From an uncultured Chloroflexia bacterium (lineage in GTDB: Bacteria > Chloroflexota > Limnocylindria > Limnocylindrales > CSP1-4), in the NCBI GenBank assembly GCA_963816675.1, contig CAWFLS010000011.1:207430-271429 (forward strand): a stretch of DNA of 64,000 nt, written 5' to 3'. A model generated the notes under the pieces. The model saw only the letters and a list, made by a program, of their open reading frames with translations, was not told the DNA's origin and made no database searches. This document shows positions 1-64,000 of the stretch, in pieces; position 1 is the first letter of the stretch, and each line of letters begins with the position of its first letter. Both the position numbers and the translations under genes were made by a program.

Positions 1-2
1 TC

Positions 3-1419
3 GCGATGCTGGCCAGCGCATGCACGGGCAGCACCGCGTCACCGACGGCAGGCGCGTCCGCCGCTGCGGCCGCGTCGGGAGCGGCCACGGCCAAGCCGGC
101 GGCAGCCGTGCCGAAGGTCCCGACCGGCTACACCGAGCTGGACCAGGCGTTGACGAAGGGCGCCGACGGCAAGTTGCCGTTCGCCGGCAAGACGGTTTCG
201 ATCCAGACCCAGTGGATCAGTGGCGAAGGCACCAACTTCGCTGCCGCCGTCGCCGACTTCGCGACAGCGACGGGCATCAAGATCCAGGTCGACAGCATCG
301 GCTCGAGCCATGAGACGGTGCTCAAGACGCGCATCGAGGGCGGAAAGCCGCCGGACCTGGCGATGCTCGCCCAGCCGACACCTGTCCTGGCCTACGCCAC
401 TGCAGGCAAGGTCATCGACGTGGCGACGTTCATGGATGCCAAGAAGCTCAGCACAGAGCATGCGAACACCATCGGCCTCGTGACCCAGGGCGACAAGATC
501 TGGGGCGTCCCCTACAAGGCCGACGTCAAATCGACGATCTGGTACCCGATCAAGGCCTTCGAGGCCAAGGGTTACAAGGTCCCCACGACGTGGGACGAAC
601 TGATCGCGCTGTCTGACAAGATCGTCGCCGATGGCTCCAATCCCTGGTGCGTCAGCGCCGGTGGCCCGGGCGACGCGACCGGCTGGCAGCTCACCGACTG
701 GGTCGAGGAAATCGTCCTCAAGACCAAGGGCGCCGAGTACTACAACGACTGGATCAGCCACAAGGTCACGTTCCAGGATGCGGGCATCAAGGACGCGTTC
801 GACAAGTACGTCGGCAAGATCCTCTTCACCCCCAAGTACGTCTTCGGCACCAACACGGCGATCGTGCCGCAGGACCAGAAGACGGTCATGGATCCGATGT
901 TCACCGACGATCTGAAGAATCCGAAGTGCTGGATGCAGAAGATCCCGACCTGGTATGGGCCGGACTTCTTCCCGGATCAGCGAGCCAACTCAACCCCGTC
1001 GAAGTACGTCATCGGTACTGACGTCGGGATCTTCGCATTCCCGACGATCGACCCGGCCCAGACGTATGCCGAGGGCTCGGCCGACACCCTCATGGTGCTT
1101 GTCGACAGGCCCGAAGTTCGCGCCTTCGCCGAGTACCTCGCAACGCCGGAAGGCATCCAGAACTGGATCCGCGCCGGGAGCGCCATCTCAACCAATAACA
1201 CCACCCCAGCCGACTGGTATGCCGGCTCCTACAAGCTCAAGGTCGCTGCCGAGATCGCCGAGCAAGGCCAAGGGTATCGGCTTCGACGCTTCCGACCTCA
1301 TGCCCGGCAAGGTCGGTGCAGGAACCTTCTGGACGAAGATGGACGATTGGGTCAACCAGGGTGGCACCAATACTGATGCCACTCTGAAGGCGATCGACGA
1401 CAGCTGGCCCCCCAGCTGA
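3..1419 (+). CDS. ABC transporter solute-binding lipoprotein (carbohydrate type); 5' end cut by window edge; one frame break near 1264
   Basis: ORF 6..1376 opens with a lipobox-like LASAC. The true C-terminus (GIGFDASDLMPGKVGAGTFWTKMDDWVNQGG...SWPPS) continues in the ORF 955..1419 frame after an extra G in a GG run. Two MalF/MalG-type permease genes follow. Confidence 0.8.
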
Positions 1420-1433
1420 CGACCTGATGGCTC

Positions 1434-1468
1434 GCGGGGCGCGCAACCTCAGTGGTTGTGCGCCCCGC
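1434..1468 (+). promoter_or_regulatory. Intercistronic GC-rich stem-loop between binding-protein and permease genes
   Basis: gcggggcgcgcaacc-tcagt-ggttgtgcgccccgc forms a 15-bp stem with one G-U pair. There is no U-tract, so it is more likely an mRNA-stability or processing hairpin than a terminator. An RBS (gaggagggg) follows. Confidence 0.45.
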
Positions 1469-1492
1469 TACTATTCCTGCGAGGAGGGGTAG

Positions 1493-2656
1493 ATGGCCGT
1501 AGTTCGAGCTGAGAGTCCCGGACTATCCCGCTTCTTCCTACCGATCGCCGGGCTGATCGGCCTCGGCCTGTGCATCGGCGGCATCCTCGTCCTGTACGAC
1601 CCGCAGGGCGGGCCGAACCTCCTGGCCTCCTTCTACGACACGATCGGCAACGCCTCGGGCGCGACCGACCTGCGGAACGGCCAGGGTGATCAAGTGATCG
1701 CCAAGCTCCTGCTGGCGGTGATCGCGCTGGCGGTGGGCGTCGGCGGCATCTGGCTGCTGTTCATCGGTGTCGCCGGGCTGGTCAGCATGCTCCAGCCACA
1801 GTGGCGCGACCGGATCCTGCCGTGGGTCTTCGCCGGCCCGGCCCTCGCGCTGTTGTCGGTCTTCCTGGTCTACCCCGCAGTGGGAACGATCCTTCGCAGC
1901 CTCCAGGACAACAAGGGCCAGTTCACGCTCGACAACTTCGCGGTCATGCTCGAGCCCGAATTCACTGCGATCCTGCGCAACAACGTCATCTGGCTCATCC
2001 TCGGGACCGGTGCCAGCGTGGTGCTGGGGCTCATCATCGCCGGGCTCTTCGATCGCGTCCGGCGCGAGTCGCTGGCCAAGACGATCGTCTTCCTGCCGCT
2101 GGCGATCTCGCTGGTCGGTGCATCGGTGATCTGGGGCTTCGTCTACGCCTGGCAGCCCGCCGGCCAGCCCCAGATCGGCTTGTTGAACGCGATCGTGGTC
2201 GGCTTCGGAGGCGAGCCCATCCCGTGGCTGACGACCAGCCCGGTCAACATCCTTTGCGAGATCCTGATCCTGGTCTGGCTCCAGACCGGTTTCGCCATGG
2301 TGGTCTTCTCGGCTTCGATCAAGGGCGTGTCGGGTGAGGTCCTCGAAGCGGCCCGCCTCGATGGCGCGAACGAGCGCCAGCTCTTCGTGAAGGTGATCGT
2401 GCCGATCATCCGCGGCTCGATCATCACGGTCTCGACGACCATCGCCATCGTGACGCTCAAGATCTTCGACATCGTCTACGTGACGACGGGCGGACGGTTC
2501 GGCGACGACGTCGTGGCCAACCGGATGTTCCACGAGATCTTCCAGTTCTTCGATGACGGTCGCGGCGCAGCGCTCGCGACCCTGCTCTTCATCGCGGTCC
2601 TGCCAGTGATGTACATCAACTTGCGCAACTTCAAGCGACAGCAGGTGGAAGGATGA
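1493..2656 (+). CDS. ABC sugar transporter permease (MalF/BPD_transp_1 type)
   Basis: Intact 387-aa ORF with multiple TM segments and the EAA-like loop LEAARLDGANERQLFVKVIVP. ATGA overlap with the next permease gene. Confidence 0.85.
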   Translation: MAVVRAESPGLSRFFLPIAGLIGLGLCIGGILVLYDPQGGPNLLASFYDTIGNASGATDLRNGQGDQVIAKLLLAVIALAVGVGGIWLLFIGVAGLVSMLQPQWRDRILPWVFAGPALALLSVFLVYPAVGTILRSLQDNKGQFTLDNFAVMLEPEFTAILRNNVIWLILGTGASVVLGLIIAGLFDRVRRESLAKTIVFLPLAISLVGASVIWGFVYAWQPAGQPQIGLLNAIVVGFGGEPIPWLTTSPVNILCEILILVWLQTGFAMVVFSASIKGVSGEVLEAARLDGANERQLFVKVIVPIIRGSIITVSTTIAIVTLKIFDIVYVTTGGRFGDDVVANRMFHEIFQFFDDGRGAALATLLFIAVLPVMYINLRNFKRQQVEG

Positions 2657-3555
2657 CGGCGCCAGCTCAGCCCATCGAGAAGCCGAACGTCCGCGTCGCC
2701 GCGTGGCGGCCGGTGTTCATCCGCAGCCTGCCGCTCCGGCTGTCGGTCCTCGTCATCTGCTTCCTGTGGACGGTGCCGACGCTCGGTCTGCTCGTCACCT
2801 CGGTCCGCGATCCGATCCTCATCACGACATCCGGTTGGTGGACGGCATTGCTGCACCCATTCGAAGCCAACCAGTGGACGCTGTCGAACTACGAGACCGT
2901 CCTCTCGAGCGACGGCATGGGGAACGCGTTCATCAACAGCCTGATCGTGACCATCCCGTCAGTGGCCATCCCCATCACGATCGCGGCATTTGCCGCGTAT
3001 GCGTTCGCGTGGGTTCCATTCCGTGGCCGCGGCATCCTGTTCACGATCGTGGTGGCCCTGCTGGTCGTCCCGATCCAGATGTCCCTGATCCCGATCCTGC
3101 AGATCTACAGCGCCGGGAACCTGTACGGCTCGTTCCTGGGTATCTGGCTCGCGCACACGGGCTTCGGCCTGCCGCTGGCGATCTTCCTGCTCTACAACTT
3201 CATGTCGCAGCTGCCGCGTGACCTGTTCGAGTCCGCAGCGATCGATGGCGCCTCGGCTCTCGAGACGTTCATCCGGCTTGTCCTGCCGCTGTCGATCCCG
3301 GCCCTTGGTGCGATCGCCATCTTCCAGTTCCTGTGGGTCTGGAACGACCTGCTGGTGGCACTCGTGTTCCTGGGGCCCGGTACCGATGTTCGAGTCCTGC
3401 CGACGGCCCTCTATAACCTGATCGGGAGCCGCGGCGGCTCTTGGCATCTGCTCACCGCCGGGGCGTTCATCACCATGGTCGTGCCGTTGCTCGTCTTCCT
3501 GCTCCTCCAGCGCGCATTCGTGAGAGGGATCCTGGCCGGCTCCGTCAAGTCCTGA
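2653..3555 (+). CDS. ABC sugar transporter permease (MalG type)
   Basis: Intact 300-aa ORF with TM-rich sequence and the motif FESAAIDGASALETFIRLVLP. Translationally coupled to 1493..2656. Confidence 0.85.
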   Translation: MTAPAQPIEKPNVRVAAWRPVFIRSLPLRLSVLVICFLWTVPTLGLLVTSVRDPILITTSGWWTALLHPFEANQWTLSNYETVLSSDGMGNAFINSLIVTIPSVAIPITIAAFAAYAFAWVPFRGRGILFTIVVALLVVPIQMSLIPILQIYSAGNLYGSFLGIWLAHTGFGLPLAIFLLYNFMSQLPRDLFESAAIDGASALETFIRLVLPLSIPALGAIAIFQFLWVWNDLLVALVFLGPGTDVRVLPTALYNLIGSRGGSWHLLTAGAFITMVVPLLVFLLLQRAFVRGILAGSVKS

Positions 3556-3592
3556 CGCTTGCGCGGCTCATGATCGCTCACGGAATCATGGC

Positions 3593-4632
3593 ATGGGGCT
3601 GAGGGACGAGGTCCTGCAGCAGCCGGCTGCCGCCCAGCGGCTGCTCGACTCTGCGCCGGCGGCGTTCGCGCCCATCGCCGCCGCGATGGCATCCGCGCCG
3701 GCCGCGATTCGCCGTCATCGCCGCGCGCGGCACCTCCGACAACGCCGGGATCTACGCGCAGTACCTGCTGGCGATACGAAACGGTTTGATCGTCGGCCTC
3801 GCGGCCCCATCGACGATCACTCTCTACGGAGCGCGCCCGAACATGGCCGATGCGCTGGTCGTCGGCATCTCGCAGTCGGGCCGCTCACCGGACATCGTCG
3901 CGGTGGTCGAAGAGGCGCGGAGGCAGGGCGCGCTGACCGTGGCGCTCACCAACGACGCTGATTCTCCCTTGGCCGAGACGGCCGACCACGTCGTCGACCT
4001 TCGCGCCGGACCGGAGCGGGCGACGGCTGCCACCAAGACCTACACGGCCGAGCTGCTCGCGGTGGCTCTGCTGTCGACGGCACTCGACCGGCCCACGTCG
4101 CGGGAGACGGCTGACCTGCGTCGGCATCCCCGCCCTGATCTCGGCCGCGCTGACGGCGGAGCCCGCTGCGCGCGATATGGCGGCCGCGCACGCCGAACGC
4201 CAGCGCGCCGTCGTGCTCGGCCGCGGCTACAGCTACGCGAGCGCCCGCGAGTGGGCGCTCAAGCTGCAGGAGATGGCGCTGGTCGCTGCCATGCCGTACT
4301 CGGCGGCCGACTTCGAGCACGGACCGCTGGCCCTGGCTCAACCCGATCTGCCGATACTCGCCGTGGCACCGAGCGGCGCCGAGCTGGAAGCCCAGGTGGC
4401 GCTATTCGCCCGTCTGAAGGAGGACCACGGTGCTCGCCTCCTGGTGATCTCCGACGCGCCGGCAGCGCGTGAGATCGACGAGGGGCTGGCGTTGCCGGAC
4501 GGGATCCCGCCCTGGCTGGCGCCGATCGTCGAGATCGTGCCCGCCCAGCTGTACGCCTATCACCTGACCGTCGCGCGCGGCCTCGACCCCGAGCAGCCGC
4601 GCACGATCCGCAAGGTCACCGAGACCCGCTAG
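3593..4632 (+). CDS. SIS-domain sugar isomerase / amino-sugar deaminase-like protein (GlmS C-terminal-like, FrlB/AgaS family); two frame breaks
   Basis: Stitched from ORFs 3593.., 3786..4472 and 4177..4632. Motifs: VVGISQSGRSPDIV, TNDADSPLA, ATKTYTAELL, and a second SIS half GRGYSYASAREWALKLQE. Confidence 0.7.
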
Positions 4633-4675
4633 CAGGCGCGCGCAGCAGCGGCCGATCGCGGACCGCGGAAGGAAC

Positions 4676-6041
4676 CTACTCGCGGGCGATGAGCCGCTGA
4701 TACCACAGCGCGCTGTCCTTCGGCGTACGGCGCTGAGTGTCGTAGTCGACGTGGACAAGGCCGAAACGGCGGCTGTAGCCAAGGCTCCATTCGTAGTTGT
4801 CGAGCAGCGACCAGACGTAGTACCCGGTCAGCGGCACTCCTGCGCCAAGCGCCTCGGAAGCCGCGGCGACGTGGCGTGCCAGGTAGGCGAGTCGGGCTTC
4901 GTCGCGCACCCGGCCATCCTGGTCGACGGTGTCGGGGTAGGCGGCGCCATTCTCGGTGATGACGATCTCGGGCGGAGCGTAGATCCGGTTGAGCTCGAGC
5001 AATGTGTCGCGCAGACCGTCAGGGCGCGACGTGCCAGCCCATCTGCGTCTGCTCCGAACCCTCGACTGCGCCGATCTCCCAGTCGAATGCGCGGTCTGAC
5101 CCGGCGCGGACCGAATCGCGCCGGTAGTAGTTCAGACCCAGGTAGTCGAGATCGCCGGCCGGCGGCTCGGCGAGGTCGATGCCTTCGAGGTGACCGGCCT
5201 CGCGGTGAGCTTCGAGTCCCAACGCCGGGTAACCACGGCCGAAGAGCGGATCGAGGAACCACGTGTCGCGGGCGGAGCTCCACTGGTCGGCGGCGACTCG
5301 ATCCTGTTCCGAATCGGTCGCCGGCGCCACCTGGTTGACATCGATCGCCACGCCGATCTTCGCGTGGTCGACCTGGGCTCGGATCGCCTGGGCCGCGGCC
5401 GCATGAGCGCGCAGTTCGTTGTCGGCGACCCGGATCGCCGTCGGCCAGTGACGTAGCCCCGGCGCGTGGATGCCGTCGGCATGGCCGAGGAAGGCAAAGA
5501 CGGCCGGTTCATTGAACGTCATCCAATCCTTGACTCGGTCGCCGAGGTTCGCCGCGAGCAGGGAGGCGTAGTCGGTGAACCAGCCCACGACCTCCGGGTT
5601 GGCGAAGCCTCCGCGGTCCTGCAACGCCTGTGGAAGGTCCCAGTGGAACAGGTTGATCAGCGGCTGGACGCCAGCTCCGAGCAAGGCGTCGACGAGGCGA
5701 TCGTAGAAGTCGAGGCCGCGTTGATTGACGGCGCCGGTCCCGGTGGGCTGGATGCGCGGCCAGCTGATGCTGAAGCGATAGGCGCGCGCCCCGAGATCGG
5801 CCATCAGCCGGACGTCTTCCGGGTAGCGGTGGTAGTGGTCGCAGGCGACGTCGCCCGTGCTGCCGTCGGCGATGGCGCCCGGCTGGCCCGCAAAGGTGTC
5901 CCAGATGGAGGGTCCTCGACCGTCTTCGGCCACTGCTCCCTCGATCTGGTAGGCGGAGGCGGCGAAGCCCCAGGTGAAGTCGGTCGGGAATGCCTGGGCG
6001 AGCCCGGCTGGGTCGGTGCCGAACGGGGGCGTTGTACTCAC
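4676..6041 (-). CDS. GH1 beta-glucosidase; one frame break at ~5020
   Basis: ORF 5019..6041 carries FTWGFAASAYQIEG, YHRYPEDV and TFNEP. ORF 4676..5002 carries the nucleophile motif ITENGAA. Removing one C from a CCC run gives GWHVAP-DGLRDTLLELNRIY. Confidence 0.88.
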
Positions 6042-6094
6042 CCGTTGATGGTATGCGCGCAGCCGGTCAACGCACGACGCAGATCCGCAGTCGT

Positions 6095-8818
6095 TCAGCG
6101 CGCGAGGCGCGCCCGCAGGCGTTCGACCTGGTCCGCGAGCTCGGCCTCGCGGGCGCGGGCGCCCTCGACGACGGCGGCCGGCGCGCGCTCGACGAACGCG
6201 TCGTTCGCCAGGCGTTCCTGGGCGGCGATGAGCCAGCCCTCGGCCTCGGCGAGCTCGCGCTCGAGCCGCTCGCGCTCGAGGTCGGCCGCCTCATCGTGGG
6301 CAGAACCGACCTTCACCGCCGCCTCGACCTCGCCGCCCGGGATGATGACCGTGAGGTCGCCCGGTGAGCTCGCCGCCGTGAGCGCCTCGGGGGTCAGCTC
6401 GCGCCGCAGCGGACGGGCTCGGGCGAGCCGTTCGATGCCATGGCGGAGCGCCTCGAAGGTCGGACCCATCGAGACCGGGACGTAGATCAGCGTCTCCAGC
6501 CAGTCGCCGGCCACGATCCGAGCGGCCGAGCGTGCGTTGCGGATCTCGGTGATGAGATCGATGAGCGTGCCGACCTCTCGCTCGGCTGCCTCGTCGCGCT
6601 CCCCGACCCCTGGCCAGCGGGCCACGATGAGCAAAGCCGGGTCGCTCGCCCGGTGTGGCAACGCGCCCCAGAGCTCCTCGGTGACGAACGGCATCACGGG
6701 ATGCAGCAGTCGCAGGTACGTGTCGAGCACCTCGACGAGCGTCCACCAGGTCGCCTCGTGGACCTTCGGGTCGAGGCGCTCGTCGGCGAGGCGAACCTTG
6801 GCGAGCTCGAGGCCCCAGTCGCAGTACTCGTTCCAGATCGCCTCGTAGACGAGGCGGGTCACCTCGCCGAACGCGTAGCCCGCCATCGCCTCGTCCACGG
6901 CCGCGGTCGCCGCGGCCGCACGCGACCGGAGCCAGCGCTCGGCCGGTCCAAGGTGGGCCGCGTCCGGCAGCCGTCGCTCGGCGTCGGCCGCGATACCCGG
7001 ACGGCCGGGCGCCCAACACGAAGCGCGTCGCGTTCCAGAGCTTGTTGGCGAAGTTGCGGGCGTGTTCGAGCCGCGCCTCACCGAACCGCTGGTCGTTGCC
7101 GGGGGTCGCGCCGTGGATGACCGCGAAGCGCAGCGCGTCGGCGCCGGTCTCGTCGATGACGCCGAGGGGATCGACGACGTTGCCCTTCGTCTTCGACATC
7201 TTCTGGCCTTCGGGATCGCGGATCAGGCCCGACAGGTAGACGGTGTGGAAGGGCGCCTCGCCGGTCAGCTCGAGCCCGAGCATCATCATCCGGGCGACCC
7301 AGAAGAAGATGATGTCGTAGCCGGTCTCCATCACCGACGTCGGGTAGTAGGTCGCCAGATCCGGCGTGTCGTCCGGCCACCCGAGCGTCGAGAACGGCCA
7401 CAGACCCGAGCTGAACCACGTATCGAAGATGTCCGGGTCCTGCTGGAGCGTCCGCCGCCGGTCGGCCGCAGACCGCACACGCATCCGGGCCGGCCTCCGC
7501 CGACGAGACCGTCACGTGGCCGTCGGGGCAGTACCAGGCCGGGATCCGGTGACCCCACCAGAGCTGGCGCGAGACGTTCCAGTCCCGGATGTTGGTGAGC
7601 CAGTGCTCCCAGGTCTTCTCGAACCGGTCCGGCAGGATTCGCGTCCGTCCGGACCGTGTCGCCTCGAGCGCCCGCGCAGCGAGCGGCCCCGTCCGCACGA
7701 ACCACTGCGTCTTCAGCCGCGGCTCGACGACATCGCCGCTTCGCTGGCAGCGTCCGATGACCATCTCGTGCGGCGCCTCGGAGGCGAGGTCGCCACGTGC
7801 GGCGAGATCGGCGACGATCGCGTCGCGGGCGGCGTAGCGGTCCATCCCGTCGTAGCGGGTGCCGGTGTTGGCGATGGTCGCGTCGTCGGCGAGGATGGTC
7901 GGTGCGGCCAGGCCGTGGCGGAGACCGGTCTGATGGTCGTCGTGATCGTGGGCCGGGGTGATCTTCACGGCCCCCGTCCCGAATCCGCGCTCGACGACGT
8001 CGTCGGCGATGACCGGGACGTCGCGGTCGACGAACGGGATCCGGACCGTCCGGCCGACCAGGTCCGTGTAGCGCGGATCGTCGGGATGCACCGCGACCGC
8101 GGTGTCGCCGAGGATCGTCTCGGGCCGCGTGGTCGCGACCGTGATCGTCGCGTTCGGGGTCCGGCTCGCCGGTGGCCGGATCGATCAGGTGGTAGCGGAC
8201 GGACCACAGCCGGCCGGTCTCGGGCGTCGAGACGACCTCGAGGTCGCTGACGCTGGTGCGGCATCCCGGGCACCAGTTGACGAGCGCTTCGGTGCGATAG
8301 ACGAGATCGGCGTTGTAGAGGCGCTCGAACGCGACGCGCACCGCCTTGGCCGAGCCGTCGTCCATCGTGAAACGAAGCCGGCCCCAGTCGGCCGAAGCGC
8401 CGACCCGGCGCTGCTGGGCGAGCATCACCTCGCGCGTGGTCGAGACGAACGCCCGCATGCGCTCGAGGTACCGCTCGCGACCGAGCGACTGGCGGCTCTC
8501 ACCCTCCTCGGCCAGGATCCCGTCGAGGACGAACTGGGCCGCGATCGAGGCGTGATCGAGGCCCGGCAGGAACAGCGCCCGATGGCCGCGCATCCTCGCG
8601 TGCCGGATCATCAGGTCCTCGACTGCCGTCCGCTGGGCGTGTCCCAGGTGGAGCGAGCCGGTGATGTTCGGCGGCGGCTGGATGATCGTGAACGGCGGGA
8701 GAGCCGGGTCGGCGGTCGAGCCCGCGCCGTCGGGCGCGAAGACGTCGGCCGCCAGCCAGCGCTCGTACACCGGTCCTTCGACATCGCTCGGTCGGTAGGT
8801 CTTGTCCAGTTCCGCCAT
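6095..8818 (-). CDS. valS: Valyl-tRNA synthetase; at least three frame breaks
   Basis: Fragments 7331..8818 ([14 protein letters not shown]), 7078..8091, 6291..7484 ([12 protein letters not shown]) and 6095..7081 (C-terminal coiled coil) are collinear with class Ia ValRS. Confidence 0.9.
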
Positions 8819-9085
8819 CGTGCTCGTGCCTCGTCTGCCGCGAAAACGAACGCCCGCTCGTCCAGCGGACGAACGGGTCGTGGTACCACCTGCTGGTTCG
8901 GCGTCCGGGACCTGCCATTCATCACGGCCGGCCTGGTCCGGCGCCCTCTCGACGCGCTATCGGGCGTCTACCGTCACGGCTCGCGAGTGACGTTCACGCC
9001 GGCGGTCCGCGCGGCTCACACCGTCCCGCGCTCGCTCGGGAGCCGTCCCGACGCTACTCTTCTCGGTCACTGCCGTGAAGACGTC
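8819..9085 (-). promoter_or_regulatory. T-box riboswitch leader of valS (probable Val GUC specifier) with intrinsic terminator
   Basis: Minus-strand RNA has a stem-I GA motif (CGAGAAGAGUAGCG) and distal GGUGUGA. It has the T-box sequence AACCAGCAGGUGGUACCACGAC (8879..8890 core). The terminator is CCCGUUCGUCC-GCU-GGACGAGCGGG plus UUCGUUUU (8841..8877). UGAAC-GUC-A lies in the specifier position. Confidence 0.7.
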
Positions 9086-9123
9086 GAGTGTAGCACCGGC
9101 CTCGTCGCGGATCTGGCCGGCGA

Positions 9124-10078
9124 TCAGCCGCCCGACACTTCGCGCATCGCCTGCGCAACGTCGAGCCGCACCGATGCGAGCACCTCCGACGCCTCCCACG
9201 CACGCCGCCGGCTCTCGGGGTCGCAGCCCGGGCCGAGCATCCAGTCCGGGACCGCCACGGGCTCCCCTCGCATGAGCCAGCGGAGGCCGACGAGCGATCC
9301 TCCAGGCACATCATCGTCTGTCGCAGCCCGCAGCTGGGGCATCGCGCCCCGAAGCTGGCTCGATCCGACCGCCCGGACGAACCAATCGAAGAACCGCTGG
9401 CCGACGTCTGGCTGCTCACGCGCACTGCGCGCCTGAAGGTCTGTCCGCGCGTAGCCCGGGTCGGCAGCCAGGGAACGTGCCGGCGCGCCAGCTGCGCGGA
9501 AGCGCTCATCGAGCTCGATCGCGACCTGGAGCGCGGCGCGCTTCGACCGGCCATACGCCCGCCAGGCGTCGTAACGGTCCTCGATCGATCGGTCCCCGAT
9601 GATCGAGGGACGGACCGAAGAAGCGCGCCGAGCTCGTGAGCCAGACCACACGCGCGGCCGGGGCGCGGAGCAGCGATGGAAGGAGCGGTGCTGTGAACGC
9701 GACGTGACCAAGGTGGTTGATGCCCAGCTGCAGCTCGTGACCATCCGCGGTCGTTCCGAAGGGCGTCGCCATGACGCCCGCGTTGTTCACGAGGATGTCC
9801 ACGGCTGGATGTGCGGCCGCGAGTGTGGCGCCCGCCGCCTGCGCACCCTCGAGCGAGGCGAGGTCGAGCGTCGCCACCTCGAGCGACGCACGCGGAGACC
9901 TGGCGAGGATCGCGTCCCGGGCGTCACCGCCGCGCTCCAGGCTCCGGGAGGCGACGACGACGTGCGCCCCCGCGGCCGCTAGGACCCGCGCGGTCTGGAA
10001 TCCCAGGCCGCCGTTCGCGCCAGTGACGACGGCAACGCGGCCATCGAGCCGCGGGATGTCCGACAGTTTCCAGGCCAT
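9124..10078 (-). CDS. Short-chain dehydrogenase/reductase (SDR); one frame break ~9620
   Basis: N-terminus [27 protein letters not shown] (TGxxxGxG) lies in the tail of ORF 9506..11413. The C-terminal half is in ORF 9124..9744 (YGRSKRAAL is the YxxxK motif). Confidence 0.75.
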
Positions 10079-10098
10079 ACGGCGCTGCCCGAAACGGC

Positions 10099-11413
<1,315 letters not shown>

Positions 11414-11428
11414 GTGCCCGTCCCGATC

Positions 11429-12127
<699 letters not shown>

Positions 12128-12143
12128 CTTGGGGCTCCCAGGT

Positions 12144-13612
12144 TCAGCAGCAGGTGTGGCGGAGGTAGGGTTCAGGCGACCGATCACCCGGCGGTCGGCC
12201 GGCACGTCGGCGAGGACGGAGCCGGGATCGGTGGCATCGATGGCAGCGTTCGCGGCGGCCTCGTCGCTCGTCGACGGCGGTCGGCGCCGCGTCCTCGACG
12301 TGCGGCAGGGCCGGATGCTCGGGGTGCGCCGCGAGCCACTCGTCGATGAGCCCTTCGACGACGCGGGTGCGGCGTAGCGTGCTTCGGATGTAGGAACGGC
12401 CGCGCTCGGAGTCGAAGTAGGCGAGGAGCTTGGCATCGTCGGCATACCGCTCACGGCCGCGGGCGATCTCCGCCTCGACCTCGGCGTCGGGCGTCGTGAC
12501 GCCCTCGACGTCGGCGACCTTGGACAGGACCAGGAGCGTCCGGACGCGCTTCTCGGCGCCGGGCCGGAACTCGGTGTGGAGGTCGGCCTCGGTCTTCTCG
12601 GTCGCCTTGAGGTAGGCCTCCTCGGTGATGCCCTGGCGCGCGAGCGTGGCCGCGGAACTCGTCGTGCATCACCTCGACCTCCTGGTCGACCAGGATGTCC
12701 GGCAGCTCGACGGTCGCGTTGGCGACCGCGTATTCGATGATCCGATCGGCGAAGTCGTGGCGCGCCCGGTCGAGCGCGTTCCGCTCGAGCCGGGCGCGGA
12801 TGTCGGCACGCAGCGCATCGACGTCCGCGAAGTCGCCGAGGGTCCCGACGAAATCGGCATCGAGCTCGGGCAGCACCTTCTCGCGGAGCTCCTTGAGCTC
12901 GACCTCGAAATGGGCCGGCTTGCCGGCCAGCTCGGCCTCGGGGTAGTCGTCGGGGAAGGTGATGTCGAACGCGGTGGAATCGCCGACCTGCAGACCCAGC
13001 AGGTTGGCCTCGAAGCCGGGGATGAGGCGCTCCTGACCGAGGATGAGCGGCATCCGCTCGGACGTGCCGCCCTCGAACGGCTCGCCGTCGCGCGTGCCCT
13101 CGAACGAGATGACCGCGTAGTCGCCGTCCTGAGCCCCGCGATCCTCGACCGCAGCGAGCGTCGCGTTCTGGTCGCGCAGCTCGTCGATCACCTGGTTGAC
13201 CCGGGCGTCGTCGATCTCGTCGATCTCCGGCGCGAAAGTTGAAGTTCCGGTAGTCGCCGAGCGCGACCTCGGGTCGCACCTGGACGGTGACCTTGAAGAT
13301 GAGCGGCTTGCCTTCCTCGGCCTGGACGACGTCGACCTCGGGGTTGGTCAGAGGCAGGATGTCCTGCTCGACGAGCGCGTCGCGATAGGCGTCCTGGACG
13401 AGGTGCTCGACGGCGTCGTCGACGACGGCGCCGGGCGCCAGCTGCCGTTCGAGGAACGCTCGCGGCGCCTTGCCCGGGCGGAAACCCGGGACGCGCGTTC
13501 GTCGCGCGAGGTGGCGGACGGACTCGTCGATGGCGCGCTCGAGTCGCTCGGCGGGGACCTCGATCTGGAGGTCGATGGTGGAGTTGGGACCGGGGGTCCT
13601 CGTGATCTGCAT
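12144..13612 (-). CDS. tig: Trigger factor; at least two frame breaks; 3' end uncertain
   Basis: ATG at 13612 gives [24 protein letters not shown]...PGFRPGKAP. The PPIase region is in ORF 12451..13191 ([23 protein letters not shown]). Gene order tig-clpP-clpX. Confidence 0.85.
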
Positions 13613-13849
13613 TCGACGGCGAAGTATACGGGCGGGCCGGCGGCGGTCGGCGGGTCGGTCGGCCGTTCGGGGCCTCGTCATGCACACGGGTCTTAACACG
13701 GGCATCGAAGGTCTTATCGGCCGCCGGCACGGCCAGCGACGCGGATCCCTCGTCGAGGCCTCGGCCCGGATCTGGGGGTTGAGGCCATCGATGCCGTGGG
13801 ATAAGCGTGGCGCGCATACGAGGAGAGCAACGGTGGCGCGGCGGCGTCG

Positions 13850-13934
13850 TAGGCGAGAGAGGGATCGAACCTCCACGCCGCTCACGCGGCACCGGCTCCT
13901 AAGGCCGGCGCGTCTGCCATTCCGCCACTCGCCC
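13850..13934 (-). tRNA. tRNA-Leu (anticodon UAG), long variable arm, CCA not encoded
   Basis: Minus strand: GGGCGAG-UG-GCGGAAUGGCAGACGC, anticodon stem CCGGC, loop CUUAGGA, GCCGG, long variable arm, T-arm GGAGGUUCGAUCCCUCU, acceptor CUCGCCU plus discriminator A. Confidence 0.9.
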
Positions 13935-13944
13935 GCGAGCGAGT

Positions 13945-14681
13945 CTACCGCCCCGGGCTCGTGGATGGCCGCGACGCGGGAGCGCGCGCCGCCGCGCCCG
14001 GTGGAGGGCGGACCGCGGGCGCTGCCGCCCGTAGTGGATCGCCGGACGCCGGGGCGTCGCGGCCTAGTGGATCGCCGGCGGCGGCACGGGCGCGGTTGCG
14101 TCGCGAAGGCGGCGGCGTCGAGGTGCCGGCGTTACCGGTCCGGCGCGGGCCTGTCTGCTCCGTCACGTCGCGCGATCCGCGACTGGACCTGTGCGAGGCG
14201 GGCCTGGAAGCCTTCCTCGTCGGTGCTGAAGACCGCTTCGGCGGCCGCCCTCGAGGCGCGCAGGACGAGCGGCCGCAGGACGGCCACGAACAGGAGCGTG
14301 CGAAGACGGGTCCGATCCTTCTGGGCCTGCTTCGTGTAGGCCGCGAAGTCGCGTTCGATCGTGCCGCGGACCTTGTCGCCGTCGCTGCCCAGCGAACGCA
14401 GCGTCTTCTCGATCTCGTCGGGGCAGCATCGACTGTCGGGAGCGGTGCTTCCGGTCCGCGAACGGCACGCTTGACGCGGCGGAACACGCGACCGCGGTCC
14501 GCCGAGCGACGATGAAGGCCGTGCCGCCAGCGACCGCGGCCGCCTTGGCGGGGTTCCTGCGAACCTTGGCCGGGATGTCCACCGCGGTGCGCGCCGACGC
14601 CTCGAGCGTCTCGAACTCCTCGCCGAGCGCGGTCCGAGCCGCTAGGACCCGGTCCCGGGCGGCATCCGTCTCTGTAGCCAC
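13945..14681 (-). CDS. DUF3618-like small protein (helical N-terminus, one TM); frame breaks; both ends uncertain
   Basis: Stitched reading: [58 protein letters not shown], then ...[34 protein letters not shown] in another frame. Confidence 0.4.
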
Positions 14682-15480
14682 TCGAGCGTCTCCTTGCTGG
14701 TATCGATGGTGATGTCCGGATAGAAGCGAGCCTTGAGGGCCTCCATGTCGATGCCGGTCCGGACCGACGCCGATGGCCAGGACGGCGAGGAAGGTCACGA
14801 GGCCGAGGGTGATCCCGAGTGCCGTGCCGACCTGGCGGCCGTACGTCACCGCCGTCAGGGCGCCGATGATCACGCCACCGACGATCGAACCGGCCAGGGC
14901 CGTGAAGCGGCCGCCGGCGCGTGCGTTCATCGTCGCCGCCAGGAAGATGCCGGCGAGCAGCCCGACGAGACCGCCGACGATGATCCCGACGACGAGCGGT
15001 CGGATCCCGACGTTGACCGGCAGCGCCGACGCGTCGCCGATCGCCGCGTAGAGCTTGTTCAGGAGGCCGAGTCCGAGGACGACGCTCGCGAGCGCGGCGA
15101 CGACGATCCCGGACAGCGCCGCCCGGATGTAGAGGTTGCTCGGCACGCGGAGGATCAGCAGCACGCAGACGAGGGCGATCGACGCGAACAGCAGAAGACC
15201 GTGGACGATCCCCCAGCCCATCGACCCGAACAGCCACTCGCCGAGGAACAGGGCACCGCCGATGACGAGCAGGAGCGACGGCGAGGAGGACGACGACGAA
15301 GGCCGCGTCGCCGAGCGCGAGCGCCGCGTCCGATCTCGCCGGCGATCTCGGCCATCTCGGCCTTGGCGAGCTCGATGTGGGCCTGGAGCAGGAGGACGGC
15401 CGCCTCGCGGGTCGCTCGGATCTGGGCGCGCAGTCCCGGCGGCGCCTTGCGGGCCGCGCGGCGGCGGTCCGCCGGCGGAG
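14642..15480 (-). CDS. Multi-TM membrane protein with holin-X/DUF1469-like N-terminal helix; frame breaks; start unresolved
   Basis: LLLQAHIELAKAEMAEIAGEIGR is followed (after frame slips) by the TM-rich ORF 14163..15221 (GWGIVHGLLLFASIALVCVLLIL...). The probable tail is [29 protein letters not shown], with TAG at 14642. Confidence 0.4.
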
Positions 15481-15771
15481 GTGGCGGCGATCGCCGGACG
15501 GCAGGGAGGCCCGGACGGCGGCGGCGCCGAAGGCGCGGGATCCGGACGGCGGCGGACCGCCAGCAGGCGGGTTGGCGGTCGCGGGCGGCGTGCCCGACGC
15601 GCGGCGTTCCGGCGGCGGTGTTCGGGCGGCGGAGTCCCGGCGGGCGGCGGAGTCGTCGTCGGGTCGTCCAGGGTGCTGCTCCGACTGCGGATCTGGGCGT
15701 GGGCCAGCTGGGCGTGGGCCGGAGCGGATGATACCAGCGCGCGCGACGCTCCTCCGCGCTACGCTGCGGCG

Positions 15772-17066
15772 GTGACCGTGCCAGCGACCCATCACGTCTT
15801 GACCGCTGAGCTTCTCAGCATCGGGAGCGAGCTGACGGTCGGCGACACCCGAGACACGAATGCCGGGGAGCTCGCCCGGAGCCTGACCTCCCTCGGCGTG
15901 CGGGTGCTCCGGCTGACCGCGCTGCCGGACGATCTCGCGTCGGTGACCGCCGCTTTCAGCGACGGCCTGTCACGAGCCGACCTCGTGGTTTCGACCGGCG
16001 GACTCGGGCCGACCCCCGACGACCTGACGCGCGAGGCGATCGCCGCGGCCTGCGACGAGACGGTCGCTGTCGATCCGGCGACCGAGGCGTGGCTGCGCGA
16101 GCTGTGGACCCGGCGCGGGATGCCCGTTCCCGGAGCTCAACCTCAAGCAGGCGTGGCTGATCCCGTCGGCGGAGGCACTGCCCGAACCCGAACGGCACTG
16201 CGCCCGGCTGGTTCGTCCGCCGGCCGAGCGGCGGCGTGATCGTCGCCCTGCCCGGGTCCGCCTCGCGAGATGCGGCCGATGTGGAACGACGAGGCACTGC
16301 CCCGACTCCAGGCGATCGGCCTCGGAGCCGATGTCGCCGCGCGGACGTACCGCCTCGCCGGGCGTCGGCGAATCGCAGGTGGCGGAGCTCCTGGGCGAGG
16401 ACATCCTGCGCTCGACGAACCCGGTCGTCGCGACGTACGCCCGCGTCGAGGCCGTCGACGTCCGGATCTCGGCCGTCGGCGACGACCACCGGTCGGCCGG
16501 CTCGCTCGTCGAGTCCGCAGCGGAGACGGTTCTCGCCACGCTCGGCGAGCTACGTCTGGGCGACCGGCGAGACGACGTGGGGCGACGCCATCGGTGCGCG
16601 ACTCGGCGATCTCGGATGGACGCTCGCCGCCGTCGAGATCGCGACGGGCGGCAGCCTGGCGGCGCTGTTCGGCGACGTTGCCGTGGGTCCGCTTCGACGA
16701 GGTCATCGCCGGCGATGCGCCCGTGCGCCCGCGCCCACGGAACGACCGGACGCGGACGCCGAGGACGAGCTGCGGACGCCGACCGCGCGCGCCGAGATCG
16801 ACACGAACGGAACCGAGTGCCGGCCGCGACGGCTTGGTCGCAGTTCGCGCGTCAGGCGCGCGGACCTCGGCGGCTCCGAGGTCGGGATCGCCGTTCGGAT
16901 GCGCGACCGGACGACCGACATCGCCGTCTCGATCGCGATCTCGTCGCCGACCGGCGAGCGTCACGTCACACGGCAGGTCTTCCGGACCGGGACCGGCAAC
17001 GGGCACCGCGCGGCCCTCGCAGCCGCGGCGGTCCTCCTAACCGAAGGACAGCCTCCGCCGGAGTGA
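15772..17066 (+). CDS. cinA: CinA-family protein (MoCF-biosynthesis domain plus nicotinamide-nucleotide amidase domain); several frame breaks
   Basis: LTAELLSIGSELTVGDTRDTNAGELA...VVSTGGLGPTPDDLTREA (tail of ORF 15136..16239). It continues as LNLKQAWLIP / PREMRPMWNDE / VVATYARVEAVDVRI across three frames and ends ...AALAAAAVLL at 17066. Confidence 0.8.
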
Positions 17067-17170
17067 CGGCGCCGACGGCCGCGACTGGACTTCGTCACTC
17101 CGTCGACAGACCACGGTCGGCGGCGCGAACGACCGAGCGGTCCCGGTCGACTCACGGCAGCCCGGGCGCG

Positions 17171-17870
17171 TCAGCGGCGCGAGAGCGCCACGAGCCCCGG
17201 CACATCGACCACGACGATGCCCTCGCGGTCGAGACGGACCAGGTGGTCGTCGGCGAACTGGCCCAGCAGCTTGTTCACGCTCTGGCGGGTGCAGCCGACC
17301 ATCGCAGCCAGGTCGCCCTGGGTGATCGTCGGCGGGAGCCGGACCGAACCGTCCTCGCCGGCCGTGCCCGCCTCGGACGCGAGCCGAACGAGCCGCGCCG
17401 CGAGCCGTCCGGTCATGTCGAGGAAATGGAGCTCCTCGACATGCCTGGTGAGCCGCCGCAGCTCGCCCGCGAGCGAGGCGAGGAGAGCATCGCGGACCGC
17501 CGGCTCCTGGGCGATGAGGACACGGAACGCGTCCCGCGGCAGAACGGCGCACTACGGTGGCGACGATCGCCGTTGCGGTCGCCGAGCGAGGCGCGCCATC
17601 GAGCAGCGCGAGCTCACCGAAGACGTCGCCCGCGCGCAAGGTCGCGATGATCGCCTCGTCACCGCTGTCGGACGGCAGCGAGATCTTGACCTCGCCCGAT
17701 ACGAGGATGAACAGGGCGTCGCCCGGATCGCCGACGTGGAAGATCACCTCACCACGGCGGAAGCGGCGGGTCCGCATGCCGGCGGCGACCCGTTCGACCG
17801 CGGGAGCGTCGAGGCCGGCGAAGAACGGGATCCGCGCGATCGATTCGGTGACAGGGGCGGCGGGCAACAT
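17171..17870 (-). CDS. Crp/Fnr-family cNMP-binding transcriptional regulator; frame break(s) ~17430-17550
   Basis: The N-terminal cNMP-binding domain (RRGEVIFHVGDPGDALFILVSGEVKI...GDVFGELALLDGAPRSATA) is in ORF 17037..17870. The HTH (TQGDLAAMVGCTRQSVNKLL) is in ORF 17171..17416. Confidence 0.85.
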
Positions 17871-17984
17871 CGGCGCGCATCGTAGCGTTCGGGATCGATG
17901 CGCTGCCTAGCCGATGTCGGCCACCCGCGACGCCCGACTCGCCGGCGAGCACTGCGTCCGCGGCGGCCCGGATAACGCGCGGCA

Positions 17985-20209
17985 TCAGTCGGCGTCGGGC
18001 GCGAGCTCCGCGGCCATCTGCCAGAACGAAGCCGACTCTGTCGCCGCGCCGAGCGACCGCGCCGATTCGGCGGCGTCGACGAGCAGCGGGACGGCCCGCA
18101 CGGCGTCGCCGGCGGCGGCCCGGTGGATCGCGATCTGCACTGGCGGCCACGATCTCGGCTCCGCCTCGAGCAGGTCGGCGAACCGGGCGTGGAGCCGCCG
18201 CCGCCTCGCGGCGAGCATGCCGGCGTACGCCGCATCACGGACCAGCGGGTGGCTGAACCGCCAGGTCCCCGCCTCGCCGGGCACCACGAGCGCCGCTTCG
18301 ACCAGCCGGTCGAGAGTGCCGTCGGGGATCGGCCGTTCGGCCAGGGCTGTCAGGTCCTCGAAGCGGAACCCGATGCCGACGACGGCCGCGACACCGAGGA
18401 GATCCCGCGCCGGCTCGTCGAGCCCATCGATACGCGCGCCGAGCACGGCTCGGAGCGTCAACGGCAGCTTCGGGGCGCCGGCCTCGACCAGCGTCATCCG
18501 GCCGTCCCGGAGCTCGAGCGAGCCGTCCTCGATCGAGGCTCGGACGGTCTCGCCGATGAAGAGCGGGTTTCCCTCGGTTCGATCGTGGATCCGCTGTGCG
18601 TCGTCGGCGTCGAGCGCGGCGCGCGCGACGATCGTCGCAAGCCGAGCCGTTTCTGGCGCAGCCGAGGCCGGCCAGTGACACGCGCTCGACGTGCGGGAGG
18701 TCGGCCCAGGGAGGCGCGACGCCGGGGCGCATCGTCGCCAGGACCACGAGAGGCCGTGACGCCGCCGTCCTCACCAGGAGGTCGACCATCCCGGCGCTCG
18801 AAGGATCGATCCAGTGAACGTCGTCGACCACGACGACGCGCGGGCCGTCGGCGCTGAGCAGGCGATCGACATACGCGTCGGCGACCTCGCCGAGGATCGC
18901 CGCCGTCTCGGCAGGGTCGTCGGGCATGTCGGTCGACTCGGTCTCCCAACCGGTAGAAGGCCGCTTCCTTGGCGATCGCCGCGATGGCACCACCGAATCG
19001 GTGAGCGGTCGACTCGTCGATCTCGCTCGTGAACAGCAGCTTGCGCACGAAGGCGCCCGAATCGACGCCATGCCCGTCGGCGACTGCCTGGGCGAACATC
19101 CGCGCGAACCGGAATGGCTCGCTGCGGCCATACGACACGTTCTCCGTCCACGTCCAGGCGTAGCCGAGCCGGCGGGCCTCGGGCTCGAGCGCCGCGAGCA
19201 GCCGCGATTTGCCCATTCCCGAATCGCCGGTGATGAGGATCGCTGTCCCGAGGCCGGTCCGCTTCGTGTCTTCGAGGGCTCGGCGCAGGAGGGCGACCTC
19301 TGGCGCCCTGCCGACGAGCGGCCCGACGGGCACGTGGCGGGTGCCCGTGGACGCCAGGCCGACCTCTCCCGCGAGCGCGTACAGGCGGACGACCGACGAC
19401 TGGCCTCGCAGCACGACCGAGCCACGGTCGTCCACGGCCAGGCGCTCTCGGCCGCCGCGGACGGTGGCCTCGTCGAGCAGGATCTCGCCGGGACGAGCCA
19501 GGGACTGGATCCGGGCGGCGGTGGTGATGGCCTCGCCCGTCACCGACAGGTCGCCAGCCCCCGAGCTGCCAGGTGCTGCGACGACCTCGCCTGTCGCGAG
19601 GCCGATCCGGACCTCGAGCGGCTCGCCGCCGTCATCGGGTTCGCGCAGGGCTGCGCGGATCGCAAGCGCGGCCAGCGCCGCGCGCACCGGATCGTCGTCG
19701 TGCGCCCGGGGCCAGCCGAAGATCGCGAACACCGCATCGCCGATGAACTTCTCGCGCGTCCCGTCGAGGCGTTCGATGGCGTCGGCCATCCGGCCGAGCG
19801 CGTTACGGACCCGGCGTCCGGACTTCCTCGGGATCGTGCTCGGCGATCATCCGGACGTAGTCGACGATATCTGCGAAGAGCGCGGTCACGACCCGGCGAT
19901 CGCCGGCTTCGTGGGCCTCGAGCGGCGGAGGCGCGGCGGCGGTCGCGACGGCCTCCGGCGGAGCCGTCTGCGCGGCGGCGGTCTCGGCGCCGTGCCCCGG
20001 CCGTCAAGGCCGCGTGGGCGGCGGCCGTCTCGGCCGTCGACACCGGTCCCGCCTGCCGCCTGTCCCGCTTGCGACGCAGCCATTCGGGCGGCGCGCGCCT
20101 CGAACGTCGCCCCGTGCGCACCGGCGCGCGGGAGGGTCAGCCTGGTCCCGCATTGGTCGCAGAAGCGGGCCTGCCGGGTCGTCGGGGCGCCGCACGATGG
20201 GCATTGCAC
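17985..20209 (-). CDS. Zinc-ribbon / class III adenylate-guanylate cyclase / AAA-type ATPase / helical-repeat signalling protein; several frame breaks
   Basis: Start MQCPSCGAPTTRQARFCDQCG (20209). The cyclase core is FIGDAVFAIFGWP...RIGLATGEVV. The P-loop is ILITGDSGMGKSRLL. The C-terminal helical region is in ORF 17985..18497. Confidence 0.8.
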
Positions 20210-20259
20210 GCTGGAGGCCTCCGTTGCCGGACGGCCAGTCTAGCGAGCGAGCTGGAGCG

Positions 20260-21339
20260 TCAGGAGATCGTGAGCACCGGCTGCGCAGCGGCGGTGGCCG
20301 CTCGAACGCTCATCCGCGCGGCGATCGCCTGGGCGACCGAACTCAGTGCCCGCGCCGCAGGACCCGGCTCGCGCTGGGCAACCGCCGGCACACCGACATC
20401 GCCGCCCTGGCGGACCGTGATGTCGAGCGGGATGCCGCCGAGGTACTCGAGACCGTTCGCGGCCGCGAACCGCTCGCCGCCGCCGCGCCCGAAGATCTCG
20501 GTCAGCTCGCCGCAGTGCGGGCAGGCGAAGGCCGTCATGTTCTCGACGAGCCCGATCACCGGGACGCTCATCCGCTGGAACATCGCGAGAGCCTTCCCGA
20601 CGTCGGACAGCGACACCTCCTGCGGCGTCGTGACCAGCACCGCGCCCGAGATCGGGACGGCCTGGGCGAGCGTCAGCTGGGCATCGGACGTGCCCGGCGG
20701 AAGGTCGATGACGAGATAGTCGAGATCGCCCCAATCGACGTCGCGGAGGAACTGCTGGATCGCGCCACCGACAAGCGGTCCGCGCCAGACGATCGGCTGG
20801 CCCTCGGGGACGAAGAACTGGATCGAGATGGTCTTGACGCCATACCGCTCGAGCGGCGTGATCTTGTTGTTCGCGCTCGCCTTGGGCTGGCCTTCGACGC
20901 CGAGCATCAGCGGGATGTTCGGGCCCGTGATGTCGCCGTCGAGGAGGCCGACCGACGCACCGGCCTGGGCCAGCGCGACGGCGAGGTTGACGCTCACGGT
21001 GCTCTTGCCGACGCCGCCCTTGCCCGACGCCACCGCGATGATGTTCTTGACACCGGGAACGAGTTGCTCGGCCTGGCGCGGCTGCGAGCGGCGGACCATC
21101 GCGCCCCACTCGATCTGGACGGCGGAGGCACCGAGGTTCCCGAGCGCGATCCGCGTGTTGCGCTCGATCTCGTCCTTGAGCGGACAGGCCGGGGTCGTGA
21201 GCTCGATCGTGAGGGAGACCTTGTTTTCGTCGATGACGACGTTCTTGACCATGTCGAGCGCGATGAGGTCGCGCCCGAGCTCAGGTTCCTGGACCGTGCG
21301 CATCGCAGCGATCACGTCGTCGTGGGTGAGGCTGGGCAT
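20260..21339 (-). CDS. apbC: Mrp/ApbC/NBP35-family iron-sulfur cluster carrier ATPase
   Basis: Intact ORF; ATG at 21339 follows a GAAGGGA RBS. It has a DUF59-like N-terminus, the deviant Walker A VASGKGGVGKST, and CPHCG. Confidence 0.9.
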   Translation of the reverse strand: MPSLTHDDVIAAMRTVQEPELGRDLIALDMVKNVVIDENKVSLTIELTTPACPLKDEIERNTRIALGNLGASAVQIEWGAMVRRSQPRQAEQLVPGVKNIIAVASGKGGVGKSTVSVNLAVALAQAGASVGLLDGDITGPNIPLMLGVEGQPKASANNKITPLERYGVKTISIQFFVPEGQPIVWRGPLVGGAIQQFLRDVDWGDLDYLVIDLPPGTSDAQLTLAQAVPISGAVLVTTPQEVSLSDVGKALAMFQRMSVPVIGLVENMTAFACPHCGELTEIFGRGGGERFAAANGLEYLGGIPLDITVRQGGDVGVPAVAQREPGPAARALSSVAQAIAARMSVRAATAAAQPVLTIS

Positions 21340-21503
21340 CGTTGATCGGTTCCCTTCGGATCGTGGCGGAGTGCTGCCGGCGTTCTGACGGCGGGAGCGT
21401 CGATATCGTACCGCGCAGTTCCGGAGGCCGGGCTGAAGGCCCTTTCGCACGCGGCCTATCGCCGCGATCGGCACGTTCCGCGGCCGCTGGTATCGTGGCG
21501 CCG

Positions 21504-22212
21504 ATGAACGACGAGGCCGATCCAGGAGCCGTCGCGGCCCAGGCGCGGGTCGATGCGCTGCTCGACCGGCTGACTCGGGTGGACCTTCAGGTGGTCGTGG
21601 TCCCGCCTCCCGACTCCGAGCGGCTCGACGCCCAGGAACGCGCTCGTGCGGCAGCGGCGGCCGCCGGCCGCGGCGTCGCTTCTCGCGTCGTCGCGGACGG
21701 CCACGCGCGAGTTGACGTTACGGGCATTCCGCCGGGCGGGGTTCAGCGGCACGTGGGCAGTCACGGACATGGCCGTGTCCGTCGCAAGACCCGAGGACCG
21801 TGTGGCGGCCGCGATCGCGTTCGAGGAAGCCGCGATGGCGGCCGTCGTCGAGGATCTCGTCGATGAGGAGACGCTCGACACGCTCCGGTCGACATCGGAC
21901 GACCTCGTGAGCCTCACCGGCCTCCCATCACCGGGATCGTTGACGGCGATCGGCGCGCCTACCGAACTCGAGGGCCGCGGCCTTCTCGTCGTCACGGTCG
22001 TCGCGATCATCGTCATCGCTCTCGCCGTCATCGCGTTCGTGGCGGGCGGGCGGAGCGCGCTGGTCGCGCTCGCGTTCGCGATCGCGATGGTCGGCCGGTC
22101 TGTGGCGCCGGCATCGCCGGCACCGATCCCTGAACAACGCGATCCCGATGCCGCCCGAGCTCGGCCTTATCCGCCGATGGCCGGTCAGGCGGCTCGACAG
22201 CCTAAGCGTTGA
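21504..22212 (+). CDS. Hypothetical protein with C-terminal TM anchor; one frame break ~21690
   Basis: ATG at 21504 (MNDEADPGAVAAQARVDALLDRL...) continues in the ORF 21646..22212 frame, with a hydrophobic stretch LLVVTVVAIIVIALAVIAFVAG. I recognise no family. Confidence 0.4.
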
Positions 22213-22246
22213 CGCGGCGCGGCGCGGCCCTGACTCGCGACCCGGA

Positions 22247-22703
22247 TCACCGACGGCCGAATGTCGCCTTGACGTCCGGCTGGTAGAGGTACCACAGGAC
22301 GACTACGGCGAGGACGGCCGGAGCCAGCGATCCGACGATCGTGCGCGAGGATCTCCGTGGTGATGCCGTCGCCCAGGAATGACAACGCCACGCCGATGAC
22401 GCCGACGAGGATGCAGACGCTCGCCCAGACCCGGGCGATCAGCCATGCCCAGTTGCGCCCCGTCCACAGGCCGTAGCCCGTCGCGACGCCAAGGATCCCG
22501 ACGAGCACCAGGCCGACGCCGACGATGGTCATGACCCCATCGATCGTCGCCCCGAAACCGCGGTCGCCGAGGAACCCTCCGCCCATCCCGATGTCTCCGA
22601 GCCCGGCGAGGATGTCCACCACGCCGGAGATCACGGCGACCGCGGCCATCACGGCCACTCCCGTCGGTCGCGCAGTCGTCGGTCGATCAGTCGCAGTCGT
22701 CAT
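22247..22703 (-). CDS. Small 4-TM membrane protein; one frame break ~22330
   Basis: ORF 22185..22703 is TM-rich. The corrected tail IVGSLAPAVLAVVVLWYLYQPDVKATFGRR ends at TGA 22247. Confidence 0.5.
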
Positions 22704-22790
22704 CGAATCCCTCCGTCGGTGCTGACGCTTGTGATACGCCGCGGGTCAGCATGTCACTTCTGCGCACGGAAATACACATCGAAGAGCCGC

Positions 22791-23642
22791 TTACGGCTCG
22801 AGCAACCGCCGCCGGATCGTCTCGTGGAGCAGCCCGTTGGAGCACAGGAACGTCCCGGTGTCGACGCGCCGGCGCCCATCCAGGTCCGTGGCGCGGCCGC
22901 CGGCCTCCTCGATGAGCAGCATCGGCGCGGCGGCGTCCCAGGGCGATAGCTCGACCTCGACCATCGCCTCTGCGGCGCCCTCGGCGATCAGGGCGTAACC
23001 CCAGAAGTCGCCGAAGCCCCGTTCCCGCCAGACATCGCGCAGGAGGCGGTCGAACCCGGGCGCCCGGCCCGACGCCATGATGTCCCGGCCAGACCCGTAC
23101 AGGACCTGGGCATCCTCGAGGCGTGAGACGGCCGAGACCGAAACTCGCCGACTGTCCTGGCCGCGGTTCCGGGCCCACGCACCGCCGCCGCGCCAGCCCC
23201 ACCAGCGTTCGTCGAGCGCGGGTGCGGACATTACCCCGGCCTGCAGCTCGCCGTCGCGCTCGACCGCGAGGAGTGTCCCGAACAACGGGACGCCTCGCAT
23301 GAAGTTGTGGGTCCCATCGATCGGGTCGATGTACCAACGGACGGACGCGTCGCCAGCCTCGATCCCGTACTCCTCGCCGATCATCCCGTGGTCGGGAAAG
23401 GCCGTGTGAAGGCGGTCTCGGATCATCTGCTCGATCGCCGTGTCGGCCTGCGTGACGAAGCTGCGGTCCGGCTTCGTTTTGATGACGAGGTCCCGGCGGA
23501 AGTGGCCGCGGGCGATCGCGTCGGCCTCGTCGCAGGCCGCCATAGCGACGTCCAGCCACCCTCGCAGCTCGGCGTCCGACCCTCGCCGGAACGACGCCGA
23601 CCACGCAGTCCCGAAGGCAGGCTCCGCGGTGTTCTCCGTCAT
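22791..23642 (-). CDS. Inositol monophosphatase family protein (possibly histidinol-phosphatase HisN)
   Basis: Internal ATG at 23642 (MTENTAEPAF...). IMPase motifs GEEYG, WYIDPIDGTHNF and SPWDAAA. Intact. Confidence 0.8.
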   Translation of the reverse strand: MTENTAEPAFGTAWSASFRRGSDAELRGWLDVAMAACDEADAIARGHFRRDLVIKTKPDRSFVTQADTAIEQMIRDRLHTAFPDHGMIGEEYGIEAGDASVRWYIDPIDGTHNFMRGVPLFGTLLAVERDGELQAGVMSAPALDERWWGWRGGGAWARNRGQDSRRVSVSAVSRLEDAQVLYGSGRDIMASGRAPGFDRLLRDVWRERGFGDFWGYALIAEGAAEAMVEVELSPWDAAAPMLLIEEAGGRATDLDGRRRVDTGTFLCSNGLLHETIRRRLLEP

Positions 23643-23933
23643 CGCCAAATCCTCGCACCTTCGGGATCCCAGAGCGGCTCGCGGACGACCTCGAAGCCGA
23701 TCCACTCCCCGAACACCTCGACCTCGCCGCGCGTTCCGGTCACCGCATCCGCCGCGGAGATAGGCGTACGCGATCGAGCGCCCGACTGCGAAGCCATAGC
23801 CGCCCGAGGTCACACGGCCGACGATCTCGCCACCGACGCGGACGGGCTTTGGCCGGTCGGTCCTGAAATACTCGCTCGACAGCCGGGGAATCCCGCTAGA
23901 CGCGGCCGCAGTCCCGGCACAGACTCGTAGCGG
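23639..23933 (-). pseudogene. 3' remnant of a GcvT/aminomethyltransferase-family gene (C-terminal barrel only)
   Basis: Reads ...PKPVRVGGEIVGRVTSGGYGFAVGRSIAYAYL then (frame slip) PAADAVTGTRGEVEVFGEWIGFEVVREPLWDPEGARIWR*. An in-frame stop lies at ~23934. No folate-binding N-terminal part appears in any frame upstream. ATGA overlap with the IMPase start. Confidence 0.65.
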
Positions 23934-24035
23934 TTACGGCGACGGGGGCTGCCGTGCCGGTCGGATCGGTATCGTCGAGAGCGTCAGGCATCCGGCCTCC
24001 CTGGGCCCATGTTCGTCACGGGGAGGAGACGCGCC

Positions 24036-34232: not shown

Positions 34233-35105
34233 TCACACCGCGGGCCGGTAGGCCTCGATCGCGCGCCGCACGTCGTCGGGCGCGACCGTCCCGGCGCGGA
34301 CAAGGTCCGCGAGATACTCCCGCCGTCGGTCGGTCTCGATCTCGTAGTCGCCCGGGCGTCGGCCGACCCGGACCGCGAGCTCGGGGGTCACGCCCCAGCC
34401 GAAGTGCTCGAAGGCGTCGCGCCGCGCGTCCCAGGTGGCGAGAACGGCCGGCCCGAGGCGCTGGAGGTGGCCGTGGGCGTCGCGCGCGACCGGACGGACG
34501 TAATGGGCCGCGACGACCCGGCGGCGATCGCGATCGATCCGGCGGATCACGAGGACCACGCCGAGGTGTGAGAGCTCGTCGTCGGTGAGTCCATTCGGCG
34601 CGGCACGGAGGATGGCGAACACCTCGTCGAGGGCATCGGCGTGGATGGCCGCGGCGAGGGCGTACCCGATCGACGTCGCGCGGATGGCCACGCGTGCCGC
34701 CGCGCCCCATGTGTACGCCGGCAGGTGATCCGACAGTTCATCGGCCACGATGAGCGTCGTGTCCGGACGGACAGGCGCGGGAACCTGCGCAGGCCGCGCC
34801 CGTCCGGGCCAGCCAAGCTCGGATGCCTGCGGCAGCCAGCCGAAGTCCTCGTCCTCGCCGGCCAGCTCGACGACCCTGATCGCCGGCGGGACGAAGGCGA
34901 GCAGCGCCCGGAGAAGCGTCGACTTTCCGTAGCTCTGCCCCTCACCGGCGACGACGAACGGGACGCGCCCCTCGACGAGGAGCCATAGCGTCGCGGCCAG
35001 CTCGGCGTCGAGCACACCCGTCCGGATCAGCTCCACGATGGAGCGCGGTTCGGGCGGGATGGGCCGGAACGCCCAGCGGCCACCGGGGAGCGGGGTGTCG
35101 GCCAC
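34233..35105 (-). CDS. Degenerate type II/IV secretion (VirB11/FlaI/CpaF-like) ATPase-domain protein
   Basis: Intact 290-aa ORF. LWLLVEGRVPFVVAGEGQSYGKSTLLRALLAFVPP resembles the T2SSE P-loop region. AAAIHADALDEVFAILRA resembles the His-box (TIHA...). Only the C-terminal ATPase domain is present. Confidence 0.55.
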   Translation of the reverse strand: MADTPLPGGRWAFRPIPPEPRSIVELIRTGVLDAELAATLWLLVEGRVPFVVAGEGQSYGKSTLLRALLAFVPPAIRVVELAGEDEDFGWLPQASELGWPGRARPAQVPAPVRPDTTLIVADELSDHLPAYTWGAAARVAIRATSIGYALAAAIHADALDEVFAILRAAPNGLTDDELSHLGVVLVIRRIDRDRRRVVAAHYVRPVARDAHGHLQRLGPAVLATWDARRDAFEHFGWGVTPELAVRVGRRPGDYEIETDRRREYLADLVRAGTVAPDDVRRAIEAYRPAV

Positions 35106-35203
35106 GGCGGGAGCGTACGACCGAACCGTCGCATTTGCATGACTGCAAGGCGCGGTGGCTCGGGATGGGGCGCCGGCGCACCGTGGGTCCCTAGACTCGA
35201 ACG

Positions 35204-36436
35204 ATGGCCATCCTGGCGTCGATCTTCGGCGTGCTCGGCCGCTTCGTCGGCAAGCTGCTCAACGCCGTCCTTGGCTGGGCGACCGTCCTGTTGTTCGGGA
35301 AGGTGCCCGACAGCAAGCAGTGGATCCTGCTGATGATCGGCCTGGGTTCGATCGTCTGGGTCGTCCTCATCGTCGGGGTCATCATCCCGGACGTCGCGAC
35401 GATGACGTTGGCCTTCGTCCCGATCCCCGACTTCGTCGACCGGAACTGGGTGCGACTGGCGATGCTCGCTGGAGCGCTGGTGCTTCCGCTGGCCATCGGA
35501 GGGGCGGCCGTGATGGTCGTCCGCAAGGAGGACCGTCCGAAGGGAGCCGGTCTGGCCGTCGCGATCGCGCGGGGCTACCCGTTCGCGCTCGTGCTGGCCC
35601 TCACGATCATCGTGCTATCCGGAGTGGCGCTCTTTCGCAAGATCCGCAGCCTGTCGAAGCGGTGGTCGGACGCGCACGTGCCCGTGATCGTCAAGCCCGG
35701 CGGGTACGACCGGGTCCTCGATGAACTGGAGGACGTGCTCGATGCGGCGGGGCTCGCGCTCGACCAACGGCCGGCGCCGCGGATCCTGTCGTTGCCACCG
35801 AGGCTCCTGAACCGAGTCGCCGGTCGTGCGCTGGGGAATCTCGTGCCCGATCGCCTGATGCTCCTCGCGTCACCGACGGTGGAGGTGCTCGTCTACCCGT
35901 CCGATGTGGCGATCTCGGGTCAGAAGGAAGATCTGGCGCGAGCAAGGGCCGCCATCGCCGACCGACTGACGAACGCGCCGGCCTATCTCACGATGTCCGA
36001 GGAGGCCGAGAAGGTCGAGGACCGGCTTGAAGTCGTTGCCGGGTCCGATGCTCCGCTCGCCGAGCGGCTCGAAGCGCTCAAGGGCATCGATTCGACGCTC
36101 GCGACGTTGACGATCCCGTTCGACGAGTGGGAGACGCTCTACCGGGAGCGCCTCCAGATCGAGCGCGACATCCTGGCAAGTGCGCTCGGAACCCAATCCG
36201 GTCCGCCTGGCGTGCCCGGCGCATCCTCCACCACGGAGACCGAGCAGGTGGCCGCGCCCCTCGAAGCCGGTGAGGGTGGTTTGCGCCGCGGGACGACCGT
36301 CGCAACCGGCGCTCTAGGGATGCTCGTCGGCTTCGGGGTCTCGCAATTGCTCGAGCGGATCGTGGGAGCCCGCGGTGGTGGCACCGGAGGCGCCGGCCAT
36401 CGGCAACCCCATGCCGGATCCGGCAAGCAGGGATGA
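35204..36436 (+). CDS. Hypothetical membrane protein (about 5 N-terminal TM segments, a soluble helical domain, and a C-terminal TM)
   Basis: Intact 410-aa ORF, divergent from the 35105 operon. A TAGACT -10 box ends 6 nt before the ATG, so the mRNA is probably leaderless. I recognise no family. Confidence 0.5.
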   Translation: MAILASIFGVLGRFVGKLLNAVLGWATVLLFGKVPDSKQWILLMIGLGSIVWVVLIVGVIIPDVATMTLAFVPIPDFVDRNWVRLAMLAGALVLPLAIGGAAVMVVRKEDRPKGAGLAVAIARGYPFALVLALTIIVLSGVALFRKIRSLSKRWSDAHVPVIVKPGGYDRVLDELEDVLDAAGLALDQRPAPRILSLPPRLLNRVAGRALGNLVPDRLMLLASPTVEVLVYPSDVAISGQKEDLARARAAIADRLTNAPAYLTMSEEAEKVEDRLEVVAGSDAPLAERLEALKGIDSTLATLTIPFDEWETLYRERLQIERDILASALGTQSGPPGVPGASSTTETEQVAAPLEAGEGGLRRGTTVATGALGMLVGFGVSQLLERIVGARGGGTGGAGHRQPHAGSGKQG

Positions 36437-36449
36437 GGGTCCGAAGCAG

Positions 36450-36839
36450 ATGACTGTTCGAAGAATCGTTCCGGACTTCGCGACCGATCGTTTGGCCGAG
36501 AGCCGCGACTTCTACGAGAGCGTCCTCGGCATGCAAGTGGCGATGGACCTCGGCTGGATCGTGACGCTCAAGTCACCCGACGCCGACCTGGCCCAGATCA
36601 GCTTCCTGACCCGCGATGCCACGGCACCGGTCGTCCCCGACCTGACAGTCGAGGTCGAGGACGTCGATGCGGTGTATGCCACGGCCCAACAGCGCGGCGA
36701 GGAAATCGTTTATCCCCTGACAGACGAGCCGTGGGGCGTGCGTCGCTTCTTCGTCGAGGACCCTGACGGCACTGTCGTGAACGTGATGTCGCATCGCCAG
36801 ACGCCTCAAGACTCCGAGGCGGATGCCGGTCCAGCGTGA
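36450..36839 (+). CDS. VOC / glyoxalase-bleomycin-resistance family protein
   Basis: Internal ATG gives MTVRRIVPDFATDRLAESRDFYESVLGM...PWGVRRFFVEDPDGTVVNV. Confidence 0.7.
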   Translation: MTVRRIVPDFATDRLAESRDFYESVLGMQVAMDLGWIVTLKSPDADLAQISFLTRDATAPVVPDLTVEVEDVDAVYATAQQRGEEIVYPLTDEPWGVRRFFVEDPDGTVVNVMSHRQTPQDSEADAGPA

Positions 36840-36863
36840 CCACGGAGATATATCTTCACGACG

Positions 36864-37457
36864 ATGGAGGTCCTGCCGCTCACCCCTGATCGGTTGCCGG
36901 ACCTCGCTGCCCTCTTCGAACAGGGCGGCGACCCGAAATGGTGCTGGTGCGCCTACTTCCGGATCCGCGGTTTCGACTTCTCGAGCGGCGGCAAAACGCG
37001 CCATCGCGCGGTCATGGAGGAGGCCGTCGTCGAGACTGCCAGGGAGCAGCGCGCGCCCGGCCTGGTCGCCTACGACGGCGATGAGGCCGTCGGCTGGATC
37101 AGCATCGGGCCACGTGCGGATTACGAGCGTTTGGCCCACTCGACGGTCCTCAAACCGGTCGATGACGAGCCGGTCTGGTCGATCGTCTGCTTCGTTGTCG
37201 GACGGCGTTCGCGCGGCCAGGGGTTGGCACGGACGCTCCTCGATGCGGGCATCACGTACGCTCGCGAGCACGGCGCGACGATGCTTGAGGCGTACCCGGT
37301 CGAGGTCGCGGAGGGCGAGCGGGTCCCCTCGGCAAACCTCTTCCGCGGCACGTTGGCGATGTTCGAGCGCGCCGGCTTCGAAGTCGTCGCCCGCCGGTCC
37401 GCACCTGGCGCACGGACGCCTCGCCCGATCGTCCGGCGCCTCGTCGACCCGCGGTGA
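36864..37457 (+). CDS. GNAT family N-acetyltransferase
   Basis: Intact 197-aa ORF. CFVVGRRSRGQGLARTLLDAGITYAREHGATMLEAYP is a motif A-like acetyl-CoA site. Confidence 0.75.
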   Translation: MEVLPLTPDRLPDLAALFEQGGDPKWCWCAYFRIRGFDFSSGGKTRHRAVMEEAVVETAREQRAPGLVAYDGDEAVGWISIGPRADYERLAHSTVLKPVDDEPVWSIVCFVVGRRSRGQGLARTLLDAGITYAREHGATMLEAYPVEVAEGERVPSANLFRGTLAMFERAGFEVVARRSAPGARTPRPIVRRLVDPR

Positions 37458-37771
37458 TCGAGCCGCCAACACGAGAGCGCCGAAGACGTGCATCCTCCGC
37501 AAGTCCGTCGATCGCCCGTGCGTCGGACGCACGTTATGCCGGCCGCTACCGATCGATGTTGCGTCAGACGAAATCGACGCGACTCGCAGCACCTCGGCGT
37601 CCGACACGAGACCTCGAATCTGCCGCCCGATGCGATCCAGCCACACATTCAGCGCCAGTCGGGACTCGCGGCGACGGGACGTGCATCCGAACGCAAGGCG
37701 CGCGGCCCCGCGCAGCCACCGTCCCGTTCCTACGTCATATGTCGGTCTTTTGACATCGTCGTCTGACGGGG

Positions 37772-37801
37772 TTGACACCCGTTTCGCACGGCGCGTAGAC
37801 T
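37772..37801 (+). promoter_or_regulatory. Sigma-70-type promoter (TTGACA-18 nt-TAGACT)
   Basis: TTGACA at 37772..37777 and TAGACT at 37796..37801, within the most AT-rich patch of an ~700-bp gene-free region. A second TTGACA lies at 37750. Confidence 0.5.
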
Positions 37802-37854
37802 GCCGACCGGCTCGCAGGTCGCGGGCATGGATCACGCTAAGGGAGACGGCTCGA

Positions 37855-37941
37855 ATGACGACGAACCCGTTCCTCCTTTCCCGATGCGTTGCGCCTATCA
37901 GTGGCGACGCACACGGGAGATCTGTGCCCATCTCGAGCTAG
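37855..37941 (+). CDS. Candidate 28-aa leader peptide (uORF) MTTNPFLLSRCVAPISGDAHGRSVPISS
   Basis: GGGAGA RBS (37841) lies 8 nt before the ATG. The uORF is embedded in a helix (37823..37833 pairs with 37919..37929) and followed by a terminator. There is no homology evidence. Confidence 0.3.
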   Translation: MTTNPFLLSRCVAPISGDAHGRSVPISS

Positions 37942-37979
37942 ACCGCAGGCGGCAGGACCGCCCTCCGGACGAACCACGA

Positions 37980-38011
37980 GCCGTGGGCCAGATCGGGCCC
38001 CCGGCTTTTTT
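37980..38011 (+). terminator. Intrinsic terminator / attenuator
   Basis: GCCGUGGGCC-AGAUCG-GGCCCCCGGC followed by UUUUUU. A T6 run is exceptional in this sequence. A second terminator-like hairpin plus UUUCGUCGUUU lies at 38051..38110. Confidence 0.55.
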
Positions 38012-38159
38012 CATGCCCTCCCCTGCCAACTCGGCAGGGCGGGACACGACAGCCGCGAGGCCCACCCGACGACCACCGTCGGATCGGACCCGCGGCTTTC
38101 GTCGTTTCCCGACCACTCCCCCACCCACCCCTGGCTGCACTCGAACGCTGGAGTCTCAC

Positions 38160-39057
38160 GTGACCGCTCTCCTGAGCCCCGAACTGAAGAACGGCTCGAC
38201 CGGGCAGTCGCCGCTGCCCGTCCGAGTCGACGCCGCCGGTCACGACGAACGCCGTGCCCGCCCTCCTGATCGAGGACGTCAGCAAGGAGTTCATCGTCGG
38301 CCGGAAGAAGAAGCCGGTCACGGCGATCTCCCACGTGTCGATGCGCCTCGAGCGCGGCGACATCCAGGGCGTCCTCGGCGCCAACGGCTCGGGCAAGTCG
38401 ACGCTCATCAGGCTGGTCTCCGGCCTGCTGACCCTCGACACGGGACGGGTAACGGTCTTCGGCCACGACCTCGAGCGTGACGAGATGGCGGTCAAGCGGC
38501 TGATCAACCGGGTCAGCGTGGACGCCGCCTTCTTCAAGAAGCTGAGCCCGATGGAGAACCTCCTCTTCGCAGCCCGCCTGTACGGCCTCGATGGCCGGAA
38601 GGCGAAGCAGGAAGCGGTCGTGATCCTGGCCCGGCTCGGCATCGCCCGGAAGCGGCTCGACAGCCCTGTCGAGCAGATGAGCCGAGGGATGCAGCAGAAG
38701 GTCGCGATCGCGCGAGCACTGCTCACGAGCCCGACGCTGCTGCTGCTGGACGAACCGACGACCGGCCTGGACCCGCGCTCGAAGCTCGACGTCCAGTCCT
38801 TCATCGAGGAACTGCACGAGACGCACGACGCAACGATCGTCCTGACGACACACGACCTGGCCGAGGCAGAACGCCTCTGCTCTCGCATCACGGTCCTCAA
38901 CGACGGCCGCATCGTCGCCGAGGACACACCCGAGGGTCTCAAGGCCCTCGTCACGAACGGCGACGGTCGCCCGGCGACCCTCGAAGACGTGTTCATGACC
39001 TACACCGGCCGCTCGCTCGACGACGACGTCGAGGAGGACGAGCGCCGAGAACGATGA
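38160..39057 (+). CDS. ABC transporter ATP-binding protein (ABC-2/DrrA-like exporter ATPase); start either GTG 38160 (with a frame slip ~38245) or GTG 38254
   Basis: ORF 38254..39057 carries GANGSGKST, the signature MSRGMQQKVAIARAL and LLLLDEPTTGLD. Only the 38160 GTG has an RBS (GGAG, 6-nt spacer). Confidence 0.85.
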
Positions 39058-39076
39058 CTGAAAGGAGGTGATAACC

Positions 39077-39274
39077 ATGTTTTACGCCATGCAGATGGAG
39101 GCCGAGCGGATCCAGGAGCGGATCGAACGCGACTTCGCGTTCGCCGCGGCCCGGCGCCTGACGCGCTCCCGAGCCCACGCCGTTCCATCCGTCGCGCGAT
39201 CGGTCGCCGGTTCATCCGAGATCGGTACGCGCATCGCGGCGGAACCCTCATTCGAGTCGGTCCGGTCCCTGTGA
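39077..39274 (+). CDS. 65-aa hypothetical micro-protein between the ABC ATPase and permease genes
   Basis: AAAGGAGGTGA Shine-Dalgarno sits 5 nt before ATG 39077. Sequence: MFYAMQMEAERIQERIERDFAFAAARRL... I recognise no family. Confidence 0.4.
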   Translation: MFYAMQMEAERIQERIERDFAFAAARRLTRSRAHAVPSVARSVAGSSEIGTRIAAEPSFESVRSL

Positions 39275-39311
39275 GGGGTCGGACCGACTCCCCCGCCTTG
39301 GAGACACTCCC

Positions 39312-40117
39312 GTGACCATCGTCGCCCATGAGCTGAGGGCCTCATACGCCTTCATCGAGCGAAACTTCTATCTGAGCCGCCGCTACTGGGGCTGGGAGAT
39401 CGCATTCCTGGCCTATTCCGTCGCGGGCGCGCTCTCGATCTCGCTCATCGGTGCCGACCAGGGCAACGAGACGTTGCTGCTGTCCCTGATGGTCGGAGCG
39501 ATCTTCTGGAACTACCTGTCGGTCGTGTTCTCGTGGATCGCCGACATGATCTCGATCGAACGCTGGGAAGGCACCCTCGAGTACACGATGATGGCGCCGA
39601 TCCGGCGCTGGTCGCATGCTGCTCGGCTCGGTCGTCTACGCGATGATCTATGGCCTGGTCCACACGTCGGTCATCTTCGTCGCGCTGATCCTGTTCTTCC
39701 CGCAGCTCGACCTGTCGGCGGCGAACCCGCCGACGGTCGCGACGTTCATGCTGATCGGCTCGTTCAGCTTCGTCGGCGTCGCCATGATGGTCGCGATCCT
39801 GCCGCTGCTGTACGTCGAACGCGGCTCGCAGATGTCCATGGTCGTCCAGTCGGTCCTTCTGCTGGTCAGCGGCGTCTACTACTCGATCGACGTCCTGCCG
39901 CCGTGGATGCAGGTCCTCGCCGCATCTCTCGCCAGCGACGTACGTCCTCGCCGGCGTCCGGGCTGGACTCATCGAGGGGAAACCGGTGACCGAGCTGACG
40001 GACCTCCTGTGGCCGCTCGTCGTGATGGGCATCGTGCTGATCCCGTTCGGGCTGTGGGCGTTCGGCCGTGCCGAGCGCTACGCCAAGCGGACCGGCAAGC
40101 TGAAGCGGGTGGGCTGA
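39312..40117 (+). CDS. ABC-2 type transporter permease; two frame breaks (~39605, ~39930)
   Basis: Stitched from ORFs 39312..39989 and 39616..40122 plus a third frame ending ...LWPLVVMGIVLIPFGLWAFGRAERYAKRTGKLKRVG*. About 6 TM segments. Confidence 0.75.
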
Positions 40118-40152
40118 GATGACGATCCGGATCAGCCGCTGAGCCCGGCGGC

Positions 40153-41269
40153 ATGGCGCCGCCGCACGCCGGCACGAACGCTCGCTCGCGGCGCTCGGCT
40201 GGGACGCCGCCTGGGCGGAGGCCTTCGAGCCGCATGCGGCCGCGGGCCTCCGCCCGGCGCGCGTCGTCGCCGTCCATCGCGAGACCTCGATCGTCCGCGA
40301 CGGGGCCGGCGACAGGCCGGCCGTCGTGTCCGGCACGTTCCGGTTCGCTGCGCTCGCCCGCTCGGACTTCCCGACCGTCGGCGACTGGGTCGGCGATCGA
40401 TGGCGACGACGTCGTGAGCTCGATCCTGCCGCGTCGCAGCATCTTCCGGCGGATGGCCCCCGACGGCAGCCGTCGCGGAACCAGCCTCGACGACGAGCAG
40501 GTCATGGCGGCCAACGTCGACGTCGCGCTGCTCGTCGCGGGACTCGACAACGACTTCAACCTCCGGCGGATCGAGCGCTACGTGGCGGTCGCCTGGTCGA
40601 GCGGCGTCACGCCGGTCGTCGTCCTCAACAAGGCCGACCTCGCCGACGACGTCGACGGCCGGCTCGTCGCGGTCGAACGCTGTCGCACCCGGCGTGCCGA
40701 TCGTCGCCGGTTTCGGCGTGGACGGGCGCCGGCCTCGACCTCCTGCGCGGCCATCTTCTGACCCGGGACGACCGCGGCCATCCTCGGATCGTCCGGCGTC
40801 GGGAAGTCGACGCTCGTCAACGCGCTGCTCGGCGAGGCTCGGCAGGCGACAGCAGAGGTTCGCGGCTCCGACTCGCGCGGTCGCCACACGACCACGCACC
40901 GCGAGCTGTTCGAGCTGCCCGGCGGCGCGCTTCTCGTGGACACGCCGGGCATCCGCGCGCTCGAGGTGCTCGGCGCGGACGAGGGCGTCGACGCGGCCTT
41001 CGACGACGTCCGCGACATCGCGCTGACGTGCCGGTTCTCCGACTGCCACCACGACGGCGAACCGGGATGTGCCGATCCGAGCGGCGCTCGACGACGGACG
41101 CCTGTCGGAGGAGAGGCTCGCCAGCCATCGCAAGCTCGAGCGCGAGTCGGCCCGCGCCGCGCGCGAGGGTGACCCGCGGGCCCGCGCCGAGCATCGTCGG
41201 ACCTGGAAGATCATCCACAAGTCGGTCAGCGAGCACATGGAACGCAAATACGGGAGCGGACTCGGATGA
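40153..41269 (+). CDS. rsgA: Ribosome small-subunit-dependent GTPase A; at least four frame breaks
   Basis: Pieces: LAALGWDAAWAEAF; ILPRRSIF..R; NVDVALLVAGLDNDFNLRRIERY; VVLNKADL; GSSGVGKSTLVNALLG; RGRHTTTHREL; DTPGIR; the zinc knuckle CRFSDCHHDGEPGC; end ...ERKYGSGLG*. Confidence 0.85.
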
Positions 41270-42314
41270 CGACCTCGACCGAGACGATCGACTGGCATCG
41301 GCCCTGTCCGCGCCGAGGCTCCCGTCGCCATCCCCTGGTCTGCCGCTTCCGGACCGTGGCGCGACGACTCGCGACTACGACGCGATGGCCGCGGTCATGA
41401 TCGCCGCGAGCCAGGCCGACGGCGTGCCGTGGGCGCCGACCGGCGAGCTGCTCCGGATCGACAAGACCGGACAGTCCGACGATCGATCCCGCCCGCGACA
41501 TCGTCCTCGCCGAGGTCGACGGCCGGCTCAGTCGCGTGTACGGCCAGGTCGAACGTGTCATCCGCGAGGGCGAGCCGATCTACGAGACGTGGGGTGCCGT
41601 CCATCCCGACGTCCGCCGGCGCGGCATCGGCAGCGCGCTTCACGCCTGGAACATGCGACGTGCCCACGAGCGCGCCGCGACGCTCGAGCCCGGACGCTCC
41701 GGTCACCCTCGAGGCGCACGTCGAAGAGGGCGAGGTCGGTAACGCCGCGCTGTCGTCGCCCGCGGCTTCGAGGTCGTCCGGCAGCTTCCAGCTCATGCGC
41801 CGCGACCTGACCGAGCCGCTTCCCGACGTCCCGCTGCCCGACGGCCTTGAGGTTCGGCGACGTTCGCCCGGAGGACCATCGGACCGATCTGCGATGCCGA
41901 GGACGAGGCGTTCCGCGAGCCACTGGGGCGCTCGCGAACCATACCGACCACGACTTCGCGCTACACGTTCGACCGCACGGAGCTCGACACCGGCGCTGTG
42001 GGTCGTCGCCTGGGACGGCGACCTAGTTCGCAGGCGTTGTCGAGAACTGGATCTGGCGCGACGAGAACGCGACCCTCGGCGTGCGATCGAGGCTGGTTCG
42101 AGCGGGTCAGCGTTGGCCGGCCGTGGCGTCGTCGCGGTCTCGGCCGAGCGATGACCGCGTTGTCACTCGTCCGCCTGCGCGACGCCGGCATGACCGAGGC
42201 CATGCTCGGCGTCGATGCCGACCAACTCGACTCGGGGCCGTCGCGCTGTACGAGGGCGTCGGCTTCGAGGTCCACCGGACGCGAGTTCGCGTACCGGCGG
42301 GTCGACGCGCGTAG
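41266..42314 (+). CDS. Two-domain GNAT acetyltransferase (MshD-like architecture); many frame breaks; 3' end uncertain
   Basis: The first GNAT core is HPDVRRRGIGSALHAWNM. The second is GRPWRRRGLGRAMTALSLVRLRDAGMTEAMLGVDA...ALYEGVGFE. ATGA overlap with the rsgA stop. Confidence 0.6.
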
Positions 42315-42366
42315 CCGCGGCGCGTGGCCGCCCGCCCGCCCCGCCCGGCCCGCCCCGCCGAGGCGT

Positions 42367-44168
42367 TCAGCGAACGGTCCTGTCCGCCAGGAACAGGTCG
42401 GAGCTCGCCGAGCTTGCCGGCGATGAGGTCGACGCTGCCGTCGGTCGTGTCGAAGACCGTGATCGACGCGCCGTTGCGCGACGACTGCCCGGCGGCATCG
42501 ACGCCACCCGGCGCCGCCGCGTACAGGAACTGGCCATCGGCGCTCACCGCGATCGAGGTGAAGTCCGCGGTCGGCTGCCAGTGGCCGAGGACTTCCAGCG
42601 TCGAGGCATCGAAGACGATAGACGCCGGTCGAACCTCCTGGTGCGGATCCGACGACGCCCACGACACCGATGGCGTAGATCCGGCTGCCGTCGGGCGAGG
42701 CGACGATGCCGGGGTCGAGGAAGGTCTTCGCCACGGCCGGCGGCGCGAGCCAGCGACCGAAGTCACGGCCGAGGCCCGCGAGACCACCGAAGCAGATCGT
42801 CGCCCACGGCGGCCGACGCGGGCTATCGCAGTCTCGATCGTGCCGGTCTTCAGGTCGATGCGGCCGAGCGTCCGCGCGATCGGGCCCCAGACGAACAGCG
42901 AATCGCCGCACGCGCACGGTGAGGTTGCCACCGTCGGTGCCGCCGCCGATCGTCCAGCATGTCCTGGTCGTCACCGCGGCGTCCCGTCCCGTGCGATCCG
43001 CTGGAACACGAGCCGCCCGGACACGTTCGTAGCACAGGACGTAGTAGAGGTCGTCGTCGATCAAGGCCCTGGCTCGAACTCTCCGCACGCTCCGGCCAGT
43101 GTCGACCCGGCGGCGCCCAGCCGGCCGACCTTGGCTGCCGTCGAAGGACGAGGTCCAGTGATCGGTGCCCGCCGGCGGGGCGCCGGTCGTCGGATCGTCG
43201 ACGTACCAGAAGCTCGACACGAGGATCGTGCTGCCGTCCGGCGACAGCGTCGCCGCGGGCGCGACACGGATGATCGGCCGATCGGTCTTGACGTCCGGGG
43301 TTCGCGACCGGGACGGGAACCGTCGCGACGACTTCGCCGCTGGCGATGTCGACGACGTCGAGGCCGGCCTTCCAGTCCGCGCCGTCGCGGACCGACCAGC
43401 CGACGAAGGCAAACCGACCGTCGTCCGAGACGGACGTCCCCGCGTCGACGAGCGGTGACCGTCGATTCAGCGCCTGCGCCGGATCCGGCACGCCGGTCAG
43501 GGTGCGGATCTCGCGAGCGGTCTCCGGCGCGTACCGTCCGCATCGACCGGCTGGAGGGCGATCCGAGCACCCGCCGGACCATCCGAGCGCATGACGGTCC
43601 AGTCGACGCAGACGCACAGCCACCCGCCGCCCGGCCGGGCGACGACCGGTGGTCGGACCCGAGTGGCGACCGATGACGGCACGGCCCGAGCGTCCCGGTC
43701 GACAGGTCGACGACGTGGAACCGCCCGTCGGACCGGACGAGGACGCTGGTGACGCTCGGAAGGTCGCCGTTGCGCAGGAGCGGCGGGAGCGGGGTCGCGG
43801 ATGGTGCCGCGCTCGCGGGCGGCGCTCGCGAGGCTCTGGCCGGACCGACGGCGCAGACGACGACGGCGTCGAAGCCGACGGCGCCGACGCAACGCCGCGG
43901 TCCTCGCGCGGCGCCGTCAGCCAGACGGCAGCGACGGCAAGGACGACCGTCGCGACGAGCGCCGCCGCGAGCGGACCGACGATCCGTTCGGCGCCGCCCC
44001 GCCGGCGCGCCGCGTACCGCGACCGGTCCGGTCGCGCCAGGTCGAATTCGCCGAGCCTCTGCGGCGGCATCCGCCAGTCATCGGCCACGGACCGGATCAG
44101 TCCGGCGATGCCGTTCGTCGTCGGGACCGGTGCGAGCCGTCGGGGTGCGATCCATCTCGCGGGTTCAT
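42367..44168 (-). CDS. Anti-sigma factor-like membrane protein with extracytoplasmic beta-propeller (YVTN/PD40-like repeats); many frame breaks
   Basis: GAGGTG plus ATG at 44168, a single TM (IVGPLAAALVATVVLAVAAVWL), then repeated xSPDG/SxDG blades (VSDDGRFAFVGW, LSPDGSTILVSS, VASPDGSRIYAIG, AVSADGQFLYAAAPGG). Lies immediately downstream of the ECF sigma gene. Confidence 0.55.
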
Positions 44169-44181
44169 CGAATCACCTCGG

Positions 44182-44742
44182 TCATCGGGCGGCGCGGCGG
44201 CTGCCGGCGGGGTCGGTGGCGGTATCGACCTCGGCGGCCTCCAGCCGGCGGCGGAGGGTCGCGTGCGAGCGACTGAGGATCGAGCCGACGTTGCCGGGAC
44301 TCGTCCGCAGGAACGCGCGCGATCTGGGCGTAGTCGTAGCCGTAGTAGTGGCGGAGGATCAGGACCGCGCGGGCGGTCGGCTCGAGCGCGGAGAGGCCCT
44401 CTTCGACGAGGTCGCGCGCCGTCACTTCGATCGCCGGATCGGCGCCTTGCGTCGGTGGCGCCGGAAAGGCGACCGATCGCCGGGCGCCGCGAGCCGGCGC
44501 ACGCGACGCCGCCGGAGGTCGTCGATCGCGGCGTTGCTGACGATCCCGTGCAGCCACGCGCGCAGCGATCGGTTGGCGTCGTACTGATGCCAGCGGTCGA
44601 AGGCCCGGGCGAACGTGTCGTGGGTGGCATCGACCGCCGCATCGGGATCGCGGAGGATCGCGAGGGCGACACGGTAGACGTCGTCGGCGTGGTCGCGGTA
44701 CGCGCGCTCGACGGCCTGCCAGCGAAGATCTCGGTCGTCCAT
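44182..44742 (-). CDS. ECF (group IV) RNA polymerase sigma factor; one to two frame breaks
   Basis: Region 2 is in ORF 44422..44742 (DATHDTFARAFDRWHQYD...RAWLHGIVSNAAIDDLRRR). Region 4 is LEPTARAVLILRHYYGYDYAQIA, then (shift) LRTSPGNVGSILSRSHATLRRRL. Confidence 0.8.
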
Positions 44743-44839
44743 GGTCTATGTACGTCCCGAGCGGCGTAGTTCCTTGCATCTGACCCGAATGCCTTTTTGT
44801 GCGTGGCATCATGGTCGGATCGCGGTGGAGGATCTGGTC

Positions 44840-45251
44840 ATGCGTTCCTACCTGATCGTGGCCAATCAGACACTGACCAGCGAGTCGCTGCAGCAGGCGA
44901 TCAGGGCTCGGCTCGTCGACGGACCGATCGAGACCTATGTCGTCGTGCCGCTGACGCCGGTCGGCGGCCGGCTGACCTGGGACGAGCAGGCGTCGTGGGA
45001 CGTGGCCAAGGCTCGACTCGACGACGTCCTCGCGCGTCTTCGCGAGATGGGCGCCGATGCCGACGGCGAGGTCGGCGACCGCGACCCGGTCGCTGCCGTG
45101 CGGGACGCGATGCGCGGCCGAACCGTCGACGAGGTGATCGTCTCGACGCTCCCCAAGGGAATCTCGCGATGGCTCGGCGAGGACGTGCCGAGCCGGCTGC
45201 AGGAAGCGGTCCAGGTCCCGATCACGGTCGTCACGCAGGCCGAGCTCGTAG
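44840..45251 (+). CDS. Hypothetical ~135-aa protein (conserved actinobacterial-type MRSYLIVANQTL... family); 3' end uncertain
   Basis: Internal ATG of ORF 44741..45460. The ORF as given runs 200 nt into the convergent MBL gene, so a frame slip to TAG 45249 is assumed. Confidence 0.4.
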
Positions 45252-45252
45252 C

Positions 45253-45895
45253 TCAGGCGAAGAGCCGGCCCCCGTCGCGGACCAGTTCCATCCACGGCCG
45301 CTCGCGGCCGATGGTCGTCGCCGGTCCGTGGCCCGGGAATACGCCGAGGTGGTTTTCGAGCGCCGGCGAGGCGCGCGATCGAGGCGACCATCGCGTTCGG
45401 GGTCGCCGCCCGGCAGGTCGACTCGGCCCCACGCGCCGGCGAATAGCGTGTCGCCGCTGAACAGGAGGCCGTCGTCCTCGGCGAGGAGGCAGACCGAGCC
45501 TTCCGTGTGACCCGGGGTGTGGAGGACCCGGAGCCGGATCTCGCCGAACCGGACGACGCCACGCTCGGCCAGCTCGACCGCCGGCACGGACGGCGGGATC
45601 TCGAACGGCGCGAACAGCGGCTGCGGGTGGACGAGCCGCTCGCGGTCGAGCGGATGGACCGCGATCTCGGCTCCCGGTGTGGTCCGCGACCGCAGCGTTG
45701 TCACCGATGTGGTCCCAGTGACCGTGGGTCGAGACGATCAGCTTCAGCGTCCAGTCGCGAGCGGCCAGCTCGTCGGCGATCCAGCGCGAGCGACGGCGTC
45801 GCGGTATCGATGGCGATCGCCTCGCGCGTGCGCGCGTCCGCAAGGACGTAGACGTTCGTCGCGACAGGTCCGACGACCCTGGTCAGCCGTTCCAT
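45253..45895 (-). CDS. MBL-fold metallo-hydrolase (glyoxalase II-like); three frame breaks
   Basis: Pieces: NVYVLADARTREAIAIDT; LIVSTHGHWDHIGDN (HxHxDH motif); VLHTPGHTEGSVCLL; FSGDTLFAGAWGRVDLPGGD; FPGHGPATTIGRE. Confidence 0.8.
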
Positions 45896-45916
45896 GGCGA
45901 CGCGTCCGGCCGGAGG

Positions 45917-46359
45917 TCAGGCCTCGAGCTTCGTCTTCATGCACGTGAAGGTCTGGCCGATCATCTTGTTCGCCGTGCCTTCGATCATCCGCGCGCCGAC
46001 GCTCGCGAGCGTGCCGGACAGGTTGACGTCGGCCGACCAGTCCATGACGGTCCCGCCGTCCTCGCCGTCGGAGAGATTCATCTGGGCGGTGGCGTCGACG
46101 GCGCTGCCCGGGCGCCTGGCCGTGGGCCTTGATCAGAGCGCGGTCCGGCGGCGTCGGTCTCGGCGAGCTCCATGTTCACGACGAATCGCGCACTGATGAA
46201 CCCGATCCCGACCTTCGCCGTCGCCTTGAAATGGGTCTCGTCGATGACCTCGATCTTCTCGACGCCCGGGCCGCACTGGCCGACCTGGTCGGGATCGATG
46301 ACGAACGCCCAGACCTTCTCGCGCGGGGCCTTGATCGCCACGGAGCCTTCGAAATGCAT
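45917..46359 (-). CDS. coxG: SRPBCC/CoxG-family carbon monoxide dehydrogenase subunit G; one frame break ~46130
   Basis: MHFEGSVAIKAPREKVWAFVIDPDQVGQCGPGVEKIEV...FISARFVVNMELAE, then a shifted tail ...LSGTLASVGARMIEGTANKMIGQTFTCMKTKLEA*. Confidence 0.75.
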
Positions 46360-46390
46360 GGATCCTCCGGGATTGCGTGTGGGACGACGG

Positions 46391-47461
46391 TCAGTCGTGC
46401 ATCGGAGAATACGTGGTCGCCTCGAGGTACGTCGCCGGCTCCTTGATGAACCGGGTCCGGCAGCCGATCGAGCAGAACGCGTAGATGACCCCGTCGTGCT
46501 CGGCCAGGTGGCGGGCGTGCGCCCGCTCGACGGTCATGCCGCAGACCGGGTCGAGCAGGACGATGTCGTCGACGACGGGTTCGAGCGAGATCGTCTCCGG
46601 GAGCGCGCCGGCGACGGTCGCAGGTCCGGGCGAGGCGACGAAATCGGCCCGGCCGCGGCGAACCTGCACGAGCTCGGCGAGGATCGAGAGCGCGATCTCC
46701 TCGGCCGTCTCGGCACCGATGTCCATCCCGGCCGGCGCGCGCAGCGCCGCGATGCGCTCGTCGCCGATCGTCGTCTCCTCGCGGAGCCACTCGCGCACGA
46801 CGCCCGCGCGGGTGGGCGACGCGACGAGGCCGACGTACGCGGCGTCACGGGTGAGCGCGAGACCGACGGCCTCCTCGTCCCAGATCCCCTGGCTGGCGAC
46901 GACGACGTACGGCGACGCCTCGGGGTCGAGGCCTCGGATGTCGGCCGAGCGGTGGACGCGGTCGGCACCCGGAAACGCGTCGGCCTCCGCGATCGGGTCG
47001 ATGACGGTCACCCGCCAGCCCGCGGCCGCACCCAGGCGGGCGAGGGCTCCGGCGATCGGCGTCGTCCCGACGACCCAGAGCTGCGCGACGGGGACATGCG
47101 GTTCCACGTAGATCTCCAGGGTGCCACCGGAGTGGCACGTCATGACGAGCTCGATGACGCCGTCGGCCCGGCGTCCCTCACCCGGACCGTCCTTCGACAG
47201 CCGGAGCAGCCGTGGCTGGGCGTCCGCGAGCGAGCGGAGCGCCTCGCGAACGACGACCGGCTGGGCGCAGCTGCCGCCGACCCAGCCCTCGATCGAACCG
47301 TCCGGATGAACGATGCCGGACGCGCCGGGCCGCGCCGAGGTGGGCCGCCGGACCGCCACGACCGTGGCGACCGCGAACGACCGCCCGTCGGCTTCGAGCT
47401 CGGCCGCCCGCGCGAGACGAATCGATCCGCAGCTCAGGCGGCATGTCATGCTGCTGCGCAC
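46391..47461 (-). CDS. XdhC/CoxF/CoxI-family maturation protein fused to a C-terminal YHS (TRASH-type metal-binding) domain
   Basis: Intact 356-aa ORF with XdhC N-domain and Rossmann-like parts (LWVVGTTPIAGALARLG). The C-terminus DPVCGMTVERAHARHLAEHDGVIYAFCSIGCRTRFIKEP matches the YHS pattern. Confidence 0.75.
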   Translation of the reverse strand: MRSSMTCRLSCGSIRLARAAELEADGRSFAVATVVAVRRPTSARPGASGIVHPDGSIEGWVGGSCAQPVVVREALRSLADAQPRLLRLSKDGPGEGRRADGVIELVMTCHSGGTLEIYVEPHVPVAQLWVVGTTPIAGALARLGAAAGWRVTVIDPIAEADAFPGADRVHRSADIRGLDPEASPYVVVASQGIWDEEAVGLALTRDAAYVGLVASPTRAGVVREWLREETTIGDERIAALRAPAGMDIGAETAEEIALSILAELVQVRRGRADFVASPGPATVAGALPETISLEPVVDDIVLLDPVCGMTVERAHARHLAEHDGVIYAFCSIGCRTRFIKEPATYLEATTYSPMHD

Positions 47462-47507
47462 GCTCCGTAGTCATCGGTGCGATGAGCGAACCGTCAGCCT
47501 GGCCGCA

Positions 47508-49882
47508 TCAGCTGCGGACGCCCTTCTCGTGGAGGATGGTCCACACCTTCTGCGGCGTTATCGGGATATCGATATTGCGAACGCCGAGGTGCCACAGCGC
47601 ATCCACGACGGCGTTGGCGATGGCCGGTGGGGCGCCGACCGTCGCCGACTCCCCTACCCCCTTGGCGCCGATCGGGTGATGCGGCGAAGGCGTGATCGTC
47701 TTGGCTACCTCCCAGGCCGGTGTCTCGACGGCGGTCGGGAGCAGGTAGTCCATGAAGGTGCCGGCCATGTTGTTGCCGAGCTCGTCGTAGGTGATCTCCT
47801 CGTACAGCGCCGGCGCGAGACCCATCGTCGAGCCCGCCGTGGATCTGGCCGTCCACGATCATCGGGTTGATGATGTTGCCGCAGTCGTCGACCGCGACGA
47901 AGCGGCGGATGTTGACGCGCCCTGTCCCCTTGTCGATGTCGACGACGCAGATGTAGCTGCCGAACGGGAACGTGAGGTTCGGCGGGTCGTAGTAGTTGAC
48001 GGCCTCGAGACCGGCCTCCATCCCCTCCGGATGGTTGGTGTAGGCGGCGAACGCGATCTCCTGGATCGTCTTGAAGCGGTCGGGCGAGCCCTTGACGCTG
48101 AACTTGCCGGGCTCCCAGTCGAGGTCGTCCTCGTTGGCCTCGAGGAGGTGGGCCGCGATCTTTCGCGCCTTCGCCTGGATCTTGCGGGCGGCCATGGCAG
48201 TGGCGGCGCCGGCGACCGGCGTCGACCGTGAGGCGTAGGTTCCCAGGCCGTAGGGCGCGGTGTCGGTGTCGCCCTCCTCGATCTTGATGTCGGCGACCGG
48301 GAAGCCGAGCTCCTCGGCGATGATCTGGGCGAACGTCGTCTCGTGACCCTGGCCCTGGCTCTGGACACCGAGCCGGGCGAGGACCTTGCCGGTCGGGTGG
48401 ACCCGGATCTCGCACGAGTCGAACATCTTGATCCCGAGGATGTCGAAGTCGTGCGACGGCCCGGCACCGACGATCTCGGTGAAGCTGCTGATGCCGATGC
48501 CCATCAGCTCGCCGCGAGCACGCTTCTCCGCCTGCTCCGCTCGGAGACCGGCGTAGTCGATCATGTCCATGGCCTTCTGGAGCGCGGCCGGGTAGTTGCC
48601 CGAGTCGTACGACCAGCCGGTCGGCGTCTTGTACGGGAACTGCTCGGGCTGGATGAAGTTCTCCATCCGGAGCTGCGCCGGATCCTTGCCGATCTGGTGG
48701 GCCAGGATGTCGACCATCCGCTCGACTGCGTGGACCGCCTCGGTCACCCGGAACGAGCATCGATAGGCGACGCCGCCGGGCGGCTTGTTGGTGTAGACGC
48801 CATCGACTTCGACGAAGGCGTTCGGGAAGTCGTACGAGCCGGTGATGACGTTGAACAGGCCGGCCGGGTACTTCGACGGGTCTGCCGCGGCGTCGGTGTA
48901 GCCGTGGTCGGCGATCGTCTTCGCCTTGAGCGAGGTGATCTTGCCGTCCTTGGTCGCGCCCATCTCGGCATGGATGTGGTAGTCGCGGGCGAACGAGTCG
49001 GCCTGGAGGTTCTCGGAGCGGTCCTCGATCCACTTGACCGGCTTGCCGACGGTCAGGCTGGCGACGACCGCCAGGACGTAGCCCGGATAGACCGGCACCT
49101 TGCCGCCGAACCCGCCGCCGATGTCGTGGGTCTTGACCCTGATGTTCTGCTCCGGCAGACCTGCTGACGAGGGCCAGGACGGTCCGGATCGCGTGCGGCG
49201 CCTGGCTCGTGAGGTGGAGCGTCAACTGACCGCGGGTCGCGTTCCAGTCGGCGACGCAGCCGCACGTCTCGATCGACGCGACGTGGATCCGCGGGATGTA
49301 GATGTCCTCTTCGATCCGGACCTCGGCCGCGGCGAGGTCGGCGTCGGTGGCGGCCCGGTCACCGGATTCCCAGTGCCAGATGTGGTTGTTCTGCTTGTCC
49401 GGGCCGCGGTCGGGGCGAAGGACGAACGCGCCGTCCTCGAGCGCCTTGTGCGGGTCGACGACGACCGGGAGAGGCTCGTAGTCGACCAAGACGGCGGCGA
49501 CACCGTCGGCGGCGATGTACTTCGTCGTGGCGACGACCGCGGCGACCTCCTGCGACTGGTACATGACCGTGTCCGTCGGAAGCACCATCTGCTTGTCGCC
49601 GGCGAGGGTCGGCATCCAGTGGAGACCGGCCTTCTCGAGGTCTGCGCCGGTGATGACCGCCAGGACGCCCGGGATCTTGAGCGCCTCGGTCGCGTCGATG
49701 CCCTTGATCGTGGCGTGGGCGTACGGGCTGCGGACGATGTCGAGCCAGAGCTGGCCCGGCAGGTTGACGTCGTCGATGTACTCGCCCTGGCCGCGGATCA
49801 TCCGCGGGTCTTCCTTGCGCTTGACCGAGTGGCCCATGCCACCCATCTCGAACGTGGTGCGGGGGGCTGTCTCTGTCGTCAT
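47508..49882 (-). CDS. coxL: Aerobic CO dehydrogenase large (molybdopterin) subunit, form I signature; two frame breaks (~49100, ~47830)
   Basis: N-terminus is in ORF 47705..49882, the middle in ORF 47494..49098 with the active-site loop GGVAYRCSFRVTE (AYRCSFR), and the C-terminus in ORF 47508..47825. A GAGGGAG RBS precedes ATG 49882. Confidence 0.88.
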
Positions 49883-49892
49883 CTCTACTCCC

Positions 49893-50442
49893 TCAGCCGG
49901 CCGCGACCGGTTCGGCGGAGACCGCCTGGCCGTCGACCGATTCCGCGGCGACGACTGGGGCGGACTCGGCTGCCGACAGTTCTCCGGCGGCCTGCTGGAT
50001 CGCCTTCACGATGTTCACGTAGCCGGTGCAGCGACACAGGTTGCCGCTGATGCCCTCCCGGATCTCGGCTTCGTCCGGGTGTCGGGTTGTCTGCGAGGAG
50101 CCAGGCGGCCTGCATGATCATCCCCGGTGTGCAGAACCCGCACTGAAGGCCGTGCTGATCCCAGAATGCCTGCTGCAGCGGGTGGAGATCCGCGCCGGTC
50201 GCCATCCCCTCGATGGTCTTGACCTCGCGGCCGTCGGCCTGGACGGCGAGCATCGTGCACGACTTCGCGCTCTCGCCGTCGACGTGCACCGTGCATGCGC
50301 CGCAGTTGCTCGTGTCGCACCCGACGTGCGTGCCGGTGAGGCCGAGGTTGTCGCGGAGGAAGTGGACGAGGAGGAGTCGCGGCTCGACTTCGGCCTCGTG
50401 GACCGCGCCGTTCACGGTGATGCTGATTCGCTGCGTTGTCAT
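49893..50442 (-). CDS. coxS: CO dehydrogenase small [2Fe-2S] subunit; one frame break near the 3' end
   Basis: ATG at 50442: [12 protein letters not shown]...[16 protein letters not shown]...[13 protein letters not shown]. The tail [13 protein letters not shown] is in a shifted frame. Confidence 0.88.
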
Positions 50443-50546
50443 GACAGCCGCTCCAGCGTGCCGATGCGCGCGCTCCGAGGTCCAAGGCGAAGCTCGGCGA
50501 CGCCGTTGGCGCGAGGATCGTGTTGGGTGGTCATCGTCTCGCCCTC

Positions 50547-51424
50547 CTATGCGTACGCGAGCGCGCGCTCGGTGGCGCTGCGAAGTGACCTCATGGTCAT
50601 CTCGGCCGCCATCGCACGCTTGTATTCGACAGAACCACGGACGTCGCCGGCTGGACGGCTCTGGGCTCCGGCGGCGTTCGCCGCTTGTCGGAAGAGCTGC
50701 TCCGAGGGCGCCGCGCCGGCGAGGATCGCTTCCGCTTCCGTGGCGGCGAACGGCGTTTCCGCGACGCCGGTGATGCCCGACGCCCGCGGTAGTGATGCGA
50801 CCATCCGGGTCCAGGCGGACGACCGATGCCACGCCGACGGTCGCGAAGTCGCCGACCTTCCGCTCGAGCTTGGCGTAGGCGCCTCCCGCGAGCCGTGGCC
50901 GGCGCGGGATGCGGATCTCGGTAAGGACCTCGGTCGGCTCGATGGCCGTGGTGAATGTGTCGAGGAAGAAGTCGCGGGCGTTGATGGTCCTGTCGCCCGG
51001 CCTGACTGCGACAGACCAGCGTCGCGCTGTTGGCGAGCAGGACAGCGGGCCAGTCCGATGCAGGGTCGGCGTGCGCCACCGAGCCACCGATCGTGCCCCA
51101 ATTGCGGACCTGCGGGTCACCGATGACGCCGGTGACGTCATGGAGGAGCGGATATCGGTCGCGGACGACGTCAGCTTCGTGGATCTGCCGATGGGTGGCG
51201 CGGGCGCCGATGCTCAATGCGTCGTCGCCTTCGGTGATCGCATCGAGGCCGCCGATCGACTGGAGGTCGACGAGCAGGCCGGGCTGTGCGAGCCGGAGCT
51301 TGATCAAAGGAAGAAGGCTGTAGCCGCCGGACAGCAGCTTGGCCTCCCCTTCACGGTCCTTGAGGATCTGCAGGACGTCGTCCAGGCTTCCCGGGCGAAC
51401 GTAGTCGAACTGGCCTGGGATCAT
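50547..51424 (-). CDS. coxM: CO dehydrogenase medium FAD-binding subunit; two frame breaks
   Basis: GGAGGAGGG plus ATG at 51424: [23 protein letters not shown]...[15 protein letters not shown]...[19 protein letters not shown]. It continues in two other frames to ...[29 protein letters not shown]. Confidence 0.85.
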
Positions 51425-51782
51425 CGCGCTGGACCCTCCTCCCCGCTCATGGCGGGGCCGATTGCGGCCCACCACGACACGGCGGACCAGAGCTGTCGCG
51501 AGGATGTCGGGCCATCGATCGAGCCGCGCCCCAGGCTCGATCGGTGTCCGCGAGGCGTTGCGGAACAGTATCCGTCGCCGGTCGTTGCCGCGTCAACGCT
51601 GGCCGCGGGTGCCGTGCGGGGACGCGACGGGGCGCCGGCGACGCTGCTCCGGCGGCGGCCGCGCTGACGACGACGGTCGCGCCGCGGCGGCGCGCGGGTA
51701 GACCGCGAGAACACCTTGCGCGGTGGCTCGTGGTGTGGTGCGTGGCCGGCGCGGCCCCGGAGCGGATCTCGCCCGCCAGGGG

Positions 51783-52006
51783 ATTCCTTGCCAAATACGA
51801 ATGCGGCTCGTGTTGTGCGAGAGATCAGATCAGACGACGCCGCTGAAGGCCGTAACTCGACGGTGGTTCGTATCTGGCACGGATTCGACCAGCATCGGTC
51901 CGGTCGCTCGCCTAATACGAAGCTGGGTCGTATATGGCATGGATCGGCGTCGCCTCGCGGCCGGGAGTTCGCATACCACGAGCCTCGCTAATAAATGGCA
52001 AGGATT
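51783..52006. repeat. Array of a ~21-nt motif (consensus nnTTCGTATnTGGCAnGGATT) in an AT-rich intergenic region upstream of coxM
   Basis: Forward copies at 51865, 51925 and 51986 (60-61 bp spacing). An inverted copy at 51783..51803. Weaker copies at 51909 (inverted) and 51967. Confidence 0.6.
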
Positions 52007-52132
52007 TGCCTGGGTGGCGTCAATGCGGGTGGCGACGCAGGAGACGGATCGTCGCATCGCCGCGGCGCCACGTGTGGCTCACGAGTTGCCGGCCGCCCGA
52101 GCGAACCGCCGATGAACTCATCGGTCGAGCGT

Positions 52133-52552
52133 TCAGCGGATCCCGGTGTCGTACTCGAGATCGACGCGTTCGGCCTTCGGGGAGGTCAACGTAACGCTCA
52201 CTGGCGCTGGAGTCCCGACGAGACCGGCGACCGGGAGGCCAGAAACGAGCACGGTCCCTGCCTCGCCCACGGCCAAAAGATAGGAACCATCCGGTTGGCT
52301 TGTGGCCCGACCGAGCTCTTTGCCGCTGGCGTCCGTCGCGACGATCACCGCGCCACCCACCGGCCGTGGCGCGCATTGTGGGGCGGGCGGAGACGACTCG
52401 ACCGGGCAGACGGGGCCGGCCGTGATCGTGCCCGAGACAACTCCGCGCGGAGGGTCCGGCCGGTGAGACGATCGGTGATGGATTGGGCGATGCCGAACCG
52501 CCGCTTCCCAGGCTGCAGCAGCAGACAGCAGACCGCCGACGAGCGCGAGCAT
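52133..52552 (-). CDS. Small secreted or membrane-anchored protein with a carboxypeptidase-regulatory/Cna-B-like beta-sandwich segment
   Basis: Internal ATG gives MLALVGGLLSAAAAWEA (signal or anchor). Then GVVSGTITAGPVCP...GAVIVATDASGKELGRATSQPDGSYLLAV. Confidence 0.45.
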   Translation of the reverse strand: MLALVGGLLSAAAAWEAAVRHRPIHHRSSHRPDPPRGVVSGTITAGPVCPVESSPPAPQCAPRPVGGAVIVATDASGKELGRATSQPDGSYLLAVGEAGTVLVSGLPVAGLVGTPAPVSVTLTSPKAERVDLEYDTGIR

Positions 52553-52664
52553 CGTGATCCCCTTCACGGATCGATGACGCGGCAAAGGCTCCTCGGGTCC
52601 GACGGCGTCCAGCGTGGACCACGACCAGCATCCGATGACGAGAGCCGGCGTGCCGACACGGCTC

Positions 52665-53450
52665 TTACGCACGCGGTGGCCGAGTTGCCACTATCGATGC
52701 CGCGATCTCGCGGATAAGAGAGAAGGCAGCCGATCGCGCGGCAGCGTCCTCGAAGCCGGTGCCGCCTCGGGCCAGCCGGCACCGAAGCGCCTCTTCGATC
52801 GTCGCCGCTGCTTGAGGGTGCCGGGCTTCGGCGGCGGCTGCGGCCTCCTGCTTTGACGTGTGCCTTCCTCGGAGGACGGTTTCCTCGGCGCGACACATCG
52901 TCAGCACCGTGTAGGCGAGGCCGCCAGGCGACAGGTCGCCGAGGTCGCGGCCAGCAAGCTGTCCGGCGTAGCGCCTCGCGGCGGCTACGAACTCGGCCCA
53001 CTCAACGGTCGGGATCAGTGACGTCGCGGGCTCGCCATAAAGCGTGACCCCCGTTTCGCGCGCCAGGTACCAGTTCTGGACCCACTCAACGGGTGCTTCC
53101 GTCCGAAGGTGAAACGGTTCGCCCGGGCTGATGACCGCAAGGCGGCCGGTACTGGTCCTGAACGAACGCAGTGCCTCCCGCCCGACATAGACGACCTCGA
53201 TCCGGTCGGTCCAGGCTGGATGCCGATCCGCGAACGCCGCGTGCATCGCCTTGAGGGCGCCGAGGTCAAGGTCGCCAGCGTCCGTCCGGGTGACCGCGAT
53301 CAGATCGAGGTCGCTCACGCCGGCATCGAAGCCGCCCGAGACGAACGACCCGTACACGTACAACCCCAGGAGGTCGCGGCCGAGCACTTCGCGCAGATCG
53401 CCAGCCAACTCTTCCAGAAGCGCCCGGATCTCGCGATCGTCCTCGACCAT
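52665..53450 (-). CDS. Nucleotidyltransferase-domain protein with DUF4111-like C-terminus (aminoglycoside adenylyltransferase ANT(3'')-like fold)
   Basis: Intact 261-aa ORF with LYVYGSFVSGGFDAGVSDLDLIAV (the G-S-x10-D-x-D NTase motif) and a helical C-domain. Confidence 0.7.
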   Translation of the reverse strand: MVEDDREIRALLEELAGDLREVLGRDLLGLYVYGSFVSGGFDAGVSDLDLIAVTRTDAGDLDLGALKAMHAAFADRHPAWTDRIEVVYVGREALRSFRTSTGRLAVISPGEPFHLRTEAPVEWVQNWYLARETGVTLYGEPATSLIPTVEWAEFVAAARRYAGQLAGRDLGDLSPGGLAYTVLTMCRAEETVLRGRHTSKQEAAAAAEARHPQAAATIEEALRCRLARGGTGFEDAAARSAAFSLIREIAASIVATRPPRA

Positions 53451-53545
53451 GTCGTCACGTTCCGCCGAACGGACATCGACGTCAATCGGGCAGTCGAGCG
53501 TTCGCTTGCCACCATCGGTCTGGACGAACCCGGCACACTTGGTCG

Positions 53546-54304
53546 ATGAGCTTCAACGTCGCCGCCGGCGCCTACGACCAATTCATGGGCCGGTATTCGG
53601 GGCCTCTCGCTCCCGAGTTCGCGTCGTTCGCCGGCGTCGCGCGCGGGCAACGCGTCATCGATGTCGGCTGCGGGCCGGGCGCTCTCACGCGGCAGTTGGT
53701 CGATCGCGTCGGCGCGTCATCTGTCGTCGCGGTCGATCCGTCGGAACCCTTCGTCGAAGCGGTGCGAGAGCGTCTGCCGGAGGTGACGGTCGAACTGGCG
53801 TCGGCGGAGGGACTCCCGTTCGACGACGAGTCGTTCGACGCTGCCCTGGCTCAGCTGGTCGTCCACTTCATGGCCGATCCGGTTGCGGGCCTCGCGGAGA
53901 TGGCTCGGGTGACGCGGTCGGAGGGGACGATCGCGGCCTGTGTCTGGGACCACGCGGGCGAGCACGGGCCGCTGGGAACGTTCTGGCAAGCCGCCCGGGT
54001 CCTCGATCCCGGCATTCACGACGAGTCGGACCTCGCTGGAGCGCGCGAAGGACACCTGGCGGAGCTGTTCTCGGCTGCAGGAGTGCGCGCTGTCGAGTCG
54101 ACGATCCTGACCGTCCGCGTCGAGCATCCGACCTTCGAGGAATGGTGGGAGCCGTTCACCCTCGGCGTCGGGCCCGCCGGCGCGTACACCGCGGCGTTGG
54201 ATCCAGATCGTCGGGCGCGGCTTCGCGAGATCTGCCACGAACGCCTGCCCGACGAGCCGTTCGTCGTGACCGCACGCGCCTGGGCAGCGAAGGGGAAGGT
54301 GTAG
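53546..54304 (+). CDS. Class I SAM-dependent methyltransferase
   Basis: Intact 252-aa ORF with motif I VIDVGCGPGALT, then FDAALAQLVVHFM. Confidence 0.8.
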   Translation: MSFNVAAGAYDQFMGRYSGPLAPEFASFAGVARGQRVIDVGCGPGALTRQLVDRVGASSVVAVDPSEPFVEAVRERLPEVTVELASAEGLPFDDESFDAALAQLVVHFMADPVAGLAEMARVTRSEGTIAACVWDHAGEHGPLGTFWQAARVLDPGIHDESDLAGAREGHLAELFSAAGVRAVESTILTVRVEHPTFEEWWEPFTLGVGPAGAYTAALDPDRRARLREICHERLPDEPFVVTARAWAAKGKV

Positions 54305-54399
54305 CGGTCTCGGGGGCGCGCGCCGCAGACGCGAAGGTTCCCGGGTCGTGCGTTCGGCGTCGCGCCGACCCGCGCCGACCGCGCCGACCGAGCCGGCCG

Positions 54400-55332
54400 C
54401 TACGGCTCCGGCAGGCCGAGAGCGCGGGCAGCCCAAGCCAGACTCGTCCGGGACTGGCGGATCTGGAGCGGACGCACGTGCGGTGCTTCCGGGATCGGTG
54501 GCTCGCCTGCCCGCGCGCAGAAGTAGCCGGCGACCCATGCGGCGAGCCCCGGCGCATCGGGCAGGATGCTCTCCGGCGGCGGACCGCCCTCGTCATGCAG
54601 GCTCGGGAGCCAGAACGCGACGTCCCAGTCCGGGTTGCCGAGCTGGGCGTGGTTCCAGTCTAGGATGACGGCCCGCGCGCGGCGGAAGCAGAGGTTGTCA
54701 CTTCGGATGTCGAGGTGGATGAGGTCGCTCCCCCCAAGCGGCGCGTCCCCCGCCGCCGTCGTCAACGTCGGGAGCGCCGTCTCGAGCCACTCCCGGGAAC
54801 AGAGCCCGAGGCGAAGGAACGGCTCAGGATCAGCGGCGACCGCCTCCCAGTCGGCGCGTTGGTCCTCGGGTCGCTCAGTGAGATGGCCGGGCGGAAGAGT
54901 TCGATGGACGGCATCGAGCGCATCGAGGACTGCGGTCACCAGGGCATCGGTCCACGGCGGCGGCCACTCGGCCCCGGACAGGTCTTCGAGGGCGAGGACC
55001 GGCCGCGCTCCGTCGTCGTCGAAGCCGAGGACCTCCGGGAGGAACCAGCCGTCGAGTGCGCGGTAGTTCGTGTGCTCGACGCGCGTCCATTCGGCCGTCA
55101 GGCTGGTCGCCCCGATCTTCACGAACGCCGAGCGGGTGCCCAAACGTCCCGCATCCTTCTCACCGTCGGCGACGATCCAACGCGCCCCGGCGCCACCCTC
55201 GCCACGATCGGCGGCCGCGGGCCGGAATCGACTCGGACGCCAGCCGAGCGCCCGCTCGATCCGATCCACGTCGGCGGCTGGCGGCGCGTCGGCGCCAGAT
55301 CCGTCTCGAGCTCGCGTCAGCGCGGCGCCCAC
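54400..55332 (-). CDS. Phosphotransferase enzyme family (APH-like kinase) protein
   Basis: C-terminal ~310 aa of ORF 54400..57582. LIHLDIRSDNLCF (Brenner motif HxDxxxxN) and ILDWNHAQLGNPDWDVAF. GTG at 55332 overlaps the upstream stop. Confidence 0.7.
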   Translation of the reverse strand: MGAALTRARDGSGADAPPAADVDRIERALGWRPSRFRPAAADRGEGGAGARWIVADGEKDAGRLGTRSAFVKIGATSLTAEWTRVEHTNYRALDGWFLPEVLGFDDDGARPVLALEDLSGAEWPPPWTDALVTAVLDALDAVHRTLPPGHLTERPEDQRADWEAVAADPEPFLRLGLCSREWLETALPTLTTAAGDAPLGGSDLIHLDIRSDNLCFRRARAVILDWNHAQLGNPDWDVAFWLPSLHDEGGPPPESILPDAPGLAAWVAGYFCARAGEPPIPEAPHVRPLQIRQSRTSLAWAARALGLPEP

Positions 55333-56163
55333 GTGATGATCGCGATGTCGTTCGGGCCACGACCGCGGATCGTCCAGCCATCGGGGCCTTCCTCGGCGAG
55401 CTCGTCGAGGGCGGCCTGGAGTCGCGCCTCCTTCGGTCCTTCCGGCTCGATCCACAGCTGCCGGCGGGCGAAGCCCTCCAGCGCCGCGCGCGATTCCAGC
55501 CGGCGGGCGTCCGTCGTCACCGAGACGATGTCGGGGCGGCGGCCACGCGCCCGCAGGATCTCGACGAACTCGGGCATCGCCGGGCAATGGGACGCGCGCC
55601 TCTCCGTGCACGATCGGCCAGAACGGGTCGGCCGCCGACGCCGGGACCTGTGTCATCAGCACCGCCACGCACACTCGGCGCGCGGCGGCCTCGAGCGCGT
55701 CGAGGAACGGGCCGATCGCCTCGATGTCATAGCCGACCTGGGCTATCAGCACGACGTCGGCCGTGATCGCGGCTGCGGCGGTGCCGTCGGGCGCAGGCCA
55801 GCGCGCTTCGATCGTTCGGACGTTCTCGAGGGCATAGTCGGCGGCGATCTCGCGAAGGGCCTCGAGCATCGAAGGCGAAACATCGAGCGCGACGACCTCG
55901 CCACCCGAGGCGTCCAGCGCGCGCGCCAGGGGGAGCGCGAAACGGCCAGCCCCCGCGCCGACGTCGAGCCAGCGGTCGCCCTGACGGGCGAGCCCAAGCA
56001 ACCGTTCGAGGACTGGGTCGTCGGTCCGTGTGGGGTCCGCCCGGAACAGCGACTGGACCGGCGCGTAGAAATCGGTCCCGTCCGGCACCTCGCGAACACG
56101 GTCGACTTGTTCGCGGTTGGCCCGCACCCGGGCGGCCCAGGCTGCCTCGGCGATCGCAGCCAT
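55317..56163 (-). CDS. SAM-dependent methyltransferase; one frame break ~55580; may be fused to the upstream MocA-like domain
   Basis: WLDVGAGAGRFALPLA (motif I) and VVALDVSPSML are in ORF 54400..57582. The tail is in ORF 55317..55577. No stop separates it from the MocA-like reading frame. Confidence 0.6.
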
Positions 56164-56735
56164 GTCCGCGGGCGTGTCGAGGTCAGGGTTGGCGCCTTCG
56201 ATCGGGACCTCGATGACCAACTCCGGGTGCGCCTCGAGGACCGGGCCGAGGCCACGATCGCCCTCAGCCTCGGCTGCCAGACGGAACGCGGCCCGCCGCA
56301 GCAGGACCGGATTCCGGCCGCGATCGTCGCGGTACGCCGGGACGACCACGGGTCGCGCGGGATCCGGCGGCGCGGACGAAAAGCGCCTCGATCGCCTCGA
56401 GCGGAACGAGCGGCTGGTCGCCAAGCGCGATGAGAGCCGCGCCGGCAGATCCGTCGGCGGCGACGGCGTCCACACCGAGCCGAAGCGAGCTCGAGAGCCC
56501 TCGGCCCGGGTCCGGGTTACGGACACGGCGCTCGGTCCGCCACTCGATCGCGGCCTCGATCGCCGGCGTCTCGTCGCCGAGGACGACGACCACGTCGTCG
56601 AACCCCGGCTGCGGCAAGCCTGTCGAGGACGTGCTGCAGGACCGGCCGGCCGAACAGCGGCGCCAGGAGCTTGCCGCCGCCGAACCGAGATCCCGCCCCA
56701 GCGGCAAGCACGACCCCGACCACGTGTTCCGTCAT
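56164..56735 (-). CDS. MobA/MocA-like molybdenum cofactor nucleotidyltransferase; two frame breaks
   Basis: MTEHVVGVVLAAGAGSRFGGGKLLAPLFGRPVLQHVL, then (shifts) FDDVVVVLGDE...ALGDQPLV...NPVLL...ANPDLDTPADM. Confidence 0.7.
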
Positions 56736-56830
56736 CGCCCGACCGTACCGCATCGACGATCGCGTGACGAGCCGCCGCGAGGGACCGCGCGCGCATCGGC
56801 CGTGGACTTGGACCAGTCCCGCCCGCCCGT

Positions 56831-58648
56831 CCTACCCCGCGCAGCCAGGATCGTTTGACCGGTAGACGTACAGCGGCCGCCAGGCGCCTCGGAACAGGAA
56901 CATCGGGTACGCCCTCGCGCCGCTTCTCGGCCAGCACCATATCGGGCCATTTCACCGGAGAGTTCGTGACGACGACGCACTGCCGGTACGACGGCCAGAA
57001 CCTCGTGTAGCGCGCCCTGTTCACCGGGATCGGCGCGTTGATCTGGGCCGTGTCCGTGGTCGCATGTTGACCAAGCCAGTCGAATCCGGCGTCGATCCAC
57101 ATCGGCGGGACGCCTCGCGCGACCTCGTCCTCGCCGGCTTTCCACAGGGCTGCGTCGTACGCCATGGAGTTGAGCATCAGCAGCACGGACATCGTTCCGG
57201 TGAACGCGAGCATCGCCCCGGCGATCAGGTTCGCGACCGGTGGGAACCGGCGTCCCGACCATCGACGCTGGCCGTATCGACCGCGCGGTCGCGCGCCGGG
57301 TGCGACGGTCTCGGCAGGACGCCACAGCAGCAAGCACGGAAATGGTGAACACGAGCGGCCATGTGTACCGGTCGAACATCGACAGAACGATCCCGAACAC
57401 GATGATCCCGACGCCGTAGATGGCCGTGAACACAAGGAGCAAACCAACGACCGAACCGAGCTCCGTTGGCCGGCGGCGAACGTCCAACGCTCGAAGCAAC
57501 CTCGGGGCGCCCGCACCGATCGCCGCTCCGAGCGCCGCGAATCCGACGAACGCGGCGACGATGGCCAGGAAGCCGATGGCATCCCAGAACTCGAACGGGA
57601 ATACCGCCGGCCGCGTGCCTGCGAGCAGCTGGGCTTCAGGCGAACCGCCGCGAGAGAAGACGTTGCCGACGATCGTCCGGAGGTGGTCCCTCCCGCTCAG
57701 GTGGGGAAGCAGCGCGATGTCGCCCGCGAAGAGGACGGCCGCGACGACGATCCCCGACACCCCGCCGACGATCGCCCGTCGTCGTGCCCCGGAATCGGTC
57801 ATGCGCCGCCACCTCGGGATCCAGGTCGCTGCGCCCAGGACCATGGCCGGGGCGAGGAAGAACGCGAGGGTCGATGTGGCGTGGATCGTTCGACCCACTT
57901 CGTCCGGCCCGAATACCGGCGTCGTGGAATCGACCTGGCCCGGCAAGGCCCCGATGGCGAAATAGATCACGGCGGCCGCGCCAAGGACGGCAGCAAACGC
58001 GACGGCGTAACGGGCGACCCGCCGCGCCGGATCAGACAGGAATGCGACGACGAGCACGGAGACGGGTGCCGCCAACGCGAACTCTCGGATGCTGAACGCC
58101 CAGCAGCCGGCGAGGAGTGAGGCGATGAGCCACCGCCATCGATGCTGATCGTCGGTGCGGTTGAGGGCCGCCGCGCCCAGCGTGAGGCACAGCATCTCCC
58201 CGGCGAACGCCGGCAGGTCGGTCATGAACGTGGTCGTGTTGCGAAGCACACCGGGAATGAGCAGCACGGTGAGCACGGCGAACGTTGCGCGCGGCGGCGC
58301 CAGGAGCCGCCGCGCGAGGTGATAGCTCGCGACGATCCCGATCCCCACGAGCGCCGCCGCCGACAGCGCGAACGCCCACGCGCTGCCGCCGAGCAGCCAC
58401 ATGAATGGGAGCGTGAAGAACACCTGTCCCAGCAGCGTCATCACGGTCCAACCCGTGAACTGGATGCGGCCCTCGTCGAACAGCGTCGTCGCGACGCGCC
58501 GGTAGCCGAAGTCGTCGTTGTGGGGAACGAGGATGGCGCCGCCGATCGTCGCGATCACGCCCGGTATGACGACCGCGAGGACAAAGAGCCCCACGACGAT
58601 CCACGGATCACGCGCGTCGCGCAGGAGGCGGCGGCGGGCGGTCGTCAC
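56831..58648 (-). CDS. Polytopic GT-C-type (ArnT/PMT family 39-like) glycosyltransferase-like membrane protein; two frame breaks
   Basis: ORF 56732..58648 has more than 10 TM helices and an early loop HNDDFGYRR. The tail domain lies in the ORF 54400..57582 frame (AYDAALWKAGEDEVARGVPPMWIDAGFDW...) and likely ends ...YVYRSNDPGCAG*. Confidence 0.5.
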
Positions 58649-58708
58649 GGCCCGGATTGTATCGATGCCGGGGGACTTCGAAGGGCCGACCCGAAGGACC
58701 GGCCCGAG

Positions 58709-59830
58709 CTATGCCGTTGCCAGCGCCGCCTGCTCGAGCATCGGCCGTCCCGAGCCGCCATATCGCTCGGCGACGATCTCGGCGAGGATCGCCAACGCAG
58801 TCTCGGCGGGTGCGCGCCCACCGAGGTCGAGACCGATCGGACCATGCAGTCGGGCGAGGTCCTCCTGGCTTACACCGGCTTCGAGCAGCCGTGCCCGCCG
58901 ATCGGCCTGCGTCTTGCGCGATCCGACTGCGCCAACGTAACGGCAGCCGCGGCGAAGCGCTTCGATGATCGCGGGCTCGTCGAACTTCACGTCGTGCGAC
59001 AGAACGGCGACGGCGTCGTTCGGCCCGAGACCGATGTCGTCGGCGACCTCGTCGGGCCAGCCGACGACCAGTCGATCGACGTCCGGGAAGCGCTCAGGCG
59101 TCGCGAAGGCCGCCCGCCCATCGACGACCACGGTCTCGAACCCCAGCTCGCGGGCGAGGCGCACGAGCGAACGGGCGACTTCGACGCCACCGACGAGGAC
59201 GAGCCGCGGCCGGACCGGGAAGACCTCGATGAAGTAGGAGCGGTCACCGAGGTCGACGGTCCGCGACAGTCCGCGGCGGAGCGCGGCTGTGGCGGCTTCG
59301 ACCAGCGCGGCGTCCAGGTCGGGCGGAACCCAACGACCCCTCGAGTGTGCCGTCGTCGCGGACGACCAGCTCGGCGGCCGGCGGCGCGCCATCGCCCGGC
59401 TGATGCGCCCCGAATGTCCCGGGCGGCGAATCGGCGGGCAGTGGCGTCACGACGGCCGAACCATGCCCGCCTGACCCCACCGACCGTCGGGCCGCGTCGA
59501 CGACCACCGCGGGCGCCACCGGCTCGACGAGGACGTCGATCGTGCCGCCGCAGGCAAGGCCCACGTCCCATGCCTGTTCGTCCGAGATCCCGTAGCGGAT
59601 GACGCGGGCGTGACCCGTCGCCCGCGCCCGGTCGATCTCCTCGGCCGCGGCGCCCTCGACGCAGCCACCGCTGACGGAGCCGGCGATCCGGCCGTCGCGG
59701 GCGTACAGCAGACGGCGCCCTCGGGGCGCGGCGCCGACCCGAACGTCCGGACGACGACGGCCCGGCCGACATCGGCGGGATCGGTGCCGGCAGACTCCCA
59801 GCCGGCGATCGTGTCGAGCAGTTCCTTCAT
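58709..59830 (-). CDS. XdhC/CoxF-family accessory protein (second copy); frame breaks
   Basis: N-terminus MKELLDTIAGWESAG...VVVRTFGSAPRPEGA (ORF 59447..59830). The Rossmann half is RLVLVGGVEVARSLVRLARELGFETVVVDGR...GPIGLDLGGRAPAE (ORF 58709..59392). Confidence 0.8.
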
Positions 59831-61273
59831 CGAAGTGGCCTCGGAGCGGATGGGTCGATGGTCTCACCGCCGACGACAGACGGCACGCCGGCGACCGGCG
59901 GGAGTTGGTGCCGGGCAAGGCGGCGTGGGCTGCCGCCTCGCTCCCCCGCCGCGTGTCGCCCGCGCGAACGCCGCCGAGGATCTCGCCGAGTCGTTCCAGG
60001 CTCGCGACCGTACCGGCGGGGAGGAAGTCGTCGATGTAGGGATAGGCGGCGCGCATCCCGCCGGCGAGCGGCTGATAGCCCGGCGTGCCGGCAAGAGGGT
60101 TGAGCCACACGAGCCGATGGCAGTTGCGGCGGAGGCGGGCGGTCTCGATCGCGACGAGCGCAGGATCGCCGCGGTCCCAGCCGTCGGAGACGACGATGAC
60201 GACGCCCGAGGTCCGGAGCGAACGTCGGGCCCACGTCTGGTTGAACGTCCGGAACGACTCGCCGATCCGCGTCCCGCCGGCCCAGTCGTTGACCGAATCG
60301 GCGACGCGCGCGAGCGCGCGGTCGCGATCGCGGTCGCGCAGGAGCCGGGTGACCCTGGTCAGCCGCGTTCCGAAGACGAACGACTCCGTCCGCACTTCCG
60401 ACGCCGCCGAGAGGGCCTGCACGAACCGGAGCAGGAGCCGCGAGTGGCGCTCCATCGAGCCGGAGATGTCGCACAGCACGACGAGCGAGCGGGGCTCCTT
60501 GATCTGACGGCGCCAGACCCACGACAGCAGCTGACCACCGGTCCCGAGGTTCCGCCGGAACATCGCCCGCGGCGCGAGCCTGCGGCCGTGCGAGTGGAGC
60601 TCGTAGCGTCGGGTCCGGCGGCGCTCGAGCCGCGGCAGCAGGGCGTCGACGAGCCGCTCGGCTTCGCGCAGCTCGCCGGGCGTCATCCGATCGAACTCGC
60701 GGTGGCGCAGGATCTCGCCTTGCGAGTAGGCGTCGGGCGAGATGACGATCGCCCTCGACGTCCGACTCATCGCCGTCGTCGCCGTCCGACGGAACCGGGA
60801 TGCCGCGTTCGTCGGGGGCCATCTCGCCTGGTTGCTGTCCGGCCTCCTGCGCCGCGGCGCCGTCCGCTGCTCCTCGAGGTCCGGGGCTCGTCGCGGGGCA
60901 GAGTGCTCGGCGCGAAGTCGCCCGGAAGTCGCGACCCGCGCCGACGCCACCATCGATCGAAGACGGCGTCGTAGATCGGCCGGTCGTCGCGACGCCGGGT
61001 GAAGATCGCCTCGCCGGCGGCCCGGACCTGCTCGCGCTCGGACAGGTCGACGAGCGTCAGCGCGCGAGCGAAGTCGATGGCGGCGCCGAGATCGACCGGG
61101 AGGTGGGCGGTCCGCAACGCCCGCCCGAAACCGACGGATTCGGCGAGCAGCCGACGACCATCGATGTCCGGTCCGGACGGCGACCGGACGACGGCCGGGT
61201 CGCCGTTCACGGAGTCAGCTCGCGAGCCGTGGATGACGGCCTCGCACGCGCCGGTTCCAGAGGCTCCGATCAT
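59830..61273 (-). CDS. coxE: VWA-domain CoxE-like protein; frame breaks; 3' end uncertain
   Basis: ATG at 61273 (ORF 60767..61273). The VWA core LVVLCDISGSMERHSRLLLRF...VIVVSDGWDRGD...LVWLNPLAG is in ORF 59244..60953. Confidence 0.8.
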
Positions 61274-61279
61274 GCCGCA

Positions 61280-62223
61280 TCAGCCGCCGGCGGCAGCCTC
61301 GGCGAGATACCGCCTCGTCGCGTCGCCGCGGACCTGGCGGATGTCCTCCTCGTACTTGAGGACGACGCCGAGGGTCTCGTCGACCAGCTCCGGCGCGAGC
61401 TCGCGGGCACCGAGGGACAGCAAGCGCAGCGGCCCAGTCGAGCGTCTCGGCGATGCCCGGGACCTTGGTCAGGTCGGCCTGGCGGAGGCGGTGGACGAAG
61501 CCGACCACCTCGCGGGCGAGGCGCTCCGGAGCCTCGGGGACGCGCGCGAGGACGATCTCGTACTCCTTCTGGGCGGTCGGGTAGTCGATCCAGTGGTAGA
61601 GGCACCGACGCTTGAGCGCGTCGTGGACCTCGCGGGTCCGGTTCGAGGTGAGGACGACGCGCGGCGGCGTCTCGGCCCGGATCGTGCCGATCTCGGGGAC
61701 GGTGACCTGGAAGTCGGACAGGATCTCGAGGAGATAGGCCTCGAACTCCTCGTCGGCCCGGTCGATCTCATCGATGAGGAGGACCGGCGCGACGCCGTCG
61801 CTGGCTCTCGAGCGCCTGGAGGAGCGGCCGGCGGATCAGGAAATCGCGACCGAAGATGTCGTGGGCGGTCGCGCGGTCCGCCTCGCCGCGGGCCTCGAGC
61901 AGCCGGATCTCGAGCATCTGGCGCGGGTAGTTCCACTCGTAGACGGCGGTGTTGACGTCGAGGCCCTCGTAGCACTGGAGCCGGATCAGCCGCGCACCGA
62001 GGCTCGCCGCGAGGACCTTCGCGAGCTCGGTCTTGCCGACGCCGGCCTCCCCCTCGAGAAGCAGCGGGCGGCCGAGCTCGAGCGCGAGGAAGACGGCCGT
62101 GGCGAGCGACCGGTCCGTGATGTAGTCACGGCCGCGGAAAGTCGTCCTGGATCGCCTCGATCGAGCGGGTGCCGGCGGGGCGCCCGTCGCGCGCGGTCTC
62201 GGACGGGTGGAGGTGTCGGTCAT
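61280..62223 (-). CDS. coxD: MoxR-type AAA+ ATPase CoxD-like; frame breaks
   Basis: LLEGEAGVGKTELAKVLA (Walker A) is in ORF 61768..62223. Then LLIDEIDRADEEFEAYLLEILSDFQVTVPE, TSNRTREVHDALKRRCLY and PGIAETLDWAAAL in shifted frames. Confidence 0.85.
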
Positions 62224-62285
62224 CGACGGAATCTACACGTCACGTGCTCGGGACCGGGCGGACGGCGCGCGGGCGGCACCGTCCC

Positions 62286-63328
62286 CTACCCGTCCGGGGC
62301 GTCGAACTCGCGGGCGTAGGGCGGGAAGCGGAAGCGCTGCGTGCGGGTGAGGATGCCGCCGTGACCGAGCTTGGCGACGTCGTCGCCGAGGCCGGTCGCC
62401 CGGACAGGAGTCGCGGCAGCAGCAGGTCGGCGGCGGTCGCCTTCGAGTATGCCCCGCACGTCGGCAGGCCGAGGATCGCCGTCCGCCGGATCCGTGCGAG
62501 CCAGAGCATCGAACCCGGGTGGGCCGGCACGCCACGCCGCACGACATGACCGCCGAGCGACGTCGATCGCGAGGAAGCAGGGGTCCAGCGGGTCGGTGCT
62601 GGCGGCGCCGGCGGTAAGGATGAGGTCGACCGGATCGGACCCGCGCACGAACGCCGACATCGCCGCCTCGACAGCCTCGACGTCGTCCTCGACGTACTCG
62701 ATCGCGACGATCTCCGAGCCCGAGCCCCTGGATCTTCGCCCGGACGCTCGACTCGAACCGGTCGCGGGCGATCCCGCGGATCGACTCCTTGACGATGACG
62801 CCGACCCGCCGGCGGCTCGAATGCGGCCACCCACACGAGCGGCCGGCGACCGAAACCGCGCCACTGACCCTGCCGCGATCGACCACAGCCTCCTCGACGA
62901 GGTGCGGCGCGACCTTGACGCTCGCCGACGAGGTCGCCGGGCGAGACGATCTGGCCGTCGAAGACCGTGAACACCTCCGAGCGGGTCGATCCGGTTGAGC
63001 CGCTCGAGCTCCGCGATTCGCACGTTGACGACGCCCGAAACGGCGGCGACGAGGTCGACCCGGCTCTGCGACGGCCCTCGCGTCGACCACACCCGGGACC
63101 GCCGACCGCAGCGGCCAGACGGATCGCCGCCTCGTCCTCGTGAAGCTCGCCCGGCTCGGCGATCAGGACGGTCAGCGGCTCGCCGGCATCGGCCGCGCCG
63201 ACCGCCGCGAGGTCGTCACGAGGACAGCCGCCGGCCCTTCGACCAGCGCTCCGCCCCGATCGTCACGTCCCGGGCGAGGATCGACCCTGCGAGCCGGGCC
63301 GGCGGTCGCCGGCCCGGAATGATCCGCT
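62286..63328 (-). CDS. Molybdopterin-binding (MoCF_biosynth/MoeA-CinA-like domain) protein typical of cox/xdh accessory clusters; several frame breaks
   Basis: GTG at 63328. Pieces: LAGSILARDV...; HEDEAAIRLAAAV; SQSRVDLVAAVSGVVNV; VGVIVKESIRG...; LILTAGAASTDPLDP; GVPAHPGSMLWLARI...LGLPTCGAYSKATAADLLLPRLL. Confidence 0.6.
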
Positions 63329-63365
63329 CGACCTGCACGCGGCGCCGAGAGAGACCGGCGGCCGG

Positions 63366-64000: not shown

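Follow-up and report, generated by a model that had tools for sequence, protein, structure and literature searches.

The described systems that the present locus resembles most closely are the vmlR leader of Bacillus subtilis, in which an open reading frame located upstream (uORF) is combined with an anti-antiterminator, an antiterminator and a terminator (Takada et al. 2022, PMC9226507), the bmrB leader peptide of the same organism, which controls bmrCD by ribosome-mediated attenuation (Reilman et al. 2014, PMC4191407), and the uORF attenuator of whiB7 in mycobacteria, for which activation by translational stalling has been proposed (Poulton et al. 2023 preprint, PMC10274678).

Here, we have analysed a window of 64,000 nucleotides from a nanopore metagenome-assembled genome (GC 70%) of Limnocylindria, an abundant, uncultured class of soil Chloroflexota for which our literature search found no work on gene regulation, and we have compared one locus of this window with about 100 distinct homologues. 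The homologues share one common layout that runs from the promoter through to an ABC-2 permease: a TTGACA-N18-TAGACT promoter, a Shine-Dalgarno (SD) sequence, a uORF of 26-33 codons, a hairpin that we call P1 and a U-tract terminator, T1, are followed by two further hairpins, H2 and H3, and then by the genes of a DrrA-like ATPase, a small ORF and the permease. Judging from these sequences, an ABC-2 exporter operon is most likely under the control of this locus, which would act as a ribosome-dependent (leader-peptide) transcription attenuator. A first-pass annotation of the window had listed such an attenuator among its options, and this option is strengthened by the conserved frame, SD and stop of the uORF, by an antiterminator that excludes the terminator, and by the location of the element directly upstream of the ATPase gene on the same strand (88 of 90 elements).

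Promoter, 5′ leader and upstream reading frame

The features of the element all lie on the forward strand, in a gap that had been described as free of genes over about 700 bp; the gap comprises 702 bases and carries no coding GC3 signal. Long ORFs that extend across it (36823-37941 on the forward strand, 36573-37931 and 37938-38996 on the reverse strand) also have no GC3 signal and have been discarded as artefacts of the high GC content. The near-consensus promoter that the annotation had proposed, TTGACA-N18-TAGACT at 37772-37801, is of the sigma-70 type, with 10 of 12 positions matching; it is the sole sigma-70-like match within 37300-38500 (0.0 in shuffles), and its hexamers and spacing are kept in more than 70 of the 83 homologues. 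Transcription is predicted to start near 37808.

The 5′ UTR contains segment A (CGGCUCGCAGGUCGCGGGCAUGGAUC, 37809-37833), which pairs with the end of the uORF in the minimum free energy (MFE) fold of the window sequence and is, on the basis of this folding, a candidate anti-antiterminator strand. An 11-bp helix between 37823-37833 and 37919-37929 had been annotated here; the helix is present, with nine Watson-Crick and two G-U pairs, and it is part of the MFE fold, but its conservation is poor: all 11 pairs are found in only 6 of 77 homologues and at least nine of them in 51, the duplex z-scores are modest (median -1.3), and RNAalifold found no family-wide helix between the 5′ UTR and the uORF end. 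We have therefore rejected it as a conserved regulatory pairing. In 35 of 78 sequences, a helix of at least 8 bp joins the 5′ UTR to the strand at the uORF end, strand B, and the 5′ UTR partner of CGAGCUAG depends on the clade, being either GGCUCG or CUAGCUC. Similarly, the pyrimidine tract CCGTTCCTCCTTTCCC (37867-37882) does pair with the SD of the uORF in the MFE fold of the window sequence, as had been suggested, but its partner in other clades is GGGAG at the end of the uORF; the tract contains CUCC or CUUCC in 52 of 77 homologues.

The uORF itself was found as annotated: the SD sequence GGGAGA (37841-37846), which is GGAGG in most relatives, is located 8 nt before an ATG that opens 28 codons and a TAG stop codon (37855-37941, peptide MTTNPFLLSRCVAPISGDAHGRSVPISS), and an SD is present upstream of the uORF throughout the homologues. 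That the uORF is almost certainly translated can be read from its pattern of variation: in 73 of 74 sequences, the ATG next to the SD shares its reading frame with the core; the distance from the ATG to the core falls into four length classes of 54, 57, 60 or 63 nt, all of them multiples of three; and the stop codon occurs at core+24 in 71 of 74 sequences, while its identity varies (TAG in 65, TGA in 6 and TAA in 3). The same pattern of frame and stop holds in divergent genera too.

The C-terminal half of the encoded peptide is conserved (..AP.G....GRS[V/A]P.S. and the stop), while the N-terminus is neither conserved nor hydrophobic. The source of the AP.G motif is a hairpin inside the uORF, UGCGUUGCGCC-loop-GGCGACGCA at 37885-37911 in the MFE fold, of which compensatory variants are read in several homologues: GCACC/GGUGC in L029, L070 and L035, GGCACCGC/GCGGUGCC in L101, and ACGCCG/CGGCGU in L111. 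Amino-acid-specific sensing, of the trpL, hisL or leuL type, has been rejected for want of a codon run or a strong enrichment of a single residue: no run of codons for one amino acid was found in the uORF, there is no residue that most uORFs contain at least three times, and, of the residues that make up 5% or more of uORF positions, the most enriched are Thr (1.84x) and Pro (1.77x), with Ala at 1.05x; the ratios of Cys, Asn and Met are higher, but these residues occupy only 2-4% of positions. A RiPP precursor or small secreted peptide has also been rejected, since the N-terminus is variable, the peptide is neither hydrophobic nor Cys-patterned, and a search for a Pfam match to it found none.

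Terminator, antiterminator and ribosome position

The intrinsic terminator T1 (37978-38011) consists of the stem GAGCCGUGGGCC-AGAUCG-GGCCCCCGGCUU (37978-38007) and a U6 tract (38006-38011); the loop sequence is dispensable for the terminator itself. This hairpin, already annotated as a terminator, is confirmed by the comparison, being 94-97.5% paired across homologues with a U-run after the stem, and termination is predicted at the U6 tract, at 38011.

The strands of the antiterminator are located on either side of P1. The 5′ strand, B-ext (CGGGAGAUCUGUGCCCAUCUCG, 37914-37935), consists of the uORF codons G-R-S-V-P-I-S and holds two very rare codons, AGA-UCU, with GAUCUG at 37919-37924; the 3′ strand, C-ext (CGAG..GUGGGC CAGAUC ..CCC, 37977-38000), consists of the T1 5′ arm, the loop (CAGAUC, 37989-37994) and the first C's of the 3′ arm. 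The pairing that matters for the mechanism is the one between the uORF end and T1 (5′ arm and loop), which the annotation had not noted, and not the 5′ long-range helix that it had proposed. Between the strands, P1 (37943-37968) consists of the hairpin GGCGG-CAGGA-CCGCC (37948-37962) with a CCG/CGG extension and starts 6 nt past the stop codon, with a spacing of 5-7 nt among homologues; it is 100% paired, and in three of its pairs both partners vary (genus g3 has GGGGC/GCCCC).

On comparative grounds, the antiterminator (B-ext paired with C-ext) and T1 are conserved, mutually exclusive alternatives with covariation. RNAalifold returns the antiterminator from 62 sequences, and the antiterminator is the MFE structure of the segment from B to T1 in 64 of 78 sequences, at -44.2 kcal/mol compared with -36.6 kcal/mol when B is masked. 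It is 93.5% paired in alignment A1, against at most 43% in slid controls; in the diverse alignment A2, which was fitted to the antiterminator model so that its pair counts are biased towards the antiterminator, it is 88.6% paired, both partners are altered in 15 pairs, compared with 7.0 in shuffles, and the covariation score is 0.189 against 0.078. Two-thirds of the sequences were gathered with a pattern in which P1 and some of the 5′ arm of T1 are fixed. The loop of T1 covaries with the uORF codons: the main group has CAGAUC/GAUCUG, L118 has CAAAUC/GAUUUG, L166, L181 and L182 have CACC/GGUG, and L183 has CACA/UGUG. In divergent genera, T1 and not the antiterminator is the MFE structure of the segment from B to T1 in 14 of 20 sequences. 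As regards covariation in relatives, which the annotation had named as a check on the hairpins, it is found in T1 with the antiterminator, in P1 and in the apical part of H3, but not in the form of a family-wide 5′ helix.

In the mechanism that we propose, an RNA that starts near 37808 would carry the uORF, and its B-ext strand could base-pair with T1, at the 5′ arm and the loop, forming an antiterminator that excludes the T1 hairpin. In the OFF state, the leading ribosome would be located on the B-ext codons, or at the stop codon 9 nt beyond, while the polymerase makes T1; the antiterminator strand would be masked, T1 would fold and transcription would end at the U6 tract. In the ON state, translation of the uORF would be delayed or stalled upstream, leaving B-ext free to capture the emerging 5′ arm of T1, and the polymerase would read into the ATPase, small-ORF and permease genes. 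The signal is probably a stress on translation in general, for instance from ribosome-targeting compounds or from starvation, and not one amino acid. We infer both this direction of regulation and this inducing signal; the 5′ UTR and the early uORF would act as the anti-antiterminator, P1, at the antiterminator tip, would possibly provide a pause or a spacer, and H3 would possibly be a back-up terminator. The anti-antiterminator is no conserved helix, and therefore the state without translation is uncertain.

Folding with ribosome masks accords in part with this scheme. For P-site positions that range from two codons ahead of the core up to and including the stop codon, 78 of 78 sequences form T1 when pairs that span the ribosome are forbidden, and 69-75 of 78 do so when they are allowed; from one codon before the core onward, the antiterminator occurs in 0 of 78. 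With a ribosome stalled upstream, the antiterminator occurs in 44-83% of sequences when spanning pairs are forbidden, but in 10-36% when they are allowed. In equilibrium folds of the full-length leader, T1 is never lost unless such pairs are forbidden, and therefore antitermination would have to be kinetic; as a search for the antiterminator, equilibrium folding of the full leader with ribosome masks was abandoned because T1 always persisted, and the antiterminator appeared only when the segment from B to T1 was folded alone or with RNAalifold.

Downstream hairpins, downstream genes and other readings of the locus

The two further hairpins that had been annotated after T1 are both present and conserved. 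H2 (CCCUGCC-AACUC-GGCAGGG, 38021-38039) is kept as a hairpin among relatives while its sequence varies. H3 (38051-38107, hairpin proper 38051-38097) is a strong hairpin whose U-rich tail (UUCGUCGUUU) is imperfect; it is found in 75 of 83 sequences with a median of -32.3 kcal/mol and 4-6 U in the 10-nt tail, its base stem, (G)AGCCGCG/CGCGGCU(C), is invariant, its apical part covaries, and its 5′ arm is a near copy of the T1 5′ arm. What had been described as tandem terminators is a single canonical terminator, T1, together with H3, a strong hairpin whose U-tail is imperfect. H3 is located between T1 and the genes, and would need its own bypass if it were an efficient terminator.

A more elaborate version of the attenuator would be a two-stage relay with a built-in speed bump for the ribosome, which we regard as doubtful. 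In the relay, the 3′ arm of T1 (37996-38007), once released, would pair with the 5′ arm of H3 (38051-38063) and disarm H3, while polymerases that leak past a folded T1 would leave H3 free and be stopped there; the rare codons on the antiterminator strand would hold the ribosome in place, securing termination. These codons, Arg AGA, AGG or CGA followed by Ser UCU or AGU, are among the rarest of the genome, and rare codons occur at codon 2 in 105 of 107 sequences and at codon 3 in 95 of 107. The duplex of the T1 3′ arm with the H3 5′ arm (D:E) reaches -20.4 kcal/mol, compared with -20.6 kcal/mol for C:D; in 84 of 100 folds of the segment from D to E, these two arms are paired with each other, and the region 37995-38066 has an MFE of -41.1 kcal/mol (z -4.5). 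The invariant base stem of H3, with its covarying apical part, also speaks for the relay. Against the relay, the H3 hairpin is still the MFE structure with the antiterminator in place, and its U-tail is imperfect. As modelled, the relay pairing is available kinetically but is not favoured at equilibrium.

The conserved codons of the uORF also bear on a different kind of sensor. The TnaC, SpeFL, Erm and Msr leader peptides sense through arrest of the nascent peptide, and it could be the peptide that senses here too, with a small molecule or drug arresting the ribosome at or near the stop and so setting the RNA fold; we consider this unlikely. G-R-S-V-P is indeed kept across the whole class, its Arg by means of AGA, AGG and CGA and its Ser by means of UCU, UCC and AGU, so that both cross codon families (L183 and L158 are among the examples), and the stop codon is always found three codons after the conserved motif. 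These codons are, however, the same nucleotides as the antiterminator strand. Their third positions are almost invariant, the V/A site is the sole unpaired base of the antiterminator helix, L052 retains CUCGAG in another, shifted frame (PLE before the stop), the final three residues are free to vary (ISS, WSR, TSS, PLE), and the terminator loop changes together with the codons. The conserved “peptide” would then be largely a shadow of RNA pairing. Arrest on the B-ext codons, furthermore, would mask the antiterminator and favour termination, and therefore the signal would be a repressing and not an inducing one.

The genes that the attenuator would control form, by sequence, an ABC-2 type exporter operon of a DrrA-like ATPase and a PF01061 membrane protein. 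The annotated GGAG-N6-GTG start of the ATPase (38150-38162, GTG at 38160) is also used by the orthologues, which share the in-frame N-terminus VT..L...LK; in the present assembly, the gene (38160-39057) is frame-broken at a point between about 38200 and 38254, and the ORF that matches Pfam ABC_tran (38254-39057) is in another frame than the GTG. The ATPase matches TIGR01188 drrA (2.6e-65, below the curated cut-off) and PF00005, and the orthologous permease matches PF01061 at 8.1e-17. The element region is found in 23 of 24 genomes of the genus, at 71-84% identity; the covariance model R1 finds one copy per genome in 173 of 301 genomes of the class, in 43 of 57 genera, and matches in 113 of the 154 high-quality genomes, while the genomes of genus g3 that it misses still hold a divergent copy. 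The element is thus present in most genera of the class. An ABC Walker A motif follows within 800 nt downstream on the same strand in 88 of 90 distinct elements, and family f2 has neither the element nor the permease.

This distribution argues against an independent small gene, whose product would be a protein of 28 residues and/or a stable RNA that ends at T1 after about 200 nt, and which would leave expression of the exporter to unregulated leak or to another promoter only, a reading that we hold to be very unlikely: the element is invariably linked to the ABC operon and is missing where the transporter is missing, a search between T1 and the ATPase start found no conserved promoter, an antiterminator whose loop and codons covary would have no purpose in a stand-alone gene, and the peptide, as described above, has a variable, non-hydrophobic N-terminus and no Pfam match. 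An independent gene would nevertheless account for a unit with its own strong promoter, SD and canonical terminator, whose RNA, once terminated, adopts a stable rod-like fold (-95.8 kcal/mol), and there is precedent for attenuator RNAs and leader peptides that act in trans, rnTrpL and peTrpL (PMC6614838, PMC7968998). On the same side, RF00013 finds no 6S RNA in this incomplete genome; a 6S or Ms1-like RNA (a rod of about 200 nt) has been rejected because RF00013 matches nothing in the genome, the element included, and the ORF is conserved in frame. The independent small RNA that the annotation had allowed for is thus possible as a by-product but superfluous as an explanation.

The ligand-dependent option of the annotation, a riboswitch in which the 5′ domain (leader, SD helix and internal hairpin) is the aptamer and the uORF is incidental, is highly improbable: the MFE fold from the predicted start to the stop codon is a three-way junction closed by the long-range helix, and terminator/antiterminator alternatives are typical of riboswitch expression platforms, but no consensus structure is found for the 5′ domain, whose conservation is the lowest of all parts, it is in the platform that conservation is highest, the conserved frame, SD and stop position are not expected of an incidental ORF, and a scan of the region with Rfam 15 gave no match at the gathering score and only chance-level hairpin matches at E up to 10. 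The annotation, too, had been unable to match the leader to a riboswitch class. We found no description of the leader element in the literature searched, and it is well supported that it represents a cis-regulatory RNA family new to Rfam 15, with a probable mechanism of a textbook kind, leader-peptide attenuation. The attenuator reading would mean that leader-peptide attenuation with canonical U-tract terminators operates in Chloroflexota, and it would mark the operon of ATPase, small protein and ABC-2 permease as one that is switched on when translation falters and is, for this reason, a candidate exporter of ribosome-targeting natural products.

Comparison with described attenuators

The element shares with the vmlR leader a short leader uORF, an intrinsic terminator and an antiterminator whose availability would be set by the position of the ribosome, possibly an upstream anti-antiterminator and a pause element, and compromised translation as the likely signal. 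There is no sequence or Rfam relationship between the two; the host of the element belongs to the phylum Chloroflexota, the element would control an ABC-2 membrane exporter operon, whereas VmlR is an ABC-F ribosome-protection factor, and the 5′ strand of its antiterminator is provided by the last part of the uORF, whose stop codon follows 9 nt later, and its candidate anti-antiterminator is no conserved helix.

As in bmrB, the target of attenuation would be an ABC exporter, a small ORF that would have to be translated is overlapped by alternative stem-loops, and rare codons of the leader ORF would influence the decision, AGA-UCU being located inside the antiterminator strand of the element. 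bmrB, however, is about twice as long, has its terminator within the coding region and is not homologous to the element, and BmrCD is a heterodimeric type I exporter and not an ABC-2 transporter. With whiB7, the element has in common a high-GC organism, a long leader in which a terminator comes after a uORF whose sequence varies, and a proposed activation by stalled translation; enrichment in alanine tunes the whiB7 uORF to alanine starvation, in contrast to the uORFs of the element, in which no amino acid is strongly enriched (Ala 1.05x, Thr 1.8x, Pro 1.8x), and the downstream gene there is a transcription factor and not a transporter.

Lastly, the leaders trpL, hisL and pheL have the same arrangement of mutually exclusive pairings (2:3 and 3:4, with 1:2 as a candidate in the element), and termination follows once the ribosome reaches the stop codon. 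The element differs from them in that it has no regulatory codon run, in that the genes under its putative control are not biosynthetic, and in that its candidate region 1 is located largely in the 5′ UTR and not inside the ORF.

The leader region and its elements

The gap between the stop codon of the GNAT acetyltransferase gene (37457) and the start of the ABC ATPase gene (38160) comprises 702 bases without a coding GC3 signal, on a contig of 70% GC (G000:C11) whose assembly is riddled with frame breaks. The elements that the first-pass annotation had described in this gap, read directly from the sequence, are all located where it had placed them: the promoter TTGACA-N18-TAGACT (37772-37801), the sole promoter-like match in the region (shuffles, 0.0); a uORF of 28 codons, opened by GGGAGA-N8-ATG (37855-37941); a pyrimidine tract (37867-82); a GC-rich hairpin followed by a U6 tract (37978-38011), which we refer to as the terminator T1; and two further hairpins, H2 (38021-39), variable in sequence but kept as a hairpin, and H3 (38051-97), with the tail UUCGUCGUUU. 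The GTG at 38160, preceded by GGAG-N6, is the true start of the ATPase gene, as the N-termini of the orthologues run in frame from the same GTG. A scan of the region against Rfam returned no match at gathering scores and only chance-level hairpin matches at E up to 10.

The -35 box is adjoined on its upstream side by a conserved motif (37740-37767; CATCGTCGTCTGAC in the window, CATCGTCGTCCGTC in most relatives of the genus), and a second motif, (C/T)GTCGC, is located about 10 nt further upstream; the adjoining motif may be an operator or a UP-like element that adds transcriptional control of the leader promoter.

The terminator and its alternative fold

RNAalifold analysis of 62 leaders returned a long hairpin, formed between the end of the uORF and the 5' half of T1, and did not return the terminator. 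The first strand of this hairpin, referred to as B, covers the last uORF codons (37914-37935, CGGG-A-GAUCUG-U-GCCCAU-CUCG), the second strand covers the 5' arm and the loop of T1 (37977-38000, CGAG-CC-GUGGGC-CAGAUC-GGG-CCC), and the small hairpin P1 (37943-37968) forms its tip. This antiterminator (AT) and T1 are mutually exclusive. AT is the minimum free energy fold of the segment from B to T1 in 64 of 78 sequences, with a median of -44.2 kcal/mol against -36.6 for P1 and T1 when B is masked, and it reaches -39.7 before the 3' arm of T1 is available.

In an alignment of 67 sequences (A1), AT is 93.5% paired, compared with at most 43% in slid controls, and T1 is 97.5% paired. In a deliberately diverse alignment of 31 sequences (A2), AT is 88.6% and T1 94% paired, both partners have changed in 15 AT pairs, compared with 7.0 for shuffles (none of 500 equalled it), and the covariation score of AT is 0.189 against 0.078, with the caveats that A2 was aligned by fitting to the AT model, which biases its pair counts towards AT, and that two thirds of the sequences were collected by a pattern in which P1 and ten T1 5'-arm bases were fixed. 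Most revealing is the covariation of the T1 loop, for which a terminator requires no specific sequence, with the uORF codons, the loop/codon pairs being CAGAUC/GAUCUG in the main group of leaders, CAAAUC/GAUUUG in leader L118, CAGUGUC/GGACUG in L048, CACC/GGUG in L166, L181 and L182, CACA/UGUG in L183 and GGAC/GUCC in L161. P1 covaries as well, from GGCGG/CCGCC to GGGGC/GCCCC in the genus with divergent copies (g3).

Further pairings may occur downstream of T1. H3 was detected in 75 of 83 sequences (median, -32 kcal/mol), with an invariant base stem (GAGCCGCG/CGCGGCUC) and an apical part that covaries freely. Of the tandem terminators that had been proposed, T1 stands, with its hairpin and U6 tract, but H3, with no more than 4-6 U among the 10 nt of its tail, would at most be a non-canonical one. 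The 5' arm of H3 (38050-38063, (C)AGCCGCGAGGCC) is a near-copy of the 5' arm of T1 (37978-37989, GAGCCGUGGGCC), so the 3' arm of T1 is able to pair with it: this duplex, at -20.4 kcal/mol (the two T1 arms with each other, -20.6), is formed in 84 of 100 segment folds, while the region 37995-38066 has a minimum free energy of -41.1 kcal/mol (z -4.5). The leader also contains four copies of CGGCU(C/U) (37811, 37848, 38002 and 38093), which, together with the near-identical arms, allow many alternative pairings, including this one. A relay, by which antitermination at T1 would also disarm H3, is suggested by this modelled duplex but is unlikely, as the H3 hairpin is still the minimum free energy fold with the antiterminator in place. 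Between H3 and the Shine-Dalgarno (SD) sequence of the ATPase gene lies a C-rich, G-poor spacer (38107-38134, CCCGACCACUCCCCCACCCACCCC), similar in relatives, which may serve for Rho loading or mask the SD.

Predicted translation of the uORF and the choice of fold

When the ATG nearest to the SD was chosen irrespective of frame, its frame was that of the conserved end of the uORF (the core) in 73 of 74 cases; the single exception is a nanopore MAG in which 1 nt is inserted by comparison with a relative of nearly identical sequence. Only ATG-to-core distances of 54, 57, 60 and 63 nt occur, each divisible by three, and the stop codon (TAG in 65, TGA in 6, TAA in 3) is located 24 nt past the beginning of the core in 71 of the 74; in divergent genera the arrangement is unchanged, with uORFs of 18-33 codons. 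This pattern indicates that the uORF is almost certainly translated.

A biosynthetic-type amino-acid sensor is not indicated, as residue enrichment is too low (Ala 1.05x, Thr 1.8x, Pro 1.8x) and runs are lacking. The N-terminal half of the peptide shows no conservation, and the ‘AP.G’ motif maps onto a hairpin inside the uORF (GCGCC...GGCGC), for which compensatory variants were read directly from the sequences (GCACC/GGUGC, GGCACCGC/GCGGUGCC and ACGCCG/CGGCGU). At the ‘GRSVPISS’ end, the wobble positions are almost invariant, the V/A alternation corresponds to the sole unpaired base of the AT helix, and the three terminal residues are freely variable (ISS, WSR, TSS and others); in leader L052, the CUCGAG nucleotides are retained in a shifted frame, giving PLE*. 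The conserved peptide would mostly be a shadow of the RNA structure; Arg is retained via AGA, AGG and CGA, and Ser via UCU, UCC and AGU, and some selection at the amino-acid level on the uORF end is conceivable.

Gly in the core is always followed by two codons that rank among the rarest of the genome: AGA-UCU in the window (37918-37923), with alternatives among 107 homologues that are also rare (AGG, CGA; AGU), and never CGC, CGG, UCG or AGC. AGA, AGG and CGA account for 0.4%, 2.7% and 8.5% of the Arg codons of the genome, and UCU and AGU for 2.6% and 1.7% of its Ser codons. These codons may detain the ribosome on B, or may be a mere consequence of the pairing constraint.

A ribosome footprint of 28 nt (-12 to +15) was masked at every codon of 78 leaders. 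With the P-site anywhere from two codons before the core through the stop codon, T1 forms in 78 of 78 leaders if ribosome-spanning pairs are forbidden and in 69-75 if they are allowed; AT forms in 0 of 78 once the P-site is one codon before the core or later. For ribosomes placed further towards the uORF start, AT is obtained in 44-83% of sequences if spanning pairs are disallowed, but in only 10-36% if they are allowed, because B is then taken up by upstream sequence. Folding of the full-length leaders gives T1 in 68 of 78, and a pairing of 8 bp or more between B and the 5' UTR in 35 of them all; the upstream partners of B cluster in the 5' UTR and uORF codons 2-9. By analogy with vmlR (PMC9226507), this pairing would be an anti-antiterminator. 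Its duplex z-scores are modest, RNAalifold of 45 leaders returned no consensus helix upstream with B, and the 11-bp helix of the first-pass annotation, whose complement is present in the window (37823-33 with 37919-29), is not conserved, being complete in only 6 of 77 sequences. In all clades CGAGCUAG is the target, but the 5' UTR segment set against it differs from clade to clade (GGCUCG or CUAGCUC), which may mean, without proving it, that the pairing matters.

The firm part of the model is that a ribosome on the uORF end would lead to termination, and a free uORF end to antitermination. Antitermination would have to be kinetic, because T1 is very stable: B would capture the T1 5' arm ahead of the synthesis of the 3' arm.

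Distribution, downstream operon and known attenuators

BLAST detected the region, with 71-84% identity, in all but one of the 24 genomes of the genus, and a pattern scan of GTDB species genomes placed its hosts in Limnocylindria, a class of Chloroflexota, and not in actinobacteria; many of them are Microflora Danica nanopore MAGs. A covariance model (R1) that spans the uORF end to the terminator found one copy per genome in 173 of the 301 Limnocylindria genomes (113 of the 154 that are of high quality), covering 43 of 57 genera in two families. R1 found no copy in a small-genome family, where the permease orthologue is also missing; the g3 genomes that it missed carry a divergent yet recognisable copy with all parts present.

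An ABC Walker A motif occurs within 800 nt downstream, on the same strand, in 88 of 90 distinct elements. The operon comprises a DrrA-like ATPase, extended at its N-terminus by about 45 residues, then a conserved 65-70-codon ORF and a PF01061 ABC-2 permease, often followed by rsgA. In this assembly, the ATPase has a frame shift between about 38200 and 38254, so its Pfam ABC_tran ORF is 38254-39057, and the permease is broken into three frames (39321-39617, 39613-39924 and 39923-40114); the genome scores only 68% complete, and because the orthologues of both genes are continuous, the breaks are most likely nanopore-assembly indels. The small ORF between these genes (39077-39274), with a perfect SD (AAAGGAGGTGA), is frame-slipped in the window, is followed by a GC hairpin, has no match in Pfam and is conserved in four short-read orthologous loci (...SIRQ.VGR.IIRIG.RLAAEP.FE.VRSR*). 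An rsgA-like GTPase gene (40153-41810), frame-slipped in the window, follows the permease here and also in several orthologous loci.

The alternative AT and T1 folds and the in-frame uORF support the first option of the earlier annotation, a ribosome-mediated (leader peptide) attenuator, and, as judged from sequence, the leader is probably a ribosome-dependent attenuator of the predicted ABC-2 exporter operon. In the literature searched, we have found no account of this leader family, nor of gene regulation in Limnocylindria. The leader's logic is that of attenuators that respond to antibiotics or translation stress: vmlR, with a uORF, anti-antiterminator, antiterminator and terminator (PMC9226507); bmrB-bmrCD, with an ABC exporter and a rare-codon effect (PMC4191407); whiB7, with a high-GC host and a variable uORF (PMC10274678); and msrDL (PMC10314930). 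None of these is related to it in sequence, and the leader would represent a family that is new within a familiar class of regulators.
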